This document shows, piece by piece, positions 1-64,000 of a DNA stretch of 64,000 nucleotides; the first letter of the stretch is position 1; each line of letters begins with the position of its first letter. Source of the stretch: Trichoplax adhaerens (taxonomy: Eukaryota > Animalia > Placozoa); the NCBI RefSeq assembly GCF_000150275.1, contig NW_002060979.1, forward strand, positions 32,612 through 96,611. Direction: 5' to 3'. The notes beneath the pieces were generated by a model. The model saw nothing but the letters and a program-made list of their open reading frames with translations, ran no database searches and was not told the DNA's origin. A program made the position numbers and the translations under genes.

Positions 1-388
1 ACAGTTTTCACTTTAAATTTTGCGAGTATGATGCTATTTTATGATAGATTGCTCAAAAATTCAAGAAAGTGCATCTACATATGAATCGTCTTGAGAGATT
101 TCTGTATATTTCAATGTTATATAACTATTGATCGCCTATAAAATTGGATTATTTCACACATTTGATTCTTATGAATTCATCAAGACCAAGTACTACAACC
201 TGAGAAAGGTCCAAGTTCTAGTGATAATGATCGTGATGTAAACGAAGAAGAGGTGACAACGGTAAATATTGATACGGTATCTAATGGATTAATCGCTATC
301 CATAAAATACACTAATGTTACGATTTGAATACCTGCAAGTAATCCGCTTTGATTTCATGGATAGATAATATAATTTACTATTTTATAG

Positions 389-1106
389 CTATGAGAAAAA
401 AGCAGTATTTTAACACATACATGAAAGCATTAGAACAAGGAAGTTACCGAAATAACCTAATACGTGCTATGTATGCCGGTCCTTGCTACGTCGGTAAATC
501 ATCCATTATGAAGTTATTTACTCAACAAGACCTTGTAAACCATCAATCTTCAACGCAAACTGTTGATGAGTCTGATATAATGGTCGATCTTGAAGTTTAT
601 GGCATTTATGATCGCAGATTATATGATCTTAGTCACATTTTGGATGCTAATATTAAGGCGATTATTGCATCGTTAGTTAACACTCAAGAGACAATTCAAC
701 ACCATCGGTTACAACCTCAGCAGATTCTCAATCAAAGGTAGGATATCCGTCAGTAAATATTGATAGTTCATGTCTAGCTGATATGAAGCTAGATACTGCC
801 AGTACCTCAGCGTTTGAATCATCAGATACTTCTACAACATCTCCTCACAGTTTGTTAGACTTGCAATAACGCCAAGATGTCTTTCTGCATTATTTTTCGT
901 CTGTCCTAAAAAAAAATGAAGATATTATAGGCAATAGTCAATATGCTAAAATATGGGATTTCGGTAACCATTCTATATATTACGCTACTCAGTACCCGTT
1001 TCTATCGGGGAATGGTATCTATATTCTAGTATTTAATATTACTCAAAATATTAACGATAAAGTCCAGACAAGAGATGATGATATATCATTAATCAACGTT
1101 GAAAGT
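389..1106 (+). pseudogene. Roco-family (ROC GTPase domain) fragment, apparently disrupted, running into an assembly gap
   Basis: P-loop GPCYVGKSS and switch-I-like QSST in ORF 349-741. After a frame change near 738 and TAA at 867-869 it continues YAKIWDFGNHSIYYATQYPFLSGNGIYILVFNI, matching the ROC pattern (WDFgGq..YyatH..F). Splicing around the lesions cannot be excluded. Confidence 0.65.
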
Positions 1107-2807
1107 ACTACTACAAGTCTGCTAATNNNNNNNNNNNNNNNNNNNNNNNNNNNNNNNNNNNNNNNNNNNNNNNNNNNNNNNNNNNNNNNNNNNNNNNNNN
1201 NNNNNNNNNNNNNNNNNNNNNNNNNNNNNNNNNNNNNNNNNNNNNNNNNNNNNNNNNNNNNNNNNNNNNNNNNNNNNNNNNNNNNNNNNNNNNNNNNNNN
1301 NNNNNNNNNNNNNNNNNNNNNNNNNNNNNNNNNNNNNNNNNNNNNNNNNNNNNNNNNNNNNNNNNNNNNNNNNNNNNNNNNNNNNNNNNNNNNNNNNNNN
1401 NNNNNNNNNNNNNNNNNNNNNNNNNNNNNNNNNNNNNNNNNNNNNNNNNNNNNNNNNNNNNNNNNNNNNNNNNNNNNNNNNNNNNNNNNNNNNNNNNTTA
1501 GCTTCTGTCGTAGCATAATTATCCGTGAATCATAGCACTAACAGCAGGAGTACCAATAGTTCCCCAGTAGGATTATGATCAGCACGTAGCGCAATTGGTA
1601 ATAGGTAGTTATGATAATATGGTGATAGCTAATGGTGTAATAATCACTGCTTTATCTAATTGTTACGGTGCCTTGTCACCGTAATATACAGTAGCATGAT
1701 CTTATCTGATCCAGTATAGCAATTGGGGTTTCCATTATTCCTTAGGGTAACGATGACGAAGGCGAAGTGATAACTAAATCTTTGGAAAGTATATATGGAT
1801 AGTATAAAAGCAAGAATAAGGGTGAAAAAGATGTCAATGTCTCGATCTCATCGCCTTTTAAATCAGAAAGGACTGTAAAATTAAGAAATTAAAAAAATTA
1901 GTTTGAAATAATACAGTAATTAATTATATTAAACTAAATGAATTAAATCGAATTATACCTACAAAACAATTAATTATGAAATAACAGTGTGAATATCAGC
2001 AAGCATAGAATACAATTCTAGGTTACCTTAAGAAGTCTAGGCATATATTTTAATGGCTTATAAATTTCATTTTATGATCTATTAGTTAGTTTTTATACAT
2101 TACGAATAACATTGATTAGTATCGTCTTCCGATACATGACAGTGTTGCTACAATCTGTTACTTCTAAAGCACTAGCCGCTATTTTTATTTGTTAAGTAAT
2201 TTCTTTACGTTCTCTATCGTGTTGATGAAGGAAGTGCCATCTAGATTCTCAGCTTAATTATTTTCATTAACGCTGATATTATCATGTATTTCTATTCATT
2301 CTTTTTTATTTCATTGATGAACTCAGAATACTCCAAGAGTATAGGCAAGCGAAAGAGAGATAGAGATTTTATCATATTCAATTTACTTTTTATTCTCTTG
2401 TAGTTGTTCTGTTGGTTAATCAATGAAAACCTATAATTTGATGCTTAATATTATATTGACCAGCCGCGGCGATGCTCAATTATTTTCAAAGCACATGCTT
2501 ATCGTACATGTACGCTATACTACCCGATATTTTTACCCATATTTACAAGAGTGCAGGCCTAGTGTAAGGTACAGTAATTGGTTGATAGCTATCATATATG
2601 AACAGATCGTGACAGTAGAACTCGCAAAGATGATACACTCGTCGATTTGTAATCAATCCGTAGTATAATTTATGCATAATGAATCCTCATACTCCATCCT
2701 TAATATTGTGATAGGTTTAGTATTTACTGTAGTAATCTTAGTTCCCTAATCTAAAACCTCAATAGCCGGTATGTGAAGCATCAATTTTAATAAAAAATGG
2801 AAAGCAA

Positions 2808-2813
2808 TTTATT
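2808..2813 (-). terminator. Candidate polyadenylation signal of peptide gene 1
   Basis: AATAAA on the minus strand about 270 nt after the stop; weak evidence in AT-rich DNA. Confidence 0.4.
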
Positions 2814-3080
2814 AATAGAATCAAATGCAGCAATTGACTTTCCGATATCAAATAGTTATCAATACATCTAAAATCACAAGATATAATCAGAATTGTGAAA
2901 GTGACATTATCGTAAGTATTAATTTAGGAAATAATTGGATGATTAAGTTTACTACTAATACACTAATGGGAATCTGTCTACACAATCTACTTAATTTTAT
3001 TAGTCAATCTTCACATAAGCTGAACAAATAGGTATCGACATAGAGTCTCTTAGCAGCATCAAGTGTTCTTGGATATTAGT

Positions 3081-3144
3081 CTATTTTCCTATGACCGTGC
3101 GAACTGCTCGGAAACCAATGCGGGCGTATCGTCGCCAATGATGT

Positions 3145-3179
<35 letters not shown>

Positions 3180-3631
3180 TCTCCACCACTTGATTATATA
3201 AAAAGTAACAATACGCAATCAATTAAATTTATTTACTATCCTAAATTGGTTCTTGTAATTTATTAACACATATTAACGCATAGATTTAACATACGCTCGA
3301 TGAATTATGCTATAAAGGTAATTGCATATTATTACATGATGAAGTTTGCACTCATCAATAACGACAACTGAAAATAGTAAAGTTGAAATAGATTTTTATT
3401 ATTAACCGCAGTACTAACCGCTTTTTTCATTTCTTGTAAATTCTCTTCAAAATCTTCTTGCTTTAATTCTTCGTCGGCCATTCTGGCAATTTCCTTATCC
3501 TCTTTGTTTTTGTTTTCAAAGTTGTTATTCATCATCTCTTGCAATTCCTTCTCAGTAATTTCTTCTTCAGCAGTACAGTATGTAGTAGCCACAAGCAGCA
3601 AAGCTGCGATTAAAATTAACTTCATATTCAT
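3081..3631 (-). CDS. Secreted cationic (antimicrobial-like) peptide precursor 1, 106 aa; coding exons 3631-3419 and 3188-3081
   Basis: Signal-like MNMKLILIAALLLVATTYCTA, then a 50-aa acidic propiece ending EMKKA. Donor GCG|GTTAGT at 3418 and acceptor AATCAAG|TGG at 3189 (phase 0). Last exon WWRRRRRRRRRRRRRHHWRRYARIGFRAVRTVIGK-stop. Confidence 0.9.
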
Positions 3632-3944
3632 GATGCACTGTCTAGATTGATTCAGTTTTAATAACACATAATCGAAGATATTAATAAATAAATACCTTAT
3701 TAAATATTTATACAATACTGAAGTTAATCTTAAATTGAAGTTGTACAGTCAGTGTTAATATCAAAATGAAACACGTTAGAAATTAATAATATCCATATAG
3801 GCAATCCAAATTACAATTTAAAATTGCACACGAGTAAATAATGTTAGTAATCGTCAATATTCACTGAAAGATCACTTTACCTAGATCCACGATGTCGGTT
3901 ATCCTGTTAAAAGCAACACCAGATTAATTACAGAAATGAACTTC

Positions 3945-3951
3945 TTTTATA
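3945..3951 (-). promoter_or_regulatory. TATA box of peptide gene 1, upstream of a short non-coding exon
   Basis: Minus strand GGG-TATAAAA-GAAG. Donor CTAG|GTAAAGT at 3880 and AG acceptors just before the ATG at 3631 define a 5'-UTR intron. Confidence 0.6.
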
Positions 3952-6900
3952 CCCTAGGGAAGCATGAATTATAACAATAGAAATATATATTCGATTATTA
4001 AAACTTGAAGCAATTAAATATAGTTTAAGAGTGGGTTGGATAAGAAACATAATGATCTCAGCAGGGGTTATATGTTATTATGCGGCTGTGCCTATGTTTC
4101 ATATAATGATTGAGAAATCCGGTTTTTTATTATTTAATTGCAAAAGACTGATTTTATGCATTTTTAAAGTAATATGCATTTGATAATAATCTCCGGAGGG
4201 CGATCAAGTTATGGCTGCGGGCATTCAATTACTAGCTATGGTATCAATTTAAGTGCGTTATTACACTAAAGATACATTGTATGAGTATTTTTCAATTATC
4301 TTGATTGTATAATAAATGAATTATTATCTCATTTTTAACTAGTATATATGCTAGGTTAGGCTTACTAAGACAATAATTTTACTAACTAATAAACTAATTT
4401 ACAAAGTCATCAAATTATTGCCAATTTTATAAAGCTGATACAATCGCTTTCACTTAGAATGATTCCTTTACTCAATTACGATACAAAATAATTCGTTAAA
4501 ATTTTAGTTTTTCAGCTCTAGATTATATTTTCTTGCACTTAAACTACGGCAATAGATAAAATATTGGTCTCAGGGGATTAATAAAAATAACACGAAGCAA
4601 CAAGCGTAAATAACTTAAAATGATCATGATACATGAAGGTAACCATATTCTTTAAACCTAGCCAATAAAACGAATAACTACCAGAAAGCCGTTATTGAAT
4701 CATGGATTTTTTTATCCCTTCATGATTATGCGAGTATATTATATTGGATGAATAACGGGCGGTATTATTTTAAGAAAAATAGGAGCCCTACCAGTACACA
4801 AACAAGTCCACAGCTATAAAATGTTGTTGAAATAGTAAGACAAGTTATTGAATTGATAGTGATTACTTCATACACTTAGAAATAATTTAAATCAATACGC
4901 AATTATATTATTATAATTTAGCCACCCATTTTTCAATTAGAATCTATTGACCTTATAAAGTAATCGTTAAAAATAAGTGTAAGTAAAAAAAATTAGTCCA
5001 TAATTTAATAAAGATCATCTTAAAACTGTCCGAGAATAAGTTACTTCATAGACTGAATACAGAAAAACGATATAATAGCAAATTCATGATTATTGTGGCT
5101 GTTCTTTAATCATTAATAATACCGCTATCGCAAATTATTATTTACATTAATGATGATAAACGCTGGTTTTTAAATGCCTCCCTCTGCTTTACTGTTAGAC
5201 TACTACAACATAATGTGATTCAATTACCGATGTATATTATGCTAGTAAATCATAGCATAAGGTAATATTTTTATTCTTTTTTTGTTGATTCCGCCTGGAT
5301 TGAAAAGAAAAAAGAGCTATAATTATTCATCAGTTTCCATCGTGGTTGTAAGCCGGAATGATAAGATGATAGGCACACTATCTGATTTCCTTAATGACTT
5401 GCTATAATTATTTACTCAACATCAAGGACACACAAGTCTATTTTAGGATCGAAATAGTAGCATAATATTATCAAATTATATCTAAGACGATGATCATCAT
5501 TCTCGTATTACATCATTGATGGCAATCAATTCATGCTTGGATTACAGTATGTGTCAATCAACTCAATTATAGTCGATAGCGATAAATGTTGTAATTTACC
5601 CAATTTATGAGTATACATCCATCAATTGATTAATATTGCCCTTTACCATAATAATATATGCATCTATAATATAGAATCATTATCTTGAATGAATGAATAA
5701 ATAGGCGGCAACTTCAATCTAATATAAAAATATAAACTAGTTTGTTAGCTGTAATTTAAATCGCAGAAAACTAATTGGATAAAATTGATGAGAAAGAGGG
5801 CTATGACAATAAAATACTAGTTGTTGTGGTCACCACTTTAATAGTGCTATCATGCATGGTTATACGCTAAGTCAGGAAATGTCGTGAATTTTCTTTAATT
5901 TTCTGCCTATTTCGTTTTGAGTTATTAGCAAGAATGGCTATGATTATATTTTACGTACTCTTAGCATATTATATGTATTTCATATTGTACGCCTTCGATC
6001 GACGACAATCTATTCAATTTTATATAATAGCATACAATTCTTTTACGTCATTTGCATGCCTGTGGCGTTGTTAATAATTCTGCATTTGTTATTTGTAATT
6101 CAATGCAAGAATAAAATGGTATCATTGATGTAAGTTGTTAATCAGAAATAAAGTTCTACACATAATCTATATTTAGTCTAGAATCAGGTAAAGATGAAGC
6201 AGAATGAATGGTATGCATTAATGATTCAAAGAAATCAGACAAAAATAATCTAGTATATTTGTAAATAGAGTTATTTGCTAGAATAAGAAAGCTATTAAAC
6301 TACGCTAATGGAAGCAAAAAGCAACCTGGAATCTGTTCGATTTTTGTACAGTTTACCAGATTGATACAGAATCCGTTATTGAACTGATAGAACTCGTAAT
6401 AAAGTTATCTTGTGCCAAAAAGTTGGAGCGAAAACGTTTATCCAAGAATAGCTTTAAACCACAATTGTGCAAGCCTAAAGAAATCGGCATATAAATTGAA
6501 TGATTGACTTGATGAATAAGACAGCTTTACTGCGTAAAGATTCCGTGATTATTGTCTAACTAATAGGCTAATTGTGGATACAAATTTAATTCCTAAAAAC
6601 TGGCCGATCATAAGAAATCGATGTTATACCCCCTGTTAAGGATTAGTTAATTAAGAAGAAAGTAAATTCAATAAGTAATCTATTTATATCTCAAGTTCAA
6701 ATTACATCTGAAGGGGTCGAATAACGTTAATTGAAATCGTGAAATTGATGATTCAAGAATAACGTCATATCGATTTCCCGAGATTATTCTTTAGAAAGCG
6801 TTTCTGAAAATTTTAATTTCTAGAAACACATTAGTTGTATGAGGAGATGATTTTATTATTCAATATATTCCTCGAAATTGACTATTTAACTTGTAAGAGA

Positions 6901-7099
6901 TGAATCCAGCCACTTATGCATTCTACTGTGCTTCTTAATGCTACTATGACGCTGATTTGTAATCATGAATCGTTGGACTATTCCGCTACCTATAACATTG
7001 TTACCTACTCTGCGAATATTACAGACTATATTCCAAATACAAAATATTCAACAGTTTTTATTAGTCTAGAAATAATCTAATCTTCATCGTGCAATTTCA

Positions 7100-7600
7100 A
7101 TTTTGCCACCTTAATACAGTAATCAAAACGAAAATTACCTAGACACAAATTAGCACTTATCACAAAGGATAATATCGTATAGCAGTCAAAGCGATTGGCA
7201 GTATGAAGTTATTAATTTAAACATCTGAATATGGAAAAATATCATCAACTTGCTACAAAAGGCTTTCCTGTAAGGATAGGCTTTTGCTGCAATCAAAAAC
7301 AAATTTGAATCTATAAAATCTACCAAACACTATTTGAAGTGCCCAACATTAGATTGCTAACTTATGCTTATTCTAACGAAATCTTAGAACAATAAAAGTA
7401 TTATGTAACGCCAACTACGCCTCTAAAAGTTAGCTAAATTATCTTTTAGAAATTGCTTAAGCAAAACCAAACTTCCGTCCTTATTACATTTACAGTGTGA
7501 AATATACCAATCAACACTATCAAATGCGAATGCATGAATACACCCTGTTTTCATGGAAAAAAGAAATTAACTATCCTACGGATTTCACCATTCGGCTCCT
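7100..7600 (+). repeat. Diverged ~500-bp repeat, copy 1 (copy 2 at ~11140-11615)
   Basis: Collinear shared blocks such as aacttgcta..aaaggct, aaacaaatttgaa, ttttagaaa, atgaa.aca.cc.gttttc and ccattcggctc. Confidence 0.65.
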
Positions 7601-10062
7601 TACTTTCATAATAATTATAGAATGGTTTTTACAATAAGAATATGCAATAATTATAAATTTACGTAAATGATGCTAATTGTGAACATTTGTTACTGTATAA
7701 GTGTATATGACTATCCGATGCCGTAACTTACTGTAAGCAACATGTGGTTCCATGTCAATTAAAGTAAAAAAATGATACTGCTTATTTTACCAAGGCCATG
7801 TGTATTTAATAAACCAATCATCATAATTGAAGTTGTTAATTTCTATCTTCTNNNNNNNNNNNNNNNNNNNNNNNNNNNNNNNNNNNNNNNNNNNNNNNNN
7901 NAACCCTTATACGAAAACGGATATGTCGCAAACTAGATTTGAATGTAATAAGAGATCTTGCTCTAGAACACCAGTGACGATAAAGGCTAGTCTAACAAAT
8001 GACTAATTACATTGTTCAATAAACTGAATTACAATCAAATGACTCATTATACTGTATATTATGACTATCATCCATGCCATTGCTATTCACTTTCATTACT
8101 CTAGTGCAAGGATTACTTAAATATAGTATAATCAAAGCCGTCTGTATTCTTGAATCAACTATTGATCAACTAACATTTTCCTGTTGTCTGATCGTGTGAC
8201 AAGTACGCGTACTTGTGATGATAGGTGATCAAATCGAATCTTATACTAGAGTCTATCGATGGGGCAGAAATAGGACAATCATCCATGATTCCTGTTAGGA
8301 ATTGATAGCTGCTTGAAGATTATTGGGATAAACATTTTCTATTACAATATCATGGATAAGGTAAGTAAGTTATGACAGTACTAATATAATTCGAATGGAA
8401 GATGAACCGTAGACATTACCACAACCTGTTTTGAGTATTGCTATAACTAAAAGAAGTAAGGCTGCAATATTGATTGGCAATTTATCCACTAATCATCCCC
8501 AAAATATCGCTAAGCACTGTTAATTACACGTCGATTGGCTTACACTGATAGCATCCCAGTGATTGCTCTGTTGATGCAGAATGTAGACGATATAGATCGA
8601 TATAGATCAAGTGCAGGTGTTGATATCACTACCCTGCGCAATTTGATTTCATTCTCTCATTAGTGGCACTTAATTCTTTCAATTTCTTATATTGAGAAAA
8701 TATAGGATTATGGAAAAGAGGCATTGACAACGACTTCACTCTATCGTGTGTAATTATCCTCGATGTTTCTTGCATCGTAACTTGCAATCAGCCATCGCTG
8801 TCGGTACGGAAGATGAAGAGGCCAACCAGCATCATTATGACAGAGGTAAACAGACAGGTAATATAATTTACTAGATGTAATCTACATTGCAGAAATAGGA
8901 TTATCATCACCATTATACTATTCAAGGTATTAAAGTAGAATTGATAATGTCAATTTTAACTAATTATAGATGGTTAACTTTCCAAGAAGACGGTGAAAAA
9001 CACAAGGAATTACTAAACTATAACTGACTAAAACAATATATTCAACCGTTTTCTCCTAGAAGTAACTCTCGTAATAGACGATAAACTGTCAGCGATTTGA
9101 GAAAAAAGTGCTATACGAAGATCTACAGCATAGTCTTGCTGACTATATAACCAAATTTTTTATCATAGTGATATCATAATGATATATTTCTTGTAAATAG
9201 TACTAGATACCATCTTATTGCCTCATACGAACTTAGAAAAACGGATACTAAATTAATGCAACCCTTTCAGCAATTCAGTAATGAAATCGACGCCTACTGC
9301 GGGTATCATTAGCCGGTTGAAGACTAGTCTCTAGTCTCTACAGCATTGCAGTGTGTTTAACCTAGATTTCTGGGTTTAGTTCAGTGGCTTCTGTTATAAG
9401 TCATTTGTAACAATGATACTCGATAGAGCCTGAGATAGCTGCTGTATCCTATGTTGTATTAGAGTGCCTGCATAGTTTATTATGTCATAATTAGGGAAAG
9501 ATCCTTCAGGCTATTTATAGCTGAAATAGATCATGCAGATGCATATTGCAATAAGGCAATGTGAGCAAACTTAAATGCGGTAAAGGGCGAAGAAATTATA
9601 AAGATTCGTAATAATAAATATACAAAACCTAAGATCGAGGTTGATGTTCTTGTTTTAAAGTACGACGGTAGAAAAGAAAGTAATTATCCTTGATGTGTGA
9701 AACTTGACTAGATAATTTTTGGATCATATTAATTGGGAGATACACAAGTCAGTTTTAATGAACTGGCATGAATAATAATCGGCTTAGATAACGGAAACAG
9801 GCGATTAAGCAGTTTGCTGTTTTGATTATAATTATACTATGCATCGATAAAGTTAATTTTAAATGATTATCACCATAACGATACATTGAAGATCGTCGAT
9901 TTTTTTCTGGCTAAAATGTAGGTATAATACTTAATACAGTCTATTACTTATTTATGCTCATGCAATATCATAAATTAGTGAAGTGATACAAGAAATAATT
10001 TATCTTAACGTGAAAATCAGACAATAAAATTATCTACTACGCTTGCAATTTATAGTTCTGTA

Positions 10063-10758
10063 GATTGACTAGTCAAAAATAAAAAGGAACAACTGGTAAG
10101 ATCGGCGAATTTATAATTATACATAATGAAGATAATCAAGAATGGCTGCTGCCATTAAAATTGGCGGGCGTTGTAACATATATATAACACGTGATTGTAG
10201 ATGCTTTAGCCAATCGCATTAGCGTACATGAGTCTTTAGTTTGTATCGTATTGCGTAGATATAAAAGCTGTTAACTATCCTAAGGCCGCTTGAGGTAGAA
10301 TAAATTAACTCTTAAAAATATCTAGCTAACGGAGCTACATCACTATTATCCTATTTACTAATCTCCCTGGCACGTATCAGAAATATTACAGGATTGACTA
10401 GTCAAAAATAAAAGGAACAACTGGTAAGATCGGCGAATTTATAATTATACATAATGAAGATAAGCAAGGATGGCTACTGCCATTAAAGAATCGTATATAG
10501 CTTTTTCTTCTTTTACCTCTCTGGAAAATTGGCGGGCGTTGTAATATATATAACACGTGATTGTAGATGCTCTAGCCAATCGTATTAGCGTACATGAGTC
10601 ATTAGTTTGTATCGTATTGCGTAGATATAAAAGCTGTTAACTATCCTACGGCCGCTTGAGGTAGAACAAATTAACTCTTAAAAATATCTGGCAAACGGAG
10701 CTACATCACCGTTATCCTATTTACTAATCTCCCTGGCATGTATCAGAAATATTACAGG
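10063..10758 (+). repeat. Recent tandem duplication (10063-10391 and 10392-10758)
   Basis: Near-identical units starting gattgactagtcaaaaat and ending gaaatattacag; the second has an extra ~40-bp segment near 10488-10525. Confidence 0.95.
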
Positions 10759-11139
10759 CGTCATAAATTTTAACGTCAAACTACAATCCATTGAAGCAGG
10801 TATGATAATAGTGTCCGAGATTGAAGTTTAGNNNNNNNNNNNNNNNNNNNNNNNNNNNNNNNNNNNNNNNNNNNNNNNNNNCGAATTCGATACACTCTTA
10901 CAGAGATTAGATTTACGAATTAAACTTTATAACGTTTTCCTTTATCTTCCATATTCAGCACATATGGTAACTTATGGTTTCATATTACTTTCTTATTCGA
11001 TTTTTCAACCGGATAATAATTTACGGTATTCATACGCCAACGAGTGATAATAGAAAGCAATTGCTAATTTTTTTTAATTGTCAAGCTTTAACTTTCTAAG
11101 CAATAGCCAAAGTACCTTTATCCAAAACACAGTGGTTCA

Positions 11140-11615
11140 TTTCTGCTATCTTAATATCACAACCTGAAATGAAAATTGCGACACAAAAAGTCGAACCTGT
11201 TGCAAATGATAGCTTTAAATCACGGCCGAAACAATTAGTAAAATCAATTTTTCGATTGAAATATTTGAATATAGAAGGCACAATGTATGGTTAACTTGCT
11301 ATGAAAGGCTACAACCACAAACAAATTTGAACTTATAGAGCTATCAATCGTTCGTTCCTTAAGCATCAGAGAATAGACAGTTGGCAATTGATCCTTACTC
11401 TAATAAAGTTTTAATACTAAAACATTTTATAACAGCAACTGCACCTCTAATTATAGACAAAATTGATGTTTTAGAAAACTAAGTAAGCAAAAAATTGTTT
11501 TTCTTGCAGTATAAAATATGGCACAGCAATCAATATTATGCAATGTAAATCCATGAACACATCCAGTTTTCTTGTATAAAATAAAATTACTGCACATATT
11601 TAGCCATTCGGCTCA
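11140..11615 (+). repeat. Diverged ~500-bp repeat, copy 2
   Basis: Collinear similarity to 7100-7600. Confidence 0.65.
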
Positions 11616-11799
11616 TTTGTTAATTAAAAGTCATGATATCTCGTCAAATTTGTATTAAATAAAATTGTATACGAAAAACGATATCGTAAGTTAACATTTA
11701 TAGAGAGATCGAAATTAAGCTTGTACTATTCTGCAGCAATATTAAGTATTCAGGAGATTATAACTATTAAAAATTGCCAATGACAGATGTTCTCACAGG

Positions 11800-12465
11800 C
11801 ATTTATCGTGAATCATTTCGATATTTATGCATAGTACTACATAAGCGCATTTCTACGAATCGTATAGGTTTACAAAGTATCTTATGTAATCGATACTATA
11901 TCTGTTACGGCCAAAACCCGAAGTCCGTATCTATTTGGAAAGATACTATAAAGATCTTAGTTAAACGCATGCTACTAAAAAGTAATTTAAGTGATATCAT
12001 GAAGACCAGGAATCATCGTTAGTCATTAACTTGACTAAACTTAATTGTGAATATTTTCCAGTATTTATATACAGTACTATATAAGTGCATTTCCAGAAAT
12101 CTTATCGATTCATGAAGTAGCTTATAGAATCGATACTATGTCTATTTGGAAAGACACGAAAAAGGCCTTATTAAGTACATACAACTAAGAGTAATTTAAG
12201 CGAATCCATAAAGACTAGGAACCATCATTAGTAATTTAGCTTGAATAAACTTTATTTATGAATAATTCCAGTATTTATATAGAGTACTGTATAAGCACAT
12301 TCTTAGGAATCGTATCAATTTGTAAAGTAACTTTATAGAATCGGCACCATATCTATTTGGAAAGATATCACAAAGAGCTTATCTAAGCTCATATGGCTAA
12401 AGAGTAATTCGATATTATAAAGACTAGGAACTATCATTAGTAATTAGCTTGGCTGAACTTGTTGG
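11800..12465 (+). repeat. Degenerate tandem repeat, three units of ~210-240 bp
   Basis: Recurring tctatttggaaaga, aagac.aggaa..atc.ttagt and agtact..ataag blocks. Confidence 0.85.
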
Positions 12466-12877
12466 TATAACAATTATTCCTTGGAAAAATTGATTGGAGA
12501 ACTATCAAAAACTGATTCGAACATTCAAGGCCATGAATTCATCGTATATAAAACGTTTATTTTGTGACCAAAAAAGAAGACTAGGATCAGATACAGGCAA
12601 TATCAGGTACATAACGTAAATAACATATTATTACTGAAAAATTTTAATTTGATATTGCAATTATACACTACTTCGTCTAGCCATGAACTAGCAGTAATAC
12701 TTTACGGATCATTCAGTTTTAAACTACTGTTAACAAGATGCGATAAAATAGCATTTAAATATTCTACATTCTTAGCTTAGCAAAATATAGACAGTATACG
12801 ATGCTTATCTGTCTTGGTTACTCTCTAATTTTAGGAAAATGGACTTTATAAACTAGTTTAATCCTGTAGTGAATATT

Positions 12878-13810
12878 TTATCGTTTTTTGCCATAGACAA
12901 AAATCTGTCGACGACGATAAAAATGGAAGATGATGGGACGTCGAGGTTTCGGAGCAGGGGCTGGAGCACGACGACGGCGGCGGCGGCGACGGCCCCACAA
13001 GGCCTGCTATGGTAAATTTCAAGTTGAAAAGAGTTTTAGTATTTAGATAGATATATTTAATTAAAAAATATAAAATTTTATGGAATATTTGCATTAAAAG
13101 ATTACTCATTTTCACAATTAACAGCGCAAAGTTAACTTGTGAGAAGGAGCTGATTTTAGGATAAGATTGCTTGTAGAAATGTGTTAGTAAATGACTTTGA
13201 ATCCTCAATTATCATTATAGATTATCCTAACTATGAAATGTAAAATACTACCGAATTATGCCGTAACTATGATAAGCTTACTGATAATTATAGACAGTAG
13301 CCTCTATATGTATTATTATTATAAATTGCAAGGTATCTTATGATGAAATTGCTTTAGTAATGCACGATAAATTTACTTTGAATCATATAGTATCATAGTA
13401 GATCATACTACCTATGTAATATAGAATGTCACCGAATAATGCCTTAATTATGATAGATATACTGATAATGATAGATAGCAGTCTCGTCTGCATGGTAGTA
13501 TTATTAAAAGCTACGATGTATAATTATCCTAAATACTCACGGTGCTTTTCTCGGTTAGACCATTCTCAAATTCTGAATCGAATCCTTTATCCATGTCATA
13601 AGACTCATCTATTTCTCCAAGTTCGTTGTATGCATCTTTGTCGGCAATTTCGTACGGGTCTAGTTTATGGACATCCTTTTCAGCAATATCGTAATAGCCT
13701 GGTCCATGCCCACCCTTATTGTCATTATCGAGCTAAGAATTGTCATCTTCAGTGGCGTAAGCAAATGCAAAGAGAAATAGACACGCAATGAGAGCCAATT
13801 TAGTATTCAT
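12878..13810 (-). CDS. Secreted cationic peptide precursor 2, 131 codons; exons 13810-13541 and 13003-12878; in-frame TAG at codon 26 (recent pseudogene, null allele, sequence error or readthrough)
   Basis: MNTKLALIACLFLFAFAYATEDDNS*LDNDNKGGHGPGYYDIAEKDVHKLDPYEIADKDAYNELGEIDESYDMDKGFDSEFENGLTEKST. Donor ACC|GTGAGT at 13540 and acceptor TAGCAG|GCC (phase 0). Last exon ALWGRRRRRRRRAPAPAPKPRRPIIFHFYRRRQIFVYGKKR-stop. Putative 5'-UTR intron (donor GAG|GTACGT at 14004) and AATAAA at 12561-12556. Confidence 0.8.
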
Positions 13811-14589
13811 TTTCTTGCAATGATCCTTCTGTATAGTCAATGAAATAAAGATTAATTTTTAGTACTGGATAGACTGTAGTATTCGAATTGAAATTGAAAT
13901 GATGAATATACGGCATCTTCGAATATAGTATAGATTGAATGATTAATACATATTATTACGACTATAACCTTGATTTTTAAAAAACGCTTAATGTTAATAC
14001 GTACCTCAACAACTTTTAATTTTCTAAATTAATTCTTGAGATAAATTCTGCGATCCTTCCTGAATTTCCAAAGTAAAGCAATCTCGTCTGCATGGTAGTA
14101 TTATTATAAGCTACGATGTATAATTATAATTAACCATATAGCAGTAAGACAACGATAACTGGATACAATCAATGTGACGTCGTCATTGTTGAACGTAGGT
14201 TGTGCTAATCATAAAATTCAATGCCTATAGATACTCAACCAATATGGACATTTACGCATGAAAAGATACAAAGACAATATCAAATACTTCGATAATTTCG
14301 ACGAAACACAATTCTTCAACCATGAAAATCTATGGTCGGACAAGCAGTTAATCCTATATGAACTTCTATCTAGTTTGAATATTTATAGCCCCCAAACACT
14401 ACAGCTACAAATCACTCTACCATTCCCTTACTTCGATATATGGGACATGCAATGGAATCTTCAACACTCTCAACTCATCATCAGAGGTAAATGGGATTAC
14501 TGCTTAGTAACCCCAGTGAAAAAGACATGATATTTGCATGAAATGTGAAGCTAATCTTGTATCTTGTACCCAGTGCAATTTAACGAGAG

Positions 14590-15500
14590 TGTCAATAAAC
14601 TAAGTTAATATTACTTCCATAATCAATGAAGATGATTGATGTGTATAGTGTACAGATGGATAAAGTATACCCCCAATGTCAGTAAAACCAATACCCAAAA
14701 ATAAATAAAGCAAAACATGATTAAAAGTAGTGTAGTCTATGTCTAGTCTATGGTTAATGCTATTGCTGAGTTAGTTTAATGTCTATTACAAATCGCAGTC
14801 AAAGAGGGACTTGAAAGAGAAAACGAAAACATCCCTAACAAAACATTGGTAAAATAGGAGGAGAACATAAAGATCAACATAGGGATGGAGAAAATGGATT
14901 GCATAATTGCAGCCTATCTATCATTAAGCATCCCATCTAGTCTAAAGCAAATATTGATGTCAGTCTTGTAATACTGTAGATGGCGATCTCTTCAGCTATT
15001 AATAAACTAAATCAACATCACTTCTATCTATCAAGATGATGGATGTGTGTACTGCACAGATGGATAAAGTATATCCCTAATGTCAGTAAAACCAATACCA
15101 AAAAATAAGTAAAGCAAAACACCATTGCATATTCGTCCATGGGGCGAATGCAATGGTTGAGTTGGTTCAATTCCAATTATAAATGGTAGTGAAAGAGAGA
15201 TTTGAAGAGAAAACGAAAACATTTGTAAAAAGATTCAGGATTAAGATGAAGGTAAAGTAAAATAGGATGAGAAAATAAAAATAGGGATAAAGAAAATGAT
15301 TTGCGAAATTGCAGTCGATCATAAAGCAAACCCCCATAAGTCTGTTTAACCAATACACAAAAATAAATCAAAACAACATTAATAGTATTGCAATCGATGC
15401 AATTGTGCAGTTAGTCCAATGTTTATTGCAAATTGCAGTAAAAGACGGACTTGAAAGAGAAACAATCTCACCAAGTTCTTGGTCAAAATAACATGAGAAG
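14590..15500. repeat. Degenerate local repeats, A-rich on the + strand
   Basis: 14628-14718 matches 15033-15121; the gcagt.aaaga.ggacttgaaagagaaa block recurs near 14796, 15186 and 15435. Confidence 0.7.
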
Positions 15501-15980
15501 ATAAAATAGTCAATGTATTTGGTACAACATTTCTGCTAGCAAAGGCGATCATGACTGGAAGGGATATTGCCAACAGAAAATCGTCGTACCTTGTTGTCCA
15601 TGTTGTCTTCCACTTTTTCCCGACCCCAAAGGTGAGATTGCCTGCTTTCATTCTGTTTCTCACCTTGCTATCCACAGTTTACGAGGTAAAATAGCGATTT
15701 CAGTTAGAGCCAAGAAAGGTTGATGGCGAACATGCAGTAAGCAGCGTGCCTGTGGGATACTTTCTCAGTCCAATTCAGGTTACTCGTTTGATATCTTGCT
15801 TATAATATTGTCCGCTGTAGACTCAATCCCTACTTCTATAGGGTGACAAGCTATTTTGCACAGTAGCTTGCAGCGCCGACTCTCTACTTGGTCTTCCTCT
15901 ACTTCTACTGCCATCTACACGTGAAATGGCAATCAACCATCAAACATCTTTTTTTCTCACATTCTTTTTCCATACTACAG

Positions 15981-16368
15981 ATTTCTCTCTTATACTTATT
16001 AATCTGTGCTTTTGACCGATATTGTTGGGTGTTAGCATTGTCATCGTGCTTAGCAGGTAAGTCTTTCAACCAGTTAAAGCAATCTTAATTAATCGATATC
16101 ATTTTAAACGCAAACCCTAACATTATTGCAATAATATAATCGTCCCTTTATCGCCATTAGACCTATGGTTGACATTTTGGGTTGTGAACTGAATTTCTCT
16201 TATACTTGTCAATCTGTGTCTTTTAATAGATATTGCTGGGTGTTAGCATTCTCATCTAGTTTAATGAATAGGTAAGTCCTTCAACAAGTGACAATAGCCT
16301 TAATTAATCGCTATCATTTTAAGCGTCGAATGGGTTGGTAACCCTGACATTATTCCAATAATCGTCCC
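15981..16368 (+). repeat. Diverged tandem duplication (~15981-16146 and ~16193-16368)
   Basis: Shared ctcttatactt..aatctgtg, gggtgttagcatt, aggtaagtc, ttaattaatcg.tatcatttt and aatcgtccc. Confidence 0.8.
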
Positions 16369-16451
16369 TCCATCATAATATGTAAGTTACATAATTTGCT
16401 GGATGAACTACATCGTTGAATAAATAGTCAACAAATACACCTACTACATAC

Positions 16452-18189
16452 TTTCCTTAGAGCATAACGATGTTTATTTGCAACCATGCCATATCTTCGC
16501 TGATATGGACCTTCCTGCTTTTAGCAAAGAAACGTACTAGAAAATATATAAAGTCAAAATTTCGGTACTGATATGTCATTCAATTATAATATAAGACAGT
16601 GAATCATCTAATAGATAGTCTGTTCAACAATTCCACCATTCTTGCTGCTCACCACCCCCTTCCCCAAATAAAATTACTGGCTTTGCATCCTATTCAGTAT
16701 CCATTAGATTCGTTTTATCATCAGGCAGCTGATATCTGATTCGATTAGAACATCTTATTTGTAAATAGGGTTAACACCTTATTGATACTCAGTAACTTTA
16801 ATGTAAAGCGCTTGAGGGCGCCTTTTTTTACTCAAGCGATTGTCAGTTTAATTTATATTTGATAGCAGAAAATTGGCTCTTGTTTAAACAATAGTAAACT
16901 TGTTAATTAAGATGGTAAATAAATTCATTGTATGTAAGGGATAATTCATTACCGACCGTCCAGCTCTAATTTTCTCATTCGTAGTTCTTATTGCAAAATA
17001 TCGTAAACTAAACCGATGATATGTAGTTTTCATGTTTATAGATGAAGTCAAATGTCTTAATCCTTGACTGGAAGTTTCTTGCTAGAGATTTATTGTGCAC
17101 TGCCTATCAAGATTACCATTTTGGCTTTGCGCCATTGCAAATTGGTCTGGTTTACTATTTTCTATTGTATTTGATACTTGATGATGATTTAGTGACGTTG
17201 TGTACTTTTATGCCATAATGACTATAAAATTAATGGCAGAAAGCGACTTGCAGAGCTTTAACGCTGCATGCACTCTATCAGTATATTTTAATTTCAAGAA
17301 CGGTAATGAAACCCTAATGATTTCACTTTTATACGCAATTGAAACCATTGCCTAATTGAAATAGATTATTAGATTGATATTACTGTACTATATCCGATAA
17401 GTAGATCTTCGATATGAATACTATTGAAGTAAATTTCTTCTTGACTCACATTCAAACTAAACTCTTATATCGTCCATTGTATTAATTATATACAAACTAG
17501 AATCCAAATTTGTTGCAGATACTCTGCAGCCTTTGATGCAATTCTCTGACCGCTTTCGCTTTCTTGTTATATATGGAGCAATTACATATATACTGTAAAG
17601 TAGTATTATATATAGAATGGTTAATTATGTAATTATCATTTTAAGCTAATCTTACACCTTATATGGATAATCATTTAGCTAAACCATAAGTTAAGTAGTC
17701 TATCAAATGTATAAATACCTTCATAAATTTATTAATAAACGATTCTCAATTAAACAAACACCGTTTACCACGAACTTAATAACTATAGTCCAAATTTATT
17801 GCAGATACTCTACCGCCTTTGATGAGATTCTCTGACCGCTTCTGTAGTACCTTATGATATTAATCCACCAAAACCAAATAACTTGGAAAGGTTGAACCCA
17901 AATCTCAATTGTAATGTTAAGCTTAACTAAACTCTTAACTTGGTCTGGTGCTACAGCGATACCATTCATTGCTACTAGTTGCAACGGCATTGCTGTAACA
18001 TTTGCATAGTTAAGCATAGGCTACAGAATCAGGATAATTGAAAGAGCAACTTTTTAGAGTTAGTTAAACTTATGTCTTACTCATACAACATGAATTTCTG
18101 ATCTACCTAATAGCGTCTACTAAGAAATACGTTGATGGGAATTATCCGCTTTAGATTGGCATTAGGTCATAAATGCAAGTGTACAGTAT
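16452..18189 (+). pseudogene. Duplicated, internally deleted remnant of the UGT pseudogene locus (copy of ~24393-27333)
   Basis: 16452-17043 matches 24393-25003 (end of exon 1 plus intron), then jumps to sequence matching ~26517 onward. Nearly all of exon 2 is absent. Confidence 0.9.
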
Positions 18190-19949
18190 GAAACGAAGGT
18201 TGCTCCTACTCAAGCCTTGCCTTCATGTTACTACTAATATAGTGTAATTTATAAAACTGCATGTTATATGCACCAACTAATAATTTGTAGTGGTACTTAT
18301 GTAATGAAATGAAATGTGTAGAGATCAAGCTACAAAACTTTAACAAACTTTGATTCTACTTTCGTTGCACTCCGGTCGACTTAACGCTAATACTTTGACA
18401 CCAAATAAAATTTGGGGAAATAACCGAACAACAATTTATTACAAAACAAAAATGGAGAGACGTATAAACCGAACAACCTTACAAATACTTAGCTTTAAGT
18501 ATTATAAAATAAGTGTGTCACAACCGAGATTGTAACACAAGAATAAACNNNNNNNNNNNNNNNNNNNNNNNNNNNNNNNNNNNNNNNNNNNNNNNNNNGA
18601 ACATTTTCCTTCCTATGCAAATAGTCAGTATGCAAAAAAACAAAGTACTGAGATTATGCAATCTTCATACAATGATGGCCAAGCTGTTGTACAGTATATG
18701 GCTGTAGTATAAATGAAATGATGTCCATCATATTACTTACAAGCTACTGTAAAAAGAAACTTTTGTAATAAAGTGAAAATAGGATGATAGAATTTTAGTT
18801 TCATCCAATGCCACCCGATGAACTAGTAGACTTTGGCGTAAACCTTTCTACAATACTTAATTACAAGATATAGAGAAAAATAAGAGTGTAATAAGTTACT
18901 ATAACAGGATTGAAATTGATTGACTATACAAGCATTTCGATGTTTGAAAAATGTGTTGATCATTTTGCGTTGGTGTTAGTATACATATACCTACAGTAAT
19001 CCTTTAATTGAGGCAGAACAACTAACCTACTGTAGGCTATAGTATCACCAAAATTTCTATTTAAAAGGACTAAAATACTGTGCTGATCAAATCATCTCTA
19101 CATATTGGTAATTTTGCTGCAATTTCAAACGTGAAAGACAATGTATTCCACTAATAACAACGAAGCGAAGAGAGTGTTGTAATGCCACTTTAACGCATTG
19201 GATATTTTAGAATTCTATCAAAGATTTCGACTTCAGGAATAACATTTCGTCATTTGCTTGTTATTATATGTCTGACTTAAATAGCATAACAGGCAAGAAA
19301 ATGGAGAGATCAATGCATATTACTATATTTATGTTAGTGGTCAATATTAACAATCTAATGCTGCCAACTTGAATACCATACCAAGTTACTCGTTATACTA
19401 CTCGCAAATATCCTAACTCTAACTTATATTCAACAGCAAATTATCCCCAACATTCGTTAATGGGGTATTCGATGTATCATCTTTCAATGCAAAAAGTAAG
19501 TTACCAATGATCGTAAGTATTAACTATATTATATAGTATTAACAAATGAACTTTCTAAGAATAAATTTGAACCTCACCTGTACTTAAAAATGGCAATTTT
19601 ATACATAGCTAGTCTAGCTGATATCAGTGGTAATTATAATTTAAAAATAAACTGTAGTTTACAGAGGCGTTACATAATATTCAATCTATCCGTACATGAG
19701 TATGAACGCATATGAGAACAAATAGGGAATGTAAAATAGATGCCTTTAAATGTAGTAACTGTGACCAAAATTGGCATATTAATACTGTAATACATGAAAT
19801 GATTTCATAAATTGAAGTCTGCGTGAAAGTTTTACATAATTATATTTGACTGTATAGAATAAAGCCAATATTTTACTTAACAGAGACCCATAGCTATTTA
19901 TCTCAATCAATTTAGGAGTAAATAAATACAAGCATAAGCTACATTTACA

Positions 19950-22900
19950 TTATGAAATTTTCTCTTTAGGAGCTTTGGCGCAGCAGAGGGCTTTTACGCC
20001 TCTCCAAATCAACTGCAAAATTTTAACCATAATCGCAAGTAACACTAATAAAACTGCATAAACGTCTATTAAATGCAGTTCGTACCATCGCAGATTATAC
20101 TCCTCAGTTCGCAAATATTCGCCACCATCACAATTTAATGCATATTCCATCCAATCAGCAGCTTCTTCCACAGGCGTTCTACCATTCGGTCTATTTTGAA
20201 TTAGTTTGGAAACTTGCATAGAACTATTTATGATGTCTTGTCGGGTAGTAACATTCATAATTGCATAATACAGATCGCTTTGTGTCATTTCTTTAACATT
20301 GAGTGTTACACCTACGTGTTTAGATGATATTTTTGTTGCGTGAATTACTTGATCACCAGCAACTGGAATCCCAACCATAGGTACACCATGATATGCACCT
20401 TCAAGAAGGCTATTCATACCACAATGTGTTATAAATGCCTTGGTGTTTGGATGGCCAAGAATATCGTTTTGTGGTACCCATTTCACAATTTTAATATTGG
20501 GAGCGATGTTATCAGGAAGTTCCTCTGTATTTTTCCAAATGAAATTATATGGTAACTGACCAAAGGTATCAAATAACATAGTGATATTGGTCACATACTT
20601 TAAGGCAGTTACGACTGAGCCAAACGAGACTAGCACGGTTCCTTTAGGATTGCTCGCCATGAACTGCTGTAAATCATCAGGCAATGGTTTTGCGGGCTTA
20701 GGAAGTATAGGTCCAACTACTTTAGAGGTCGGGGTAATCGGGCGAGAATAATCAATAGCAAAGTCTGTATTTACAATAAGGAATGATGATCGCCTTTCAG
20801 TAAACAAAGGAGTCGAATTAATACCTAGATTGCTTGTGTTCATCGCATTATACATCTGGGGCAAAATAACTAAATGCGCTACAGCATTTGCAACGTAGTA
20901 GATGATGACATTGATCGTTCGCTGATATAAGGTCATTTTATTGCTAGCTGCAAATCCAAGCTGGGGAATATAAGCCAGTGGGTTCGGAATATGGAATGGT
21001 CCTGAGATAAATGGATCACCAAATCCAACCGGAGCAACGTCAACAACGACTTTGATGTCAGCAAAATCAGCTATAATCTGACAAATTGGGCTAATAATAT
21101 CGCACAGAGCTCCATCTTTCAAATTGAAATGAAGCAAATTGTAAATATTTCATTATAAAGCAAACCGTAAGATCACATTAACTTAACGTATGAAATGATA
21201 TTCAATTGAAAGAATTAGAAAAGATTCACTAACTGCACATGATACTATTGCTTTGGATGAGAAGACGCCTATCTATTAGCTAGCTAGTGATTGCCAACCT
21301 GAATGCATTTATCTGTTTTATGCCAGCTAATAATTCCCTACGTTGTAAGTTTAATTCTAATACCGCAAAATGATGACAAGACAGCGGTAATATTCTATTG
21401 AAAAATGAAATCTTACTGTAATTCTAGGGGTGGTACTTGCTATGCGTTTGAAGTTATTTTTAATAAAATTAGTAATGAATGTTTTATGCTTGTTTATGAT
21501 TAACAATCAATATTAACTTTCATTTAGGTAGATAGCCTTATGGATTCCAATACAAATGAATATGCAACCAGCAGGCCATAGCATGTGTACACGTATTCAT
21601 AAGAGAGTGTTTCAAGCTAGTTAGCCATACTCAGGTAAAAGCTGTGATGATCTAGGGCTTCTTTATCAGCGTTTTAACTTGAGATAACTTTTAAAGATAT
21701 TAGTAATGAATATTTTATTCCTGTTTATGATTAACATACAGTATTCATTCTCGTTTAGGTAGATACTCTTATATATTCCAACACAGGGCTATATGCAAAC
21801 AGTAGACTGTAACATCCATACATGTATTTATGCGAGAGTGCTTTAAACTAGTTAGCCATACTCAATTATAAACTGTGAAGATGTAGGGCTTCCCTATGCT
21901 TTTTATTCACGTGCTACTTGTCTACGTCGAACTACAAAAAATAACTACTATGCAATTGATACATCTTATGTGTCAACGCTTACTATGTAAGAATAATCTG
22001 TAATTGAAATTAATAACTATTTCTTCATTAAAGCCACTTTATTTTTTTACCCTTGTAATCGATTAAAGTGAGAAAAACGATCTTTTCACCTATTAGCAGC
22101 AGATAACAGTATAAAGTTTACGCAACATTTAAGGTCAGATTGACTAGTCTACGAGTATTTCAATGTTATGTTAGTATGTCGTACGTATACTTAAGGAGCT
22201 ATCCTCTCTATCTAATGACGTTGATCTAATGCTATTAAATGTTAAATTTACCGTCGCTGAATATTGATAAGCATAACAAGTCCTATAAGGTAGAAATAAT
22301 GCTGATATTCCCTATCAAACTGTTAGCCACAAGGACAGCATTAAAGGCTCTTGCTATAAACGCCTTTCAATTTATGAGATCTATAGAATACAGTAAACAT
22401 TTCTGCTCGCCTGTATTATCTAATTAAAGGGCGATCATGGTGAAAGAAAATGTAACGATTTAAATGAAGTTTAGATCAATTTCTCTTGCAAGAATTTACT
22501 GATACCTTTCTGTAGATTCATGTATACGAGAATAGAAACGTTCCACTACTGTATGTGATTAAAACGATACAAAACTGCTGATGTTGCCCCATCGGTAATC
22601 AACTCATTTAAATTAGGGGTTATTATTTTAAGTTTAAATTGACTTATACAATCACTTGTCAATTCGATTACGAGCTTCCTCTTGTGGAAAGTGTTTACGC
22701 TACAGGTATAACTGATTTAAAAACGATTGTATGCTGACGATTGAATAAGAGATTTACCGAATTTTTGATCTCGTATTTCTTCCAGTAGTTTCCTTTCATG
22801 ACTAAAAGCGGCCAAATCAAGGTTGCCGTACTTATGGCAGGGCAAGAGCAAGTTATCATTATTCTTTAAAGCCTCAGCAATACAATCAGCCAAATCATGT

Positions 22901-23151
22901 TGTGTCACAGGAGTTTTATAATATTTCACCGTAAACTTCTTTTGAGCAAGAAATTTCACTGCTGATGCTGCCACCATAACAACAGTATGACCTCGTTGAT
23001 GTAATTCATCTCCAATGGCTGCCACAACATGGGCATGGCTATGATAATATTGGGCAATTAACAATATTTTCGAAGAACGGACTTGACGTGGGATAGCAGT
23101 TAAACTAATCACAATCAAGGCGACAAGCATCCATGATAATTTCCCTACCAT
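19950..23151 (-). CDS. UDP-glycosyltransferase (animal ER-type, GT1), 519 aa; exons 23151-22758 and 21115-19950
   Basis: Signal peptide, catalytic-His motif HSHAH, phase-1 splice giving QKFDGALCD, UGT signature WVPQNDILGHPNTKAFITHCGMNSLLEGAYHGVPMVGIPVAGDQ, C-terminal TM and KxKxx end (KEKIS). Confidence 0.95.
21456..21892 (+). repeat. Diverged ~230-bp tandem duplication in the UGT intron
   Basis: Shared attagtaatgaat, tgtttatgattaaca, tttaggtagata, ctagttagccatactca and tagggctt. Confidence 0.85.
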
Positions 23152-24112
23152 CTCTAATTGAATACGCTTTTCCTATACAGTATAGGATGCCGCTGTAGAC
23201 AATTGGATCTATGTAGAATTATAGACAAATGAACATAAAATTCAATGTCTGCTTTTATTAATAGTGCGCTATAGCGGCTAGCGTAGAGCCCCTAAAGACT
23301 TTATAAAGGCTTATTGTTATATTGGATGGGCTGATTTTGTCTACTGTACATTTTGAAGAAGAGAGTCTAATAGACTGGATAGGGATGATACTTGAACATT
23401 GCAGTTTCTCGTAAAAATAGTAGGTAGACTGGACTTATTTTGTTGTTTACACTGCAAATGACGTTTCTCTTCAAATGCTGACCAATATTTGTATTCTTTA
23501 ATAGTATGATAGGATCATCTTTTGCATGTTCTTACAGTTTATACCCGTCTAGGCTACTTCTACTGCATATCTGATAAAGTTGAATAGTTTTCTACTTATT
23601 TTGAGGCTACTTTAACACATTCTTCAGGCTTTCAATTTATATTTATAGCATCATAGAGCGTTGTCCAATCCAGTATAGGACACACTAGAGTGCGCAAGTA
23701 CTACTGAAAAAAAATCCAATTAGCTCTAATTAATTATGCGTCTTTGATCTATAGAGAATCCATCGAAAAAACATAAGCTCCACTGTAATGCTATACTCTC
23801 ATGTAATTAATTACTGGAAGAATTGAGCGTAGTGAATGATATCAGCCATCAAAATTTCTCGATCAGATAATTTACGGATAGCAAATCATAGCTAGACATA
23901 CATCTATATATGTTATATAGAACATATATATAATACAGTAGTTATTAATAAGGCTCATAGGATAGTTAAGATGTCTTGACCTAATATGGCAATCTAAATC
24001 GCTGAGTTGCTTATTGCCAACAGAAAAACGATCAAAGGATTGTTAACGTAAAGATTGATTTAAAGGATCAAGTACAAAAGATCAAAAAAATAGAAACAAA
24101 CTATTATTAAGA

Positions 24113-26532
24113 ATGGCAACCAAAAAAAGCGTATAGAGGTTACTTGGAATCTTGGCTTTAGCTTTGATAGCTCTTCTTCGCCATTGCCAATCAGCCAAGA
24201 TACTCCAGGTAGCTCAATATTATCATAGTCATGCTCATGTGGTAGCAACGATTGGTGATGAATTACATCGACGAGTCCATAATGTGATGATAGTAGTATC
24301 TTCAGCGGCTCAATTTCGGCCTCCTAAAAAATATATAATTCAATATTATCAAACTCCAGTAACGCAGCAACACTTAGCAAATTGTACGGCCATTTCCTTA
24401 GAGAATAATGATGTTTATTTGCAACCATGCCATATCTACGCTGGTATGGACCTTCCTGCTTTTAGCAAAGAAAGAAACTTACTAGAAAATATAAAAAGTC
24501 AAAATTTCGGTAATGATATGTCATTCAATTATAATATGAGGTAGTGAATCATCTAATAGATAGTCTGTTCAACAATTCCACCATTCTTGCTGCTCACCAC
24601 CCTTCCCCCAAATAGAATTACTGACTTTGCATCCTATTCAGTATCCAATAGATTCGTTTTATCATCAGGCAGTTGATATCTGATTCGATTAGAACATCTT
24701 ATTGCAAATAGGGTTAACACCTTATTGATACTCAGTAACTTTAATGTAAAGCGCTTATTTTTATTTTAAAGAGCTTGAGAACGCCTTTTTTTACTCAAGC
24801 GATTGCCAGTTTAATGTATTTTTGATACCAAAAAATTGGCTCTTGTTTAAACAATAGTAAACCCCTCAATTAATATGGTAAATGACTTCATTGTATTCAA
24901 GGGATAATTCATTACAGTCCAGCTCTGATTTTTTCATTCCTAGTTCTTATTCCAAAATATCGTAAACTAAACCGATGATATGTAGTTTCCATGTTTATAG
25001 ATGCTAAAGTTATCTTAATAAGACAGCATTGAATGAAGATTATGGTCATATTAAAAGCTTTACGGACGAGTAGTTAGAATAGCAACAGTAGGATATATAA
25101 GTACAAAGTTCGCTCATGCAATTATACAATAATAAGATTCTCACGTTAGCAGCTACTCCTACTTAGTAATAAAATTATAATTTGCGTCAAATGTTTTATC
25201 GTTATTTACAAGTGATTTGATACTTTTACGAGTAAATTTTGATGGGCAAGATAGTATAATAGACTAAATTTAAAATTAAAAAATTAAATTTAAATCTATT
25301 AAAATGTTTGTTTAGCAGTCAAGTAACAAGACATTCATCATTAATATTTTATTAGCAGACGGAGTTCTATACGACATCAGCAGCCCAGCCCTATTTGCCA
25401 AATTATTACTGAAGCAGCAAACATTAAGGTCTTGGTTCCTGTTGCTGCATTTGGATTTACCGATCTACTCGTAACTGGATTCTACCATATACCTAATCCG
25501 TTGGCTTATGTTCCACAACTTGGACTCACATTTACCAACAAAATGACATTACATCAGCGTATTATTAATAACGTCATTGTTTCATATCTTACATCGACAT
25601 TAGTCCATTCATTTTTCTACCTTACATGTTTGCAGAAGTAAAGAAAACTAGTTTAGGCATTGATAGCATTCCCGATTTAGTGTATAGTCGAGCCTTATTT
25701 CTTTTAGTCAATACAGACTTTGCTATGGATTATCCTCGTTCAATTACACCGACTACCAAAGTAGTCGGCCCTATACTCCCTAAACCTGCTCAATCATTAC
25801 CTTCTGATTTACAACAATTTGCATCGAAGAATCCTAACGGCACAGAGATTGTCTCTTTTGGTACGGTAGTAACCGCATTAAAGTATGTCAGTAATGTTGC
25901 AATGCTTTTTAATACTTTTGGCCGGTTACCGTATAATGTTATTTGGAAATATACGGAGGATATTCCGCAAAGTATTGCTTCAAATATTAAAATTATTCAG
26001 TGGTTGCCACAGAATGATCTCCTTAGTCACTTAAATACCAAAGTACTTGTTACGCATTGTGGTTTAAATAGCATTCTCGAAGGAGCTTATCATGGTGTAC
26101 CTATGATCGGTATTCCAGATGTCGGTGATCAAGCCAGTCATGGGCCTAAAATAGCAGCTAAAAATGTTGGAATAGTATTAAATGTAAAAGGAATGACGCA
26201 AGATGATCTGTATTATGCAATTATCAACGTTACAACACGACAAGATATTTTAGAAAAGAACTCTTAGAATTTCGAAATTAATTCAAAATAGACCGAATAG
26301 TAGAACGCCTGCTGAAGAAGCTAGCGATTGGATGGAATATGCGCTAAATTGCAATGGCGGTGAATATTTACGTACGGAAGAGTATAATATACCATGGCAT
26401 CAATTCTATTTAGTAGATGTATTTGCTTTAGTTTTAGTTTTCCTTGTCATTGCTGTTCAATTAATATGTTTAATATGGTAGAAAATAACAAAGTTATGTA
26501 GTGGTAATGGGGCTAAAGTTAAAATGTCTTAA
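24113..26532 (+). pseudogene. UGT pseudogene, head-to-head paralogue; exons 24113-24509 and 25359-26532
   Basis: Same intron position. In-frame TAG at 24134-24136; frameshifts near 25385, ~25560-25625 and ~26265; TAG at 26479-26481. Retains the UGT signature and a KVKMS-stop end. Confidence 0.9.
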
Positions 26533-28046
26533 TCCTTGACTGGAAATTTCTTGCTAGAGATTTATTGTGCACTGCCTATCAAGATTACCATTTTGACTTT
26601 GCGCCATTGCAAATTGGTCTACTTTACTATTTTCTATTGTATTTTCTACTTGATGATAATTTAGTGTACTTTTATGCCATAATGGCAATAAAATTAATGG
26701 CTGAAAGCGACTTGCAGAGTTTAACGCTGCATGCACTCTATCAGTATATTTTAATTTCAAGTACGGTAATGAAAGCCTAATAATTTCACTTTTATACGCA
26801 ACTGAAACCATTGCCAATATTAGATTGATATTACTATACTATATCCGATAAGTAGATCTTCGATATGAATACTGTTGGAAGTAAATTGAAAATTGTTGAA
26901 GTAAATTGAAAATGAACCCTATTAAACTAGAATCCAAATTTGTTGCAGATACTCTACCGCCTTTGATGAGATTCTCTGACCGCTTTCATAGTACCTTATG
27001 ATATTAATCCACCAAAACCAAATAACTTGGAAAGGTTGAACCCAAATCTCAATTGTAATGTTAAGCTTAACTAAACTCTTAACTTTGTCTTGTGCTACAG
27101 CGATGCCATTCATTACTGCTAGTTGCAACGGCATTGCTGTAACATTTGCATAGCTAAGCATCGGTTACAGAATCAGGATTATTGAAAGAGCAACTTTTTA
27201 GAGTTATTTAAACTTATGTCGTACTCATACAACATGAATTTCTGATCTACCTAATAGCGTCTACTAAGAAATATGTTGATAGGAATTATTCGCTTTAGAT
27301 TGGCATTAGGTCATAAATGCAAGTGTTCAGTATTGCATTGCAAGGAGCCGTAATTTTACTGCAAGATTCTCAAATTACGATATTATGTCCTATTAGGAAT
27401 AAAATAGTGTTGTCAACAATCTCATTGTGCTAGAGTCTTATTGTAAACGCCCGAAAATTATAACTTGTCAATTGCAATGTTGTCTTCGTTGACTTACGTA
27501 AACCTTCTACGAATATTTTACGCTTTCATAACTATTAGTTGAATCAAGTTCCTGTTATGTTTGTTATCAAACATTTTTTATGCCTACTGCTGGGCCGTAG
27601 TCACTAGTTAAGTCTATCAGATTTAGAATAAGTGCAGCTACAGGCGACCTATAACGCGCTATAAAACGCACTATATGGGTACAAACCATACTTATCCAGT
27701 TTCCGCCCCATAAAATTATGGATAACTATGCTGCAGAGTGCAACACAATTCAAAGATTACGGTAGTAGTAACATTCTTTCACGATTTAAAGCAATTTACA
27801 ATTAGAGAGACATTGTGCTATAGGCCTTTTAATGACCTTAATTCGCATCGAAATTAAAAAGTATAATCTAAAAAGAGTACATATGAGTACAGTTTTGATT
27901 TATTATGTTCTGAAAAGACCTTGTTTAAATTGATAATTTTTAAAGTCGATCTTCTTTCCCGTAGGTCAATTTATATCCAGAGTCTATGTGGAAAATGTGA
28001 TCGAAATTAGTAGTAAATGCTAATGTTATGTTGCAATTAATGGGAT

Positions 28047-31000
28047 TTAAAGAAGCTCATTAACGTCTTGATCATCAAGTAAATAACGTGGAACAGACTG
28101 ACGACGGAAACGTCGATACAGAATCACTCCAATTACAAGTAGTATCAAGATAGCCATAGCATCTATTAATCCTCCAATGATTATGCCTGTCATAGATAAT
28201 AAATATGAGAAGTCAATTGCTTTGATAGAAAATGCTTAAGATCTTAATTCAAACTTTTCTGTTACAGTAGATAATTAACATCGATTTAAGGATTTCTTAA
28301 ATTTACTTTGCAATTTACTTTTAGCTAGCTACTAAATTGCCCTATCTTTATGGATAAAATTGTATATGATGAAACCAGATTCCAATCGCATTAAAACAGC
28401 TTTAATATAGCTACTGCAATGTTAAATTTGGGTATGTATAGAACATTAGAGGATACAGCGCAAGGATCATTTCGTTATTTCCATGCTAATATGAATAATG
28501 TAATTAAATTATACCATGCGGAGAGTGGGTTAGAGAAAAATTACTGCATAGTTACCTTTATCAATATATGAATGGTACCTGTTAGTAAATACTTGCTACT
28601 TGGCGTTACAAACCAGGTTTCTGTTCCATGACTACAGCTAGGTATGGTAAAATGAACCTTAAGTCATAAAATTTTGATGGTATAAATTTAGATTTTGCAA
28701 TACTTGCAGTTTGGTTTTCCATCGCTGTTGTTACATGAAAAATAATCCACTTTAGAGCCAACTCTAAGGTCACATAGAACTGTTTGAAGTAATATTTAAT
28801 CCTATAAGTTTACAGGCCTTGAAAATAGCTGCATTAAGTTTTTTAACTGTATATACTAAAAAGATTCTTTATTCTATATTTTTACCTCATAAATACGTCG
28901 TAAATATTGTAAACGCTAATGTGAACCTACTACAATAACAAACTTACATGTCTGGCATTTATTTCCTGTATAATTTTTATCGCAAGAACAGTAGAAGCGA
29001 CCTTTACGCTGATAGCACTTTCCATGCAGGCAGATATTACTTTGGTGACAATTTCCTAATTTTTTGTGGCACAAATTATAGCAATTTCAAATCAGTAATA
29101 ATTTTAAGAGCAAAGATATCTTACTGAGAGTGAATCCAATGAGATTCAGAACGGAAATCTATAATTTAGTTAATTCTGTATTACTTCAGTTATGCTGACA
29201 GATACATAGAGAATGATTCATAGACTTAAGAAGATCATTTACATCGAAATGTGAGGTGGTAAGTGATATTATAGAATATGCTAGGGTGCAAAAAATTGAA
29301 CTAGTATTTCTGTAAACTATAAATCTGACTATAATGGATGATTTCATTTTGTTCTGGTGTCGCGAAGCTACAGTTAATGGGGAATTATTAGGAATGCGAA
29401 CTTATTCTGAAACTGTTTTATGTATGCTTTACTAAATGTTATCAATAGCTAAAAGTAATTTTAAGTAGAAATTCAGCTAAATTTTAAGGGATTTAATACT
29501 TATACGGCTGAAAGGTCGATTGTAGCAGTTACTAAAGTATCTAGCCTATCACTATATTTTAAATTTCACTGCATACTTGAGAACTCTAATAAGTAATGAC
29601 CCATTAACTTATAACGTCATACCTAACGTAATATCTTTAATTGATCTTGCTTCACTGATAGAGTTTATCCCCTTGCACCAATAACTCCCATTATTATCAG
29701 CGGACGAAAAGGACTTAAAAATCAGAGTTAATTTGTTTTGGTACAGTTTAGGATTGGATGTAACAAGAGTAGCATGATAGCTACTTGTAATCATTTCTTT
29801 ACCAATCCACCAAGATAAAGCTGGTAATGGCCAACCATATGCTGTACATTCTAAGGCAATTACTTGCTTGGATTGATCCATAGAGAAATTAGGATGAATT
29901 TGAATGTGGCTAACTGTAATTTCTAAATCATATATAAATTCGCTATAAATATAAGGCATTTATTTGAATGATATTACAAGAACATCTTATTAAATCTTAC
30001 AGCTGATAATAGTATTTATACTGACTTGCACGTAGACAATCATGAATTGCTGGAACATTTATATTAACTATGAACGGTATGAACTGGTTTTACCATCTTT
30101 ATTTTAAATAATTTGAGTATTGTTAATTTGTTGCTTTTATACCATTAATACAGCGTGTCCCATTAAAGTAGCCATTTAAACAAAGGCAAGTAAAGGATAA
30201 GAAAGGTTTGATAATGTCGATACATTTAGAGTTGATGTCCTGAGAGCAAGGTGAACTTGCACATGGCAAGGCTACAATTTATAATTTAAAGAATTAGATT
30301 AATTCTAGTCATTAAACTTTATTCCTTATACTATTTTGAATTATAGGCAACAAAAAGGATTTTGCGATATTATGAAAGTGACTTTACCTAATTGTCCACA
30401 TCGATTGTAGTATGGGGTGGACGCAGTTATTCTAAAACATAAATTAGGAGGAAAGGACGATATCAAATCGCGATACATTGAATAACTGTATTTTAGATCT
30501 CTACTAGCAAAATACCCGCCTAGACTTGAGCTTGCAGCATAATTTAAAGTGCTTGTTGATGGATCAGCAGTGTTTTGTACTGTATTTTTATTGCAGATTA
30601 TATTGAGAATAATTAGCACTCTTAAAACCAACGATCCTTGGTATCGTAATTAAAACGGAATCAAATTAAGATTTAAACCATATTTAGTATTTAAGAATAC
30701 TTCCCCAATTGCATAACTATAAACACATCAAGCGTAAATCCCACATGTATTAAAACCCGCATACTGTCTAGTTATAATTCTCAGCTTTTCTATAATCTTG
30801 CATGACAATAATTTTGAACGTAGCCTCCGATACGTATAAAAGTGATTTCTGTGCTTTAGCATAATGTATATAGACACTGTGTCCGTATTCTAACCTGATA
30901 TTTCGCAAAAACTGCCAGAATACCCTTCTTGGCAAATACAATGGTAACTAGATTGATTTATTGCTTGACATTGTCCATGGAATGAGCATTTCTCTTCAAA

Positions 31001-34000
31001 AGCCAAACATGGATCATCTAGAAAGAAGTATCACTTTGATGATTGACGAATTATTGTTTGATAGGTAATAATATTTACATTTAGATTCATATGATGAGAG
31101 AGTTTATCAGACATAAGCAACATCTATAAATCTAGAATATCGTCAGTATAACCTGTACAATGGATGCCAACATCTTCTCTATGATTACAATACTGATCTT
31201 GATTATTGTCGATACGACAATCCAGTATGTGATTTTCATTTCCACTGCAATTTATTTTCTCTATCCAAATTCTACCACGACCCGATCCCCAAGTGGAACA
31301 GCATTTGTATTCTACGAAACCGATATAGCCAAGTTGACGACAGAGGACGTGGCCAACATCAATAGTAAAGTAATCGTCGCAAATTGTCCCCCAACTTCCA
31401 TTAATATAAATTTCAACTAGTCCTCGATCGTCATTATTAGCATAAGAAATTAATCTTGCTTGACCATTTTCAGTTGGTCCTAATTATATAATTATACCTT
31501 AAAATAAGTATAAAGGCATTTTTTAACTCTAGAACAATTTCATAGTTAGCTACGTAAGGTATGTGATAATTATATTTATCGAGTAAAGCGAATTAAAAAT
31601 GATTTTATACCGTTTTGGCAGTTAATTCCCGAGTATCCACCTTGGCACTGGCAATTAAAGCCGTTTACAAAATTGATACAGGTAGAATTGAATGTGCAAT
31701 TAGCAAATGCACAATAGTCGTCTGGTATAGAGCAGTATAAACCGGAAATTGATCTCAAGTAAATGATAATATTTTATATTTCCTTAAAAGTAATTTTATA
31801 TAAAAAGGATCCAATAAAATTCTTACACTGTTGACAATGCTTCCCTGTATAACCCTCCTGACAGAAGCAGTGATAAGAATTTACCCCTTGATGATGGCTA
31901 CAACGACCATACAGACATGGCGATGAGAAGCAAGGATTACTTAATTCTATAGAAATGCCAATTAGAACCATAATTATTGATTTGATAAACGGTAGCACAA
32001 TTTGTCCTGAAATGGTTAAATTATAGAGTATTCACGTACGTACCTTTACACTGAAGGCATGCTAAATCTTGACAATTAGGCAATACATTAGGAAAATGCA
32101 TACATTGATTTAATGATAACTCAGATCCGGAACAAGAAATTAAATCAGGATATCGTTTACCACCATAAAAGCCACTTGAATCTTGACAGGCTTCATAAGA
32201 ATCAATTTTCGCATAACCTAGCTGGTGGCATATTACACGTGCTATCTCTCGATTAAATTGACTATAGCATAATGGCAGCCATACTCCTTGATTAACTATT
32301 TCTAGCCTTTTCTTTCTATCAGTACTATAGTCTACTAATCGGATTGCGCCATCTGTTTGATTAGCTATTGGAGAAAAGATTATTTAGAGTATTAAAAGAC
32401 TGTCTTCAGTAGTGATTATAATTATCTAACAGGTTAATTCATAATTGCCAGTCGATCATCTGTCGATACTACGGTGCTCCCTTTATATTTGCAAGATATG
32501 TTTAGGCACGCCTATTACAACTAACTTTGATCGCATCTGATACCACTATAACCTTGATTACATCGGCAGAGATAGAAGGTATGGTTATTTAATACACATT
32601 GACCATGTACGCACATTCCCCTTACAAAACATGGATTATCTGTTAATAAAGATACTCGTAAGTCACTTTTGGTCTGAGAGATGATTAATTAATTTTTCAA
32701 TTTGTACAATCTATTAAGATTATTGATATACATGGTGATATTCCTGCATAGTACCTGTGCATCTAAGTATAACATCCATAGAATGCTCACAATGTCTTCT
32801 AGTCCACTGTTTCTGAAAACAGTCCCTAATTGATCGTTCAACGCCTTTACAAACCAGTTTACTAAGCCATATTCGGCCATGACCAATTTGATTAGATAAA
32901 CCAGATTCCCGAGCAAATAGAGCACCTTGGAATCCCAACTGACGACAAATGACATTTGCTTCGTTAATATCGAAATCAACGATACAAATTGTTCCCCAAA
33001 GTCCTTCATGATATACTTGAATAAGACCTTCAGCATTCTGATTGTATCCATAAACCATTCGAAGATCTTGGTCTCTAGCTAATCCTAGCAATGAGTGATT
33101 ACATAATTAAAGAAATTTAAAGGAACTAAGGCAATGATAGAAAAATATAGGTATCAATCGCAATTCGTATAATGTAGTGATTACAACTAATTATCGCAGT
33201 AATGTGCCTTGACTATGTAATTGTAATATGGAGCAAGATTTGCATGACTTAGAATAGTCTGTTCCGGATAATAATGCAATTATAGATGACGGTTGATATG
33301 ATGAAATGGTCGGGTGACAAAATCAGTTCATTGTACATAGATAGCAGACTCTTCTGCACTCATGAAATTTCGTACAAAAAAAATTTCGGATTTGCAGCAT
33401 TAATATAAGATTTACAGGCAACTTGTAAAAATATAAAGCTAGCGATCCAGAGCTCAAAATACAAAGCGTTCATAATAATTGCATATATGCATATATCGCA
33501 GTATCAGTGAAGAAACTGGATTAGCAATATCCACTATAATTATAATTTTGAGAGGCGAATCTTTGTATTCCTGTATAAACAATACCAGAAAATCTGCTAA
33601 AACTTCACCTGAAAACACCTATACTCTATTAAATTTTTCATCTATTAAGCTAAAGTCCATGATCGATTATAATTATAATTTTTGTAGAGGTCTGTAACTA
33701 ATTTCTGTTAGGGCATAAGAGAAAAAATAGAATGAATTGTCCTACACTCTTCGTCAGATACATCATTTGATAAAGATAGAAGGATAAAAGATTATCATTT
33801 CAAATGACTACTATCACAGTCTGTATTGATTTGCGCTTATTAGCCCTTATTATGGAGTGAAAACCTTGCTATTTTACCTTGTTCACAGTAGGGGCCATAA
33901 TAGCCTTGCGGACACTGACAAGAATACTCACCATCTATTTCGTCATGGCATGTTGCATTCGCTGAACAAGGAGAGCTAATACAGCTATGAACTTAGAATC

Positions 34001-36809
34001 AATTATATCCTGGTACTTTAGTTTGGTTTTATGTGATTCTGATTGATGTAAATTTATATATATATACAGAAGTTATCAAAATTAATAGAGTTAATACAGT
34101 TTAGAATTTTTACCGATGTCACAAGCCTTGCCAGTGTAACCTGGGTAGCAATTGCAATATGCGGAGTGATTGGAATGCAAAATGCAATGACCGTGAATGC
34201 ATGATGGTATTAGCTTACAAACATCATCTAAAGCAGTAAAAGCAACATAAATATCGTGTTCGACTTGCTAATATTTCAGATAAATTTTTTATTTAATACG
34301 AATTGTTAAAGGTCATTTTATGCATTATCAGATCGGTACGCACTTGTACATCGAACTCCACTACTTTCATGACTGGAACAATCATGATTACCCCAACCTT
34401 CATGGCTACATTCCATGATATTTTTTTCATGCCCTTCACATTCCAAATGATCAAGCCAAAATAAAGTCTGATTTGATGTGTAACCATAAGCTTCGGTATC
34501 ATTAAACTTTGAGCAGCAAAAGTAATCAATCACTGCTCTGTAGCCGAGCTGACGACAAATAACATTTGCATCCCTTTGATCAAAGTAGTCATCACATATT
34601 CCAGCCCATAACCCACGATAATAAACTTCGATTTTGCCTTCATCGTGATCGTGGCCACCAACTAATCGCAAATCACCATCCATCAAGACCTCTGAAACAA
34701 GGGATTTAAATTATGTAATTTTATGCGGATACAATATTTCATTATATTAGGATACCTAACAGAAATGATACATCATTTTCTAGTTCTTATCAACATAATC
34801 ATAAAATTATAGTTATTTCTAAACTATAACCGATAGAGTCATGTTTAGTATGTTAATTGAACAATAACGAAAGAAATACCTATAGAACAATTTCTACCAG
34901 TATATCCATCATTGCATAAGCAGATATATCGATCTTCAGTTTGACCAATACATGTACCATGAGAACATGGCGATGAATTACAAGGATCTATTTCAAATTA
35001 GAGTAAAGCATAATTAAAATACTGCACTGGTATTAGAATTTAAGACGATTATAGCAAGAATTATTAGATTTATGCCTCTTATAATTAACAGTATTAACTT
35101 ACTTGGAAATTGGCAGTCTTGGCCAAGGTAAGATTGAGAACAGCTACATTTGTAGGATAGCATAGTTGGGTTCTGTTCATCGTCGATAGCTTGACAAAGG
35201 CCCTGATGTCGACATGGATTGCTTATACATGGATTTTGACATGGTACTACATAAGCCATAATTAATATTTAGATACGCCAACTACTTCCAAGGTTAGATT
35301 CTTATGATATTATTATTTCAATAACATAAATAGTGTTAATTTTTACTAAATTAATAGAATCTTAACCTTGATAACATCTGATTTTGTTGGTGTCATTTTC
35401 TAGTCCCTTTTGGCAATAGCAAATAAAGGCCCTTTCTCTACTTTCATTAGTAATATCAATGCACTGGCCAGTTATACACGGATTGCTGGAGCAGGCTAAT
35501 GGTCGATCAATTTGATGACTAACTACGGGAATTCAGATAACCAAATTAATCAATTCCATAAGATACTGCCTGCTGTACTGTATATGTCAATGTTGATTAA
35601 GCATGTCGAAAAATTTTCGTTATTACGTAAATAATTGATTATTCTCAAGTTACCTATCTCACAAAATTCTCCTTGATAGCCCTGATAGCACAAACAAAAA
35701 GTATTACTTTTATTAGATTCATGGATACATATGCCTGCATGACATGGCTTATCATGATGGCATGTTCGTGAAGACTGGTTGCCTAGAATAAATATGCAAT
35801 GGATCTTTGAAGCTTTCCAAATTAAATTAAAAAATAACTTACAACTGATCTAATTGGTTGTTTGTACAGTATGAGATAATTCTATCTTAATTTATAATAG
35901 CTGTATGCTGTAGAGTTTTACCTGTATAGGAATCGTCGAATATACTCTGAAATGCTTCGGTATCTATACGGACCTTAAGCGATATGAAAAGCGGTACTTG
36001 TTTAGTTTTAAATATCAAGTATGCTAGACCTTGTTCTCCAGCTTTAAGCAAGAAGCGAAATACAAATGTTAAAAACGCCACTGATTAATATTGCACCAGT
36101 AGCATAAACGAAGAGTAACGGTCTTGATTTAATATATAATAAAAATTCTGTATAAATTGTGATTGTCTAACTCCACTTGATCTTCCTGAACTTTTTCTTA
36201 ATGCAACCTGTGCATATGCTACGATGATATAATTAAATTCAAACTGTCAAGCATTGTAGCTATATTAACTTTATTGTAGTATGAAGTTTTTGTGCATAAA
36301 GCTAATCATCGCATGTGCAGCGAATTTTAATGTAATATACATCATTTCAAAGCAATTAGTAGTAACCAATAATAGCCAATTTTACTAATCTCTAGATGCA
36401 AGAAAGTTTATTTATCAATTTATATTTAAAAGCATCAATAATATGAAGTAGAATCCTATAGCCATGAGGTGAAATGTTAGGCCAGATAATTCCTATACTG
36501 TAGCCTCCGATCTTATGAGAAATAGTGTATTTATATCCTCAAAACTTGCGCATTGAAGATAAAAAAAATTTTATATCATTCCATTTATTTATTTTCTACG
36601 CTCATATATATTCAATGAATTTAAGAGTATATGCAAAACTAATCAAGGTAATCAAGCACGCTTGATTTAGTATGTTAATACTTTAGCATTTCAAATGTAA
36701 TCGATAGATTTGCCATCAGCTATAATTCGCTTTTCATATTTCTTACCATCATCACTGCCACTATTGAAATCAGAGCCACCCTTGCTTTGTTCGCCTTCAT
36801 CAAAGAGTA
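28047..36809 (-). CDS. Multi-exon single-pass receptor with ~12 EGF, 4 SRCR, SEA-like and Ig domains, TM and short tail; 5' end unresolved
   Basis: SRCR exons at ~34343-34691, 32755-33086, 32044-32365 and 31153-31478 (WGTICDDYF...VLCRQLGY). EGF exons from 35782 down to ~28950. QGSLVLRVLII SEA-like strand near 30635. Ig exon ~29624-29921. Last exon IIIGGLIDAMAILILLVIGVILYRRFRRQSVPRYLLDDQDVNELL-stop (28049-28047). Exon 36809-36747 is tentative. Confidence 0.8.
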
Positions 36810-38400
36810 CTTTACTTACTTTTAACAGAAATAGCAGATCTTTTCGATCGAAACCCTATTTCTAGCAATTGGAGTATTATTGAAAAAATTGTATTGATTT
36901 TTAAATTTATTTATAGCTTATTTACTGCAACTATTACTGCTAAATTACAGTCGTAGCAAGATAATTACATTACCTGTAACCTTAATCTGCTACGAACAGA
37001 TTCGGATTTCTATCTAAGGTTGCTTTACTTATCGGTAAATTAGGATGGCGATTATTATACAGTAATTTCTATAGTTATTATTGTTCAATTTTTATCATCC
37101 CTTGATGAAATTGTAGCAAATACAGACTGTATGTTCTCTTACAGTGCCTTATTCCTTGTTAACACCAACACACGAAATACTGGTATCGATAGTTAAGTCT
37201 AATAATATGATTGGACGCTGGCAAAAGCCTACGTTAATTTTCTCTGTAAGCTTTATAGTTATTAGTAAATCGCCTTGATGACGTCAGACTACCTACAGAG
37301 ATCTAACTTATGATTATACAATCTTTATACAACATTTGTTGCATATCAATCCATTATGAAGTAACATATGTATTCAGTGGGCTCAAGATAGCTGCTAACG
37401 ATATTGACGTCGGCTAAAATAAAGCAAAAGATATACTTTAACGGATCGATGATTACCATTGTATTTGATCATTCCGGTAGCGACATACATTGAACACATC
37501 CGAGCAACAAAGATAAAACGCTTTGGATGACATAAATTACAATTTAATTAGTTATTGTTGAGATCTTTATTTACATAAAAATTTAATATACGACGCATCT
37601 AGTATTCCAGCAGCAAGAAAGCGTTTAATAAATGTCAAAAAGACGTAGGATAATGGTTTCATCAAACTTATAATCATGTTTTAATGATACGTTAGAATAC
37701 AGTACAATTCACTTATCGCAATCTATGCAAGTAATTTTATGGTCAGTTATCGCATTCACAGTATTAGTACTCATTGAAATATAAGCAATTAATCATAATA
37801 AATTATTCAAAGTCGAGTAATTAATTAGGTGAAAGTCATTATAAAATTATATCTGAATTTTTAACGGTTTTGATCGTAAGAACAAGAGGATGGTATCAAT
37901 TGTAGCACATTCTAGCTATATTGATACCAAATGAGATGAGTATTGTCGACTGCGCTCTAGGCATAATCTTCTAGGAGATGCAACAGATCACATAATGGAG
38001 TTATAGTTAATCAAAACAACGAATTATAATATACCGCACAATGACACAAGTACAAATAATACCCTATATCAGTATAAGTTTTTATATGACAAAATGGTTT
38101 ATAATAATGTAAGAATACAGTTTCAAGTATGACCATAATAGTATATTGTCACAATCCTAATACTCGTCCTCACCCATAATAACAAAAATATTGCATCGTA
38201 GCTAATGATTTGGCGTTTGCCATATTTTTTGAAACTTATCGGTGGCATAAGTACGATGTTGTCTCAATAAATGTAAGAGTTTATGTACAGAATCATTTAT
38301 AGTTACATTAATTATTAAACTAATCGAAATATTTGTATGTATACAGTTTAGCCAGAGCAAGTTACATCAAGTAGTGTTCATTTCTATTCCTAATGTCACC

Positions 38401-41400
38401 CTAATGCTTATTTTTTAACATTTCGTTTTCAGTCCGAAGTCTCTCAACTTCAGCTAGTAGTTCTTCATTAACTGAAGCCTCTTTAATGGACCGTTTCATT
38501 TCGTCCTAAAAAATAGTAGTTAAACTTTTAAGAGAGAGATACTTTTGTAAAGTGGATCGATAAACTTACTAGTTGTAATTGAAACTGTCGCAGCATTTCA
38601 AAATGCATATTTGCGATATCCCTATGTACGGCTTCTCTAATGTGTGCAAATATCGTTTAGAAATATAGATATATAATTAGCTAAATATAACCATTAATTT
38701 GAATAAATCTAAATTACTGAAGACAATATCGTTTCCAACCTCATTTCTTCTATTGAATCATCAATCATATTTTTGATAAATTCAGTTTGGAAGGGTTGAA
38801 TTGTTTCCGTATCATTCGGTTTTTGAAAGGCACTAGCCTTATCTGGTTGTTTTGGGGGCTCTATAGCAGTAACGATTGGAAACTCTACATTTTCTATCTT
38901 TTCATCTCCTTCAGTCCAGGCTTGCTTCCTGAAGAGTGCTTTAGGTGAATCATCTCCATCCGGAATTGGCTTCACGTCAGAAGTAGTATTATCGGTAATA
39001 GACTGCATGGTCTTGATACTATTAGAGGATACACTTCTGGTAAGCGAGCCAGCTGCAATAGTTTGCTTATTTTTGGAGGATTCAGGGCTAATGACGTCCT
39101 CTTCTGGTAGTGAGCGGGAATTGCTTCTCACTTTAGCATGGCCAATACGAGGGTGAGGTGAGTTATTTAAATTTGAATTTAATGCTTCTGTATTATCAGC
39201 TAGCACAAGGTAGAATAACAAAAATGTCAATTTAAAATGGGTAGCAATAGCAACGGTACAATTTATTTGAACGGACGAAGTTCGATAGTGAAGAAAACAG
39301 CTGATAACTACCATTGCGTTGAATTTCCTCATATCTCTTTTTAATTTCTTCCAGCGATCTTTCCTATAATCATGATATAATTTAAACTATAGTTAAGATA
39401 GCAATGCGAATGTAATGCTTGACGCCAAATCAAACAGTAAGAAGCGAAGTGTGAGTTTCCTATTATCTAAATATACCTGCTTAATGGTTGATTCTCCAGT
39501 ATTAGCCGCGCGGTATTCCTCAAATGTATCTCTATCGGTCGATTGAGTTGTTACGATTGTATTGGAATTAACGGGTGAAAAGATACCTGGACCTACCAAT
39601 TAGATACACTATTAATTTGCGTATTATATTTAACTTTTGTAACGAATTTATTAAATTCGTATTAGAACTACATGTTTGCCAACTAGGTCATGAATAGTAT
39701 CACCAACCGAACTGTTGCAATCGGTTGAATTGCGAGTTATTCGAAACGTTAACGTCCGTTGATGTATCTAAAGGAAGATAGTTAGCGCAATGTTATGCAT
39801 GTAGCAGAAACTAAAGCGTACAAAACACAAAAATATGTGAAACCTCCAAAAACTTCTCTAACTGGTGAAAACAAATCACTTCTACCAGTAGTGGGTGCTG
39901 TGTTCACCTCACCAGATACTTTTCTGGACTGATTTGACATAGATAAACTTGCTACAGCTGGTGTGCTACTCTGAACAGGATGCTGTAGCGAGGGAGCTTT
40001 ATTAATATTTACTTGTTTAGCAGGACGACCACTATTAAGTTCCTATCGAATATTGAGCAATGAAATCTTACAGTATGCATTAATGATATAAAACAGGCGC
40101 TGATACGTCTACTGCACACCTTTACGAATTGATTTTGAAAATACAACTTATTAACTCGAGATGAATGTGCGTTCGCACTCCTTAATGGGACAGATCCCGT
40201 TCTAAGATCAAACAAGATGATCTTACCTAAATGGCAACAATGATATAAACTAAGTTCAAAGAATATTGGTTTAGTGAAGGTATTATGTATTCATTCTAAC
40301 CACGACTTGTTCCAACTGCTAATGTAGCTCCGTCAGTATTAAAATCGATAGTGGAAAGCGGTCCATCAGCTTCAATTACTTTGACCACTCTGATAAGTAA
40401 TTACAAGCAACAAATGTAAAGCGAAATAGAACGTGTGATATAAATAAGGATTCTTAAAAGGATATTATATAAGCAGAAAAGGAAATAACGCAGGAACAAA
40501 ACAATCTAATAATATATTTTAATAGTCTTGCTGGCCTTTCCTACTATAATTGACACAATAATCTTCCAAAAAACTCGTAATAGTAAGACTTACTTTTTCG
40601 ATTTAACATCACTTAAGACAATACGTTTATCTAAGCCAACAGTCGCTAATAACATATCATTCACAGTTGAAAATGAGAGATCAGTTGCCGGAGCAAAATG
40701 CGCATCAGTTGATGACCACCATAATTTCATACTGTTTATATCCCACAAATTAATCTCTCCGCTATCGCTAGCCACACCAAGTAATGAAGTTCTGAAGTGT
40801 GAATACTGTAGAGCGCGAATGGCCTAGATAAAATGTTTATAAGTACAGTGTTTAACCATGACGTAATAACATTTAGCATTTAACATTTATAAAACAAATG
40901 TATTAAGCAGACAAAATTGCAGCAAAAGCTATTTGTAGCAGAACTGTTATAACTGTACCAATGAATCTTAGATGTTTTGAAAGCGATAATATTTTGTCAG
41001 TGTGAATTTATCATAAACACTAAAACAGTCCTGATCTAGACTACGATTCATTATGATAAATGATATCAAGTGGTTGGCGCTTGCAATAACGATGTAAAAC
41101 AACTACTGAGAAATAGTTACAGTAAAAGCTACTTCCGGATAGATCGATATTAGAGAATTCATGCTCGTGTAAACGGCGCAAATGTTACAGTGAATAAAAT
41201 TGTTGACTTGCTCAAGATGGGCTTCAAGATTAATTACCTGGCAATTTTCAGCAATTAACGGCGAACTCGATTGTGATGTAGTGACATTATCAATTCTTAC
41301 ATGACCATTAATGGCACCAGAGGCAATGTACTGGTCACGATTGGAGAAAGAAACACACGTAATCGGATCCGTATGACTCTGTTAAAGAGATTTCGTTAGC

Positions 41401-42615
41401 GTTGACATCCTATCGCTTTCCCATTTGAGATTTTTTGAACTATTTTTCAAGTATTTCTAAGAAAATAATCAACTAATTGCATCAATTATTGCAGATCATC
41501 TACCTTGAAAACTTTTTGTATGCTACGAGACTTTAGATCAAATATAGATACTTCGGCTGATTGCGATCCCACGACAACATAGCGAGAGTTTGAATTGAAT
41601 GCTGCACAGTTAACTTGGCCCTATTCGATTGCAAGCAACACCATCTGATCAGAACAAGCTACAAAGTTATAAACAAACATCCAAGTGCGTATTTTGTTTT
41701 AAATTAATATGTCGTTTCGTAAACGGAATAACATCACGATTATATGAATTATCAGGCAATTCATTTCTAAATTACTTGTACGCGTAACGTAGGCCAGTAG
41801 GTTAAAACAAACGTGAACATTGAATACTGACTACTTCTGTATTATTTGCCATCATTTACCTCAGCCTCTAATTCAATCAGTTTAACAGGAGAGCCTCTCA
41901 TGGATGAGATGATAATACGATTTGATTCACTTGCCGTGCTGCACATGACATGATCTACAATGTACGCATGTTAATAGTTAGAAATTCATTTTTAGATATG
42001 GAATCGTTATTTGTACATGTCTACGGGCATAGACGAAATCCATGTTAGCTAGTATTAATTTTGCTATTTGGCAATTTTCAGCTGTACTCATGACCTCAAA
42101 TATATTTGAAAAGGTAGTTCTTTTGCAATACGATCTAATGTAGTAAGTACAGTACTGTATATCCACAAGGTAGTTTATTCGATGTTGGTGGTCTACGCGT
42201 CTGTCGATTGTACGCTTGACTACAAGATGAATTATGAAGATATAATTCTGGCTAGATCATCTACTATTAGTTTAGACATTTTATCACATCAAGTTAACAT
42301 TGTATATATTTCCATGAAGTTTATCGAAAGTGATCCAGTCCTTCTACTATTTCAAAGCAAGCTGATAAGAATCCATTTTACATTCGACTAAAAAAGTAGT
42401 CCAAAACAAGTGGGTGAAAGGATGAGCTCAAATAGAAAGAAATAGACTCCTGCAAGTCTATCACAGGTTAGTAACAACTTACTATTATGACCCCATGCTA
42501 GTCCTGTTATAGTATCATTGGAGTGGGGGTTATATGAATGCAATAACTGCATATCGATCCCGCTCCATATCTTGATATCTTCTCCACAACTGGCCAACTT
42601 TGAATTATCCGCCAT
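38401..42615 (-). CDS. NEDD1: NEDD1/GCP-WD, gamma-tubulin ring complex targeting WD40 protein (multi-exon)
   Basis: N-terminus LASCGEDIKIW...NPHS, WD40 exons (LLATVGLDKRI), Ser-rich linker, and C-terminal FIKNMIDDSIEEMR-EAVHRDIANMHFEMLRQFQLQ-...ELLAEVERLRTENEMLKNKH-stop. Confidence 0.93.
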
Positions 42616-43031
42616 TTGTCAAGACCGCCAATGTTATTATACTGAACCCATAGTGAGTCCTACAGCGTATACTATCCTATACTGTACGATGTACACCCAG
42701 TAAGGGTATAGTACTCAGTCATGGCTCTTTTCTAGTACAATACACCAGCGTCATTTCTGATTTTAGTGTACTGTCTAAAATCAGGACACCTGGTAAAAGT
42801 ACGGTACAGTACCGTACAGTGTACAGTACAGTCCGTACAGTACATACTGTAGTTAGGACTGTAAGAACGTGTCAGGATACTGTACATTGTACAAGAAAGG
42901 GATGGACATTGGACGACTGGACATTGCAAGAGCCGGACAATACGTCATGACGCGTCTCTACGTCAAAAGGTGATGTAATTCTACTTCGCATCACTTGGCA
43001 GCTTGCCACTTGTTTCGTCGATTTGTGCAAC
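42616..43031. promoter_or_regulatory. Compact bidirectional promoter between NEDD1 and O-methyltransferase 1
   Basis: 416 bp between divergent ATGs, with a dense GTACAG/CTGTAC and GGACA motif cluster. Confidence 0.6.
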
Positions 43032-44253
43032 ATGTTTTTCTCACCTGATTCTCCAATTTATCAATATATCTTGAAATCTGGCTTACGCAATCATCCAATT
43101 TTGGAGCGGTTAAATGATGTATCGATGAAGCATCCGTGTGCTATGGCTGCTACACCTGACGAAGTTGGTTTCTTCCAGCTCTTATTGCAGTTAATCAATG
43201 CTAAAAAAGTGATCGAAATTGGTAAGTATTGCTAGACTGGCAAGCAACTTCGTCAACTATCTCTATAACATACTCGTACATGTGGAATGGAATCTAAATC
43301 ATAGCATGATTCAAGTATATTGTACGTTACATTCGGTTGGATAGAGAACTTTGTGTACTGCACGACCTCATTCAAGCTTCTATTCTAACAGTGAATATAA
43401 TACGGGCTAATACACAGTAAAGTATGCTGTTTTGCTTTGACAGTAAGCATATACTGTACTGTACAGTAGGATACATTCATTTTCTAGCCAAATTGAATGA
43501 CTCACCATAGTACTATTGGATCACCTCTATAAAATAGATAGCAGTAGTTTAGGATAGGAAAAATAAAATCATCTATCGGATTCTTTAACAAGGACTGCCA
43601 TGAGATACTGTGCGATCAACTTCATCTGATCAGAAATTAATATAGCAATAGCCCAGAAAGGATAGGAGTACAGTGTTGTGGGTATATATTAAAGTGGATA
43701 ATCATTTCATAGAATGGTTGACCATAAACTCTTATTATTGACAGTGAAATAGTCAATCTCTAAAGTGTACAATAATTTTGAATTTTATCTAGGAGTTTTT
43801 ACTGGCTATACTACACTTGGTATGGCGATGGCACTACCTGATGATGGCAAAGTCGTTGCATTAGATATTAACAATGAATTTACAGATATTGCTTTACCAT
43901 TTTGGAAAGAGGCTAACGTGGAACACAAAATTGACCTTAAATTACAACCTGCTCTTGATAGTCTTAATCAACTCATTGCCAACGGCGAAAGTGGGACATT
44001 TGACTTTATCTTTATCGATGCGGATAAGACCAACTACAGTAATTATTATGAAAAATCCTTGCAACTACTAAAGCAAAATGGCATTATAGCTGTTGATAAT
44101 ACATTATGGAGCGGCCGCGTAGCAGATCCATCCATTAATGATGCATCAACACAAGCTATTCGTCAAGTGAATGAAACCATACTACATGATGATCGAGTCC
44201 AACTTAGCATGCTAACTTTGGCTGATGGAGTTACTTTAGTGCGCAAGAAATAG
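43032..44253 (+). CDS. SAM- and cation-dependent O-methyltransferase 1 (COMTD1/CCoAOMT-like), 216 aa; exons 43032-43221 and 43793-44253
   Basis: Spliced motif I VIEIG|VFTGYT, FDFIFIDADK, AVDNTLWSG and DGVTLVRK; canonical phase-1 intron. Confidence 0.95.
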
Positions 44254-45431
44254 GCACTGCAATTCTATTCTCGAATTCGATTAATTGAATAATGATAGTC
44301 ATGTTGTTGTCTATATGTATTGTCGTGAATAGCGTTATTAGAATATATGTGACATATAAACGTATGCTATCAATGTTGAGTATTGTAGTCACAGGTTAAC
44401 TAATATAATTAGACATGCGCGTCTATTTTTACATGAGTTTAAATTAATAAATACGTACTGCTACCAACATATTTAAATATAGCACTATAGCATAACATGA
44501 TATTATGTAGATTAATAGGTAGTTAGAGGTAACATTTATAAAGACGTTTATTCTTTAGTCTATCTGTTCCATTCCATAAACATACTCCGATCGCTGCTAA
44601 CCTATTCATGCATTACTGCATATACAGATTTGGTATAGATCATATTGAAAAACATATTGTTTCTTGCAAGCCGTGCACTGCACTGATACAGTACATTATA
44701 ACGATGAAGTGGTACAACAGTTAACAATTACGACACATGCAGCATATTAACTAACGATTTTAGACTTCTAAATGCAGCAAATAGTAAATATACTGCACAG
44801 AGGCCTTTATTTGTCATGCTGTCTACTAATTTCGAAATGTATTATGTATCACTAATGCGCTGGCAGTGACGCGAGCGAGTGTTTGCTAGTTCCTTTATGT
44901 AAACCTACCATGAGTGTTATTATCATGTAGTAGTACTCTTAGTCAACTACTGTGTTGTGGATCGCATTGTAAACTTGTAGTAAAAATTATTATTATTATA
45001 TATATATATTTCGATCATAATAAGCCATTTGTCGTTGATACATTTTGTGCTTTGTGAGGAACCGATGGGAAATACATAATGTAGTCATAAACCCTAATTT
45101 GCCAACTTAAAGCTATATAATATACGGAATATACAGTAGAGTACAGTACAAACCAAACTCGCTACAGTTCATACTTACAGGGGGTGATAATTGGGTTTGT
45201 AAAGGGTGTAATCCTGAGCTAGATACTAGCCCAAAATCATCATTCACTCAGTAAATGCTGACTCGGCATTTACATTCATTACGGAATCAGTTTCAATTTC
45301 AGTACTATCACAGTAATAAAAGCATGGAATAGTATGGTAAGGTAAAGTTTTAAATTGCCTCTCCGATGTACTTAAGTCAAACGCTTTATCACCAAAACCG
45401 TAAGCAGAGATTTCAACTTTGATGAGTCTTT

Positions 45432-45974
45432 ATGGGTTTGCTAAATGTATCCAAAACTTTGTCCTATATTTTACGTCATTCTATCCCAAAAAGCAACCTC
45501 GACATTGATGATGAAGGTTTTGTACCACTGGATCAGTTATCTAGGTTCGTTCCAAATTTAGAAGAATATCTCGATCAGTTGGATCCCTGTCGTTTTACAT
45601 TAAAATGTGATAGCGGGGTGCAATTTCTTAAAGCTAACAGTGGTCACAATAAAAGCTTGGCTGAAAGATTATCTGACGAAAAAATGTTTAAAATAGAATT
45701 GAAAGTTCATCAATTTTGCTGGCATATCACTGAAAAAAAGAATTTACGAAGTATCATGGAAAATGGATTGAAACCTATGAATAGAATACACGTGCATATG
45801 AAATATAGTGATGAATCACCGAATATTAAAGCTAAAAAAGAAGAAATAATTATTCGTATCGATTGCAAACTGTTGTTATCCTGTTATGATGTGTATCGAT
45901 ATCAAGATAGAAAATTTCTTTTATGTAGGTCGATTATTAAGCCTTCTTTATTAAGTATAACTCATGCACTGTAA
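45432..45974 (+). CDS. Tpt1/KptA-family (RNA 2'-phosphotransferase-like, NAD-dependent) protein, divergent and intronless
   Basis: SKTLSYILRH, DDEGFVPLDQL, RF, KANSGH, HIT, SIMENGLKPMNRIHVH. Confidence 0.85.
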   Translation: MGLLNVSKTLSYILRHSIPKSNLDIDDEGFVPLDQLSRFVPNLEEYLDQLDPCRFTLKCDSGVQFLKANSGHNKSLAERLSDEKMFKIELKVHQFCWHITEKKNLRSIMENGLKPMNRIHVHMKYSDESPNIKAKKEEIIIRIDCKLLLSCYDVYRYQDRKFLLCRSIIKPSLLSITHAL

Positions 45975-47577
45975 TGTATAGATGCGTTTGCTTCATATAG
46001 TATTGATAATAATATTGCGCTCCTTACATGCGTAACATATCTATTGAGAATTGGACTCTGTAATCTAACTTTACTGTATCAGATAATAGGTGACAAATAT
46101 TATTTTCAGTAACTGTACTCCTGACGCTTCAATTTCCAGTATTGCTAAACTTCACTATAAACTAGCTTATATAACTCGTAGTATTTATGTGTTACAGCAT
46201 GGATTCCATACATATTACGGATTCAATTGCTGTATGTTAACATGGTGTGCTGAGAATCAAGTAATGAATACAGTTTTATTGCTATTGTTAATCAGATATT
46301 ATCGTCGTATATCATCTAAGCATATTTATCCTACTAGAAAGACTTATAAATTAATATTGTTAACTTTATTTGCAATCGTTTATGTATACACCTACCAACC
46401 GAATTAACCTTCGCCAAAATTAGTTATGCTGCCATTCGGTAGTGCCAGATATTGTCGCTGTAAATACGGTTCATGACGACTCGTGCAGTGTTTAATTCTT
46501 AACTCCAGTATAAGCAGTTTATTAGCAATTACGAAATCGATTGGTGGGCAACTTTATAGACAGTACTATGTACTGTTTTAAATCTAGATTAATATTTACT
46601 CTCCATTAAAATCTAAACTAAAACTGTGATCAACAACTATAGATCCACCAAAAACGAGCAAACTTGATTGAATAGAGCTAAACTATTCTACACTAATAAA
46701 GTGCAGTTTCGTAGCTGAAATTTTGGTCTGTGATGTTATATTTGGTAAGAGTATGCAGACACAGACAAGGCACATTGTTGTTCCTATTTAAATGAGATTT
46801 ATTGCACGTAGTAGCTCTGCCAGTTGACGTCACAACAAATTATAAGACATAAAAGATCATTATTTACAGGTAATGGCAAGATCGTTAAATTGCCAAAATT
46901 CTGTCAAAGTGATCTTTAAGAATCGTATCATTTTTCTATCAAGTATACTGCCAGATATCCTAATAGTTATTTAAGTGCATTTCTCGATTTTGAGTAGTAA
47001 AATTAAAAAGAGTGACAAGAATTTTGTATGTGCTCATATATCAGTGATCTAATTGAGTCAATACTTTCGATTTTAAATCGATACGAAAGGCGTATCACAT
47101 TTCAATTGAATCAACAAAAACAGAACTTTGAAAACTTTCATAAGCATGGATTATTTGTCGTAATAGCATTTATGTACATTACATATTGGTGTAGCCAAAG
47201 CTAATCCTTATAATCTCGATTAAAATTTACAAGTGCAGTAAACTTATAAGGTACTTACAGTGTGCATACAACTTGCCATCATACCAGCATTACAAAGTTT
47301 CTAGAATATTGGTAAATAAAACATTAAATCATATTTAAGAATCAAAGAACTTAGAAATTGTAAGCAACGTAAATTTTTATTAGTAAAATTATGATATGTG
47401 CACATTTATTACTACATTGGCTATAAATTAATTTATTACCTAATCCAATCTTATAAATATTAACATTAACTACGGTAGAAAATACTGTATAGTAGTTTAG
47501 AAAGGCTTAACAAAGCCATTGTAATTAGGTTAGACACTTCACACTGCTGCTGCTTAATAATATAGAGCATACCTTTC

Positions 47578-50500
47578 TTATGCTTTAATAAGCGTTGTCT
47601 CTTATAACTCTTCAGGCTAGCAGTTTTACTCTAAATTTAGCAGAAAGCGTCAATATATTTAGTCGATTACACAAAGGCTTTAACGACAAGTTAATATAAA
47701 TTATGGCTTACATCTAGGCTATATTTTTCCTGGAGCTTATCTCTTATCAGTAATCCTTTCGTGAGTCGTTTCCAACGCTTTAAAATCTGTTCCTCCTTCG
47801 CCTGTGCGATACAAAATTTCTATTGTAATAACAAACGACAACAAGACAATGTAAAGAAGTCTTACAAACTAGGTACTCGTATACCTTCCGTATTTGTTGC
47901 AATTCTGCCATTTCTTCTTCTCGTACAGCATCTAAAAGTAATTTTTCGAATTCACAGCATACTAGATATCCATTAGTGACCGGATAAACATGCCCACGAT
48001 GATAGTCCCAACCAGTTACAACTGATACGCAATCAATTTTAAGTTTCTGAGCGATGCGATTTAAATTTGGAATTTTCATATGTACAGTCCCAGGGGGTAT
48101 CATGTGAGGGAAAAATACCTCTACATTTCCGTATTCGTTCCGAGGCACTTTACCATTCTTAGCACGCGGTGGTCGATATTGCTCGGTTTGCCATAATCCG
48201 TATAAATCATTCATCTTGGTAGCTGCACCAATAGCAGCAATTTTATTAGGATTAAATATTCTCGCGGGAACAGATTTAACAGGCTCTTCACCTTTCTTAA
48301 TTGATCGTCCATGTTTTATAAACCAAGATTCACTAGTATGTAACGTGTATACGCTGTCCCGAGGTAAAACAGCTTCCCCTCGAATTTCTCCAACGGGTTC
48401 AGTATCTTCTGGATAAATTACTTCGTACTTTAACAAGTGCCTTCTCAATACATATAATGGATGATTCTTGAAATCAGATATAGTAGTAGGCATTGGTTTA
48501 CTACGTAGATTCTCTAGTAACTCTTCATCTTCTTTTTTATTTGCCTTTTTATCAGATGGCTCATACGATGCCATTGTCTCATCCCACCACGGCTGATCAG
48601 GACGTAACTTACGATTATAAATCAACCATCGGTCAGCATAGCGGCTAGTTAAATCCCTTAATTTTTCATTATCATCAAAGGTAACTACATAGGTCAACGG
48701 TTGTGTAGCAGTCTTTTCAACTAAATTTGGTTTGTCAATGCTATTATTTATACACTCTATACAAATCCATCTCTTCTCTGATTTTAGATAAACTTCTATC
48801 CAACTATTAACTGGAGATATCAGTTCATTCGATGGCCCATTCTCAGATTCAAAAGCAGCAGCTTTACAGTTTTTTGATTTTGGCTGTTTCTTTAAAATAG
48901 TATCCTTGCTTTTCGTAGGTTTTTGTTTTCGCCGAACAATCGACATTTTAAATTTCATTTGCTCAATGAAATCTGAGTCACTAGAATTAGCAAAATCTTC
49001 ATCCTCACATTCTTCTTTTAAATTCTTTACAGCTGTTTTACACTTTCGCGCCGGTCTTTGAGTTGAATAAAGCTCATCTTCATTTTGAACTTTAACAATC
49101 TTCTTTTTAGCACTTTTATTTGGACGTCCACGTCGTTTAGCAGGCGTCTTAATTAACGGTTTTATATTTCGCTCAGTTTCCGAGTCACTCTGTAAGAGGG
49201 CAGCAATGTCTAGCTGATCTTCTTTAGGGATTGTTTCGTTTCTACCACTCTTATTAGGTGTACTAGTTTTATCAATATTGATAGAGGAATTTTCCACAAT
49301 GCTCTACATGTAGTACAATGAATTATGTATAAGCAAGTAGAAAGTTTAGCATATATTGGATACTGTATTTCATATAACGTAAGAAGTATTAAAACTTTGA
49401 TGTATTCAATCATTGGCAATTAGCGCATACCACATCAGCTTTAACTTCTTTAAATGGAATAGCCTAAGGAAATAAACAATTTCCAAAAAATCAAAAAAAG
49501 TAACAGCACCTTGACATATTTACATGTAGATTACAAAATTAGCACGTAATATAACATATCGTCTGTATTGAGACCTTAGCAATACTTAAAAATTAGCTTT
49601 ACCTTCAGAGAAATGACAAGACGAGTAGGAAGCATAAGTGTTCGAAGTACAGCTATAAAAGCCTAAAGAGAATTCATAACGACTATTGAAACCAATATCG
49701 CGAATTACACTATCGAATGAGAATTAGTTATCGCAAGTATGCCATACGTGCACGTAGTCTTGAACAGATAACTTTCTCTTTTCTAATCTTTTAACCAACT
49801 CCTAAAAAGTAATACCAATGTAAACAGCACAATTCGTTAAAGATTTTGTCAGTAAACGCAGAAGATATCAGGTTAGGACGTTCGTTTAAATGCAAATTAG
49901 TCATGGTTAAAATTATGTAATTACGCTATTTTGGTATCACATATTACATATATATATATATATAATTCAAGCACGTTGGATAATATAGTAACTTGAGTTT
50001 ATATTCATACTATTACGGATAAACTGTGCATATCCAATGAAATTGATAGCATAATGTTTTACCCCTTGTTTCAAAGCTGGTAATCTGTAATTTCTACTAA
50101 TTTCAAAAGCACTTCGGAACCAGTTCAAGCAATTGGTTAAATTTATTATATTCCATTTTGCAGACTTTATCACTAGGAATTCGCTAGGAATCATCGACAG
50201 AAAGATCGCCTGAGAATAACATCAAAGATGCATATTAAATCTAGCGATAGAAACCACTAGATTGTTGTAAGAATTAATTTAACCTTGACTAGAGGCTCCA
50301 TAGTTAAACGATTTCTGTGAAATCCACTAGCGATAAGAAGCAAAGCATGTACCTATTGCAGTAACAGTAATTTTTAAAAATTAAGAGCATACAAGTACGT
50401 AGGTAGGTCCATAGCTTGCGGAAAATACTAGTGATTACTTCGTATAGCAGTTTTTGCCCACCTTATGTATATTCATACGTAGATCACGACTAAATCTATT

Positions 50501-51732
50501 GACCATTCGCATAAGATATTTTTGCGCATTATTCTCACTGCAGTAAGAAATTTGATAGAAAAGGGTTCAGAATAAATGAACTACTGACTAATTAAGCAAG
50601 TGATGACACAAAGCAAATCAAATATTAATTTCGTACGCTCGTTGTCTCTTCTTAGGCGCTAAATCAATTTCAATTGTCTTTTTTTCCTCTTGGCTAAACG
50701 ATGGCTCAATCTTATTGCTTATCGAGCTATTTTCGTGAGATTTTTCAATTTCGGTCAAGTCAACTAAATAACATCGAAATATAGATCGAAAAATCGGTAT
50801 TTAAATCAATTTAAAAAATTTACTCCGTGAGAGGACTAAATCTTTTACACATTAAAAAGACCTTCATGACAACCGTGATCCACATCTTCCCACTCTATAT
50901 CGCTATCACTCTCGTTTGCAGGATCGTTAACCATTGTACTAGAAGACACGTTGTGTTTATTCGTAGGGTTAATCGGCATCCCTTCGTCGTCTTCATCTGT
51001 TAAGTTTGCCCCGGTGGTTGCAGATTGAGCACCCTTACTGTTGCATTTGCGCGCTAAACCAGAACGACCATAAGTGCGCTTTACATTAGTACGGTTTACT
51101 TTACGGCTATTCCGCTTCTGTTTTCCATTAGAATTTCTATTATTAAGCGGTATAAAATCATCATCATCAGACAGGTCTGGGTTCAACAATTCCTCTTTAT
51201 TGTCGGATTGGGGTGTTTCCTCTTCTTGAGTATCACTCAATCGCTTCGGATCCAAGAGAGCCTTCTCTTCTTGCGAAGTAGTTATCAGTTTATTTCTCAA
51301 AGATTTAGGCATTCTACCTCGTTTTCTTTGTTTTGCTGGCGAAGTTAATTCCTTTCTACTTTTTCTCGCGTTCGTGACGTTGTCAACATTAAATTCTAAT
51401 GTTGCTTCATCTTTGTTTTGACCATAGTTGCTCGCATCTTTGCTGTTTTCAACATTAGTCACAGAAGCAGGCAAACTCTGATTGTCTAACTCTGGCTCAG
51501 TACAAATTTGCTCCTTACTTTCATCAACTTCGCTATCGCTAGAACTCGCTGATAAAGTACTAGCAACATAGTGAACCTTAACACAACTAAATTTATCATT
51601 GAGAGAGTTTGATACATTATCCAGACGCTTCTTTTCCTGTGTAGTTAATACGTTTTCTCTCTTTTTCGAAGATTTACGACGAAAGTATGGAGAATATCGA
51701 TTTCTCTGTGGACCTCCAGAACGTGTCTTCAT
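47578..51732 (-). CDS. XPC: XPC/Rad4 nucleotide-excision-repair damage sensor (multi-exon)
   Basis: WIEVY...KRWI, DLTSRYA, PMPTTISDFKNHPLYVLRRHLLKYE, LYGLWQTEQY, GKVPRNEYGNVE and C-terminal ILKRWKRLTKGLLIRDKL. The last small exon (stop 47580-47578) is inferred. Confidence 0.95.
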
Positions 51733-54700
51733 AACTGATTATTTCTATTATTTATAAAGCCAGCGTTCAATAAATATCGATAGCACGTATTGTATGTATA
51801 ATAAATAAGTGGAACTACTGATATTTGAGAATGACGTCAAATATTAAAGTTACACGAAAATTCTTATTTAGGTATTCGCCAGTAAATTGCCTACCTACAA
51901 TGCTAACAGTCTAGTTTATGCAACAACTTGGAAGATAGCAATGAATTATATGTATATCTGTTTATTTATGTGTCGTAGTTATTTCTAATACTGTAGTCTG
52001 TGCAGTAGAGGTATCGTTCATCATTTTATTTCAGTGATTCGAATTTGATTAATAATTTAATAATTATAATTAATAAGCAACGATTCTATCTTGTAACATT
52101 GTACGTAGTTAGTTTCTGTAATTACTAGTTAAATATTGAAAGGTATTGAACTCGTGCAATATGAAGCCAAGCTAGCACGCTAGATGTCAAGGAACCGATA
52201 TGATATTAATATTATTGTTAAATATCGAGATTGCTAGTATAATAATAGTAAAATATACTGCTTTAGCAATCATACAGAATTAGCACCTAAAAAAGCAACA
52301 TACTATAGTATTCAAATTATGACATCCGCAGCATACAGTGCACGAAGACAATAGAGCAGTACATGACTTACACTATTTACTACAATTGCTGAATTTATTT
52401 CTAGATCTCCATATTGTTATGATCGCAGCCTTATCGAGGTTGACCAAGGACTAACATAGGCTCAAAAGGTAAAATTTTGCAAGTAAAGCTGCGTCATCAG
52501 TTCTGTCTACAGCATCTAGCTCCCAATAGGTAATTGATTGATTATATCAACAGAAATACTCGTATTGTATATCCCATTTTCCCTTCGATGTTGTATTATA
52601 GAGTACTGTCCACAAGACGAAAGATTCTGGGTCGTGTTTGCCAGTCTGTCATTTTCTACCATCTCTCTACTGTACAAGCTCATTTTAGTTATTTCTATCG
52701 TGAATAGCTAAATCCTTTGTCGACTATTATTTATTTTGGACGTCACATCACGAAAGGATCACGAAATTTTGGTAGTTTACGTACACTGGAGACTAGTGTG
52801 CAGACTATTAAAAACGGTTGATCCGGTTGCACAATGCACATGCGATAGCTCGTTTGAGCTAACTTGCAAACATTTGGCGATGATTAATAAATGTCCACTA
52901 CAATAGCTCCTGCTGCAACTGCAGAAAGTAGAGCTCATCAATTTTAAACCAGAACTCCTTTCTATACAGTCAAACTAGAGGCATAGATAGAAAAAAAAAC
53001 ACGAGAATATTTACCTGTGCTAGTTATTCGTTGCTAAAAGAGCGAACATATCCAACGTTAGCTTTCCTTCGAGATGTTTTGGTTTCTTCTCTCATCACAT
53101 GCAGCAAGCCAGCTCAGTTTACGAATTCAGTACAGTACTCTACCGTCAGTACCGTATGGCCACGGTACTGTACACTGTAATCCTGTTCATACTGTACTCT
53201 ACACTGTACAGTGTACAGTATATTCCTGGACCATTCGCTGAACTTTGAACTGTGCGGAGCAAGCCTGAAACTTGTTCTCTTTAACATGGTGGCGGTAAAT
53301 TGCCTAGGGGATCCTTCATCATCGCTGTTGATTTTGTTGCATTTGCAACAGTAATGGTGTTCAAGATTGCATTATGTCCCGTAGGTTAGATAGCATGCTG
53401 TTGAACATGCAATATATTACAGCATCGGGTACTATGGGATGGTTTTTTTCCGCCTGATCTGGTAAAAGAGGCAAGGAGAAAAGTGACAGAGATAGTAATT
53501 TGCAAAAATTGCCTACATGAGTGTGAGCACTTTTCAGTACTGTATATGCGGACTGAGGGATCGGCTAGTTATAATAATAATTGTTAATTGATGGACTTGT
53601 ATCATGCATCGGACGTGTTTGATCAAATGGGATAATTTAATAATTGAAATCATGCTATGGACTTGCTTAGTCAAAATTGGACAATTCCTGTAAATTCCAT
53701 TGTAAGATTGAACACTTGAGCCAATCTCCTTAAATCATTCATCGGACAGCACCTTACCAAGTAATGGCCATGGTTTCACTATTAGTCTATTAGTAGGTTA
53801 GAAGTATTATCACAATACAAGCAGAATTTTAATATGATATGAAATTCATATATTCGAACAAACTATATTACCGTTTGACTGATATACCATTGCATCTCCT
53901 AGAAAATGCTTTCAAAAGATTTAAATTACGCGTAGATTGTCAATAGATTTAGATATTTAGTGGCTGTAATGTGTAATACTAATGGTTTTACTTACTAAAG
54001 GTCATCCTCTCGTTGACAGCGAACAGCTAAATGGCTAAGAAATTTCGTTCGGCCAGTTAGCCGATTAACTAGCTAAAAAAATACTTGTCAACAAACACCG
54101 GAAAGTGACAAGGTTCGACTAGCTGTAAAAAGGTTTAATTAGTCTCACTCATGTCTCTCATGATGTTAACTGGTATACTAAATCTTGCAATGATTTGTAG
54201 TGTCAGATAAAAAAGGACACTTTGGAATTGTACAAAATACCATCTACCCGAGCAGAAATCGGCAATTTCTATACCACAGTGTATTATTGCAGCGAAAGAG
54301 CAACATCACTATTAAGATCCCTACCACATCCTATACAGCAAAACATTCAGTATTTCATATATCTATTCTACTTGAAATCGTAGTTGTAGAATCTCAACAT
54401 TGACACTAAAATAAACTCAAATCACAACACGTATGAATCAGTACAGCACTGTACTAATGTATTTTTTTTTTTTTATTTTCCTCAACGTTTTTACTATTTG
54501 GTTCTGTATGAAAAGAATCACAATTTATCAGGATTAATAGATAAATTAATGAAATAATGCAATTATTGATTAAACCCTAGTATATACATATTATATGTCT
54601 ATGTACGTATATCACCATCGTTGCAGCTCAGATATCATGAAGCCGAGAATTTCTATTCTATTCATCTGCAAATACTGCAATATCAGTATTACAAAATGTA

Positions 54701-55044
54701 AAATATATCACGTTTGTGTAAATCTTGGTATGTTATTTATAAGCAAAGTAAAATATCGCTGCCTAGTGAGTGATCAGTAGTCTTAAATTTAAAAATGCTG
54801 TATCAGTGTTATAAAACTGCATACAGCTATGGAATACTGGAAAAAGAATCGATTTTAATCTTGATTCTTTTTCCAGTAGTCCTTGATACAGAACATATTT
54901 TACAGTGATTATATTGTAAATATTTGTTGTATAATTAATTGAACAAAATTGAGCTAGCAGTGTAGTATACTTAATCATGCATACAGCACAGTCAATGCAA
55001 AACTAAAAAAAGTGTAATACAAATCCAGCACAATCATACTGCAT

Positions 55045-56023
55045 TTAATTTTTCTTCACCAAAGTAACACCATCACACACAGTCAAGACCACAAATGTAA
55101 TGCGACTATCATCTTTGACATGGTTATTGAATTCGCGAATAGACGTTAAAGTAGTACTTGTAATTGATTCATCTCCTACTTGACCACTCCATAATGTGTT
55201 ATCGATAGCAATAACACCACCTTTCCTGATTAATTGCAATGATTTTTCGTAATAGTTGATGTAATTGCTTTTATCTGCATCTATAAAGATAAAATCGTAA
55301 CTATCCAATTCGTTATTTGCAATTAACTGATCGAGACTTTCGAGTGCTAATCCAATTTTAATGTCGATTTTGTGATCGACGTTAGCTTCTTTCCAGAACG
55401 GCCTGCCAATATTAACATACTCTTCACTGACGTCTAAGCCAACTATTTTGGCGTCATCAGGTAGAGCAAATGCCATGCCAAGTGTAGTCAATCCTGTAAA
55501 AACGCCTATCAATCCAATATACAGAAGATTACTTAGCAATACTGTTCTTTGACGATATCATACAATAACTGTACTCTACAATACTGCTACTAAAACCATG
55601 TTAAAGAGAATTTAAGGTCATGATAGCAACAGATACAAGTTTCAATTTTAGACCTGTCAATATCAAGTATGACAAGATTGAAGTGCACTTGCGAGACTAC
55701 TGTCTATTAGACTTGTTTGTTTTAGCTGTTTCTAGCCCACTTTCTGTCGATAGTCTAAAAACGGGGCGAAGTGTTCATTTCAATCAAATGACTATCCCTA
55801 TCACGGAATTATTCAAGATAAATCCTTTACCGATTTCTATGACCTTCTTAGCTTGGATTAAAGGTAGCAAAAACTGAAAGAAAGCCACTTCATCAGCGGA
55901 GGCAGCCATTTTCCGCATAGGATGTTTAATTGTTTCATCGAGTAATTTCTGTGATATAGGGTGAATACGATAGCCATTCTTTAATACGTATTTATAAAAT
56001 GAACAATCTGATGGAAATAGCAT
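55045..56023 (-). CDS. O-methyltransferase 2 (COMTD1/CCoAOMT-like), 217 aa; exons 56023-55831 and 55505-55045
   Basis: VIEIG|VFTGLT, YDFIFIDADK and AIDNTLWSG; same intron as OMT1. Confidence 0.95.
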
Positions 56024-56484
56024 TTTCGGTCGATGTGGATAACTGGAAAGCTTTACTATATCCCTGTTTTGCGAATAATGTACACTTGTACAGTAGTTGG
56101 CGACTTGGTGTTGATGGAGCTGAAAACTGCATTCGTTGAGCCGGATTGCGAACAGTCAGTTGATATACATCCTTCGTCAATCTTTGTTCTACAAACTGTA
56201 TCCAATCAGGCAGCTGCTGTGAAAGAAGGAAGCCCTAGGGGGATATAGTACCACCAAATAAAATCAATCAATCAATCAATAATAGTAAAAACAACCTTTA
56301 CTGTTCTGAGCACAGCGGAAGACGCAGTATTAAGAAGCCCCTGACTACGCGCTATCATTAGCATAGAATACTAGGTACAGTGATAGATAGCACAAATGTC
56401 CATGATTGCGGACATCTTTCGTAGTCTATGACCGAGTCTGTGCGTAGTCCAGGAATGAAAACATAAAATCGACGTTTACGAATG

Positions 56485-56842
56485 GTGCAATGCGGCTCAT
56501 AGAGGTACAAGAAATTTTTCCTTTTTACCTCTATGATGCAGTGCAGCTCAAAGAGGCACAAGGAATTTTCCCTTTTTACCTCTATGATGCAGTGCAGCTC
56601 AAAGAGGCACAAGGAATTTTCCCTTTTTACCTCTATGATGCAGTGCAGCTCATAGAGGTATAAGGAATTTTCCTTTTTACCTCTATGATGCAGTGCAGCT
56701 TATAGAGGCACAAGGAATTTTTCCTTTTTACCTCTATGATGCAGTGCAGCTCATAGAGGTACAAGGAATCTTTCCCTTTTTACCTCTATGATGCAGTGCA
56801 GCTCATAGAGGTACAGGGAATTTTTCCCTTGTACCTCGATGG
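56485..56842. repeat. ~51-bp palindromic minisatellite, about 7 units
   Basis: Unit tacctctatga-tgcagtgcagc-tcatagaggta-caaggaa-ttt-tccttt; no unique spacers. Confidence 0.95.
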
Positions 56843-58717
56843 TCCATCTACTGAGTTAATGACAATTTTTCCGATTAAAACTTGGGAATCAAGAAATTTG
56901 CTTTTGAGATATTATTAGAGTACTCTTGGATATTCGGACAACTGGACCTCCTATCCTCAAAAATGGGGAAAGCGAGGTTGCCGGCCAGACCTGCTGTAAC
57001 TAACAGTAATATAAAGTAGTCATGGTGTAGTACTGCACTTAATGCTCTGGGTAGACCTCTTCCTTCCACACAAACCTTTCGTCCCTAGGCGGCATCTTTT
57101 GGTGAAAAAGGTAAGATCAAGTAAAATTATTCATTCTATTCTTACCGCAAGTTAAGGCCAAATTACAGAAAATTAGTATTATCACTGCCGACACGATGAT
57201 AATGATCATTGTATCAGCTTCGATAGAGAGGATAATAAATTATCAACAATGTTAACAAATGGAGTGTAAATTGAGAACAAGTTTTGCAACAGTCAAGTCA
57301 TTGACCAATTTAGAGATCGATTAATCGTTCAATTTACTGCATATATGTTACGGTGAACGTATAGGATAACCGACAAGATGGTGAACGAATAGGCTGACCG
57401 GTTATTCTATACGATTACCGATTTCTACACTAACCCTAACATATCCAGTGCAGCAGGTAGCGAATGAGTAAAATCATATTGTAGCGCCACTAGCCATTGA
57501 TGGTAATTTTGATTACAGTAACATCACAAGGCGGCAATCCTGGCTGACTACATTATTGCGTAGGGTGATAATAAATGCTTAATACAGCATAGTATCATAA
57601 AGGTTCTAAATATTTTAAATCTCATATGTTGATGACAAGTCTAGTCGACGTAGGACAATTGATAATAATAATTAACATAATTATATGTAATGTCGATGCA
57701 AATGCAACGATCATACATGTACATCTCTACCAAGAACTACTGAAAGGAAAGGAAAAAAAGGGTGACTTAAAACGGCTGTTAGTACAAAATAATGGGGAGG
57801 CCTATCATTTTTCCGGCCATTCTACTATACGGTACTAATGAAACTACACAAAACCAACCTTGCAGCTGATTTGAATGTCAATTTGCGGACAGGATAGTAT
57901 GCCGACATGCGGTACAATTGAAATGACCAGTAAAATAATCGGCCTCCACATTATTAGTATAGTCAACGCTTGTTTTACGCCCTTTTTCTTTCATATTAGC
58001 AACCCCTGATCTATAGGTACGTAGAAATAGCATCTGATAATCTTGAGAAGTTGAGACTCCACAATACTCGTAAAAACAAACAGTTGCAAATCACCACCGA
58101 CAAAGGCAAGATAGACTTTATCTATCGGTAAATTGCACCAACATTTGAATTAATTCTCTGTACTGTATAACAGTAATTACCTTATGAGTGTTTATAGAAC
58201 CTAAAAAAAGTGGATGGGACTAAAGTTTGTCGTTGTCCAAATACATAAACCACTTCTGGCAGATTTAGTTCGGTAGCAATGTCTGCAGTAAAGTATTATT
58301 TACACTTAATAATCACAAGATTTACTTTATATCCTTACCAGTCATCATTTTCACAGTATGATACAAGAAAAAATTCTAAAATACGCGTACATAGCATCAA
58401 AAAGAAGTCTATGTTATCATGGTGTTATTCATAGGATGCAATCGATAGTTTCTTTTTTCCGATACGTAAGACAAGGCTTGATGCTTTATGTCAAAGTCTC
58501 TGAAGATACTTAACAACAACTGTATTCAGCATACTACAGCACCTGCAATTGCAATTATCATAATTACTGTGTAATTATAGACATCATTAGAGTGTTAAAC
58601 ATACAACTGTAATTTACTGGCAAATTATCGCGTAATCCTTGTGCAACGTGTTCTGTTATTATAGAAAAATATAGGTTGCGAAGCTCGATTAACCGTATAT
58701 TCCAAGGAAATTTCGAA

Positions 58718-60121
58718 ATGATAATCCCTCCTGAATCTCCAATTTATCAGTATGTATTGAAGTATGGCTTCCGAAAGCATCCAGTGTTGCAACGCTTATG
58801 TGACAAATCAGCCGACCATCCACTGGCAATCATGGCTGCAACACCAGATGAAGTTTCCATGATGCAGTTTCTATTGCAATTGATTCATGCAAAGAAGGTT
58901 TTAGAAATCGGTAAGAATACTTGCACTGACTTCATTTATAGATTGTAATTTGCAAGTTGAAATCAGTAAAGTTTCCAATGACTTACTTTCGAGCACATAT
59001 TAGCCTACGTAAAATGGCTACGGCAAAGAGTTTTATAACGCAATCTTTGATCCTGTGTAGTATTCGCTTAATAACTTATATTTGCATAGTTCAATAAAGC
59101 TGTTACGTATGATGCTCGTATTTTACATATTTTGCTAAGGGATTGCTTATCAACGCATTAGAATAAAAATACCTCTGATAATTTTACTATCCTTTAATCT
59201 TCAATGCCGCATGTTAAAATAACCATCTTAGTGGCTTTAGTCTAGGCTAAATTGTTTACCTGTGAAGATAGTCTTGAAATTTGCTTGCTAATATCCTAAA
59301 ATAACATACTTATCTAAAATTGTGACTATTAGATGCTCATTATTTGAGATTAATGTAATTTACGTAGTGAGTGTATTGAGACTGTGCTAAGTGTGATATA
59401 TCTCCTTTTAACACAAGTTAATATCCCTTGCCAAATATTCCTACTACAATAAGCTTCCTTCTACGGCATCATGATGTTGTAGTATTTGATGATGACTATT
59501 AATATCCCAGTATAATCACGATGATTTCAAAGCTTTGTTAAATTGTATGAAATACAAGTATGTTGCGTTTTATCGGCAATGGATATTGTGCTTCACTGAC
59601 AAACACATATTTTCAGGCGAATATAATAGCTTTCTCTTGATTACTTTACAATACGTATAGGTGTGTTTACTGGATACACTACACTTGGAATGGCTCTTGC
59701 TTTACCTAGTGATGGTAAAGTAATTGGCTTAGACATTAGCAATGAATTTGTTGATATTGGCAGACCGTTCTGGAAGGAAGCTGGTGTTGATCACAAAATC
59801 GATATAAGAATTCGACCAGCTCTTGAAAGCATGGACCAAATGCTTGGCAATAATGAATCTGGTACCTTCGATTTCATATTTATCGATGCAGATAAACCCA
59901 ATTATATTAACTACTATGAAAAATCACTGCAGTTATTAAGAAAAGATGGTATTATTGCTATCGACAACACAATATGGGGAGGTCGTGTAGCAGATGAGTC
60001 TATTAACGATGGCAGTACTACAACCATTCGTAAATTAAATAGTATCATCAAAGACGATGAACGTGTTGAATTTGTCTTGTTAACCGTATCAGATGGTGTA
60101 ACTTTGATTCGAAAAAAATAG
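58718..60121 (+). CDS. O-methyltransferase 3 (COMTD1/CCoAOMT-like), 217 aa; exons 58718-58910 and 59661-60121
   Basis: VLEIG|VFTGYT, FDFIFIDADK and AIDNTIWGG; same intron. Confidence 0.95.
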
Positions 60122-60572
60122 ACTATGCTACCTTATTGTCATATCTATGATATCTAAACTAACAATTGATTGCGTTACCAAGAATAATACTAACTGATGA
60201 TGATGATATACTGGAAACGCTCATTAAAATTATACTGTTAGTATTATTTCTTGTTCAATTCATTTTGTGTTAAAGCCAGAAAGACGCTAAACTATCACTA
60301 TACTGTACGTATAATGTCTAGTAATCTACTGACACAAAATAAATACGGTGCCGCATTGGTAATTGACCACAATATTGAACCAGCAGCCTTTACCGTAGTA
60401 ACTGTAAGTATACTATAGATCATTAGGCTCATAGCTTCATGTTTTCATGCTTTTACTCATTCATAGATGTAATGTAATGTTAGTGGCAATTCACGAAATG
60501 TTTATGCCTGAAAAAACTACATGATGAAGAGATAGCATTTCTTCATAGTCTGCATAATTCATTGTGAAGAAC

Positions 60573-61153
60573 TGTTACGGCTATAGCACTTTATTATAAA
60601 AAACATCTCATAGAAAATGATGCAACGAGTAACGGACTCTTCCTGTGAGCTGGTTGATCTATAATTATAACAATAACTAAATATACAGTATATGTACAAT
60701 TTGTACATGCGTCGATATTTACATGTCTATAAGATACGTGTACGTTACATCTATGTTAATATATTCAAAAAATATTACATTGGAAACCAAGCAGGCCTGA
60801 GATAATTTAGTCAATATTAATTTATTTTAGCATTTTATAATTTCATGGAGGTGTCCCATGGACATAATGCTAATATTACATTAATTATAGTTACTATGGT
60901 TAGATTTATTTAATAGACAAGTCTAATAGAATATCATGCTTTTTTAATTCTTATTTCAGGGACATTTCCCATAACGATGTATATATGTTAAGGATTGACC
61001 TTAACATATATACACTCGTGATACAATTCCATTATGTTATTTACGCGTATTCCAGTCTATGCTGTATACGTATATATTTTATTACAGGGACGTAATATGT
61101 AGCAAATGAGTTTACTTACAGTAATTACCTTAGAGTGGCAAGGCACCGTAACA
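60573..61153 (-). mobile_element. Solo-LTR-like (or MITE-like) element, ~580 bp
   Basis: Termini TGTTACGG...CCGTAACA (8-bp inverted repeat, TG..CA), AATAAA close to the minus-strand 3' end, and an internal 16-bp perfect hairpin at 60978-61014. No target-site duplication. Confidence 0.55.
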
Positions 61154-61217
61154 GGTGAATACGATAGCCATTCTTTAATACATATTTATAAAATGAACAA
61201 TCTGATGGGAATAGCAT
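61154..61217 (-). pseudogene. Truncated copy of OMT2 (first 21 codons)
   Basis: Encodes MLFPSDCSFYKYVLKNGYRIH, the same as OMT2, then is cut by the element end at 61153. Confidence 0.9.
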
Positions 61218-64000
61218 TTTCGGTCTATGTGAATAGCTGGAAAGCTTTACTGTATCACTAATTGGTAAATAATGTAGTTGGCTACTGTACTAGGTGTTGA
61301 TAGGGCTGAGAACTGGATTCGTTGAGCCGGATTGCGATCGGTCAGTCGATACGCCCTTCGTCAATCTTCGTTCTACAAACTGTATCCAATCAAGCAGCTG
61401 CTGTGAAAGAAGGAAACCCTAGAGGGATACAGTACCGTGCAATAAAATCAATAAATAATAGTAAAAGAACCTTGGCTGTTCTGAGCACAGCAGAAGATGC
61501 CGTAGTAAGAAGCCCCTGACTAGGCGCTATTATTAGCACTTACAGTACACGTCTTACTAGGTACGGTGATAGATAGAGGCCCTGCGAGAATCTGTGATAG
61601 ATGTACAATTTTCGATGATGGCCGGACATATTTAGTAATCCTATGACTGAGTATGTGCGTAGTCTACGAATGAAAACGTAAAATCGACGTTTACTAATGG
61701 TGCAGTGCAGCTCATAGAGGTGCAAGGAATTTTTCCTTTTACCTCTACTAGCTCATTCCCCGCCACCTTGCAGGCGATTGTACTGTTAACACGTTTACCA
61801 TTATTGAACATTACTCTTAATTTTAATAATAACTTCATAATCGCAGAATGCTATTTCTAATCACAACCAAATTTTACCCCGGGTTGCCGTTTGCGCTAAT
61901 TCAATACTGTACTATCTAGTCTCTGTTTCTTGTCTAAAGTCATCCTTTGTTAATGCCATTTTTTTGTCATAGAAAGCATGAAGCATGCGGTAAACGCTTT
62001 AATTATATAACGAAGGAAGGTGCAGCTACGGAGTGGATGGAAATTTTTTCCGCGTAAACTTGGAATCAGAAATTTGCTTTTGAGATATTATTTTTTTTAA
62101 CGTTCTCTTGGACAGTCGGACAATTGGACCTCATCTTGTCCAATGGTTAACAGCAACATACAGTAGTCATGATTAGTCATGTAGTCCTCTGGGTATACTG
62201 TATCTCTTCATTCCGTACAACCTTTCTACGTGTCCCTAGGCGGTATCTATTGGTGAAAAAAAAAAAGTAAGATCAAGTAAACATTATTCATTATATTCTT
62301 ACTGCAAATTAAGGCTAAATTGTAGAAAATTAGTACTGTCACTACCGACACTACGATAATGATAATTATCATTGTATCAGCTTAGATAGCGTGATCGAGA
62401 GGATAATGAACTATTATCCCATGTTAACAAATGGACTATAAATAGAGAACAGGTTGTGCAGTAGTCAACCCGCTGACCAATTTGGAGATCGACTAATGTA
62501 TAACACTGTACAGTAGATATATACAGCAGGCAGTGAATGAGGAAAATCATATTGCAACGCCACTATCAATTCAAAGTAATATTAATTACAGTAATATATC
62601 ACAAGGCAAAACAATTGCCTGGTTGGCTATATTATTGCAAATGCATATTGAGAGTGATTACTGTACAGTATTGTATACTGTAATTAGAAGTTCTCAATAT
62701 TTAGATATCATACTCTTACTTAGATATCTTAGATATCATACTCTTACTCTTTAAATAATCGCCTTGAAATTGGAGGTACAGACTCCTAGAATAATATATC
62801 ATCGTCTAAGCTATTTACGCTTAGTATCTGAGTAATCGGGGTTATTATGGCTGGGCCTACTGTACCGCACTGTATACTGTAATTAGAAGTTCTAAATATT
62901 TAGATATCATATACGTTGATGACAAGTCTAGTCGACGTATGACAATTAATAATTAATAATTATATGTAATGTCGATGCAAATGCAACTACCATACATCTC
63001 TACCTACGACTATTAAAAGGAAAAAAAGAGGGACGTAAAACGGCCGTCAGTACAAAATCATGTGGAGACTTATCATTTTTCCGGCCAATCTACAATTCGG
63101 TATTAATGAAACCGTATACCATACTGCACAAAACCAACTTAGCAGCTAATTTGAATGTTAATTTGCGGGCAGGATAGTGTGCCTTTGCAGACATGCGATA
63201 CAGTTGAAATAACTAGTAAAATAATCAGCCTCTATAGTCAACAATTGTTTTACGCCCCTCTTTCATTTCAGTTTAGTAGTCCCTAATCTATATGGACGTA
63301 TAAATAGCATTAGAAAATCTTGAGAGGTGGAGACCACTATACTCGTAAAAACGAATAATTACAAATCGCTACCTACAAAGGCAAGATAGACTTTATACTG
63401 TACGGAGTATAGGAGTAAATTGCATCAACATCTGAAGTAATCAATTCACTATACTGTATGATGGCAATTAGCTTATTAGCGTTTATAGAACTTTAAAAGA
63501 AGTGGATGGGATTAAAGTTTATCGTTCTGAAGGCAATACTGTATACTGTGCGTGGAGAAGTATGGTATATGTCACTTTCGGCAGATTTGGCACAATAGTA
63601 ATGTCAGCAGTAAAGTACTATTTTGCAGTTAATAATCGTAAAATTGATTCCATATCCTTTACCAGTCATGTTTATTACACTATGATACAAGAAAAATTCT
63701 AAAATATGCATATATAGCATCAAAAAGAAGCGTGTATGGGTTATCGTGGTGTTATTTATAGGATAATACTGATAATTTCATTTTTCTGATATGTAAAACA
63801 AGGCCTGATATTTTATCACAAACTCTCTGAAGATACTTAACAACAACTGTATTCAGCATACTACAGCACCTGCAATTGCAATTATGATAACTACTGTAAA
63901 ATTATAGACGTGATTACATTATCAGACATACAACTGTAATTTACTGGAAAATTATTGCATAATCCTTATGCGACATACTTCTGTTGTGTAGAAAAAGACA
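61154..64000 (+). repeat. Segmental duplication of ~55960-58670 (OMT2 5' end and OMT2/OMT3 intergenic region)
   Basis: Collinear high similarity throughout, e.g. aacaacaactgtattcagcatactacagcacctgcaattgcaattat at ~58512 and ~63839. Confidence 0.95.

Follow-up and report, generated by a model that had tools for sequence, protein, structure and literature searches.

The window analysed here is a 64,000-nucleotide stretch of the Trichoplax adhaerens genome (contig NW_002060979.1, positions 32,612 to 96,611) that holds on its complementary strand two small genes of similar plan, here called gene A and gene B. They raise the question of whether both are real genes for secreted peptides, whether they stand alone, and what their products would do. 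Among animals, placozoans are some of the simplest, and the peptides they secrete inform the origins of innate immunity and of peptide signalling. A sequence-only reading had described a hidden two-gene family in which a signal and an acidic propiece are followed by a phase-0 intron at the charge switch, a Trp-polyArg exon and an amidation-type end. This layout was read in both genes, each of which has a signal, an acidic N-terminal and a basic C-terminal part, and a Gly in position for putative amidation, and both are real secreted arginine-rich peptide genes. They proved neither hidden nor alone, and the findings are largely published already: gene A is known from an EST, gene B corresponds to the public model TRIADDRAFT_62241, and a profile search of the genome located 37 loci. 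The features are collected in Table 1.

Table 1. Features of the two peptide genes and their surroundings in the window.
Feature	Position	Strand	Basis or remarks
Gene A TATA-like box TATAAAAG	3944..3951	-	About 30 nt 5' of presumed transcription start; inferred from sequence
Gene A predicted 5'UTR intron, GT..AG	3642..3880	-	Last nt 10 nt before ATG; sequence and analogy
Gene A CDS	3631-3419 + 3188-3081	-	Read from sequence
Gene A exon 2, coding part, ATG at 3631	3419..3631	-	71 codons; profile E=1.2e-24
Gene A phase-0 intron, GTTAGT..AG, 230 nt	3189..3418	-	At acidic-to-cationic switch; read from sequence
Gene A last coding exon	3081..3188	-	WW 3183-3188; R13 3144-3182; tail 3084-3143; stop 3081-3083
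Assembly gap	7852..7901	.	Intergenic; H2 contig L062 has 175 nt here, flanks collinear
Assembly gap	10832..10881	.	Intergenic; collinearity with H2 contig L062 ends here
2.1-kb repeat unit holding gene B	11979..14082	-	At least 8 further genome copies, 97-98% identical to window copy
Gene B last coding exon	12878..13006	-	Gln, ALWG, R8 (12968-12991), Pro-rich stretch, aromatic/Arg tail, GKKR-stop
Gene B phase-0 intron, 534 nt	13007..13540	-	Joint 13541->13006, X19 RNA contig, depth 148, shorter side 29 nt
Gene B in-frame TAG, codon 26	13733..13735	-	Sequence; comparison with H2, paralogues and read contigs
Gene B exon 2, ATG at 13809	13541..13828	-	Signal and acidic propiece; X19 RNA contig covers exactly 13541-13826
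Gene B 5'UTR intron, 176 nt	13829..14004	-	Joint 14005->13828, RNA contig, run X20
Gene B 5' non-coding exon 1, minimum extent	14005..14061	-	RNA contig, run X20

Gene A and trichoplaxin-2

The reading frame of gene A is intact. Exon 2 encodes a signal peptide of approximately 20 residues and then an acidic propiece with a net charge of about -10, and in the last exon the R13 run, a CGN repeat, leads into a tail of 20 residues with a strong helical hydrophobic moment of 0.71 (P=0.007 against shuffles). The residues of this tail, the Gly-Lys end included, are identical to trichoplaxin-2 as listed in Table 1 of PMC7436000. The precursor of trichoplaxin-2 was derived from EST GR418172.1 (Juretic et al. 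2020, Molecules 25:3526, PMC7436000) and was described with a signal peptide, an acidic propeptide and 13 consecutive Arg, to which a splice model of 71 + 35 codons for gene A corresponds, with R13 directly before two His. Counting the 71-codon exon, WW and R13 leads to residue 86, in agreement with the published numbering, where residues 71-86 precede a cut point that was a subjective choice of its authors (PMC7436000). The phase-0 splice of gene A is implied, since residues 71-86 of the EST-derived precursor begin with the last residue of the propiece and continue over WW to the end of R13. With tail, R13, signal, acidic propeptide and residue numbering all shared, gene A is, judged by these residues, the gene for the published trichoplaxin-2 precursor. 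The published account is cDNA-based, without gene structure, locus or family (PMC7436000), whereas gene A is described here as a locus. Its 5'UTR intron is predicted because the RNA-confirmed 5'UTR intron of gene B and the AG sites found 7-21 nt before the ATG in seven paralogues are analogous.

The protein collections searched yielded no public model of gene A; a word-index protein search with its pre-pro exon returned no matches, and an exact look-up of its two genomic read-through ORFs returned no record. The value of the identification is mostly curatorial, in that a published drug lead is tied to an unannotated gene. Single-cell atlases that rest on current gene models would miss gene A, and in these atlases reads would be mis-assigned among the near-identical AMP4 copies (see below).

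Structure and splicing of gene B

The junction first proposed for gene B, 13541/13003, was right in its phase-0 intron, which paralogue-derived RNA contigs span, but wrong in its acceptor, which is 13006. The X19 contigs stop exactly at 13006 and 13541. The acceptor is a tandem NAGNAG (tag-cag) in which the site used, 13007/13006, follows tag and the alternative, 13003, follows cag; the used site lies 3 nt upstream, adding one Gln and keeping phase 0. The exon starts with Gln in public models too, which supports this acceptor. The proposed 5'UTR intron was likewise borne out by a joint in a paralogue-derived RNA contig.

As a working gene, gene B runs into an in-frame TAG in this assembly. The Trichoplax sp. 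H2 orthologue, every paralogue and each of the read contigs have AAG (Lys) at this codon. By this comparison, one nonsense codon either disables gene B in this assembly or is a misreading; the H2 gene is intact, and the window copy lacks the intact reading frame of the AMP3/AMP4-type family (TAG 13735-13733). That gene B is functional, with the TAG being a Sanger-era assembly error or a rare allele, seems to us somewhat doubtful. The gene is otherwise intact, the TAG is one substitution, and only 6 substitutions and one 6-nt indel over 2.4 kb separate the copy from H2; every contig placed on 13735 also has the Lys codon. However, all RNA contigs over gene B carry paralogue-type variants, approximately 37 differences, and are therefore not from the window copy but transcripts of other copies. 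In addition, the JGI model TRIADDRAFT_62241, which carries the last exon seen in the window, has its signal exon replaced and is labelled 'predicted', as opposed to 'expressed' for the paralogues.

The gene B unit and the H2 locus

Gene B lies within a 2.1-kb repeat unit, and at its edges, exactly 11979 and 14082, the flanks of the read contigs begin to diverge. The unit has 97-98% DNA identity to TRIADDRAFT_64402 ("arminin-like AMP4"), and the gene B and Ta 64402 proteins fall into one 90% cluster, although the gene B copy has the stop codon. These identities place gene B in the AMP4 (Ta 64402) subfamily, as the copy TRIADDRAFT_62241 of the reference genome. Several gene-B-type copies are on small gap-ridden scaffolds and could be assembly redundancy. 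Estimation of the copy number from contig depths was abandoned since the flank values were contradictory. The unit was also considered as a mobile element and rejected: its edges are sharp, but neither target duplication nor terminal repeats were seen. Separately, 51 nt of the unit's own intron are repeated in its upstream flank.

In Trichoplax sp. H2 the orthologue of gene B is TrispH2_007441, and the locus is 99.7% identical and intact. The two assembly gaps of the window touch neither gene. The piece between them, 8011-10831, has no counterpart on H2 contig L062, which reaches its end at window position 5135.

A placozoan family of prepropeptides

A family profile built from 8 pre-pro exons was searched against the T. 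adhaerens genome (105.6 Mb, 1414 contigs). Among its 37 matches were both gene A and gene B (E=5.6e-22 for the latter), and a Trp-polyArg exon was located downstream at 28 or more of the 30 loci examined. The genes share a common plan consisting of a short non-coding exon, an exon with a conserved signal of the MN-x-K-L type and an acidic propiece, a phase-0 intron and a Trp-polyArg exon. The last exons begin with one or two Trp plus an Arg run, and in nearly all of those examined Gly and one to three Lys/Arg after it form a motif that ends the precursor or lies close to its C-terminus. By profile, the pre-pro exons of genes A and B are homologous to Ta 60631 and Ta 64402, the public proteins that connect the family loci to AMP3 and AMP4, respectively; trichoplaxin-2 and these 'arminin-like' peptides thus belong to a single large family and have their exon plan in common. 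AMP1 and AMP2 (Ta 55945, Ta 56030) were not recovered by the pre-pro profile, and they could not be placed on loci because word-index protein searches, such as that with the C1410 paralogue exon, returned no matches. One paralogue ending in Tyr-Tyr-Gly-Arg was considered as the known 'YYamide' precursor and rejected, as the published YYamide/RWamide peptides differ in sequence.

Homologues that keep the architecture and the cationic exon were found on other placozoan-like contigs. A profile search of 1.84 billion representatives gave 14 matches, placozoan-type only, of which the named ones are from Trichoplax and the others from placozoan-like contigs. Genes A and B very probably belong to a large family of small secreted prepropeptides that extends across placozoans. 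The suggestion of a conserved carrier with a hypervariable effector exon has to be corrected, as comparison between lineages gives 55-87% identity for the cationic exon and only 25-53% for the propiece; by these identities the fastest change is in the propiece, and the cationic exon cannot be called hypervariable. What changes quickly is the length of the Arg run, a CGN repeat (R8 in H1, R10 in H2). Since propiece and cationic-exon charges do not scale across 8 members (rho -0.23, not significant), the idea of an acidic 'shield' is only loosely supported.

Comparison with other peptide precursors

An arminin-like host-defence role had been suggested for the two genes and was published independently for the paralogues AMP3 (Ta 60631) and AMP4 (Ta 64402), putative AMPs termed arminin-like (Mayorova et al. 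2025, PLoS One). Five genes are named in that study, and neither gene A nor the window copy of gene B is among these. AMP3 ranks among the paralogues nearest to gene A: the two share the WW-polyArg start, and their signals are 65% identical. Hydra arminins, which according to the summary in Mayorova et al. (2025) are highly expressed in digestive-type epithelium, share with genes A and B a signal, an anionic N-terminal part, a cationic C-terminal peptide and an amidation Gly, but have no Trp-polyArg leader. In the search of 1.84 billion representatives, a library from which the arminins themselves may be absent, the family had no detectable sequence similarity to Hydra arminin precursors.

In cathelicidins, including the Pro/Arg-rich PR-39 and Bac5/7, a conserved pre-pro part precedes a cationic peptide on its own exon. 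Genes A and B resemble these and the frog dermaseptin-type precursors in having a pre-pro part and then a cationic peptide, and gene B has a Pro/Arg stretch reminiscent of Pro-rich AMPs; both are resemblances only. Unlike those precursors, genes A and B lack a cathelin domain, nor does a Lys-Arg site mark the boundary. Conservation is also higher in the cationic exon than in the propiece, which departs from the dermaseptin type.

Possible function of the peptides

Antimicrobial activity, predicted from the layout, has been measured for the tail peptide of gene A: synthetic, amidated 20-residue trichoplaxin-2 is antibacterial (MIC 0.25-2 uM), and it acts on membranes and is toxic to eukaryotic cells as well (PMC7436000). 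A family precursor would enter the secretory pathway, where the acidic propiece would partly offset the cationic part during packaging. Endoproteolysis would then free the cationic peptide, a carboxypeptidase would trim its terminal Lys/Arg, and an amidating enzyme would convert the exposed Gly to a C-terminal amide; the T. adhaerens genome has genes with a PHM domain and genes with a proprotein-convertase P-domain. The Trp/Arg-rich peptide would be released at the epithelial surface, with microbial and possibly prey membranes as its target. We tentatively propose, as possible though short of probable, that trichoplaxin-2, AMP3, AMP4 and some thirty further loci form one placozoan-wide family with a fixed three-exon plan, in which the mature, amidated product keeps the conserved Trp-polyArg leader as a natural module for cell penetration or membrane seeking, and which serves as the main secreted effector arsenal in defence or prey lysis.

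The polyArg part may be lost from the secreted product, since Arg runs are excellent convertase sites that match the R-x-K/R-R consensus. On a reading that we regard as rather unlikely, the run is mainly a cleavage or spacer site and not an effector: it would be cut within or after, the basic residues would be trimmed, and only the C-terminal piece would be released, possibly for neuropeptide-like signalling and not as an antimicrobial. The products would be a 19-residue amide for gene A and many tri- to hexapeptides for the numerous paralogues with a strict period of RRR plus 3-4 aromatic or aliphatic residues. This period resembles multi-copy neuropeptide precursors, many small secreted peptides serve behaviour in Trichoplax, and the convertase genes noted above would be available; however, the RRR-periodic repeat units have no Gly for amidation. 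Against this reading, paralogues and lineages keep Trp or Trp-Trp immediately ahead of the run, where it would be wasted on the end of a propiece, the R10 length is shared by three divergent orthologues, and Trp/Arg combinations are typical of membrane-active peptides. In favour of the spacer reading, the published active peptide does not include the Arg run (PMC7436000).

That the ventral (digestive) epithelium secretes the peptides to lyse algal or bacterial prey in external digestion, and not for defence, has in our judgement a low probability. Toxicity of trichoplaxin-2 to eukaryotic cells would suit such a use, as would the expression of AMP3 and AMP4 in secretory cells of the ventral epithelium close to the rim, on the side used for feeding (Mayorova et al. 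2025), but the AMP-expressing cells show only a small overlap with the digestive-enzyme cells and are peripheral to the main digestive zone (Mayorova et al. 2025).

Gene A and the trichoplaxin-2 precursor

The source genome of the window totals 105.6 Mb in 1414 contigs (33.5% G+C). Matching public proteins belong to Trichoplax adhaerens, and genes A and B, the two Arg-rich secreted peptide genes, both lie on the minus strand. The finding is real, and its core is already in the literature. Trichoplaxin-2 is a 20-residue amidated peptide (Juretic et al. 2020, PMC7436000), derived from the C-terminus of the precursor in T. adhaerens EST GR418172.1. This precursor has a signal peptide, an acidic propeptide and 13 consecutive Arg ahead of two His; 'residues 71-86' stand ahead of the authors' chosen cut, which is subjective by their own account (PMC7436000). 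Synthetic trichoplaxin-2 and an analogue one Arg longer gave MICs of 0.25-2 uM (PMC7436000).

The minus-strand translation of window 3084-3143 is the published trichoplaxin-2 sequence, and 71 codons followed by WW and R13 agree with the residue numbering of PMC7436000. Since the genomic frame hits an intronic stop, a single-frame cDNA requires the removal of 3418-3189. Further upstream, a TATA-like box and a GT..AG interval are compatible with a putative 5'UTR intron. The sequence-only reading had called gene A hidden; no model of it was found in the protein collections searched, but its precursor had been published as trichoplaxin-2 (PMC7436000), so that gene A is known from an EST, though unannotated in those collections.

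Features of genes A and B in window coordinates
Feature	Position	Strand	Content or basis
Gene A TATA-like box	3944-3951	-	sequence
Gene A candidate 5'UTR intron	3880-3642	-	GT..AG interval, end 10 nt before ATG
Gene A pre-pro exon	3631 (ATG) to 3419	-	71 codons: hydrophobic signal, then Asp/Glu-rich stretch
Gene A intron	3418-3189	-	donor GTTAGT, acceptor AG ending at 3189
Gene A last exon	3188-3081	-	Trp-Trp, 13 Arg, 20-residue tail ending Gly-Lys, stop
Gene A Arg run	3144-3182	-	CGN repeat encoding 13 Arg
Gene B pre-pro exon	13809 (ATG) to 13541	-	sequence
Gene B in-frame TAG	13735-13733	-	codon 26
Gene B last exon	stop at 12878	-	Trp, 8 Arg, Pro-rich stretch, aromatic/Arg tail, Gly-Lys-Lys-Arg

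Gene B, its repeat unit and its transcripts

The sequence-only account of the two genes leaves out the in-frame TAG of gene B. Where the window has TAG, all intact copies of the gene B repeat have AAG (Lys). The public model TRIADDRAFT_62241 (160 aa, 'predicted protein') contains exactly the window's gene B last exon, with other upstream exons substituted for the signal exon, evidently to bypass the TAG. In Trichoplax sp. H2 the orthologue, TrispH2_007441, is intact. Over 2.4 kb the locus differs between the reference strain H1 and H2 by six substitutions, which include the nonsense change, and one 6-nt indel, which gives R8 in H1 and R10 in H2.

The unit at 11979-14082 has at least eight further genomic occurrences (contigs C1150, C1238, C1272, C1291, C1375, C1382 and C1411), a count that may include assembly redundancy because many copies adjoin N runs on small scaffolds. 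Their identity is 97-98% to the window copy and ~99% to one another, and public proteins of this type form one 90% cluster. TRIADDRAFT_64402 (C1382) and TRIADDRAFT_64427 (C1150) are both labelled 'expressed protein'. Ta 64402 is the 'AMP4' of Mayorova et al. 2025 (PMC12013895), described there as secreted and arminin-like, with a signal for amidation; it is expressed ventrally, in a narrow zone lying 10-40 um from the rim.

All RNA runs were examined as contigs at gene B. Contigs of run X19 cover exactly 13541-13826 and 13006-12325, and a 60-nt contig joins 13541 to 13006 across 534 nt bounded by minus-strand GT..AG; on its shorter side this contig has 29 nt, slightly below the tool's 31-nt rule. 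An intron-retaining X19 contig had several-fold lower depth. The predicted phase-0 intron was thus placed correctly at its donor, 13541, but its acceptor is 13006, not 13003: the first AG of a tag/cag tandem, 3 nt upstream, is used, bringing in the extra Gln that all public models have. The 5'UTR intron proposed for gene B was borne out by a 1048-nt contig of run X20 joining 14005 to 13828. Every RNA contig over gene B carries paralogue-type letters (~37 differences per 2.1 kb, including 12994, 12998 and 13735), and expression is therefore shown for AMP4-type paralogues, not for the window copy.

Several minor features were observed in this unit. A 51-nt direct repeat (96% identical) lies at 14077-14127 and 13477-13527, the copy immediately upstream of the 2.1-kb unit duplicating the beginning of the second intron within that unit; the repeat hints at an origin of the locus through recombination of two tandem units. 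Degenerate tandem repeats of ~210 nt (72-78% identical) fill 11802-12460, in the 3' part of the unit, and are covered by RNA contigs as gene B 3'UTR down to 12325. One X20 contig skips 290 nt at 12607-12896. With its ends shifted by the allowed 2 nt, the skip becomes a canonical plus-strand intron (AG/GTACAT ... TTTTTTGCCATAG/) that would overlap gene B in its last codons and 3'UTR, and the contig may stem from antisense transcription and splicing of the unit or from a paralogue with a deletion.

Family size and conservation

A profile built from eight pre-pro exons (signal peptide plus acidic propiece; alignment A1) gave 37 genomic matches, two of them in the window, so the supposed two-gene family is far larger. 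Matches cluster on C1411 (about 6.59-6.63, 4.73-4.75, 7.40-7.42 and 8.14-8.15 Mb), C1410 (0.62 and 4.75-4.78 Mb) and C1399. At least 28 of the 30 loci examined have an in-phase downstream exon starting (Gln/Phe/Ala-x) Trp or Trp-Trp plus an Arg run, and many last exons keep a strict period of three Arg and three or four aromatic/aliphatic residues. Gly-Lys(-Lys) occurs in nearly all, sometimes with two to four residues after it, and its retention at an internal position in such members favours a role as processing signal. Genes A and B have 60% of the signal in common and only 16% of the propiece; judged by sequence, they are distant family members, not a pair. Among gene A's closest relatives are two tandem genes on C1399: TRIADDRAFT_60631 and TRIADDRAFT_64292, the model of the latter extending into the intron.

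Family members L004 and L040-L045 (C1411 at 4.745 and 6.59-6.62 Mb, C1410 at 0.619 Mb) have last exons of near-perfect Arg3 plus three aromatic/aliphatic repeats, with up to about 12 units and a net charge up to +41, and may encode precursors of many tiny peptides or one very long polycation. Locus L006 (C1276:2481-2702) is near-identical to a C1364 member, with homology ending inside the intron and the cationic exon missing; this copy is either truncated or an artefact of assembly, and in its public model, P0006, the coding sequence continues into the intron.

AT-rich contigs (L063-L067) that encode proteins from ENA and Logan assemblies share the family's exon plan, and their cationic exons are clear orthologues. 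Across these lineages, identity is 55-87% in the cationic exon and 25-53% in the propiece; paralogues agree best in the signal (35-75%) and least in the propiece (14-36%). As propiece identity is lowest in both comparisons, the suggested conserved carrier with a hypervariable effector is unsupported.

In layout and function genes A and B resemble Hydra arminins, a likeness proposed in the sequence-only reading and already published for paralogues by Mayorova et al. (PMC12013895). A profile search of 1.84 billion representatives returned placozoan-type sequences only, and nothing points to homology with arminins, cathelicidins or dermaseptin precursors. The link of trichoplaxin-2 to AMP3 (Ta 60631) and AMP4, the family size, the shared exon plan, the cross-lineage conservation and the nonsense codon of the reference gene B copy appeared in no paper of the literature searched.

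Processing and mode of action

The precursor architecture and splicing are established here, and the literature has shown that the gene A tail is antibacterial and that paralogues are expressed in epithelial secretory cells. The cationic part would be released from the precursor, its terminal Lys/Arg trimmed before amidation, and the product would attack membranes at the epithelial surface. PHM-type amidating-enzyme domains and proprotein-convertase P domains are encoded in the genome. Many matches to the peptide-amidating monooxygenase C-terminal domain also occur in a 100-kb stretch of C1411 (2.81-2.91 Mb), which suggests a tandem array of PHM-like genes.

The Trp-polyArg leader may be lost in processing, as Arg runs have the character of convertase sites; the conserved Trp and the maintained run length (R10 in three divergent orthologues) argue that it outlasts processing. 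The helical hydrophobic moment is 0.71 for the gene A tail (P=0.007 against shuffles) and 0.14 for the Pro/aromatic-rich gene B tail, so the two peptides would act differently in detail. In gene A the propiece (about -10) only partially offsets a charge of +19, and across eight members propiece and cationic charge showed no correlation.

Assembly gaps and neighbouring genes

Both N runs (7852-7901 and 10832-10881) are intergenic, between genes A and B and clear of each. Collinearity of the window with the H2 contig NOWV01000097.1 extends over 18548-10884, at 99.7%, and resumes over 8010-5135; the H2 contig has 175 nt in place of the first gap and an unrelated 778 nt opposite 8011-10831. Because it is bounded by gaps and lacks a counterpart on this otherwise collinear contig, 8011-10831 is either an insertion specific to H1 or a contig in the wrong place; within it lies an internal repeat of ~370 nt (10063-10392 / 10392-10758). 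Beside gene B, a 151-residue gene lacking Pfam hits and a UDP-glucuronosyltransferase gene are annotated in H2 (window about 15380-18016 and 24393-27333; about 19950-23150). A second copy of the 151-residue gene, with 89-95% identity, occurs farther on in the window.

What the first reader, a model, noticed from the sequence alone, without database searches (positions are those of the whole stretch)
12878..13003. Unrecognised effector peptide: ALWG-R8-APAPAPKPRRP-IIFHFY-RRR-QIFVY-GKKR
Seen: 41 aa with 14 Arg, 3 Lys, no acidic residue and no Cys. It is modular: octa-Arg, a Pro/Ala linker, then two aromatic/beta-branched segments around RRR. After the Arg run it is unlike the paralogue, which looks like an amphipathic helix. 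Known: Pro/Arg-rich AMPs (Bac7, PR-39, apidaecin) act inside bacteria, and thanatin contains KKPVPIIYCNRR. Inference: a cell-penetrating Pro/Arg arm fused to a disulfide-free beta-hairpin. I do not recognise this sequence.
Basis: partly seen in the sequence, partly recalled or inferred. Interest (0 to 1): 0.85.

Follow-up and report, generated by a model that had tools for sequence, protein, structure and literature searches.

The report
Known Trichoplax AMP4-type peptide gene copy
The poly-arginine peptide is real, but it is the tail of an already catalogued Trichoplax secreted-peptide gene, a copy of the published putative antimicrobial peptide "AMP4", and this particular copy carries a premature stop codon.

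Summary
Window 13003-12881 (minus strand) encodes the 41-residue peptide exactly as described.

It is not an unrecognised sequence:
- It is the last coding exon of a three-exon Trichoplax adhaerens gene: 5'UTR exon, then signal peptide plus acidic propiece, then a phase-0 intron, then a Trp-polyArg tail ending in GKKR.
- The exact peptide is already in GenBank/UniProt as TRIADDRAFT_62241.
- At least seven further copies about 98% identical lie in the same assembly. They encode QAFW-R9 (one R8) instead of QALWG-R8.
- One of those copies, TRIADDRAFT_64402, is "AMP4" of Mayorova et al. 2025 (PMC12013895), an arminin-like putative antimicrobial peptide mapped by FISH to ventral gland cells near the rim.
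- The neighbouring paralogue's tail is trichoplaxin-2 (PMC7436000), which is antimicrobial as a synthetic peptide.

The window copy looks unproductive. Its TAG at codon 26 is unique among nine sequences compared. RNA contigs show splicing and abundant transcripts, but only of the QAFW type. The Trichoplax sp. H2 orthologue is intact.

Structure prediction gave no beta-hairpin, at low confidence. No relative was found outside Trichoplax.

A wider Trp-polyArg gene family of at least nine distinct genes exists in this genome.

The scan's earlier notes on this peptide all lie on this same window.

Verdict: real, ordinary and already known, with function still untested.

The parts
14006..14082 (-). 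3' part of the 5'UTR exon. Similarity to the other gene copies stops at 14082. In those copies the transcripts run further upstream into sequence that this locus lacks.
   Evidence: RNA-contig joint 13828->14005 (CT..AC on +, which is GT..AG on -). Loose ends at 14082. The upstream motif is present in L016, L017, L023 and L030 but not in the window.
13829..14005 (-). Intron 1 (177 nt), in the 5'UTR
   Evidence: Joints in contigs of X1 and X8
13541..13828 (-). Exon with the start codon at 13810. It holds a 19-residue signal peptide (13810-13754) and then a 71-residue acidic propiece (net charge -15 in the intact copies).
   Evidence: Sequence, translation, family comparison. 100% identical over 64 aa to five other copies.
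13733..13735 (-). In-frame TAG at codon 26. It is AAG (Lys) in all seven paralogous copies, in the H2 orthologue and in all four sequencing runs.
   Evidence: (13735 A>T in 100% of depth)
13007..13540 (-). Intron 2 (534 nt), GT..AG, phase 0, directly before Gln-Ala-Leu-Trp
   Evidence: Joint 13006->13541 in X1, X8 and the RNA library X13
12878..13006 (-). Modules are Trp-Gly-R8, APAPAPKPRRP, IIFHFY, RRR, QIFVY and GKKR (an amidation/dibasic signal).
   Evidence: Identical to residues 119-160 of P0004.
12550..12877 (-). 3'UTR, at least about 330 nt. Some contigs run further.
   Evidence: Contig coverage (tables 2 and 8)
3419..3631 (-). Paralogue (gene 1), exon with signal peptide and acidic propiece (net -10)
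3081..3188 (-). Paralogue (gene 1) tail exon: WW-R13 followed by the published trichoplaxin-2 20-mer and a stop
   Evidence: The sequence is identical to T2 in PMC7436000.

Best explanation
The stretch is the last coding exon of one locus of the Trichoplax adhaerens 'AMP4' gene group. This locus is annotated TRIADDRAFT_62241 and is orthologous to TrispH2_007441. The gene encodes a small secreted prepropeptide: a 19-residue signal peptide, an acidic propiece (net about -15), then, after a phase-0 intron, a Trp-polyArg tail (net +17/+18) ending in Gly-Lys-Lys-Arg. Most likely mechanism (inferred): the precursor enters the secretory pathway of ventral rim gland cells, where the acidic propiece offsets the tail's charge during storage. 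Endoproteolysis then frees the tail. Carboxypeptidase trimming of KKR and amidation using the Gly give a ...FVY-amide end. The Arg/aromatic-rich peptide is released onto the substrate and binds and disrupts anionic microbial or prey membranes. Whether the poly-Arg run stays on the mature peptide or is consumed as a processing site is open. In the sequenced strain this particular copy carries a TAG at codon 26 and lacks the upstream transcript start of the expressed copies. It therefore probably contributes little or no peptide. The near-identical QAFW-R9 copies are the ones seen in RNA.
For: Shown here:
- Exon/intron structure, and splicing in a bona fide RNA library and two further runs, with exon contigs of very high k-mer depth.
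- At least eight copies at 97-98% identity in the assembly.
- A 99.7% orthologue over 7.7 kb in Trichoplax sp. H2 with an intact frame.
- Identity with public protein records.
- The JGI model of the window copy dodges the TAG.
- The family-wide architecture of similar signal peptide, acidic propiece (-10 to -24), phase-0 intron, invariant Trp plus at least 6 Arg, and G-K(K) ends in 7 of 9 members.
From papers:
- Ta 64402, the C1382 copy, is AMP4. It is arminin-like, and FISH places it in ventral cells 15-30 um from the rim, at the position of type 1 gland cells. It is co-expressed with an intelectin (PMC12013895).
- The paralogue's synthetic tail, trichoplaxin-2, has MIC values of 0.25-2 uM (PMC7436000).
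Against: - No activity, processing or peptidomic data exist for this peptide. The AMP label in the literature rests on architecture alone.
- The metacells expressing AMP4 were classed as 'peptidergic' or 'epithelial unknown', which also fits a signalling role.
- The RR, RRR and R8 runs are potential convertase sites that could cut the tail into short pieces.
- The charge match between propiece and tail across nine family members is only a trend (Spearman -0.57, p 0.11).
- Structure prediction is uninformative.
- The TAG could be an assembly error or one allele.
Confidence: 0.6

Rival explanations
1. The gene is a multi-product neuropeptide-like precursor. Convertases cut at R8, RR, RRR and KKR, carboxypeptidase trims the basic residues, and the products are short peptides such as APAPAPKP, PIIFHFY and pGlu-IFVY-amide that signal between cells.
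For: GKKR is a canonical amidation plus dibasic signal. Gln after RRR would cyclise to pGlu. AMP4-expressing metacells were classed as 'peptidergic' in single-cell data (PMC12013895). The cells sit in the same rim zone as other peptidergic cells.
Against: In family members L027 and L028 the same logic would give tripeptides and a lone Phe-amide. The paralogue's tail has no internal site and is active as a whole peptide. There is no orthologue outside Trichoplax (PMC12013895). The Gly before the Arg run, which would give a Trp-amide, is Arg in the expressed copies.
Confidence: 0.15
2. The window locus is fully functional. On this reading the TAG is a consensus error or one allele of the 2008 assembly, and the animal makes the ALWG-R8 peptide from this locus, as Trichoplax sp. 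H2 presumably does with ALWG-R10.
For: The H2 orthologue is intact and 99.7% identical over 7.7 kb, including the upstream flank. Apart from the TAG the frame, splice sites and tail are intact.
Against: 13735 A is unique among nine sequences compared. No RNA contig in three runs carries the ALWG alleles at 12994 or 12998, or A at 13735, although contigs do drop rare variants. The transcripts' 5' ends continue into sequence that this locus lacks. Between the window and H2, real substitutions (4 in 1.6 kb) are commoner than expected consensus errors.
Confidence: 0.3
3. The tail is not a killing peptide but a physical agent. Its Arg/aromatic blocks would condense or glue polyanions such as granule matrix, mucus or biofilm polymers through charge and cation-pi contacts, for granule packing or adhesion at the rim.
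For: Very high expression. The family shows blocky RRR/aromatic-triplet repeats. The cells carry large dense granules at the adhesive rim (PMC12013895).
Against: There is no direct evidence. The paralogue's tail is a potent membrane-active peptide. Co-expression with an intelectin points to defence.
Confidence: 0.08

Closest known systems
Trichoplax AMP4 (Ta 64402 / TRIADDRAFT_64402; Mayorova et al. 2025, PMC12013895)
   Same: Same gene group: about 98% identical 1.6-kb unit, the same exons and the same tail from APAPAP to GKKR. Both fall in the same 90% protein cluster.
   Different: The window copy reads Leu-Trp-Gly-R8 instead of Phe-Trp-R9. It has a TAG at codon 26 and a different sequence upstream of 14082. 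None of its alleles were seen in RNA contigs.
Trichoplaxin-2 precursor (EST GR418172.1; Juretic et al. 2020, PMC7436000)
   Same: It is the neighbouring paralogue, 9.7 kb away in the window. It shares a similar signal peptide, an acidic propiece, a phase-0 intron, a Trp-polyArg start of the tail and a G-K end.
   Different: After the Arg run, trichoplaxin-2 is a predicted amphipathic helix with measured antimicrobial activity. This tail is instead Pro/Ala-rich, followed by two aromatic/beta-branched blocks, and is untested.
Hydra arminins
   Same: Same architecture: signal peptide, strongly acidic N-terminal part, cationic C-terminal part and a C-terminal Gly for amidation. This is the comparison drawn in PMC12013895.
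   Different: No sequence similarity was detected to anything outside Trichoplax. Arminins have no poly-Arg run (from my own knowledge, not tested here).
Proline/arginine-rich antimicrobial peptides (Bac7, PR-39, apidaecin) and thanatin
   Same: A short KP-RRP-II-aromatic stretch and a high Arg content.
   Different: Pro is only 5 of 41 residues and there are no repeated PRP units. There is no Cys for thanatin's disulfide. No solved chain of these peptides matches, and no hairpin is predicted.

Membership tests
Trichoplax AMP4 gene group (TRIADDRAFT_64402/64427/62560/62241, TrispH2_007441) | Near-identity of protein and gene unit | tested here: met
   Same 90% cluster. 97-98% DNA identity over 1.4-1.7 kb. 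The tail is 100% identical to P0004 residues 119-160.
Trichoplax AMP4 gene group (TRIADDRAFT_64402/64427/62560/62241, TrispH2_007441) | Open reading frame from signal peptide to tail | tested here: not met
   TAG at 13735-13733 (codon 26) in the window only
Trichoplax AMP4 gene group (TRIADDRAFT_64402/64427/62560/62241, TrispH2_007441) | Transcribed and spliced | tested here: inconclusive
   Splicing and abundant contigs were seen, but all carry the alleles of the QAFW copies. None carries the window's alleles at 12994, 12998 or 13735. Contigs can hide rare variants.
Trp-polyArg prepropeptide family of Trichoplax (includes trichoplaxin-2) | Similar signal peptide, acidic propiece, phase-0 intron, and a tail exon starting with Trp plus at least 6 Arg | tested here: met
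   Nine distinct members were compared. Trp and six Arg are invariant. The signal peptides align.
Arminin-like antimicrobial peptide precursors (architecture class) | Signal peptide, acidic N-terminal part, cationic C-terminal part, C-terminal Gly | tested here: met
   The same judgement is made for Ta 64402 in PMC12013895.
Arminin-like antimicrobial peptide precursors (architecture class) | Sequence homology to Hydra arminins | tested here: not met
   phmmer of P0002 against 1.84 billion representatives found only the Trichoplax cluster and one 27-residue low-complexity match. No Pfam family passed its cut-off.
Arminin-like antimicrobial peptide precursors (architecture class) | Antimicrobial activity of the released C-terminal peptide | not testable with these tools
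   Only the paralogue's tail has been assayed (PMC7436000).
Proline-rich antimicrobial peptides (Bac7/PR-39/apidaecin type) | High Pro content with repeated Pro-Arg-Pro type units | tested here: not met
   5 Pro in 41 residues (12%) and a single KPRRP
Proline-rich antimicrobial peptides (Bac7/PR-39/apidaecin type) | SbmA-dependent uptake and ribosome or DnaK targeting | not testable with these tools
   Needs bench assays
Thanatin-like beta-hairpin peptides | Beta-hairpin closed by a disulfide | tested here: not met
   No Cys. No strands in either AlphaFold2 model, though both are low-confidence. No match to solved chains.
Amidated neuropeptide precursors | Basic cleavage sites flanking short peptides, and Gly before a basic site for amidation | tested here: inconclusive
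   The sites are present (RR, RRR, GKKR). The family pattern argues against full cleavage. There are no peptidomic data.

The most novel reading that the evidence does not exclude
The Trp-polyArg genes may form one placozoan-specific class that has not been described as a family. It would comprise at least nine distinct genes plus the multi-copy AMP4 group, and would link trichoplaxin-2, AMP4 and several mis-modelled 'hypothetical proteins'. In this reading the poly-Arg run is kept on the mature peptide, and the charge-matched acidic propiece acts as a removable mask, a natural counterpart of engineered activatable cell-penetrating peptides. The animal would use these peptides to enter or lyse microbes and prey.
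Probability: 0.2. Interest if true: 0.6.

Novelty: already known. Interest (0 to 1): 0.25.

Why it matters
Placozoans digest prey outside the body and defend a bare epithelium. Which secreted molecules do the killing is still an open question (PMC12013895 says so for lipophil granules). This gene group is among the abundant secreted-peptide transcripts and has already been flagged as a putative antimicrobial peptide, so this window adds no new entity.

- The group has many copies.
- The window's copy is interrupted in this strain but intact in Trichoplax sp. H2.
- The Gly before the Arg run is not conserved.
- The gene belongs with trichoplaxin-2 in a larger Trp-polyArg family whose members are partly mis-annotated.

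The function of the peptide and the fate of the Arg run remain untested.

Tried and rejected
- Pfam scan of P0001, P0002 and the paralogue's exons: nothing above cut-off.
- phmmer of P0002 against 1.84 billion representatives: only its own cluster, plus P0006 over 27 residues.
- P0006 follow-up: no relatives, no match in the Trichoplax genome, and its run id appears in no paper. Left unexplained.
- Solved-structure sequence search with the tail: only chance-level hits, and no antimicrobial peptide.
- AlphaFold2 on the precursor and on the tail alone: pLDDT about 60, no strands. Uninformative rather than negative.
- Full-text search for strings of this tail (IIFHFY, FHFYRRR, APAPAPKPRRP, YRRRQIFVY and others): no relevant paper. 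The one QIFVY hit is an unrelated tick vaccine paper. The supplement of PMC12013895 held as text has none of the strings.
- The 'WFR8' peptide in PMC9495127 looked similar but comes from a Symbiodinium protein.
- Charge compensation between propiece and tail across nine members: a trend only.
- 'Trp-amide from Trp-Gly-Arg': rejected, because the Gly is Arg in all expressed copies.
- Whether AMP1-3 of PMC12013895 carry the Trp-polyArg module could not be settled. The exon-1 search from L027 returned other models.
Full-length analyses used the database proteins P0001 and P0002. The piece after the TAG was searched on its own.
- The poly-Arg survey used CGN codons only, so members encoded with AGR codons would be missed.

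Full report
**Observation**

It has 14 Arg, 3 Lys, 5 Pro and no acidic residue or Cys. All Arg codons are CGN. The exon is 57% G+C inside a 32% G+C region. A (CGN)6 pattern is found at only two loci in the window, against none in 100 shuffles.

**Gene structure**

- Upstream on the same strand lies an exon with ATG at 13810. It encodes a 19-residue signal peptide and an acidic propiece, and ends at a GTGAGT donor at 13540.
- The acceptor at 13007 puts Gln in phase 0 in front of the peptide.
- Contigs from four public runs were laid on 12500-14100. They show the 13006->13541 joint, including in a declared RNA-Seq library (X13).
- A second joint, 13828->14005, defines a 5'UTR exon.
- Exon contigs have k-mer depths of about 10^5, against 10^2-10^3 in the retained intron. 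This is a rough sign of abundant transcripts.
- The gene therefore has three exons, and the finding is its last coding exon.

**The organism and prior records**

- The window's genome has 105.6 Mb in 1414 contigs.
- An exon-1 query from an intact copy returned TrispH2_007441.
- Its 90% cluster holds TRIADDRAFT_64427, 64402, 62560 and 62241.
- TRIADDRAFT_62241 (P0004) maps onto the window. Its last exon is 100% identical to 13006-12881, and its model avoids the TAG by using the AG of that TAG as an acceptor behind two upstream exons at about 16044 and 15667.
- The exact peptide has therefore been a public record since the 2008 genome.
- Ta 64402 is called AMP4 in Mayorova et al. 2025 (PMC12013895). 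The paper describes it as an arminin-like secretory peptide with an amidation signal.
- FISH places it in ventral cells 15-30 um from the rim, at the position of type 1 gland cells. It is co-expressed with Ta 63786 and the intelectin Ta 64393. No orthologue was found in Hoilungia H13 or Cladtertia H23.
- The paralogue at 3081-3631 of the window encodes WW-R13 followed by exactly the 20-mer published as trichoplaxin-2. That synthetic amide has MIC values of 0.25-2 uM (PMC7436000).

**Copies**

- A genome-wide pattern search and a search with the propiece found at least seven further copies of the 1.4-1.7 kb unit at 97-98% identity. They lie on C1150, C1238, C1272, C1291, C1375, C1382 and C1411.
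- Many copies sit next to assembly gaps.
- They encode QAFW-R9. One has R8, and one has an Ile-to-Thr change.
- The window is the only QALWG copy in this assembly.
- Its true orthologue is the Trichoplax sp. H2 locus L031, 99.7% identical over 7.7 kb including both flanks. That locus has QALWG-R10 and Lys at codon 26.
- A at 13735, which makes the TAG, is unique to the window among nine sequences compared.
- In all four runs, 100% of the depth reads T at 13735, G at 12994 and A at 12998. These are the alleles of the QAFW copies.
- The contigs also continue beyond 14082 into a motif that is present upstream of four QAFW copies but absent from the window.
- I conclude that the transcripts seen come from the QAFW copies. 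The window copy is probably unproductive in this strain.
- Contigs hide rare variants, and I could not lay raw reads a second time, so this conclusion is likely rather than proven.

**Family**

- The other poly-Arg loci share the same architecture: a similar signal peptide, a propiece of net -10 to -24, a phase-0 intron of 130-534 nt, and a tail exon starting with an invariant Trp and at least six Arg.
- Seven of nine members end in G-K(K), with or without a few more residues.
- Tails after the Arg run differ widely. Types include a helix-like tail (trichoplaxin-2), RRR-spaced aromatic triplets (L025, L027, L028), Cys-bearing tails (L026) and Pro-containing tails (this gene, L029).
- Propiece and tail charges correlate only weakly (rho -0.57, p 0.11).

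- No Pfam family passes its cut-off.
- There is no relative outside Trichoplax among 1.84 billion representatives, apart from a 27-residue match to an orphan transcript.
- No solved antimicrobial peptide matches.
- AlphaFold2 gives no strands for the precursor or for the isolated tail, at pLDDT about 60.
- The beta-hairpin and Pro/Arg-peptide kinship are therefore unsupported, though not excluded.
- The Gly before the Arg run is Arg in the expressed copies, so it is not a conserved amidation site.

**Mechanism**

I commit to a secreted host-defence or prey-lysis peptide made from a charge-balanced precursor and amidated at Tyr after removal of KKR.

- Shown: the gene structure, splicing and abundance (here), the cell type (literature), and the activity of the paralogue's tail (literature).
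- Inferred: the processing, the amidation and the antimicrobial action of this peptide.
- Main rival: cleavage at the basic runs into short signalling peptides.

The piece behind the TAG was searched alone, and full-length work used the database proteins.

**Verdict**

The feature is real, is already catalogued and has been named a putative antimicrobial peptide. The window's copy is an interrupted paralogue. Novelty is low, and the open questions are experimental.

Noticed in passing
L020/L021, L024, L025, L026, L027, L028, L029 (G000 contigs C1331, C1364, C1404, C1410, C1411): At least seven further distinct genes share the same layout: signal peptide, acidic propiece, phase-0 intron and a Trp-polyArg tail. 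Several tails are RRR-spaced aromatic triplets (FFY, FVY, YWY). I found no paper that treats them as one family.
   Followed up: partly
L026:1892-2720 (G000:C1410 about 626.1-626.9 kb): This looks like one gene with two Trp-polyArg modules separated by an acidic spacer and an intron. Both modules carry Cys pairs (..HCRCYGKK and ..GCYCYTVYHGKK), so disulfide-closed hairpins are possible here, unlike in the finding.
   Followed up: no
L032 (Logan contig of SRR3436857; protein P0006): An orphan 503-residue secreted-looking protein from an unidentified transcriptome has two '...ELSET-x-W-R8-P6-8-K' modules that resemble 'TEKSTQAFW-R9-APAPAPKP'. It has no relatives and no match in the Trichoplax genome. 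Homology or convergence is undecided.
   Followed up: partly
L030 (G000:C1411:8150300-8155100); window-equivalent 13061-13750: The C1411 copy (R8 variant) has a 690-bp deletion that removes most of the signal/propiece exon and the intron. The same junction, with the same 10 inserted letters, appears in RNA contigs of X1 and X8. A broken copy is therefore transcribed.
   Followed up: partly
window 15587-16044 and 13733: The public model TRIADDRAFT_62241 is a chimera. It takes two upstream exons and uses the AG of the TAG as an acceptor, so it loses the signal peptide. TRIADDRAFT_63910 and TrispH2_011546 likewise miss the Trp-polyArg exon of their loci.
   Followed up: partly
window 11928-12451: There is a 210-bp tandem repeat (2.5 copies, 78% matches) just downstream of the gene's 3'UTR.
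   Followed up: no
window 12500-14082, run X16: In the DNA-like run X16 the single contig over the gene unit has k-mer depth 379, against 60 for a neighbouring contig. This fits about six collapsed copies. It is rough, and the tool warns against reading depth as copy number.
   Followed up: no
window 12986-12993: The length of the Arg run varies between copies and strains: R8 in the window, R9 in most copies, R8 in L030 and R10 in the H2 orthologue. This is expected for a CGN triplet repeat, and it shows the exact length is not fixed.
   Followed up: yes
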